Source: an uncultured Armatimonadia bacterium
GTDB taxonomy: Bacteria; Armatimonadota; Armatimonadia; Armatimonadales; Armatimonadaceae
Length of the DNA: 28,344 nt
Direction: 5' to 3'
Assembly (NCBI GenBank): GCA_964646105.1
Contig: CAZYBA010000005.1
Coordinates: 1-28,344 of the forward strand
A program made the position numbers and the translations under genes. Shown one piece after another: positions 1 to 28,344 of this stretch; position 1 is the stretch's first letter, and the number at the start of each line of letters is the position of its first letter. Below the pieces are notes generated by a model. That model ran no database searches and was not told the origin of the DNA. It saw only the letters and a list, made by a program, of their open reading frames with translations.

Positions 1-139
1 GTGTTTCCAAGCCCGGGCCTTGCGTCGTCCGGCCAAGCCAAATCGGATGCTTTGGCGTGCCTACGGTGCCGCACAGGGCATGAACTCGGGCCGGCCGGGG
101 TGAACGTTACCTCAGATCCTTCCCCGCGGAGCTCTTCCG

Positions 140-1549
140 ATGCCCGAACCGACCCGCCGTCCCAATGTCCTGTTCATCGCTGTCGACGACCTGCGCCCCG
201 ACATCGGCTGCTACGGCAACCCGGACGTCAAGACCCCCCACATCGACCGTCTCGCACGCCGCGGGGTGATCTTCAGCCGCGCCTACTGCCAGCAGGCGGT
301 CTGCTCGCCGTCCCGCTCGAGCGTCATGACCGGATGCCGCCCCGACACCACCAAGGTCTGGGACCTGCAAACCCATTTCCGCAAGGCTCTCCCCAATGTG
401 TCGACGATCGGGCAGCATTTCAAGGAAGCCGGGTGGCATGTGGAAGGGATGGGCAAGATCTTCCACGGCGGGTACGACGATGCCCCGACATGGTCCGTGC
501 CGTGGCGTTCACCGAACGGTCCGGTGTACGCAAAACCGGAAAATCGTCCGGCGGGTGCGCGATTCGGCGGCGGGGACGGTGAACCGGGGCAGCGCGGGCC
601 GGCATTCGAGAGCGCCGATGTCGCGGATGATTTCTACCGGGACGGCAAAACGGCGACATGGGCGGTCGAAACCCTGGCCAGTCGGTCGAAAAGCAACCAA
701 CCGTTCTTCCTGGCGGCCGGCTTCTCCAAACCCCACCTGCCGTTCATCGCGCCCAAACGCTACTGGGACCTTTACGATCCCGCGCGGATCCGCCTCGCCC
801 CGAATCCACAGCCGCCGGCCGGGGCTCCGGATTGGGCCATCCAACCCGGTGGCGAGCTGCGCAACTACCGCGGCATCCCGCGCGGTCCCATTCCGCCCGA
901 CCTCGCCCGCACCCTGATCCACGGCTACCGCGCGGCCACCAGCTACACCGACGCTTTGATCGGTCGCCTGCTCGACACGCTCGACCGGCAACGCCTCTGG
1001 GACAACACCATCGTGGTGCTCTGGGGCGACCATGGGTGGAAACTCGGCGAACACGGAGCGTGGTGCAAGCACTCGAACGCGGAAAACGACACGAACGCGC
1101 CCCTGATTGTGGCGGCACCAGGTAGCGCGAGGGCCGGGCGGCGCACCGACCAACTGGTCGAATTTGTCGACATTTACCCGTCCCTGTGCGAACTGGCTGG
1201 ACTGCCGGTGCCAACACACTGCGAAGGTGACAGCTTTGTCCGCCTGCTCGACAAGCCCCGCACCCCGTGGAAGGACGCCGCATTCAGCCAATACCCGCGA
1301 CCGGTCGGGCGGCGCAATGTCATGGGCTATTCGATGCGCACCGAACGGTACCGCTATACCCGTTGGGTGGAAACGGCCGACCGTTCCAAGGTCTTTGCTG
1401 TCGAGTTGTACGACCACCGCGCCGATCCTGGCGAAAACAGAAACATCGCCGGGGCACCGTTTGTGAGGGAAATAGAGGCCGACCTCGGGCGCCGGTGGGA
1501 AGCCGGGTGGCAAGGGGTTCGGCAACGGCACCGCGGAGCGGTCGGTTGA
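140..1549 (+). CDS. Sulfatase, iduronate-2-sulfatase/choline-sulfatase-like
   Basis: N-terminal PNVLFIAVDDLR metal-binding motif, formylglycine motif CSPSRSSVMTG, GKIFH, GFSKPHLPF and WGDHGWKLGEH; GGAG upstream; in-frame TGA at 101-103 excludes an N-terminal signal extension. Confidence 0.92.
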   Translation: MPEPTRRPNVLFIAVDDLRPDIGCYGNPDVKTPHIDRLARRGVIFSRAYCQQAVCSPSRSSVMTGCRPDTTKVWDLQTHFRKALPNVSTIGQHFKEAGWHVEGMGKIFHGGYDDAPTWSVPWRSPNGPVYAKPENRPAGARFGGGDGEPGQRGPAFESADVADDFYRDGKTATWAVETLASRSKSNQPFFLAAGFSKPHLPFIAPKRYWDLYDPARIRLAPNPQPPAGAPDWAIQPGGELRNYRGIPRGPIPPDLARTLIHGYRAATSYTDALIGRLLDTLDRQRLWDNTIVVLWGDHGWKLGEHGAWCKHSNAENDTNAPLIVAAPGSARAGRRTDQLVEFVDIYPSLCELAGLPVPTHCEGDSFVRLLDKPRTPWKDAAFSQYPRPVGRRNVMGYSMRTERYRYTRWVETADRSKVFAVELYDHRADPGENRNIAGAPFVREIEADLGRRWEAGWQGVRQRHRGAVG

Positions 1550-1569
1550 ATTCGGGACACGCGAACCGC

Positions 1570-2901
1570 ATGGGTATCGATCCCGAACAGGCACCCAAGC
1601 CGTTTGTCCTCGACGACGATCCGACAGGCACCCAGTCGGTACACGGGGTTCCGGTGCTGACCCGTTGGGACACGGAGGCGCTGGAAAACGAGCTGCGGGA
1701 TCCGTCCCCGGCCTGCTTCCTCCTCACCAACAGCCGGGCGCTGCCGGAAGCGGAAGCCGTCCGGATCGCCCGCGAGACTGGAGAGATGCTGGCCCGGGCG
1801 TCGTCGAACACCGGAATCCCGTTCACGGTCGTGAGCCGCTCCGACTCGACCCTGCGCGGACATTTCCCGGCCGAGGTCGACGCACTGGCGGATGCGCTGG
1901 GAATGCCCGGTGCTCCCGTGCTCCTCTGCCCGTTCTTTGCCGCTGGCGGGCGGGTCACCGAGGCCGGAACCCACTTCCTGATCGACCCGGGAGGCAACCG
2001 GATCCCGGTGGGCGAAACCGAATTCGCCCGCGACACCACCTTCGGCTACCGGGCTTCGTTCCTGCCCGCTTGGGTGGAAGAACGATCGCGCGGCGCCATC
2101 CGTTCCGCAGAGGTCGGGTTGGTGGATTTGGCGACCATCCGCGGACCGCAGGCCATTCTGGTGGAACGACTGCGGGATGGCCTGCGGACATTCCGGGTGG
2201 TGGTCCCCGACGCGCTGGTGCGCGACGATGTGGCTCGGCTGGTGGACGCCGTGCGGGTTCTCGAGGACCAGGGCCAGTGCCTGATCGCACGGACCGCTGC
2301 CGATTACGCGGCCGAGCGTTCGGGAATTGCGCCGCGGCCGGTGTTGAAACCGGAATCCCTGAAACGGGACTCCGGGCCGCTGTTGGTGGTGGTCGGCAGT
2401 TATGTCGACAAGTCCAGCCGCCAGCTGGCTCGGTTGATCGCGGACGGGAAGGTGCGCGGGGTGGAGCTGGATGTCAACGCGGTGCTGGGGGGCGCAAGCG
2501 GTCGCGACCAAGCCGTGGAGCGGTGCGTCCGTGCCGTTTCCGAGTCGCTGCGGGACGGCGTCGATACGGTGGTGTTCACCAGCCGGGAGCGCAGTCAGGC
2601 GGGGATGCTGGACAGCGGCGGTGTGGTCGCCGATGCCCTTGCCGAGGTGGTGGTGCGCACCCCGATCCGGCCGCGTGCGGTGGTTTCCAAAGGCGGGATA
2701 ACGTCCAGCCGGACTGCCGTGGACGGCCTCGGGATGGTGCGGGCTTGGGTGGCCGGCGCGGCCCTTCCGGGAGTTCCGGTATGGATCGGAGGCTCCGAGA
2801 GCCGCTGGCCGGGCTTGCCGCTGGTCGTGTTCCCGGGAAATGTTGGAAACGACGATGCGTTGCTCGACCTGGTGCGCGCCTGGCGGGACACCGGCGGTTA
2901 A
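1570..2901 (+). CDS. Four-carbon acid sugar kinase family protein (DUF1537/YgbK-like)
   Basis: Begins LDDDPTGTQSVH; contains LTNSRAL, SRSDSTLRGHF, VVGSYVDKSSRQL, SKGGITS and VFPGNVG, all family hallmarks. Start reassigned to ATG 1570 inside ORF 1267..2901. Confidence 0.88.
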   Translation: MGIDPEQAPKPFVLDDDPTGTQSVHGVPVLTRWDTEALENELRDPSPACFLLTNSRALPEAEAVRIARETGEMLARASSNTGIPFTVVSRSDSTLRGHFPAEVDALADALGMPGAPVLLCPFFAAGGRVTEAGTHFLIDPGGNRIPVGETEFARDTTFGYRASFLPAWVEERSRGAIRSAEVGLVDLATIRGPQAILVERLRDGLRTFRVVVPDALVRDDVARLVDAVRVLEDQGQCLIARTAADYAAERSGIAPRPVLKPESLKRDSGPLLVVVGSYVDKSSRQLARLIADGKVRGVELDVNAVLGGASGRDQAVERCVRAVSESLRDGVDTVVFTSRERSQAGMLDSGGVVADALAEVVVRTPIRPRAVVSKGGITSSRTAVDGLGMVRAWVAGAALPGVPVWIGGSESRWPGLPLVVFPGNVGNDDALLDLVRAWRDTGG

Positions 2902-2943
2902 CCGGGAACGCCGCGCCGTGGTTTGGGCTTAGGGGCCGGGTTT

Positions 2944-3915
2944 CTAGAGCGGTCCGAACGCCTTGCGTCCAGCGGATCGCGCGACATGGCGCAGCATCAG
3001 GGCCAGCACCTCTTCCCGCTCCACACCGGAAAGCCCGAGCGCGATCTGGGTTTCGATATAGCCGAGTGGAACTCCCATGTCGAGGCGCTCGCCCACGGTT
3101 TCGACCGCCACATACCGCTCGAGGGTACGCAGCATCTCCAGCGAACTGGTGAGCTGGATTTCCCCGCTCTGCCGAATGTTGTCGACAATGTGTTTTTCGA
3201 GGCATTCGAAAACGCGCGGCGGGAGCACATGCTGCCCGAAGAAGCAAAGGTAATACCCCCGCTTGACTCCCGGGGTCTGCAGGTGGTCGGCGGCGTAGTC
3301 GATGGACGGTTTCTCGACAATGGATTCGACCGCGTAGGTGGACGGGTCGGATTGGCCGAGGCGCGTACCGGCGACCGTGCCGAACAGATGCAGTTTGTCG
3401 TCGGGGGTTTGCTGGACCCCCGAAACCGCGCACTGCACCAGCGAATAGGTGTCGATCACCTGCTGGGCGCATCGTTTGGCGATGCCGGAAATGTAGACAT
3501 GATCCCCAAGCAGCAGCAGGAACGGTTCGTCCCCGACAAAGTCGCGGGCTTGGTAGACCGCATGGCCGTATCCATCGGGGATGGGTTGCTCGACGTACCG
3601 GACTCGTTCCTCGATGCGGCGCAGGGTGTCGGCTTGGGCAAGGGCCCATTCTTTGCCCCGGAACGCCGATCGCTCGTCGTCGGTGAGCCCCGCGAAATGG
3701 CGTTGGAACGGCTCGGCGCCTCCCGGCGACACGACTATGCAGATTTCCTCGATTCCGGACGCCAGGCACTCCTCGACAATGATCTGGATGGTCGGCTTGG
3801 CGACACCGTCCCGGTCCACCAGGGGCATCATTTCCTTCTGGAGGGAGCGTGTGGCGGGGAACTGCCGCGTTCCGCGTCCCGCCGCGGTGATCACTGCCTT
3901 GCGTACCGATGCCAT
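2944..3915 (-). CDS. galU: UTP--glucose-1-phosphate uridylyltransferase (sugar-1-phosphate nucleotidyltransferase)
   Basis: KAVITAAGRGTR..PAT..QKEMMPLVD, EQP..GYGHAV, LLLGDH, IVEKP, GEIQLT and D.G..GY motifs. Substrate within the family is not proven. Confidence 0.8.
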   Translation of the reverse strand: MASVRKAVITAAGRGTRQFPATRSLQKEMMPLVDRDGVAKPTIQIIVEECLASGIEEICIVVSPGGAEPFQRHFAGLTDDERSAFRGKEWALAQADTLRRIEERVRYVEQPIPDGYGHAVYQARDFVGDEPFLLLLGDHVYISGIAKRCAQQVIDTYSLVQCAVSGVQQTPDDKLHLFGTVAGTRLGQSDPSTYAVESIVEKPSIDYAADHLQTPGVKRGYYLCFFGQHVLPPRVFECLEKHIVDNIRQSGEIQLTSSLEMLRTLERYVAVETVGERLDMGVPLGYIETQIALGLSGVEREEVLALMLRHVARSAGRKAFGPL

Positions 3916-4097
3916 GGGTTGTTCGGAGTCCTTTACGTGGGTGGTTGTCGAGTCGGGTCGAAAATCGGGTTGTCGTTTACGTTTCCAACGTCTGCCGAAT
4001 TTCAGTACTCCCGGAGGGAGTCGAAAGGCATGTTGTCGTTGTCAACTTGACGGAATCTCGGAACTGGCCGAAGGAGTCGAGAAAAAACGACCAATTG

Positions 4098-5159
4098 TCA
4101 TCCGAGCCTGGCGGCGGGCAGCCCCTGCTTTCCACTTCCCTCGCGCAATTCGGCGAGCAGGGCGTGCAGGTGCGGCTCGATGCGATCCCGCAGGGTTTGG
4201 TTGGCGAACGCCACCCAGGCCACCGGGGCACGGATATCGAAGAGTGCGTCGAGCGGACGCCCGTTCTCATCCGTCACCACCACTCCCGCCTCGCGGGCGA
4301 TCAGCTCGGTGCAGATGTCGTACGGATGGCAGACCAGCTTGGGCGGCAGGCCCAGGACATCGAAAAAGACCGGGCGCAGGTCCGCGAGGAAGCGGTCGTG
4401 GCCGACCATGATTTCGTAGAGTTGTCCGCCGGTGGTCATGTACTGATCGTCGAAAACCACCGGATTTTCCCCGTCCTCGGGCGCAACCGCCTCCATCAGG
4501 CGCTCTTCGAGCGCGGCGGTGGCTCCCTTGGCGGGCGGGAAAAACTTGACCAGGGACGCGTACCCGTGGGCGAGCGATGCGGAGCGTGACGGCCGGATCG
4601 GCAGGCGGGTCCAGGTGCCGTCCACCAGATTGCGGGCCTCACGGTGCGCCCCCTGTCCGCGCACTGCCCACAGGCGGTCGGCGAGCAGGTTGCGGGTGGT
4701 GGGGAGTTCGGTCATCACCGCCACCTCGATATCGGCGAGCGTGGTGGCACGACCCCGGTTCGGTGCGATGCCGGTGAGGGCCCAGGCGGGACGTTTGTTG
4801 AACATCAGGTTGCGGGTGCCGTCGATGGGGTCCACCATCATCAGGAACCGGGCATCGTCCTCGGAAGCGCCTTCCGGAAAGACCCGCCATCCGGCGTCCT
4901 CGATACCCTCCGCAATCAGGACGAAGGTCCCGATCTCGCGCGCCCATTCGTCGCAGAAATGCTCGATGATCTCCTCGGCGTGGACATCGATGGTGTAGAT
5001 GGTGTCGCCGCCGCGAACATCCGCCACTCCGTCGAGGGTGCTGGCCCGGTCGGCTTCCTCCTGGGCCTTGAGGTCGGCGTGGAGGCGGGATTGCAGCCGT
5101 TCGTGGAGTTCGAAGATCTTCGGAAGGAGTTGATCGGGATTGGGAAACACCGGGTTCAC
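4098..5159 (-). CDS. Inositol monophosphatase/FBPase superfamily sugar-phosphate phosphatase
   Basis: IAEG, VDPIDGTR and HPYD..LIAREAG motifs. GTG start at 5159 overlaps the TGA of the upstream gene (GTGA). Confidence 0.8.
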   Translation of the reverse strand: MNPVFPNPDQLLPKIFELHERLQSRLHADLKAQEEADRASTLDGVADVRGGDTIYTIDVHAEEIIEHFCDEWAREIGTFVLIAEGIEDAGWRVFPEGASEDDARFLMMVDPIDGTRNLMFNKRPAWALTGIAPNRGRATTLADIEVAVMTELPTTRNLLADRLWAVRGQGAHREARNLVDGTWTRLPIRPSRSASLAHGYASLVKFFPPAKGATAALEERLMEAVAPEDGENPVVFDDQYMTTGGQLYEIMVGHDRFLADLRPVFFDVLGLPPKLVCHPYDICTELIAREAGVVVTDENGRPLDALFDIRAPVAWVAFANQTLRDRIEPHLHALLAELREGSGKQGLPAARLG

Positions 5160-6259
5160 AGGTCGGCAATCCTTTCGTCGACTGGGCACAGGTCGGGAAC
5201 TGCCCGGGAGGGCCGGTCGAGGTAGAACCAGCTGCACACCGACCAATCGTCGTCACGTTCGAATATCCCGCCGTCCGGGTCCGACTCGTCCCAGGGCACC
5301 GGATTCTCGGCGGTGCGCAGCGGGGTGGTGCCGCGGTGGCGCATGAGCGCGCGGTCCTCGGCGCTGCCCCACCCGATTTGCTGGATGGTGATGCGTGCGG
5401 ATTCGTGGAACCAGACCGGGTCGGGGATATGGAGGCGGTAGAAGTTGTAACGACCTGTTTCGGTGTCGGCGAGCGGGCAGCCTTGGTACTGGTGCGCATA
5501 GGCGCCTTGGCCCCATCCGGTGCCGATGTAATCCTCGGTGCCGGTGCCGCAGAGGGTGGGCAGGTCGGTGTCGCCGTCAAGGTAGGCCTTCACTTCACCC
5601 TCGCCCCACCACGTGGTGCCGTAGGACGCGCGGTTGGTGCGCACTCCGAACGTGCATCCGAGGAACCGGCCGCGCCCGTGGACTTCGGGTAGGACCGTGA
5701 AATCGTGGCGCATTCGGGTGGGGTTTTCCCGGTGGAAACCGGCGTGGAACCAGAGGACTTCCGGGGGATGGGTTTCACCCACCGTGTAGTCGATGTCGTA
5801 AAAGCACATCGGCAGGTCGACGCCGGATTCATTGACCAGTGCGATGCGCATGGCGTTTCGAAACGGCATCGGGACTGTGCAGCAGAAACTACGTCCCTCG
5901 GGGCTGGAGAACAGCGCATTCTCGAACGCGGTCATGCGTCCGTTGGCGTGGCAGAAGAAATCGCCGATCGGGACATCGACCGCGGGGGTTTCGGCGTGGT
6001 CCCAGGTGCATTCGAGGCGCAGTCCGCGCAGCATCTGCGGGGTGCGGTTGTCGATGGTGATCCATATTCGGCGGATTGTTCCCGACGCTGCGTTTTCCTC
6101 GGCCAGCACCAGGGTTTCGCCGGCCCGGATCGGCACCCAAGGCCGTCCCTTGCGCCCGCCGTCGACAGTGCCGCCCGCCCCGGGCGCGGCGGTGGGGTTT
6201 TCCGGGGACGCCCACCGGGTATGGACCGGTCCGGTGGGAAACGCGAAAATTGGTTCCAT
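5156..6259 (-). CDS. DUF2961 / glycoside hydrolase family 172-like protein
   Basis: RWASPEN, GTIRRIWIT, VDVPIGDFF, PMPFR, WWGEGEVKAYLDG, LCGTGTEDY.G.GWG and YR.HIPDPV.F motifs. Start set at MEPIFAF (6259). Confidence 0.85.
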   Translation of the reverse strand: MEPIFAFPTGPVHTRWASPENPTAAPGAGGTVDGGRKGRPWVPIRAGETLVLAEENAASGTIRRIWITIDNRTPQMLRGLRLECTWDHAETPAVDVPIGDFFCHANGRMTAFENALFSSPEGRSFCCTVPMPFRNAMRIALVNESGVDLPMCFYDIDYTVGETHPPEVLWFHAGFHRENPTRMRHDFTVLPEVHGRGRFLGCTFGVRTNRASYGTTWWGEGEVKAYLDGDTDLPTLCGTGTEDYIGTGWGQGAYAHQYQGCPLADTETGRYNFYRLHIPDPVWFHESARITIQQIGWGSAEDRALMRHRGTTPLRTAENPVPWDESDPDGGIFERDDDWSVCSWFYLDRPSRAVPDLCPVDERIADL

Positions 6260-6344
6260 TCGTGTAGACCATCCTATCGCCCGATTCAAGAGGAAATCAG
6301 GGAATTCCAATGGGAAGTCCCCCGAATTATCGTTGCTGTTTCGG

Positions 6345-6371
6345 ACCAATTGGTACCAATCAAGAACCAAT
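6345..6371. promoter_or_regulatory. Putative transcription-factor operator (overlapping palindromes ACCAATTGGT and ATTGGTACCAAT plus extra ACCAAT)
   Basis: Palindromes at 6345-6354 and 6349-6360 and a third ACCAAT at 6366-6371, in the AT-richer gap upstream of the GH172 gene. Resembles GntR/FadR-family TTGGT..ACCAA boxes. Confidence 0.4.
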
Positions 6372-6500
6372 GGGCCGATTGGGAAGGCGGGTGTGCGTCC
6401 CGGTGTGCGGTGCTCGGGTGTCGCGCCCCGATCTTCGCAGCGCATCGGGTGAACCGCCACTTGTCGCGTTGGCGTGACGTTCCCCGCGGAGTCGCTCGGG

Positions 6501-6923
6501 TTAGGGATTCGGCGGGGACGTGCAGATGAGGACGACCAGGGTTTCGTTACCGGTGTTCTCGATCCCGTGCACACACCACGGGGGCAGGTAGACGAAATCG
6601 CCTTTCTTGACATCGCGCTGGTAACGGGCGAATGTCATCTTGCCGGAGCCTTCCAGGATCACATACGTTTCTTCGGTCTCGTGCGAACCGGGTTCGAGCA
6701 CGACATGCGGCGGAACGTAGAACAGCACCAGGCCGAGGTTTTTCGATGGCGCATTTGGGTTTACGGGGTGCACCACCCGCACGCCCACACCGTGGCATCC
6801 CGGGTACACCACGGGCACGCCATCCTGCGCGGTCACGATCATCGGGTCCGGCGGGACGTCCGGCTTCGGGATCAGCGGTTCGCGGTCGCCGGTGTAGCCT
6901 TGGAACTGGGTGATTTTCGCCAT
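6501..6923 (-). CDS. Cupin domain protein
   Basis: Two-motif cupin signature: HETEETYVILEGSG and GDFVYLPPWCVHGIEN. Start set at MAKITQ (6923). Confidence 0.85.
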   Translation of the reverse strand: MAKITQFQGYTGDREPLIPKPDVPPDPMIVTAQDGVPVVYPGCHGVGVRVVHPVNPNAPSKNLGLVLFYVPPHVVLEPGSHETEETYVILEGSGKMTFARYQRDVKKGDFVYLPPWCVHGIENTGNETLVVLICTSPPNP

Positions 6924-7005
6924 CGGAGAGACCTTTCGGAGGGTGGGTTTCAGGAGAAACATCCGACTCGGACAGCAGCGTTCCGAGGTCGGATTCGTCG
7001 GGTGA

Positions 7006-7785
7006 TTAGAATTCGCGGTGGTATCCGGCGGTCCATCCGCCGTCGACGGTCAGGCATTGCCCGGTTATGTAGCTGGATTCGGGGTCGGCGAGGAAGAGAA
7101 CGGCGCGCGCGATTTCTTCCACCGTTCCGGGTCGTCACAGCGGGATGTGGTCGGTCATGCGCTGCGCGGATTCCCGGAACAGGTCGTTGTCGCCGTAGAA
7201 GAGCTGTTTGGTGCCTTCGGTCATGGTGGAGCCGGGCGCGACCGCATTCACCAGAATTCCCTCGCGTCCCAGTTCGATCGCCATGGCGCGGGTGAGGTTG
7301 ACGACACCCGCCTTGGCGGCGGTGAACGCGCATTGCAGGCGCAGGGGCACCAGTCCGGCGATGGAGGCGATGTTGACAATGCGGGGGGCGTCGGAGTTGC
7401 GGAGCAACGGAATGGTCGCCCGCGACACCAGATAAACCCCTTTCAGGTCGACGTCCACGATGCGGTCCCACTCATCCACCGGGAATTGGTCGATGGTCAC
7501 GCGGTGGGCCATGGTGTTGACCCCGGCGTTGTTGACCACGATGTCGATCTTTCCGAACCGTTCGGCGAGGGTGTCCGCGACCGACTGGACATTGGTTTCA
7601 TCGGCCACATTGAGCGGCAACGCGATTCCGCCGATCGCGCCCGCGGTGTTTCTTGTGCCGGCGACATCGATGTCGGTGCATACGACGGTCGCGCCGTCCC
7701 GGGCGAGCGCTGTCGCGATGGCTTCTCCGATTCCCCGTGCGGCGCCTGTCACCAGCGCCACCCTGCCGTTCAGGTCTGTCCGCAT
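7006..7785 (-). pseudogene. Short-chain dehydrogenase/reductase (FabG-like) with an in-frame TGA at 7135-7137
   Basis: VTGAARGIG, NNAG, NIAS and F.AAK (Tyr position occupied by Phe: QCAFTAAK) motifs. After HIPL-TGA the same frame continues [45 protein letters not shown], the canonical SDR C-terminus. GGAGG RBS upstream of ATG 7785. Confidence 0.8.
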
Positions 7786-7911
7786 GCCGTCCTCCAACAG
7801 GGCAGGTTCCCCGGCGCGCGCAGGAATCCTTTTCCTTCGGGCGAAATGGACAGTCAATATTCGGCGATCGCAGGTTCTTTCCGGGACTTCACGCCGTTAT
7901 TCGGAGGCACC

Positions 7912-8973
7912 ATGGCAAAGCAGTCCCTCGTTTACATCGGGACCTACACCCGCAACAACCCCAGCCTGGGGATCTATGTCTATCGTTACGACCCGGCATC
8001 CGGTGCGTTGGAATTCCTCTCCACCGCCCCGAAGGTCGACAGCCCGTCGTATCTGGCCACCAGCCCCGATGGACGATTCCTTTATGCGGTGGTCGAGAAC
8101 GACAACGGAGTCATCGCGTCGTTTGCCATCGACCGCGACAAGGGCATGCTCCGGCTGCTCAACCAGCAGTCCACCCACGGCGCGCATCCGTGCCATCTCG
8201 CGCTCGACCGCACCGGCAAGTGGGTGGTTGTCGCCAACTACAGCAGCGGCAATGTCGCGGTGTTTCCGGTGGAAATCGACGGCAGCCTCGGTCCGGCCAC
8301 GGATGTCCTGCAGCAGAAGGGGACCGGACCGAACGCGGCGCGTCAGGAAGGCCCGCACGCCCACTCGGTCACCTTCGACCCGGCCGGACGTTTCCTGGTG
8401 GTCGCGGATCTCGGTGCCGACAAGGTGTTCACGTACACCCTCGACACGACGAAGGGCAAGTTGGTCCCCGCCAAGACCGCATCGATTTCGATGGCTCCCG
8501 GATCCGGTCCCCGTCATTTCGCGTTCCACCGCAGCGGCAAGTTCGCGTATGCCATCAACGAACTGCTGAGCACGATCACGGTACTTGCCTACGACGGCAA
8601 GGAGGGTTCGTTCACGGAGCTTCAGACCATTTCGACATTGCCGGAGGGTTGGAAGGGGTCCAGCACCTGCGCCGATATCGACATCCACCCGAACGGCAAG
8701 TTCCTGTACGGCTCCAACCGTGGGCACGACTCGATCGCGATGTTTGCGATCGACCAGCGTACCGGCAGGCTGACTTCGCTCGGCCAGGAGCCCATCCGCG
8801 GCAAGACCCCGCGCAATTTCGCGCTCTCCAAGGATGGTCGTTACCTGCTGGTGGGCGGGCAGGAAACCAACAACATTGTCGCGTTCGCGGTCGATCCCGT
8901 GCGCGGTCGTCTCACCCCGACCGGCAAGGAATGGCCGGTGCCGGCGCCGGTTTGCATTTTGTTTCAGGAGTAG
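7912..8973 (+). CDS. pgl: 6-phosphogluconolactonase-family lactonase (7-bladed beta-propeller)
   Basis: YIGTYT, HPCHL, VANYSSG, QEGPHAH, VADLGAD, GSGPRH, SNRGHDS and PRNF motifs; GGAGG RBS. Confidence 0.9.
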   Translation: MAKQSLVYIGTYTRNNPSLGIYVYRYDPASGALEFLSTAPKVDSPSYLATSPDGRFLYAVVENDNGVIASFAIDRDKGMLRLLNQQSTHGAHPCHLALDRTGKWVVVANYSSGNVAVFPVEIDGSLGPATDVLQQKGTGPNAARQEGPHAHSVTFDPAGRFLVVADLGADKVFTYTLDTTKGKLVPAKTASISMAPGSGPRHFAFHRSGKFAYAINELLSTITVLAYDGKEGSFTELQTISTLPEGWKGSSTCADIDIHPNGKFLYGSNRGHDSIAMFAIDQRTGRLTSLGQEPIRGKTPRNFALSKDGRYLLVGGQETNNIVAFAVDPVRGRLTPTGKEWPVPAPVCILFQE

Positions 8974-8976
8974 CGG

Positions 8977-9834
8977 ATGAAGGTTTCGTTGTGTGGCGCC
9001 GGCATTGGCGCGGGTGGATTGGATTTCCGCGGATTCGCCGAATTGGCATCGCGGCACGGCTTCGACGGTATCGATTTCGGCGTGGGCGGCGCGATGGTGG
9101 CGGCTGAATCCATGGGTGGAGTCGACGCCCTGCGCGAATGGATGGCAGGCATCGGTGTCGCTCCGGCCACCTACGGCCTCGATGTGGAATGGCGTCGCGA
9201 CCAAGCCGCATTCGACCAGGGCTTCGACGGCTTCGAGGATCGGGTGCGTTTCGCGGCGGCGCTCGGCTGCACGCGCTGCTGCACGTGGATGCCTCCCGCC
9301 AGCGACCGTCCGACGGAGCAGTGGATGTTGGAAACGTCCGATCGGTTCCGTGCATTGGCGCAGGTTCTCGGCCGCCACGGGGCGCGCCTGGGTCTCGAGT
9401 TTGTCGGCCCGCACCATCTGCGTGCGGGCGGCGCCAACGCGATGGGTTCGGAGCCGACGGTTTGGACGGTGGACGCCACCCTCGACTTGATCGCGCGGAT
9501 CGGCGAGCCCAATGTCGGGTTCATGGTCGACTCGTACCACAACTACACCACCGGCGCGAACGGCGACGATCTGGTGCGTCTCGGGGATGACTTGATCGTG
9601 CATGCGCATATCAACGACGCTCCGGTGGGGGCCACGCCGGAGACCGCGATCGACAACCGTCGTGTGTTGCCAGGCGACGGTGTGATCGATTTGGCGGAGT
9701 ATGTGGACGGTCTCAGGCGGGCTGGTTACACGGGTTATGTCGCGTGCGAGGTGTTGGCTCCCGAACCGGTGGCTGGGGATCCCGACACCGCGGCGGCGCT
9801 GGTGCGCTCCCGACTGCGCGACCTCGGTTTGTAG
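8977..9834 (+). CDS. Sugar phosphate isomerase/epimerase (xylose-isomerase-like TIM barrel)
   Basis: GLEFVG, DSYH, HAHIND, R.LPGDG.IDL and GYTG..CE metal-ligand pattern; starts 3 nt after the lactonase stop. Confidence 0.85.
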   Translation: MKVSLCGAGIGAGGLDFRGFAELASRHGFDGIDFGVGGAMVAAESMGGVDALREWMAGIGVAPATYGLDVEWRRDQAAFDQGFDGFEDRVRFAAALGCTRCCTWMPPASDRPTEQWMLETSDRFRALAQVLGRHGARLGLEFVGPHHLRAGGANAMGSEPTVWTVDATLDLIARIGEPNVGFMVDSYHNYTTGANGDDLVRLGDDLIVHAHINDAPVGATPETAIDNRRVLPGDGVIDLAEYVDGLRRAGYTGYVACEVLAPEPVAGDPDTAAALVRSRLRDLGL

Positions 9835-9910
9835 TTCGGCAGGCTGTTTCGGGCAGGGCAGTCAGGGACGTGGCGTCCGAAGCCGGGCGTCCGTTACCGG
9901 CGGAGCCCCG

Positions 9911-9919
9911 TGTTAGAAT
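9911..9919 (+). promoter_or_regulatory. Extended -10 promoter element TGTTAGAAT upstream of the MFS gene
   Basis: TGn + TAGAAT about 33 nt upstream of ATG 9953; the same 9-mer occurs before ligA. Confidence 0.5.
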
Positions 9920-9952
9920 GGGGCACTTTTTGCCTCGGGAGAGGGTTTTTCG

Positions 9953-11251
9953 ATGTCCAACAAGATGCGTGTCCGGGTTTTGCTCGGCGCGATGATGTTC
10001 TTCCAATACGCCGCCTGGGGCGCGTGGGCTCCGGTCCTCGGCGCCACTCTGGGCAATCCGGATGGTGTCTTCAAGGCGTCGGGGACGGTGATCGGTGCGA
10101 TCTTCGGGGTCTTGTGGCTCGCGTGTATCGTGGTGCCGTTTGTCGGTGGCCAATTGGTGGACCGCAAGGTGCCGGGCCAGTTGTACATGGGGGTTTCGGG
10201 CCTGGTCTGCGCCGGTTCGGCGTGGATGATGGCAGGTCAGGACAAGGTCGGCGACCTGGTGGCCGGTTTGATTCCGGTGAGTGGGCTCGGGCTATGGCTG
10301 GTGCTGTGGTCGATTGCGTTCGCCCCGACGATCGGGATCGGCAACTCGCTGACGCTGTACCACCTCAGCAAGGAAGAGGGCTCCACGGAAGCGGAACGTG
10401 AGCGGGCGTTCTCGGTCATCCGCACCATGGGCACCATCGGCTGGGTGGCGGTCGCCTTCGCGGTGATGTGGGCCAAGGAAAACCTCAAGTCGTTCCCGGT
10501 CTCCGAAATGGCGATTTCAACCGGTGCCGGCGTCCTCTGGGCGATCAGTTCGTTCCTGGTGCCGCACACCCCGCCGAACAAGGAAGCCCCGGATCCCTGG
10601 GCGTTTCTCAAGGCGTTCGAGCTGTTCAAGAAGGTTCCCGGCTTCACCGCGTTCATTCTCATTTCGCTGGTGGCGTCCGCGGAATTCCAGTTCTTCTACA
10701 CGCTGTCCGGGCAGTTCCTCGGCAGCCTCGGGGTCGAGGAGAAGTACATCGCCCCGTACAAGTCGACCAGCCAGATCGCGGAAATCATCTCGTTGGCCGT
10801 CTTGTTGCCGATCTTCCTGCGCAAGTTCGGCATGCGCACCACGCTCGTGGTTGGAACCCTGGCCTGGGCGATCCGGTACTTCATTTTCGCCACCAAGGCG
10901 TTTCTGCCGGTGGTATTGTCGTTGTCGCTGCACGGGGTCGGGTTTGCGTTCGTGTTCATCACCAGCTACTTCTACATCGACCGGGTTGCGCCCAAGGACA
11001 TCCGCGGCTCCGCCCAGTCGCTGTTCACGCTGGTGACCTTGGGAGTCGGCAACTACCTGGGATCCGTTCTTTCCGGCAAACTTCAGGACGGTTTCACGAA
11101 GCAGGTCGCCGGAGCGCCGGTGGTGGACTGGCCGATGGTTTTCCTGGTGCCCGCGGTGCTGACCTTGTTCTCCGCGGTCGCCTTCGGGTTCACGTTCAAG
11201 GAACCGAAGTCGGACAATGGCGAGAATACGGGACGTCTGCCTGCGCACTGA
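9953..11251 (+). CDS. MFS transporter, nucleoside:H+ symporter (NupG/XapB)-like
   Basis: About 12 hydrophobic segments; MFFQYAAWGAW, R..GTIGW, SQIAEI, WAIRY and LHGVGF motifs. Confidence 0.85.
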   Translation: MSNKMRVRVLLGAMMFFQYAAWGAWAPVLGATLGNPDGVFKASGTVIGAIFGVLWLACIVVPFVGGQLVDRKVPGQLYMGVSGLVCAGSAWMMAGQDKVGDLVAGLIPVSGLGLWLVLWSIAFAPTIGIGNSLTLYHLSKEEGSTEAERERAFSVIRTMGTIGWVAVAFAVMWAKENLKSFPVSEMAISTGAGVLWAISSFLVPHTPPNKEAPDPWAFLKAFELFKKVPGFTAFILISLVASAEFQFFYTLSGQFLGSLGVEEKYIAPYKSTSQIAEIISLAVLLPIFLRKFGMRTTLVVGTLAWAIRYFIFATKAFLPVVLSLSLHGVGFAFVFITSYFYIDRVAPKDIRGSAQSLFTLVTLGVGNYLGSVLSGKLQDGFTKQVAGAPVVDWPMVFLVPAVLTLFSAVAFGFTFKEPKSDNGENTGRLPAH

Positions 11252-11270
11252 CGTTTTCCGAGATTCTTCG

Positions 11271-11304
11271 AAGAGCCCGCCGGATGCAAGTCCGGGGGGC
11301 TTTT
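11271..11304 (+). terminator. Intrinsic terminator after the MFS gene
   Basis: GCCCGCCGGA-tgcaag-TCCGGGGGGC stem (one mismatch) followed by TTTTGTATTTT. Confidence 0.7.
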
Positions 11305-11354
11305 GTATTTTCAAAACGAACCGAACCCGGGCCCGACCCGGCCATAATGGGGCG

Positions 11355-12458
11355 ATGTCTTCCCGACCCGAAACGTCCCCCGCCGACCTCCTTCTCGATT
11401 GGTATGCAGTGCATCGTCGCGACATGCCCTGGCGCCGGACCTCCGATCCGTACGCGATCTGGATCTCGGAAACCATGTTGCAGCAAACCCAGGTGGCCAC
11501 CGCGACCCCGTTTTGGCTACGTTGGATGGAACGTTTCCCGTCGGTCCGGGATCTGGCGGAAGCGTCCCTGGACGAGGTGCTGTCGTATTGGGCCGGACTG
11601 GGTTACTACGCGCGGGCGCGGAACCTGCATGCGGCGGCGAAGCGGATTGTGGATGAATTCGGGGGAGAGTTTCCCGCGGATCCCGAATCGTTGCGTTCGC
11701 TTCCGGGGGTAGGTCGGTACACCGCGGCGGCGGTGGGCTCAATCGCATTCGGGTGGGATACCGCGTTGGTGGACGCCAATGTGGTGCGGGTGTTGTGCCG
11801 GTTCGATGCCATCGAGAGCGACCCCAAATCGTCGGAGGTGGTGGAGCGGTTGTGGAAACGTGCCGGCGAGCTCTTGCCTCCGGGGCGTGCCGGCGACTTC
11901 AACCAAGCATTGATGGAGCTCGGTGCGTTGGTTTGCCAACCGGAGCCGCGTTGTGGCGCGTGTCCGTGGAACGGCCTGTGCCGGGCGAATGCTGGCGGGG
12001 ATCCGAAGAGTTATCCGCACTTCGCGCCGAAACCGGCGTTGACGCAGCAATCGGACATATGTGCGGTGATTCGGCGCGGGGACTGTGTCCTGCTGGTTCG
12101 TCGTCCGGTCGGTGGGCTTTGGGGTGGATTGTGGGAGTTGCCTCGGGTGACTGCGGAACCGGGTGAATCGGTAGAAAATGCGGCGGTGCGGGCCTGCCGT
12201 GAGGTCGTGGGGCTGGCGGCCGAACCGGGAGGAATACTCGCCACCCATCGCCACGGGGTTACGACGCGCCGGATTGTGCTGACAGCGGTGGCGTGTCGCG
12301 TCGAAGAAAATTGCGAGCCGGTATCGGTGGGATGCGACGCGGTGGCGTGGGTGGGAGGCAAGGACCGGGAGCGGTACCCGTTGTCGTCACCGCAGGCACG
12401 TGTCTGGGAGAAGGTGGTGCCGTCACCGGTGGCGGATGGCTTGTTCGGTCTGGAGTAA
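11355..12458 (+). CDS. mutY: A/G-specific adenine glycosylase
   Basis: RDMPWR, WISETMLQQTQV, GLGYYARARNL, HhH LPGVGRYTA, VDANVVRV, Fe-S Cys cluster and C-terminal NUDIX-like GLWELP. CATAAT lies 6 nt before ATG 11355. Confidence 0.95.
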   Translation: MSSRPETSPADLLLDWYAVHRRDMPWRRTSDPYAIWISETMLQQTQVATATPFWLRWMERFPSVRDLAEASLDEVLSYWAGLGYYARARNLHAAAKRIVDEFGGEFPADPESLRSLPGVGRYTAAAVGSIAFGWDTALVDANVVRVLCRFDAIESDPKSSEVVERLWKRAGELLPPGRAGDFNQALMELGALVCQPEPRCGACPWNGLCRANAGGDPKSYPHFAPKPALTQQSDICAVIRRGDCVLLVRRPVGGLWGGLWELPRVTAEPGESVENAAVRACREVVGLAAEPGGILATHRHGVTTRRIVLTAVACRVEENCEPVSVGCDAVAWVGGKDRERYPLSSPQARVWEKVVPSPVADGLFGLE

Positions 12459-12532
12459 ACACCCTCTGCGGGTTGCGGGATACAGGCCAGCGACCGCGTT
12501 CGGTTGCGCCGTAGGGTTCCCGGGAATCCAGG

Positions 12533-12850
12533 TCAGCGCTTGGGCTGCGGTTTCATGGGTGTGAGCGTTCGGGTCGCCGCCAGCGCGCTGCGGTCGTGTT
12601 CACGCAGGGTTTGTTCCACGAACTTTATGCCGCGGTCTTCGATCAGTTTCTGGAGCGCCAGGAACGTTCGGGCTTCCTCGATCGTGATGTCCTTGTCTTC
12701 GGCGACCGACGCGGCGGCGTTTTCCATGACCGCCCGTGTGGTTTCGGTTTGGGACTGCATCCACTGTGCCCAGAGTTGTGCGCCGCGTTCCGGGGTTCCG
12801 TAGATGCGCGCGAATCGTTCGACCGGGGTTTCGTTTGCTTGGTCAGCCAT
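12533..12850 (-). CDS. Hypothetical protein (105 aa, helical)
   Basis: Non-shadow amino-acid composition, fills the gap on the operon strand, TACAAT exactly 6 nt upstream of ATG. Confidence 0.65.
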   Translation of the reverse strand: MADQANETPVERFARIYGTPERGAQLWAQWMQSQTETTRAVMENAAASVAEDKDITIEEARTFLALQKLIEDRGIKFVEQTLREHDRSALAATRTLTPMKPQPKR

Positions 12851-12877
12851 GTTCGGATTGTACGGTACGACCGGTGG

Positions 12878-13282
12878 TCAGTGTTGCGCCACCCAGACCG
12901 CAGCGGCGGTTGCTGCGCCGAGGATGGCTAGGGAAAGAATCCACCGGCCCAGTGTCCGCTTGCGCTTTTCGGAATCGTCCGCGGAGTTCGGCCACGGTGT
13001 GTCGCGGTACGCCCGGACAAACGCGTACAGTGCCGCGTCGCCGTCACGGTTGGAAGGCTGATCGGTGCGTGCGGTGATTTCAATCTGCAATTTGCCGTCG
13101 GTGCGCCCCGGCTTCCATTTGACTTCGACCTGGGATGTTTGCGACCCTGCGCGGATGGTGCCTTGGATGCCGTCCACGGGATCGAAACTGCGCAGCCGAC
13201 CGACGGATTGAAACGCCCGCCGGGCCCGTTCCGGGACATTGTCGACGGTTCCATGCACACTGAATTCGAGGAAACGGCTCAT
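12878..13282 (-). CDS. Hypothetical protein with a C-terminal membrane anchor
   Basis: ATG overlaps the maf stop (ATGA); C-terminal WILSLAILGAATAAAVWV hydrophobic helix preceded by KRKR. Confidence 0.7.
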   Translation of the reverse strand: MSRFLEFSVHGTVDNVPERARRAFQSVGRLRSFDPVDGIQGTIRAGSQTSQVEVKWKPGRTDGKLQIEITARTDQPSNRDGDAALYAFVRAYRDTPWPNSADDSEKRKRTLGRWILSLAILGAATAAAVWVAQH

Positions 13283-13887
13283 CGATTGGTTTCCTCGCGC
13301 GTCCAAAGTGGGATGTCGAATTCACGCAGCATCTGCGCGAGTGTCCAAAGGGGAATGCCGATCACGTTGGACGGGTCGCCGTCAATCCGGGTGACAAACG
13401 GCATCGCGCCCCCCTGCATACCGTAGCCGCCGGCCTTGTCGAAGGGTTCGCCGGTGGCTATGTACGCGTCGATGGCCTCGCGATCGAGCGGCGCCATGGT
13501 GACTTTTGTCTCGACGACGGCGGTTGACTGTCGGTTGACATTGCCCCCGGTTGATTCGGCGACAACCACTCCGGATAGGACACGATGGGTTCGGCCAGCC
13601 AGGGATTGCAGCATGGCGCGGGCCGCTTCGGGAGTGGAGGGCTTGCCGAGAATCACGCCGTCCGGATCGACCACATCGGTGTCGATTCCGATGACAATGC
13701 CGTCGCAATGCCGGGCGACATCGTGGGCCTTGCCGATCGCGGCAGCCAGCACATATTCCTCGGGCGTCGCCGAGTCCGCGACCGACTCCTCGTCAAAGGC
13801 GCTGGGCATGATGGTGCAGCAGACGCCGAGGTGGGCGATCAGTTCACGGCGGCGCGGTGATGCGGACGCCAAGGTGATTCGGGTCAT
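13279..13887 (-). CDS. maf: Maf family nucleoside triphosphate pyrophosphatase
   Basis: LASASPRRRELI, GIDT, ILGKP, YIATGEPFDKAGGYG and NVIGIP motifs. Confidence 0.93.
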   Translation of the reverse strand: MTRITLASASPRRRELIAHLGVCCTIMPSAFDEESVADSATPEEYVLAAAIGKAHDVARHCDGIVIGIDTDVVDPDGVILGKPSTPEAARAMLQSLAGRTHRVLSGVVVAESTGGNVNRQSTAVVETKVTMAPLDREAIDAYIATGEPFDKAGGYGMQGGAMPFVTRIDGDPSNVIGIPLWTLAQMLREFDIPLWTREETNR

Positions 13888-14436
13888 TTAGGGAACCCGG
13901 TCGGGATTGCTGCTCGGGGTGTCGTCCGGATTACCGGAAGGGTTGGACTCGACCAAGTTGTCAACGGGTATCTGCGGTTCTTGGGTTGGGTCTGATGCCG
14001 GGAACACGGGCTCGTCGGCGTAGGGCGACACGGGTTCGCGGGTGGTTGTCGTGGATGGGGTGCTGGTTTGTTGGGCTTCCAGTTCGCGGACACGCGCCTC
14101 CAGCAAGGCGATGTCGTCGGTGGCGCGGGATGTCGCGGTTGCGGATTGACTGGGGGACTGGGGGAGGCGCGGGGTGTTGGCGATGAGGGATGCCAAGCGT
14201 TCGCGGACTGGTTTGCCTTTTACTTCCAATTCGTCGAGGAGTTCAGGGGCATTCCCGACTACATGCCGGACCGCGTGGTCGAGGGAGCGTGCGGCGCGGT
14301 CGAGGGATTCCACTGCGGTGGCGCCGATTCCCAAGGCGATGTCGGTCACCCGGGCGGCGGTCTCGTTCAGAGATGACACCCCCGGTGCCGGGGTTGTCGA
14401 ATCCTCTGTGGAATCAGGATTGTTTTCTTCGTTCAT
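13888..14436 (-). CDS. Hypothetical protein (helical/coiled-coil core, disordered Pro/Ser/Thr-rich tails)
   Basis: Stop abuts the maf ATG (TAAATG); contains IALLEARVRELEA coiled coil. Start at 14436 preferred, 14499 possible. Confidence 0.65.
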   Translation of the reverse strand: MNEENNPDSTEDSTTPAPGVSSLNETAARVTDIALGIGATAVESLDRAARSLDHAVRHVVGNAPELLDELEVKGKPVRERLASLIANTPRLPQSPSQSATATSRATDDIALLEARVRELEAQQTSTPSTTTTREPVSPYADEPVFPASDPTQEPQIPVDNLVESNPSGNPDDTPSSNPDRVP

Positions 14437-14476
14437 GGCGTGTGATCGTCTGGGCGACTTGATTCGTGTCGCCCGG

Positions 14477-15031
14477 CTAGTCGGGTCCACTGTAGACATC
14501 GGCCTTCAGGACGGCGATGTAGGGTAGGTTTCGGTAACGTTCGTTCCAGTCGAGGCCGTAGCCGATGACAAAGCGGTCGGGGACCGTGAAGCCGACATAA
14601 TCCGGTTCGATGACACTCCCGCGGTTGGCGGGTTTGTCGAGCAGGGTGACGACACGCACCGACGCGGGAGCACGTTGGCGCAGGTTACGCAAAACATACC
14701 CCAACGTGATCCCTGTGTCTATGATGTCCTCGACCACCAGGACATGACGTCCTGCGATCGGCTGGTCGAGATCCTTGGTGACCCGTGCTTCGCCGGACGA
14801 CTGGGTGCCGTTGTAGGATGCGATCCCCATCATGTCGACGGTGACCGGCAAGTCGATGGCGCGCATCAGGTCGGCCAGGAACGGCAACGAGCCTTTGAGA
14901 ATGGTGACCAGATGCAGGTCGCGGCCTTCGTAGTCGGCGGTGATCCGGGCCCCGAGTTCAGAGATCTTGGCGGCGAGGGTGGATTGGTCGACGAGGATTT
15001 CCTCGATGTCGGCCGGGTTGTGGGAGGGCAT
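14477..15031 (-). CDS. hpt: Hypoxanthine phosphoribosyltransferase
   Basis: ILKGS, PRPP-binding VVEDIIDTGITL, LLDKP and FVIGYGLDWNERYRNLPYI motifs. Start at MPSHNP (15031), 15058 possible. Confidence 0.95.
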   Translation of the reverse strand: MPSHNPADIEEILVDQSTLAAKISELGARITADYEGRDLHLVTILKGSLPFLADLMRAIDLPVTVDMMGIASYNGTQSSGEARVTKDLDQPIAGRHVLVVEDIIDTGITLGYVLRNLRQRAPASVRVVTLLDKPANRGSVIEPDYVGFTVPDRFVIGYGLDWNERYRNLPYIAVLKADVYSGPD

Positions 15032-15139
15032 GGTTGTGTTCAGCGGTCGGTCTGGCAATTGGCGGGCGCGCCGTGGCAGTCTATCGATCGGATTTTCATT
15101 TTACGGTTGCGTACCGGGTCGTGGCAATGTTCCCGTCAC

Positions 15140-17191
<2,052 letters not shown>

Positions 17192-17356
17192 ATTTCGGCT
17201 GGCAGCGGTGGGGTCTACGCGCTGTGCCCGGGCAGTGGGGGGCGTCCGTAGCCCTCTGGGACGCGACGATACGGTGCGTGTTGGGGCGCAAACGCGGAGG
17301 TGTTCGGTTTTGCTTGCCTCGGAATCGTCAGGAAGCCTTTGGGGGGCTGCGTTGAT

Positions 17357-19774
17357 TTATGCCGCCGCCGGAATGGTGCGTTTCTCGCTTTGGCGTTGCT
17401 CCAGCCGTTGTTGAGCGGTGTCCATCCATGTTTCCGGGTTGTCGCATTCGGTGGGAAAGCGGGCGGATCCGGTGCGGACATCGAGTGCGGGTTGGGTTCC
17501 CGAGGCGAATCGCAGCGGCGCGATATGTTTCAGACTGGCGCGGACCATGTTTTCCCAGTCTTGGTTGCGCGGGGAGCTGCAGTTCGGGACGAGGAGGGCG
17601 AAGTGGTCGGACTCGAGTCGTGCGACAACCGCGTTGTCGGGCAGCGACGGTTTGAGCGTGGGAGCCACCGCCTTCAGGATGGCGTTGCCTGTTTCGTAAC
17701 CGTAGGTCTGGTTGATGGTGCGCAGTTGTGCCAGATCCAGCAGCAGGAGCGTCCAGGTCTCTCCCGGTTGTGCCTGGCGGGCGGTTTGGGTGACGATTTC
17801 GGTGAATCGTTCCCGGTTGGGGAGTTCGGTCAGCAGATCGGTGCCGCGGGTCTGTTTTTTGTTTTCGTCCTCGATGGCATTTTCGATCCCGTGTGCGGCG
17901 AGGGATGCGAGAGCTTCCAGGATGCGCAGGTCGTCGGCTTGGAATCGGGTCTCGCCGGAGCTGTAGAGGTTGATGGTTCCGAGAATTGTGCCGTCTTCGG
18001 TGCGTAGGGGGGCGACTGCGCAGGATTTCAGTGGTGTCCAGGAGTCGGTCGCCGCGGTGAGCAGAAGATCGGCTGAGTCGTAGGTGCCGATTCGTCCTTG
18101 TCCACTCAGGAATGTGTCGGCCGTCGGACCATTCCAGTGATCGACCGTGGCTGCGTGGAAATGTCCGGAGTTGGCGCCGGAGCATTGGGTTACGGAGAGT
18201 GTGGTGCCGTCGCGCAGCAGTATCAGGCACGTTGAGGCGTCGTAGAGTTGGCGTACCGCGTCGGTGACCTTTGCGGCGATGCCGGGGACATTATGTTCTT
18301 CAGTGAGGATGCGGGAGATTTCGTAGACCGCGCGGTATTCGAAGGCGGCGCGGTTGATTTCGTTCCCGATGGTAGGGGTTCTGGAGGGAGACGCGGAGAT
18401 CAAGGCCATGAGGCTGGGGTCTTTGGCCATGGCGGCATGGAATGCTTCGACAACCACCGGGTCGAAGTGGATTCCGGATTGTTGCGTGAGGTAATCGGCG
18501 GCGCGTTGGTGTTCCCAACTTTCGCGGTAGGGGCGATCGGACGTCAGGGCGTCGTAGACATCGGCCACCGCCAGGATGCGTCCTCCGAGGGGGATGTCTT
18601 CGCCGGCGAGGGCGTCCGGGTATCCGGTTCCGTCCCATTTTTCGTGGTGGCTGCGGACGACGCCCATGACGGGGTAGGGAAAATGGACCGGTTGGAGGAT
18701 GCGGGCTCCCATTTCGGCATGGCGTTTGATGACCTCGAACTCTTCGGCGTTCAGGCGTCCCGGTTTGTTGAGGATGTGTTCGGGGATGGCGATTTTTCCG
18801 ATGTCATGGAGTGCTGCGCCGACTTCGATGGCGCGCAATTGGTCTCCTTCGAGCCCGATTTGTTGTGCGATTGCGACCGCTACTTTTTTTACACGTTGGA
18901 TATGTTCTTGTGTGTATCGGTCCTTGGCGTCGATGGCGAGTGCGAATGCTTCGACTGTGGACGCGTACATTTCCTCGATTTCGGCCTGCCGTTGTTGCAG
19001 CTCGGAACGTCGTTGCTCCAGCTCGGCGATGTAGCTTTGTGATTCCTCGAGTCTTCTGGCGTGTTCGTCGTCACGTTCCCGGCGCAGGGTTTGTTCGCGC
19101 AGGATGATGATGGCGACCGGGGTGGCGAGAGCGGCGATGGGAAGGAGTGCGATTGGGTTGGGGTTGACCGCCAGGGTCAGTCTTCCGGCTGCCACGACGG
19201 CTGCTCCGGCGACATAGCCGAAGACCGTTTGGTAGAGGAAGCGGAAGTTGCGAAGGAACGGTTGATCGGAGTGGGTCGCCATTGCGGCGCTGATCAGGCT
19301 GACATGGGTTGCATGGTATACGACCGCGACCGCCAGGGTTGTGGCGACAATCAGGGCGTAGTTGTCCAGCGGGGTTTGTTGGGTCAGTTTGGCGGTGGCG
19401 ACCGAGACTGCGGTTGCGATGATGGAGAAGGCGAGGTTGAAGAGGCGACGTTCGTGATAGGGGCTGGATTTCCGGAATTCCGGGAGTGCTGCCGCGACGA
19501 CAATCCAGATGCAATCCCAGTCCCGTTGTGTCGTGATGAGGAACAGGGTGACAACGAAGCGCAGGGAGACGGTTGTGGCTTGGTTTTTGTCGTTGGTGCT
19601 CCGCAGCGGGACCACAAATCGTCCGGCGACCTGGGTGACCAATGCTCCGAGCAACAGGGTGATTAGTTCGGGTAGGGCGACTGGAACCGACGCATGGAGC
19701 AGGGCGACGGCGCCGAGGAGGGTGGTGGCGACTGCGATTGAGAACGTGTGTTGAAGATATCGGTTGGACGCCAT
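17357..19774 (-). CDS. Membrane-anchored HD-GYP c-di-GMP phosphodiesterase with GAF and degenerate GGDEF domains
   Basis: About 6-7 N-terminal TM helices, coiled coil, intact HD-GYP (H..RV, LHDIGK, HHEKWDGTGYP, AVADVYDALTSDRPY), GAF-like segment, C-terminal D.LT.LPNR ... RLESDHF (GGDEF degenerate). Start set at MASNRY (19774) because the longer TTG start lies inside a hairpin. Confidence 0.9.
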   Translation of the reverse strand: MASNRYLQHTFSIAVATTLLGAVALLHASVPVALPELITLLLGALVTQVAGRFVVPLRSTNDKNQATTVSLRFVVTLFLITTQRDWDCIWIVVAAALPEFRKSSPYHERRLFNLAFSIIATAVSVATAKLTQQTPLDNYALIVATTLAVAVVYHATHVSLISAAMATHSDQPFLRNFRFLYQTVFGYVAGAAVVAAGRLTLAVNPNPIALLPIAALATPVAIIILREQTLRRERDDEHARRLEESQSYIAELEQRRSELQQRQAEIEEMYASTVEAFALAIDAKDRYTQEHIQRVKKVAVAIAQQIGLEGDQLRAIEVGAALHDIGKIAIPEHILNKPGRLNAEEFEVIKRHAEMGARILQPVHFPYPVMGVVRSHHEKWDGTGYPDALAGEDIPLGGRILAVADVYDALTSDRPYRESWEHQRAADYLTQQSGIHFDPVVVEAFHAAMAKDPSLMALISASPSRTPTIGNEINRAAFEYRAVYEISRILTEEHNVPGIAAKVTDAVRQLYDASTCLILLRDGTTLSVTQCSGANSGHFHAATVDHWNGPTADTFLSGQGRIGTYDSADLLLTAATDSWTPLKSCAVAPLRTEDGTILGTINLYSSGETRFQADDLRILEALASLAAHGIENAIEDENKKQTRGTDLLTELPNRERFTEIVTQTARQAQPGETWTLLLLDLAQLRTINQTYGYETGNAILKAVAPTLKPSLPDNAVVARLESDHFALLVPNCSSPRNQDWENMVRASLKHIAPLRFASGTQPALDVRTGSARFPTECDNPETWMDTAQQRLEQRQSEKRTIPAAA

Positions 19775-19840
19775 CTGACCAGTAAATTGTCGGGTCGAGG
19801 GCGGGTTGGGGTACCCGGCAACATCGCGGGTTTTGCGGAA

Positions 19841-19880
19841 CAACAAAACGGCGCCCGCTTGGAATGCCAAGCGGGCGCCG
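19841..19880 (-). terminator. Intrinsic terminator between the small ORF and the HD-GYP gene
   Basis: Perfect 14-bp stem CGGCGCCCGCTTGG/CCAAGCGGGCGCCG (19849-19880, 4-nt loop), followed on the minus strand by TTTTGTTGTT; no U-tract on the plus strand. Confidence 0.85.
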
Positions 19881-19909
19881 AGATTAGGTGTTTATAGGTG
19901 ATGGAAAGG

Positions 19910-19960
19910 TCAACCGACGGTTGAAGTTCCGGTACCCCCGCCCCAATTCAAATCTCGCAT
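19910..19960 (-). CDS. Unannotated 16-aa peptide MRDLNWGGGTGTSTVG
   Basis: AAGGAG Shine-Dalgarno (19967-19972) with 6-nt AATAAA spacer before ATG 19960; TGA at 19910-19912; terminator 30 nt downstream. Too short for the ORF track. Confidence 0.6.
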   Translation of the reverse strand: MRDLNWGGGTGTSTVG

Positions 19961-20145
19961 TTTATTCTCCTTGCTACCTTCCGGAGCTCATAATCGACTC
20001 CGGCTTCCTGTCGCAGGGGCACGAAAAATACCCTGCGTACGCAATATAGATGAGAAACCAATGCCTGTCAATTTTGCTGGGTTTCGTGGCATCCCGCCCG
20101 GCTTCCACCCTCCGGATTCATCGGTGGGCTTCCGATAACTCTCCT

Positions 20146-21411
20146 GTGGAAACCCCGAACTTCAGTCCTGTCCCGTCCGGCGCGACCCGTGCAAATGACA
20201 CCGACGCCTGCCCGCGTGGACCCGGCGACACACTCGAGTTGCTTCCACTCGACAACCCGACACCCTCCCCGCCTCCCCGCCAGCCCGTTCGCGCAGCGCC
20301 CCCAATCCCAAGCCTTGGCGACTCCACGGTCGCTGTCCACAGGGACTGCCCTCTTCATGTCGACGACATTCTCGCCACCGCCGTCCACAATCGCGCGTCC
20401 GACATCCACCTGACTGTCGGCCTGCCCCCCATGGGACGAAAGGACGGCAAACTCGAACCCCTGTTCCCCGGTGTCCTCGAAGAACTCGATACACAACGTC
20501 TCGTCTACGACATCCTCCGGCCGGAACAACTGGAGCGATTCGAACGAACACGCGACATCGATTTTGCATACGAGGTGGCCGGAGTGGGGAGGTTCCGGTG
20601 CAATGTCTTCCGTCAACGAGCGCGCGTCGGTATGGCCGCACGAACCATCGCGACCGATGTCCCTACCCTCGAGTCCTTGGCGATGCCTGCGGTTTTGGCG
20701 GAAATCACCACCAAGCACTCCGGAATCGTCCTGGTCACCGGGCAAACCGGATCGGGAAAATCCACCACAATCGCGGCGATGATCGACGCCATCAACCGCA
20801 CGCAACCGGTCCACATCCTCACCCTCGAGGACCCGGTGGAGTTCATCCATCCGCACAAACGTGCCATGGTGAACCAACGCGAGATCGGACACGACTCCCA
20901 ATCGTTCGAGTCAGCAATCCGGGCCGCCCTCCGGGAAGACCCCGATGTGATTCTTGTCGGGGAAATGCGCGACCGAGAAACCATCGCCGCCGCACTCACC
21001 CTCGCCGAAACAAGACACTTGGTGTTCGGCACCCTCCACACACGAAGCGCCCCCGCGACCGTCGACCGCATCGTCGACGCATTCCCGGCCGACCAACAAG
21101 AACAAATCCGTGTCCAACTTGCCGGCAGTGTCCAAGCCATCGTCGCACAGCAATTGGTTCCCAAACGCGGCGGGGGACGTATTGCCGCGTTGGAGATCAT
21201 GGTGGGAACGTCCGCGGTTCGAAACCTGATCCGCGAAGGAAAGACACACCAGCTTGGCGGAGTCATCGAAACCGGACTGCAGTTCGGAATGCAATCGATG
21301 GACAAGACTCTGGCCGAGATGGTCCGGACCCAGCGCATCGAGCTTGAACACGCACTGCGACGCGCCGCAGATCCGGAAACTGTACAGCGACTGTTGCGCA
21401 ACGCCGCCTGA
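20146..21411 (+). CDS. pilT: Type IV pilus retraction ATPase PilT
   Basis: ASDIHLTVG, Walker A GQTGSGKST, LEDPVEF, QREIG, LREDPDVILVGEMRD, TLHT and AVRNLIRE (PilT-type). Start uncertain (GTG 20146 or ATG 20050). Confidence 0.92.
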   Translation: METPNFSPVPSGATRANDTDACPRGPGDTLELLPLDNPTPSPPPRQPVRAAPPIPSLGDSTVAVHRDCPLHVDDILATAVHNRASDIHLTVGLPPMGRKDGKLEPLFPGVLEELDTQRLVYDILRPEQLERFERTRDIDFAYEVAGVGRFRCNVFRQRARVGMAARTIATDVPTLESLAMPAVLAEITTKHSGIVLVTGQTGSGKSTTIAAMIDAINRTQPVHILTLEDPVEFIHPHKRAMVNQREIGHDSQSFESAIRAALREDPDVILVGEMRDRETIAAALTLAETRHLVFGTLHTRSAPATVDRIVDAFPADQQEQIRVQLAGSVQAIVAQQLVPKRGGGRIAALEIMVGTSAVRNLIREGKTHQLGGVIETGLQFGMQSMDKTLAEMVRTQRIELEHALRRAADPETVQRLLRNAA

Positions 21412-21440
21412 GACCCGAAAGCAATCGACAGGAATCCCCG

Positions 21441-22655
21441 ATGGCCACTTTTGTCTACGATGCTCTCGACCCAATGGGACGCTCGGTTCGCGACCGTATC
21501 GACGCCGAGTCCGAATCCCAGGTCATCAGCCGCCTGCACTCCCAAGGGCTTCACGTTCTCAAGGTTGCCGAGCAACGTCAAACAGGACTGAAGGCGGAAT
21601 CCAGACCCGCCAACGGCAAGGCCAAGTTGACGGCACTGGTGGTCTTTTCACGCCAGTTCGCAACGATGGTGGACGCCGGCCTCTCCGTCATGAAGGCAAT
21701 CGACATTCTGGCTTCGCAAACCAAGGACGTGCCCCTGCGCCATGCGCTCGAACAGGTCAAGCGAGACGTCCAGGAGGGGGGCAGCCTCGCGGATTCCTTG
21801 GCAAAACATCCCGGTTGCTTCTCCCGGCTCTATGTCAACATGATCCGAGCAGCCGAACTGGGAGGCATCCTCGACACAATCCTCGACCGTCTGGCCGGAT
21901 TCCTCGAGAAGGAACAGGAAATCCGACAAAAGGTCAAGGCGTCCCTCACCTACCCGGTCATTGTCCTCGGATTCGCGGTCGCGATGCTCAACGCCATGTT
22001 CTTCTTCGTCCTGCCGACATTCAAGTCGATCTTCGACGAAATGGGTGTCCCGATGCCCCCGATGACCGCGGTGCTCTTCGGAATCTCCGACATCATGCGC
22101 TCGTTCTGGTACATCTTCCTGGGAGTCCCGATCGCCGCAGTGTTTGCGTTCCGGCGCTACCAACGAACTCCGCAGGGAGCACGGACTGTCGACTGGATCA
22201 AGATCAAGGTGCCGATCTTCGGGGACCTCATCCTCAAACTCGCGATCGCACGGTTCGCACGAACGTTTGGAACGCTCCTCGCCTCCGGTGTCCCCATTAT
22301 GCGCACCATGGAAATCATCGGGGAAACCGCCGGAAACGTGCTGGTCAGCGACGCGGTCCAGAAAACCAGGGCGGATATTCGGGACGGCAAACGGCTGAGT
22401 CGGCCGCTGCAGGCAAGCGGACTCTTTCCACCGATGGTCACCCATATGATCGATGTCGGTGAAGAAACCGGACGACTCAGCGAAATGCTGGTCAAGGTGG
22501 CCGACTTTTACGAATCCGAGGTGGACGCGACGGTCAAGGGGCTCACCAGCCTGATCGAACCCATACTCATTGTCTTCCTCGGAGTCGTGGTCGGGTTCAT
22601 CGTGGTCGCCATCATGGCCCCCATGTTCAGCATGGTCTCCAACATCAGCCCGTAG
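21441..22655 (+). CDS. pilC: Type IV pilus/T2SS inner-membrane platform protein (PilC/GspF family)
   Basis: FSRQFATMVDAG, V.EGGSLA..L.KHP..F..LY..M..A.E.GG.L, ..TYP, GVPI, GEETGRL and LIEP motifs. Confidence 0.95.
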   Translation: MATFVYDALDPMGRSVRDRIDAESESQVISRLHSQGLHVLKVAEQRQTGLKAESRPANGKAKLTALVVFSRQFATMVDAGLSVMKAIDILASQTKDVPLRHALEQVKRDVQEGGSLADSLAKHPGCFSRLYVNMIRAAELGGILDTILDRLAGFLEKEQEIRQKVKASLTYPVIVLGFAVAMLNAMFFFVLPTFKSIFDEMGVPMPPMTAVLFGISDIMRSFWYIFLGVPIAAVFAFRRYQRTPQGARTVDWIKIKVPIFGDLILKLAIARFARTFGTLLASGVPIMRTMEIIGETAGNVLVSDAVQKTRADIRDGKRLSRPLQASGLFPPMVTHMIDVGEETGRLSEMLVKVADFYESEVDATVKGLTSLIEPILIVFLGVVVGFIVVAIMAPMFSMVSNISP

Positions 22656-22744
22656 CAACGATCGCGCTGCGCGCCTCCTGAAAAACCACGCACATCCGCC
22701 GTTGCAAACTCCGCCGATGCCCGGTGATCGGCTTCCCAACGGAT

Positions 22745-22773
22745 TTGTTCGCAGGTGCCCCGTAAGATATACT
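22745..22773 (+). promoter_or_regulatory. Sigma70-type promoter for the histidine kinase
   Basis: TTGTTC (22745-22750), 17-nt spacer, TATACT (22768-22773); AAAGGA upstream of ATG 22837. Confidence 0.55.
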
Positions 22774-22836
22774 CCGTTGCACCGCCGACCCCGGCCCACC
22801 GTGTTTTCGGACGCCACGAAAGGATCAAACCGCCCC

Positions 22837-24588
22837 ATGCCCTCGGAGGAAAATGTCGAGGCACTGCACGACAAGGTCCGCCACCTCGAGTCGGAACTCG
22901 CCCAGAAAAACAAGATCATCCAGGACCTGAACCGAAAGGTTCAGGAGGCGAACGAAGGTGCGCAACCCACCGCCGAACTCTCCGAGATCGAAGAAACCCT
23001 ACGTCGGTTGATGACCCGGATCGGGATGATTGTGCAGGGCACCAAGTGCCTGCTCATGATTCACAACCCCGAATCCGACGAACTCATTGCCGAACGGCCC
23101 AGCCTCAACATCGACGAGGCCCTTCTGTCCGAACACCGGATCGCGCCGGGCCAAGGCGTTTCTGGGGAAGTATTCGCCACCGGTGAACCGGTCATTGTCT
23201 ACGACACGGAAACCGACGATCGGGCACGCGCCGAAAACCTGGTCGCCCTCGGGGCCCGCAACGGTGTCTGCGTCCCGGTCGTTGTTGAAAAACGCGACGA
23301 AGAAACCAACCAGGTGGTCGAACGACGCACCATCGGGGTGTTGCACGTCTTCAACCAGCGCTTCGGCGGAGTCTTCACCGACGAAGATGTCAAGCTCCTC
23401 GAGCGGATGTCACGCAACGCCGCAGCGGTCATCAATACGGCCACCACATTCCGACGGGTGGTGGAAGAGAAGCGCGAACTCGAAGAACAGATCAACGCGC
23501 TTTCCATCGGTTTGGTCATGGTCAACACCGCAGGACGTGTCAGCCAGATGAACTCGTCCGCCCGGCAAATCCTCGGCATCCCCGCCGACGACAATGTCCA
23601 TGCCAAAAATTACGATGCAGCAATCCAGAACCCCGAAGTGGTCGACTTGCTGCGACGGGCAATCCAGGGTGGATCGGCCGATATCACCGAAGAGATTCCC
23701 ATTCCCGAGCCACGCTCCCCGGAAAACATCCACCACTTCCAAGTGCAGACTGCGCCGGTCAACACCGAACAAGGCGACCAGATCGGCATTGTCGCCATCT
23801 TCAACGACATCACCGAGATCAAGAATGTCGACAAGCTGAAAACAGCGTTCGTCTCGACGGTCTCCCACGAGCTGCGCACCCCGATGACCTCGATCAAGGG
23901 GTTTGTCGCCACCCTCCTCATGGACGAGGATGGCACCATGTTCCTGCACGACGATCGGATGGAGTTCTACACGATCATCGACAAGGAATGCGATCGACTG
24001 CGGCGCCTCATCGACGACCTGCTCAATGTCTCGCGAATCGAAGCCGGCGCGTCCATGCAGCTGGTCTTCGATCCGGTCAATGTCCGTGAAGTGGTGAAGA
24101 AAACCATCATCATCGAGAACGGCAGCACGTACAAGCGTGCCAAGCACACCCTCGACTTCACTGTCGCCGACGATGTGCCCGAGATGATCGAAGCCGATGC
24201 CGACAAGTTCGAGCAGATCCTGCACAACCTTATCGGAAACGCACTCAAGTACTCGCCCGACGGGGGAGCCGTCCGTGTGGCGGTCACCTGCCAACCCGGC
24301 ACGGACATGCTGCAATTCGACATCTCCGACGAAGGGCTCGGGATGTCGCCCGAGTTCCTCAAGAAATTCGGACAAAAATTCGCCCGCGCCGACAACCGCG
24401 ACACCCGCTCCATCAATGGCACCGGCATCGGGGTCTTCCTGGTCCGGACGTTTGTCGAAGCGCACGGGGGCGACATGTGGCCCCACTCCGGCGGAGTCGG
24501 CAAAGGCACCACCATCTCGTTCACCATGCCGTTGAGGCAACCCGACGAGCCGTTGGCGGGCGACCTCGCCGGTCGACTGGCCGGCTGA
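22837..24588 (+). CDS. Soluble sensor histidine kinase (coiled coil-GAF-PAS-HisKA-HATPase)
   Basis: H-box [15 protein letters not shown]-box [11 protein letters not shown]1 DEGLGM, G2 GTGIG; GAF (G.GVSG.V..TGEP, CVPV) and PAS (GLVMVN..GRV..MN) segments; no TM helix. Confidence 0.93.
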
Positions 24589-24602
24589 TCCCCCCAATCC
24601 CC

Positions 24603-25058
24603 ATGGGAACGCCGATCGAAGTCCCCATCCGACAAACCCCCGAGGCAACCGATTTGCCGTTGCCTCGGTACGAAACCGCCGCCGCAGCCGGCATGGACCT
24701 GCGCGCGGCGGTTTCCGAACCCCAGACCCTGGCGCCCGGACAATTCGCCGCAGTCCCTACCGGCATCTGCATCGCACTCCCGCAAGGCTACGAGGCACAG
24801 GTGCGACCCCGATCCGGACTCGCCCGCAAACACGGCATCGGCATGGTCAACAGCCCCGGCACCATCGATGCCGACTACCGCGGGGAAATCCATGTCCTCC
24901 TGATCAACCACGGCAGCCAACCCTTCCCCATACAACGCGGTGACCGCATCGCACAATTGGTGGTTGCCCCGGTCGCCAACGTCGAATGGATTGCTGTCGA
25001 CAGCCTTGAGGAAACCACCCGGGGCAGCGGCGGGTTCGGGCATACCGGATCGCAATGA
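24603..25058 (+). CDS. dut: dUTP diphosphatase
   Basis: All five motifs: [37 protein letters not shown]. Confidence 0.97.
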
Positions 25059-26059
25059 ACCCGCCCGGCACCGAGCCCGACGCCCGGCTCGTGCAAGCCC
25101 AACTCGCCCTGCTGCGCGGCGACCATCAAACCGCCCGCGATCTCTGCAGGCAAGTACTCGACACTGATCCCAACTGGCCCGCCGCACTCGCCCTGATGGG
25201 GCGAATCCAAGACGCCGCAGGCCAGCCCGACGAAGCCCTGCACTGGCTTGGAGCCGCTGTCGAACGCGACCCTGACAATCCTGTCTGGAAAGAACACCGG
25301 GATCGCCTGGTCCGCAACGCGGTGCGCAACCCGGCCCGCAGCCCCCGGCGACCTGCCCCGCAATCCGAAACCGAGTCCGGCGAATCGGAGTCGGTGGCAA
25401 ACCACACCCTCCGCGAAACACTCCAAGCAACTCCCAAGCCGATCCGGATTGCCCTCATCGCCGGGGCACTCCTCGCATTGGTCCTCGGGATCATCGTCGG
25501 GACCCACTTCGCCACCCGGTCCGAACCAACGTTGAAACCCAATGTCCCGACGTCGCGGAACAACCCCGATCCCATTTTGGTCGACCAACCCGAACCCGGA
25601 CCATCGGCCCCGCAATTCCCGACTCCGAGCCAGGGAAGCGCAACGGCTCCGCAAAACCCGACAACGCCCCCGGATAGGACGCCCCCGAAAGCGCCCTCCG
25701 AAGCGCAGCAACCGCCACCGACCTTGGGCACCACCGCCGAAATCGTGGTCAATGTCGCAAACGCCCGGGAGGCCCGGTGGAACCCATCCAACGTCACCCT
25801 TTCCCTCTGGATCTCGGTCGACCGCCCCGCGCCCGCCGATGAGAAATCCAAAGGCGAGATTCGCACGACGGCGGAAACCATTGTTCGCAACGCGCTTCCG
25901 CAGTTCCCCGACGCACGCCGTGTCCGAGTCCAAGTCGAGCAGTGGCGCGGAAATGCCCAACCGGTACCGATCCTCAACGCCGAGGGGGATGTTCCCGACG
26001 ATCCCGGCGCCAAAACGCCGATCCTCACACAGGAAACCTGGGCCCCCGCCAGCCCGTAA
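25055..26059 (+). CDS. TPR-containing single-pass membrane protein with a Pro-rich linker
   Basis: ATGA overlap with dut stop; N-terminal TPR-like repeats (A..L...VL..DP....AL.L.G; AL..L..AV..DP.N); [20 protein letters not shown]; Pro-rich stretch; C-terminal alpha/beta domain. Confidence 0.75.
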
Positions 26060-26365
26060 CTCGAATCCTGCAGTGGCACCCGGACATCCGGGCCCGTTCA
26101 GGGAATGGTCGAACACGGGCTGGTGAGCGTTGGGTGCGGGAGAGGGCAATTTATTCGGCAACCCGCAACGCCAACCCGACATTCGGTTTGCCCGATCGGT
26201 TTCGTTCCGGTTGCACCGCGTCCTTCACAACCCAAAATCCGCCGTCCCGCAGAGAACAGTCCCGGCAAGCCGGGGCCACACTGGTTTACCGAAAAACGCC
26301 CCCGGACGACCGCCAAGTGAACCGGAGGCACGACCCATCCTTGGCTCGGAACAGGAGTGCGATCC

Positions 26366-27304
26366 GTGAAGATCCTGATTGGTGTGGACGGCGGGGTTGA
26401 CGACAGCATGCCCGCCCGCCTCGTTTGCCGTTTGCGTTTTCCCAAACCCCGGATCGACCTGATGCACGCGGTCGTGCCGATCACCTGGTGGGCAGGCGAC
26501 ACGGTGGTCTCCGCCGATCTGGCTCAGCAGACCCTCGATGCACAACGGGAGGAAGGGGAGAACATCCTCGAACGTGCCCGCGCGCTGTACAAGGGAACCG
26601 ATGCGCAGATTGGATTGCACCTCGACTTCGGGAGTCCGTCTGAACGCCTTCTCGATGAATTGCGCTCCCATCCCGCCGATTTGGTCGTGGTGGGGGGGCA
26701 TCCGCGGGGAACGTTCGCCGCGTGGGCTTCGGGCAGTGTCGGCCGCAATCTGGTTGTCAATTCGGAGTCGAGTTTGCTGGTGGTCAAAGGAGGCATCCGG
26801 ACCGAGGGACCGGTGGATTTGGTGATCGCGACCGACCATTCCGGCTATGTCGAAAGCTGTGTCGACCAACTGATCGCCTGGGCTCCCGCCGGTTTCGGAA
26901 ACATCCTGGTGGTTACCGCCACCGATTTCGAAACCGATTCCGAAACGGTTGCGTCCATCGCCGAACGCCATCGCGGGCTGCGTGCCGATTACCAATCCCG
27001 TGGAGAACGGCTGGCCGCGCGGCTCAAGCCCCTCTGCTCGGGAAACGTGGATGTAGATGTGGTGGACGGCAATCCCGGAGAGGTGCTGGCCGACGCCATG
27101 CAGCGAACGGGAGCCGAACTTCTGGTTCTCGGGGCGCAAGGCCACGGCTGGTTCGACCGTCTCGCCTACGGCAGTGTTTCCTACCGGCAGGTGGTCTCGC
27201 AGCCGTACCCGGTGCTGGTCCTGCGTCCCGCCACCGCGTTCACCACCGAGCAGAGCACCACGGCGAGCGTCTCCGCACCGGTCGATGTCGCGCCGTTTGT
27301 CTGA
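26366..27304 (+). CDS. Tandem universal stress protein (two USP domains)
   Basis: KILIGVDG, IDLMHAV, GSP...L.D...ADLVVVG..GSV; second domain VIATDHS, GNP.E.L..A....AELLVLGAQGHG...GSVS.....PVLV. AGGAG RBS 8 nt before GTG 26366. Confidence 0.9.
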   Translation: MKILIGVDGGVDDSMPARLVCRLRFPKPRIDLMHAVVPITWWAGDTVVSADLAQQTLDAQREEGENILERARALYKGTDAQIGLHLDFGSPSERLLDELRSHPADLVVVGGHPRGTFAAWASGSVGRNLVVNSESSLLVVKGGIRTEGPVDLVIATDHSGYVESCVDQLIAWAPAGFGNILVVTATDFETDSETVASIAERHRGLRADYQSRGERLAARLKPLCSGNVDVDVVDGNPGEVLADAMQRTGAELLVLGAQGHGWFDRLAYGSVSYRQVVSQPYPVLVLRPATAFTTEQSTTASVSAPVDVAPFV

Positions 27305-27315
27305 TCCGTCCGGAC

Positions 27316-27391
27316 GGGTGGGGTATCGGTTTTTGGCAAGGTTCCCCGCATCCGGGTGGGGTATCGGTTTTTGGCAAGGTTCCCCGCATCC
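27316..27391. repeat. Direct tandem repeat, 2 x 38 bp (GGGTGGGGTATCGGTTTTTGGCAAGGTTCCCCGCATCC)
   Basis: Identical copies at 27316-27353 and 27354-27391 with no spacer; a third copy starts (GGGT) and then diverges. Confidence 0.95.
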
Positions 27392-27836
27392 GGGTTGGGT
27401 GTCGGGATCGTTGTTCCGCAGCATCGCAGGCGGAATAGGAACCCTGTGAGTTCCCCGACCACCGTGTTGGCGACCCGCGTGGGTCGGTTTCGCGCGGGAA
27501 TCGACACGCGACGATGTCGGTGCCAGGTCCTTTCTTGCATGTCCTCGGTGGGTTGCCGGTCGGTACGGTGATCTTCCGGCGCTGAAAATCGCCGGATGGG
27601 AACGGGTTGGCTTGCCGGTTTCGTTGCAGCGGCGGTTCCTGCGGTCCGCACGCTTCCGGGTCGGAATGTCGAAGCGTTCCTGCCGCCCAACGTGCCGCGG
27701 GATCGCGTGCAGGCGGTCCGAATTCAGGGTGCATTTCCCGATGGTTCCCGCCGAAAACAGATATGGTGAATCGCCCATGCCCGACCCGGTACTCGGTGCG
27801 CAGGGTGGTCCTTTGCGATTGGGAAAACCCCCTCCA

Positions 27837-27845
27837 TGGTAGAAT
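27837..27845 (+). promoter_or_regulatory. Extended -10 element TGGTAGAAT
   Basis: TGn-TAGAAT ends 10 nt before ATG 27856. Confidence 0.5.
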
Positions 27846-27855
27846 CACGGCGCCG

Positions 27856-28239
27856 ATGAACCCCGTCAACCCGACCTGCGCACCCCGCTCCACGCGGGAA
27901 ACCTGCGCCGGGAAACGCCTCTGGCACTGGGGTTGGATCCTTCTCGGAGCCCTTCTGATCGCTCCATCCACGGCCGGCGCGGTCCTCGATACGTTCCTGG
28001 CCGAAGCGCGGGCCCTGTTCCCGGACGGACTTGCTCGTCCCGCGCTCGTCTGCCCGCTCGCCACCAATGCCCCAGCCCGGCGCAATGTCGCCCCCGATCG
28101 GGTCCGCAACCACTGTGCCGCGGCAATGTCCCGGCCGTGCGTCCTTGCCGATGTCCCGCCCGATTCCGGCATGTCCGCCTTGGTTTTCCCCGGCCGTCCC
28201 GGACCGGTTCCGGACAATCCCCGCGCGCCGCCCGCCTGA
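27856..28239 (+). CDS. Small membrane/secreted protein ending in RAPP (candidate arrest peptide / regulatory uORF)
   Basis: 127 aa; hydrophobic segment LWHWGWILLGALLIAPSTAGA; five Cys; C-terminus NPRAPPA-stop; promoter-like element directly upstream. Confidence 0.6.
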   Translation: MNPVNPTCAPRSTRETCAGKRLWHWGWILLGALLIAPSTAGAVLDTFLAEARALFPDGLARPALVCPLATNAPARRNVAPDRVRNHCAAAMSRPCVLADVPPDSGMSALVFPGRPGPVPDNPRAPPA

Positions 28240-28344
28240 CAGTTTTTCGTTCCGGCAACCCCGAATCCGCGGTCGCCGTTCGCTGTCGCCCTGTTCCGCG
28301 TCTTCAAGTCCGCATGTCGCGCCGCCTGGGTCGTGACACGCCGG

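Follow-up and report, generated by a model that had tools for sequence, protein, structure and literature searches.

A Trp-motif mini-peptide gene linked to a clade of MASE9-HD-GYP phosphodiesterases in Armatimonadaceae

Organization of the mini-gene locus

The window analysed here, a 28,344-nt stretch of contig CAZYBA010000005.1 from an uncultured Armatimonadia bacterium, carries on its minus strand a 16-codon gene, never annotated previously, and a gene for a membrane HD-GYP receptor. A first-pass annotation had claimed a small Trp-containing ORF with a terminator upstream of the HD-GYP gene, and both were found in place when the sequence was re-read. The features of the locus are as follows.

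17357..19774, minus strand: receptor gene with a divergent MASE9 membrane domain and with HD-GYP, GAF and degenerate GGDEF domains (domain search, alignment and motifs)
19839..19880, minus strand: intrinsic terminator, a perfect 14-bp stem with a 4-nt loop, then the T-tract TTTTGTTGTT
19878..20027, minus strand: stretch seen as RNA (river metatranscriptome contigs; short inserts flanked on each side by adapters)
19910..19960, minus strand: 16-codon gene MRDLNWGGGTGTSTVG plus stop, with the motif [RK]-D-[LI]-x-W-[GS]
19961..20036, minus strand: 5' UTR with two predicted hairpins (fold z = -1.88, modest)
19967..19972, minus strand: Shine-Dalgarno sequence AAGGAG, 6-nt spacer to the ATG (sequence)
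20043..20048, minus strand: -10 hexamer TATATT after a 17-nt spacer (TATAYT kept in the genus)
20066..20071, minus strand: mini-gene promoter, -35 hexamer TTGACA, invariant in 4/4 leaders of the genus
20050..22655, plus strand: divergent genes for T2SSE-type ATPase and PilC-like (T2SSF) proteins, listed for context (synteny holds within the genus)

The mini-gene runs from an ATG at 19960-19958 to a TGA at 19912-19910 and encodes a hydrophilic, Gly/Thr/Ser-rich peptide. Inspection of its 16 residues revealed no transmembrane helix, the peptide carries no signal peptide, and no exporter, protease or modifying enzyme was found in the window. Its promoter, TTGACA-17-TATATT (20071-20043), which the first-pass annotation did not mention, is near-consensus for sigma-70, with 11 of 12 positions matching; one site of this quality was found against 0.2 expected in shuffles, and transcription is predicted to start at about 20036-20038. 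In the predicted 5' UTR fold the Shine-Dalgarno sequence and start codon are unpaired, and the 5' UTR sequence shows no conservation between congeners. By eye the leader resembles a c-di-GMP-I riboswitch, a candidate rejected because Rfam 15 returned nothing at the gathering score and chance-level matches at E up to 10.

The terminator stem (19880-19849) contains 12 GC pairs among its 14, and its fold of -33.9 kcal/mol (z = -6.56) was equalled in stability by 0 of 200 shuffles. The receptor ATG at 19774 lies 74 nt past the stem and 64 nt past the T-tract, so that the terminator claimed earlier stands while the 66-nt gap given with it does not. No recognisable receptor promoter was found within the 74-nt gap.

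The receptor has intact HD-GYP catalytic motifs (HD, residue 323; HHEKWDGTGYP, residues 376-386) and matches HD_5 at E = 3e-39. Its GGDEF domain is recognised at E = 4e-28, but the signature reads ESDHF, which departs from the active signature, and the domain search found neither HisKA nor HATPase in the protein. The membrane domain of the window's receptor has diverged too far to match the MASE9 model (Pfam PF20972) and is recognised as MASE9 only via relatives: weak matches occur in 9 of 14 aligned relatives (best E 1.7e-5), and the alignment shows that the receptor shares the motifs of the MASE9 family. As a single query the membrane domain reaches only its own family, and a search with alignment A3 returned Armatimonadota only, with one new locus. 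Three close receptor relatives (98, 82 and 69% identity) are syntenic, and the pilus-gene neighbourhood is limited to the window's genus. The domain order corresponds to MASE9-HD-GYP(-GAF-GGDEF), an architecture listed by Galperin and Chou (bioRxiv 10.1101/2021.11.05.467447), who describe the MASE9 ligand as unknown and probably bound within the membrane and do not mention a peptide partner for MASE9.

Transcription of the mini-gene

RNA contigs from this locus were present in three river metatranscriptome runs and were confined between the promoter and the terminator, with high-coordinate ends at 20021-20027. The RNA evidence consists of assembled contigs without strand, and since runs X18 and X20 yielded nearly identical contig sets, the independence of the three is limited. 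RNA depth reached 37 over the mini-gene and was 0 over 19300-19871 and 20048-20600 (flanks totalling 1.1 kb), whereas a DNA run was even at 2-5x across the whole region. Neither flanking gene, the receptor gene included, showed RNA in the same river samples. The mini-gene transcript builds up as a small RNA about 150-190 nt long, and the receptor gene is undetected in the samples that contain it. These data bear out the earlier proposal that the mini-gene has a highly expressed transcript of its own and that read-through is limited, as RNA is seen only at 19878-20027 and receptor depth is zero.

The RNA also revealed sequence variants. One change, GGT>GGA at 19934, is synonymous; in another variant, a block at 19946-19961 in which 9 of 16 bases are changed still reads M-K-D-L-T-W.

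Conservation of the peptide

Four genomes of the genus retain the promoter, GGAG, the start codon and M-[RK]-D-[LI]-x-W-[GS]; GGAG is present in G009, G007, G008 and the variant strain seen in RNA. When the leader was compared by blastn with 40 relatives, no DNA similarity was found; conservation is visible only at the level of the peptide and its signals. As judged from these alignments, the conserved entity is the peptide sequence, not the DNA. Sister genera of Armatimonadaceae encode longer peptides that end in RN[VI]xW[DE][RK]G, or they have the unit in tandem, as in (RNITWDRG)x5, with only synonymous differences between the copies. Ten RNITWDRG units (G012, G023) vary at 7 sites, each of them a third codon position at which the change is synonymous.

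By itself the Trp motif does not exceed chance, with 41 six-frame matches in the 3.6-Mb genome of the window's bacterium (G000). The other short matches there (contigs C7, C82 and C457) were set aside as chance because they are located within longer coding frames. What goes beyond chance is the position, conservation and expression of the mini-gene. A search of 5.8 billion predicted proteins with the repeat peptide returned no family member, and no NCBIfam model exists for the peptide family. The best explanation of these observations is a family of Trp-motif peptides that has escaped annotation and shares the core [DN]-[LIVA]-x-W-[GSDET]. As to descent, the window's peptide shares 6 of 12 identities with a unit of the subtilase tails described below, compared with 5 of 11 with the RNxxWDRG mini-peptides, values that favour neither origin.

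Linkage of the peptide to one receptor clade

In the orthologous receptor clade, 12 of 12 loci carry the motif upstream on the sense strand, although the motif was defined after 8 of the 12 had been seen and L077, L035, L042 and L131 were found afterwards. Sense matches in the clade numbered 41, against 1 antisense. Among 36 unrelated MASE9-HD-GYP loci, only one had a sense-strand match and 34 lacked the motif altogether; the upstream motif was likewise absent at all 26 other Armatimonadota MASE9 loci (paralogues). A metagenome scan yielded no close relative, and its loci served as the control set.

A hairpin stands in the same place at 11 of 11 peptide-positive loci. An equivalent micro-ORF with a hairpin had been predicted at homologues, and in the orthologous clade 11 of 11 loci bear the prediction out. 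The peptide gene of sister genera, with 4-5 tandem motif copies, lies 190-470 nt from the receptor. The receptor tree contains a 28-member clade (100/100 support) without the peptide, and all 11 peptide-linked receptors fall outside it. The peptide label is clustered on the tree (0 of 500 shuffles as low). Each of the ten receptors that score highest in the family is accompanied by the peptide, in a family of only 32 genomes whose relatives are not independent. Outside the no-peptide clade, no mini-gene was found at the receptors of genus g2 and some of those of g6 and g10.

Taken together, these comparisons are best explained by a peptide family genetically locked to one clade of MASE9-HD-GYP-GAF phosphodiesterases in Armatimonadaceae. 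As the first-pass annotation had anticipated, the peptide gene is real and is tied to the membrane HD-GYP receptor, and its Trp at position 6 is kept in the genus. We regard it as very probable that the mini-gene is genuine, translated and receptor-linked.

The linkage extends to secreted proteases. Four genera place the mini-gene between the receptor and a secreted S8 subtilase with a signal peptide and a Trp-repeat tail, and an S8 subtilase with the motif is also present at the held-out locus L131. The same motif occurs in secreted proteins beside the receptor at two unrelated metagenome loci. The window's genus has the peptide and the receptor only; the subtilase is missing from the locus, and no homologue was found in the genome as assembled (86%). 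It is with the receptor, and not with the protease, that the motif is constantly paired.

Discussion

The architecture of the locus invites comparison with several known systems. In AgrD-AgrC and ComC-ComD, a peptide pheromone gene lies beside the gene of a polytopic membrane receptor whose output is a histidine kinase. The present locus is similar in that a tiny, highly expressed peptide gene adjoins a polytopic membrane receptor gene and is followed by a hairpin that would determine the ratio of the two messages. It differs in that the receptor output is an HD-GYP phosphodiesterase, the window's peptide is leaderless, an AgrB- or ComAB-type processing/export gene is absent from the window (an S8 subtilase is adjacent only in four sister genera), and the phylum is Armatimonadota. 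MgrB and SafA are membrane-spanning small proteins that modulate the kinase PhoQ and as a rule are not encoded beside it. Here, too, a very small product is proposed as a direct modulator of a membrane sensor, but this peptide is hydrophilic and Gly/Thr-rich, and its gene is adjacent to the receptor.

Short precursors without a Sec signal are known from ComS/SHP (exported by PptAB), multi-core RiPP precursors and Phr/PapR of RRNPP systems, in which the active motif is C-terminal or in tandem copies. The peptides described here are likewise short and lack a Sec signal, and the sister-genus (RNITWDRG)x5 presents tandem motif copies flanked by basic residues. In contrast to these systems, the window lacks a cytoplasmic TPR receptor, importer, exporter and modifying enzymes, and the motif of the window's genus is N-terminal. 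Searches of the literature on HD-GYP together with subtilase, tryptophan or small proteins found no description of Trp-peptide/HD-GYP pairs.

The leader peptides tnaC and trpL are encoded by short Trp-containing ORFs with a terminator ahead of the regulated gene (PMC3902921). The order of elements in the window, a Trp-containing short ORF, a terminator and then a downstream gene, is the same, and a cis-acting leader peptide, whose translation (perhaps through a Trp-codon stall or nascent-chain arrest) would control terminator read-through, was the alternative named in the first-pass annotation. The position of the ORF and terminator directly ahead of the receptor gene, the hairpin kept in place at 11 of 11 loci and the conserved residues around the Trp, which are also typical of arrest peptides, all fit such a leader. 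However, 30 nt separate the stop codon from the terminator stem, a distance at which a terminating ribosome does not reach the stem; the MFE fold contains no structure competing with the terminator, the four-leader alignment has no conserved antiterminator (consensus -8.4 kcal/mol), and the ORF region is unstructured (z = +0.65). The single Trp at codon 6 of 16 is accompanied by no codon run and no arrest motif by the stop. In sister genera the peptide genes, with their tandem copies, are far from the receptor gene, and the motif is repeated in trans in secreted-protease tails, where cis action is impossible. Attenuation thus receives no support, and we consider it improbable. Still less probable is a non-coding or dual-function small RNA in which the ORF is incidental: the RNA is abundant, has a strong terminator and is hairpin-rich in its 5' part, but its nucleotide sequence is unconserved even within the genus, it has no Rfam match, and the Shine-Dalgarno sequence, start, frame and peptide motif are conserved, with substitutions that are synonymous or motif-preserving.

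A different possibility is that the peptide is real but not sensed by the receptor. It might instead serve the Trp-tail subtilase system as a partner, substrate, decoy or inhibitor, or be a product with a secreted or structural role that is merely co-regulated with c-di-GMP turnover. Linkage alone is silent on who binds whom, and the position of the mini-gene in four genera, flanked by the receptor and by a subtilase whose tail is related, would suit this explanation. Nevertheless, the window's genus has lost the subtilase from the locus, with no homologue in the assembled genome, and still keeps the peptide-receptor pair with promoter and terminator; the motif's constant partner remains the receptor. 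We therefore regard a peptide that is not sensed as unlikely, although less so than attenuation. Linkage is also without direction, and the receptor could control the peptide's world instead of sensing it.

A peptide that is real, conserved, transcribed and always found with one receptor clade is a testable candidate for the signal of that sensor. Judging from linkage, we lean slightly towards the peptide being the receptor's cognate ligand or modulator. The receptor gene would be expressed by terminator read-through, which would make peptide message far more abundant than receptor message. The most likely target of the peptide would be the MASE9 membrane domain, through which it would control how fast the intact HD-GYP domain hydrolyses c-di-GMP, and the Trp-repeat tails of the sister-genus S8 subtilases may act like the peptide. 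The first-pass annotation had likewise proposed, by inference only, that the N-terminal core might be processed or exported, of which the window gives no sign, that the transmembrane domain might sense the peptide and that the pilus genes might be affected. A broader and more tentative hypothesis, to which we give rather less than even chances, is that [DN]-x-x-W peptides are the missing ligands of a MASE9 sensor domain, so that a ribosomally made peptide would have a direct effect on a c-di-GMP phosphodiesterase. Its source would be either a free mini-gene or a secreted subtilase's multi-copy tail, from which it would be cleaved.

Most c-di-GMP enzymes carry sensor domains whose signals are unknown, MASE9 among them, and this locus offers a concrete and cheaply testable candidate, with a synthesisable 16-residue peptide and a receptor whose catalytic domain is intact and whose activity is measurable. 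It also reveals a conserved, highly expressed peptide family that gene callers systematically overlook, and links this family to secreted proteases bearing the same motif in repeats. If the hypothesis is true, a little-studied phylum would have peptide signalling wired directly to second-messenger turnover, with neither a kinase nor a transcription factor in between, and the window's genus would represent its minimal two-gene form.

Organization of the mini-gene and its receptor

The unannotated Trp-peptide gene (hereafter the mini-gene) and the membrane HD-GYP protein downstream of it (the receptor) are both encoded on the minus strand, and the elements of the locus are as follows.

20071-20066 (-): -35 element TTGACA, then a 17-nt spacer
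20048-20043 (-): -10 element TATATT, 3' of the 17-nt spacer
20036-19961 (-): 5' UTR of the mini-gene, ~76 nt
19972-19967 (-): SD AAGGAG, 6 nt to the ATG
19960-19910 (-): micro-ORF MRDLNWGGGTGTSTVG, 16 codons, ATG at 19960 and TGA at 19912-19910
19880-19849 (-): terminator, perfect 14-bp stem with 4-nt loop, then TTTTGTTGTT

The promoter matched 11 of 12 positions and was the sole site in the scan, against 0.2 expected from shuffles. The micro-ORF stop is separated by about 29-30 nt from the terminator stem, the hairpin of which is highly stable (-33.9 kcal/mol, z = -6.56), and the receptor ATG at 19774 lies 64 nt past TTTTGTTGTT, with a 74-nt gap from the stem. In the predicted UTR fold the SD and start codon are unpaired, and the ORF region is unstructured (z = +0.65). 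A c-di-GMP riboswitch was a first impression by eye; as an Rfam search of the mini-gene leader returned no match, this reading was rejected. The 5' UTR (19961-20036, minus strand) contains two hairpins, the second being CCGGAG...CTCCGG; its counterpart in the congeneric genome G009 is CCGGGC...GCCCGG, with GGTAG next in both genomes. Judged from these two sequences only, it may be a 5' structure that stabilises the mRNA.

The receptor comprises 805 residues; membrane helices spanning ~250 residues precede its HD_5/HD, GAF and GGDEF domains. As the HD and HHEKWDGTGYP motifs are intact while the GGDEF signature is degenerate (ESDHF), c-di-GMP hydrolysis is the expected output, and the protein probably acts as a phosphodiesterase in which the pseudo-cyclase domain has a regulatory role. 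Its membrane part alone gave no Pfam hits; it aligns with those of its relatives, 9 of 14 of which match the sensor domain MASE9 (PF20972) weakly. According to Galperin and Chou, the ligand of MASE9 is unknown and is probably bound within the membrane (bioRxiv 10.1101/2021.11.05.467447).

On the divergent side lie genes for a T2SSE-type ATPase, for a protein resembling PilC and for a histidine kinase with GAF and PAS domains. For the ATPase, the longest frame (20050-21411, plus strand) begins at 20050, within the mini-gene promoter; since the products in relatives have predicted lengths of 421 and 326 aa, the real start is probably further downstream. The remaining genes of the window are unrelated housekeeping genes, with no exporters, proteases or peptide-modifying enzymes.

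Expression as a small RNA

Three river metatranscriptome runs contained 41-71% of the words sampled from the predicted 196-nt transcript, compared with only 10-17% for the 701-nt stretch around it. RNA contigs mapped on 1.3 kb were confined to 19878-20027, with depth up to 37 and none on either flanking gene; these are assembled, strandless contigs, and the sets from two of the runs (X18 and X20) are almost identical. Illumina adapters at both contig ends indicate short inserts. A river metagenome DNA run covered the whole stretch at 2-5x, and DNA carry-over was ruled out because the flanks were silent in the RNA runs. The high-coordinate contig ends (20021-20027) fall about 10-15 nt inside the predicted transcription start, and the low-coordinate ends (19878-19902) at the terminator stem or just before it. 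The read-1 adapter was at the low-coordinate end in all three runs, an orientation that would fit minus-strand RNA, provided that the library is of the dUTP type. The mini-gene was shown to be a separate, autonomous and strongly promoted transcription unit with efficient termination.

Conservation of the peptide

The first-pass annotation had expected a micro-ORF upstream of receptor homologues, and this expectation was borne out: the SD, start codon, short ORF and hairpin recur at orthologous receptors, in the layout TTGACA-17-TATAYT, GGAG, start codon, short ORF, hairpin. A blastn search of the leader against 40 relatives, including nine congeners, detected no DNA similarity. The ORF is longer in other genera (g3, g4, g5, g7, g9 and g12) of Armatimonadaceae, the family within the phylum Armatimonadota to which the uncultured source organism belongs.

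Peptides encoded upstream of orthologous receptors
Window's genus, G000 (window): MRDLNWGGGTGTSTVG
Window's genus, G009: MKDIIWGTTTGGSY
Window's genus, G007: MRDLVWSTNGAG
Window's genus, G008: MRDLVWSTSGAG
g9, G017: MYSKVTQRNIIWDKG
g7, G015: 36 aa, C-terminal RNVTWDRG
g12, G020: 33 aa, C-terminal RNVSWERG
g5, G013: 35 aa, C-terminal RNVSWDRK
g3, G022 and G011: ENVAW unit x4
g4, G012 and G023: 11-residue head, then (RNITWDRG)x5

In the congener G003 (locus L008, G003:C30), the promoter and SD match those of G007 and G008, and past GGAGACAAAT the stretch expected to hold the micro-ORF is a run of N (withheld bases). No NCBIfam model exists for these peptides, which are also absent from gene-caller predictions.

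In G012 and G023, which together carry ten RNITWDRG units, 7 nucleotide sites vary between units, all of them third-position and synonymous. Among the RNA variants, GGT>GGA at 19934 is synonymous (Gly9), and in a 16-nt block (19946-19961) 9 bases are changed, giving TTG-AAA-GAC-CTT-ACA with GGAG retained upstream; codons 1-5 before the Trp thus read M-K-D-L-T instead of M-R-D-L-N. Near-identical sequence borders the block on both sides; this strain variant is either a mosaic or marks a local hot spot at the peptide N-terminus. In these comparisons selection acts on the peptide rather than on the RNA, and the peptide was shown to be under purifying selection.

Linkage of the motif to one receptor clade

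The motif was defined as [DN][LIVA]xW[GSDET]. Genome-wide in G000 it gave 41 six-frame hits, which is chance level, and the other short ones lie within coding frames. The informative feature is placement, examined within <=800 nt upstream of the receptor, and it shows the link to be specific. The 12 loci of the peptide-linked clade yielded 41 sense hits, distributed over 12/12 loci, and 1 antisense hit, the motif having been fixed with 8 of the 12 already known (L077, L035, L042 and L131 came later). At 36 unrelated MASE9-HD-GYP loci, taken from a metagenome scan without regard to peptides, 1 sense and 2 antisense hits were found, and small ORFs at 26 other Armatimonadota MASE9 loci contained no sense hit.

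Maximum-likelihood analysis placed 48 MASE9 domains on a tree with a 28-member clade (support 100/100) that holds all extra paralogues and all other-family copies; the peptide occurs in 0/28 of its members, and all 11 peptide-linked receptors fall outside it. The peptide label requires 4 changes on the tree versus 10.1 for shuffled labels (0/500 shuffles as low), the relatives, from a family represented by 32 genomes in the collection, not being independent. All ten best-scoring receptors have the peptide. Outside the 28-member clade there are also receptors that have no mini-gene, namely those of g2 and some from g6 and g10. The peptide gene was shown to be co-inherited with one receptor clade.

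At one peptide-linked locus, L112 (G015:C69:76012-76849), the receptor matches the MASE9 profile as two pieces in different frames, owing to a frameshift, disruption of the gene or misassembly. Upstream of the g2 receptors (L118:146-2062(+), G010; also L079 and L092) lies a Big_7 + Cu_amine_oxidN1 protein, the last domain of which has GGKVSWVNDTK, similar to the G022 unit NVAWVNDTD; this may be no more than a strand motif usual for such a domain.

Trp-tail subtilases

In g3, g4, g9 and g12, the mini-gene is immediately preceded by a Peptidase_S8 gene in the same orientation.

Subtilase genes in the four sister genera
L113:452-2797 (-)
L114:625-2949 (-)
L116:350-2575 (-)
L122:606-1397 (-)

The N-terminus of these secreted proteins (~750 residues, E 1e-49 to 1e-52) resembles a signal peptide, and their C-terminal tail consists of as many as ~nine Trp units, which read NNLAWGGTTGG, NLIWGGHID, NNLVWGG or DNASWNTGG. 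The held-out locus L131, from the MAG of a distant member of Armatimonadota, has no mini-gene; there a DNLLWGEG-repeat tail ends just upstream of the MASE9 gene. Among the 36 unrelated metagenome loci, two (L141:2-664 and 943-1116; L164:3-575) carry an S8 protein with an (NSAMWG)n or (STAVWG)n tail directly upstream of a MASE9-HD-GYP-GAF-GGDEF gene, and in L141 an SD+GTG small ORF with NASVMWGS lies between the two genes. The constant pairing is that of the Trp motif with a MASE9-HD-GYP-type receptor; delivery of the motif can be by a free peptide, by the tail of a secreted protein, or by the two together. No subtilase homologue or Trp-repeat protein was found in the assembled G000 genome, which is 86% complete.

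Possible roles of the peptide

A transcript acting as non-coding RNA is scarcely credible, as the peptide is conserved and the nucleotide sequence is not. It is also very unlikely that the mini-gene is an attenuation leader: it has one Trp codon only, its stop codon is 30 nt away from the stem, and a competing structure is neither predicted nor conserved; moreover, tandem copies occur at long distances in sister genera and the motif is found in trans within secreted proteins. The mini-gene is set apart from leader-peptide attenuators, and the peptide likewise from MgrB-type membrane modulators. It might be the subtilase, and not the receptor, that the peptide serves as partner or substrate, which we consider unlikely, as the window's genus retains peptide and receptor without a subtilase. 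The mini-gene is very probably a real, translated, receptor-linked gene.

No sigma-70-like promoter was seen in the 74-nt gap before the receptor, and a hairpin (-16 to -37 kcal/mol) separates peptide gene and receptor in 11/11 loci; receptor expression would thus proceed through terminator read-through. Judging from the linkage, the peptide would serve as a ligand or modulator of the receptor, and we lean slightly towards its acting on that protein. As the subtilase tails are extracytoplasmic, action on MASE9 from outside or within the membrane is favoured. The free peptides carry no export signal and may act on MASE9 from the cytoplasmic side or at the GAF domain.

In our literature search, no paper connected a peptide or a Trp-tail subtilase with proteins of the MASE9 or HD-GYP kind. 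Unlike the Agr and Com systems, the window locus lacks a kinase receptor, a gene for processing or export and a leader; nevertheless, the arrangement of mini-gene and receptor would work like a peptide-receptor cassette, and the window's genus, in which a pilus-type operon occupies the subtilase position, represents the minimal form of this cassette.
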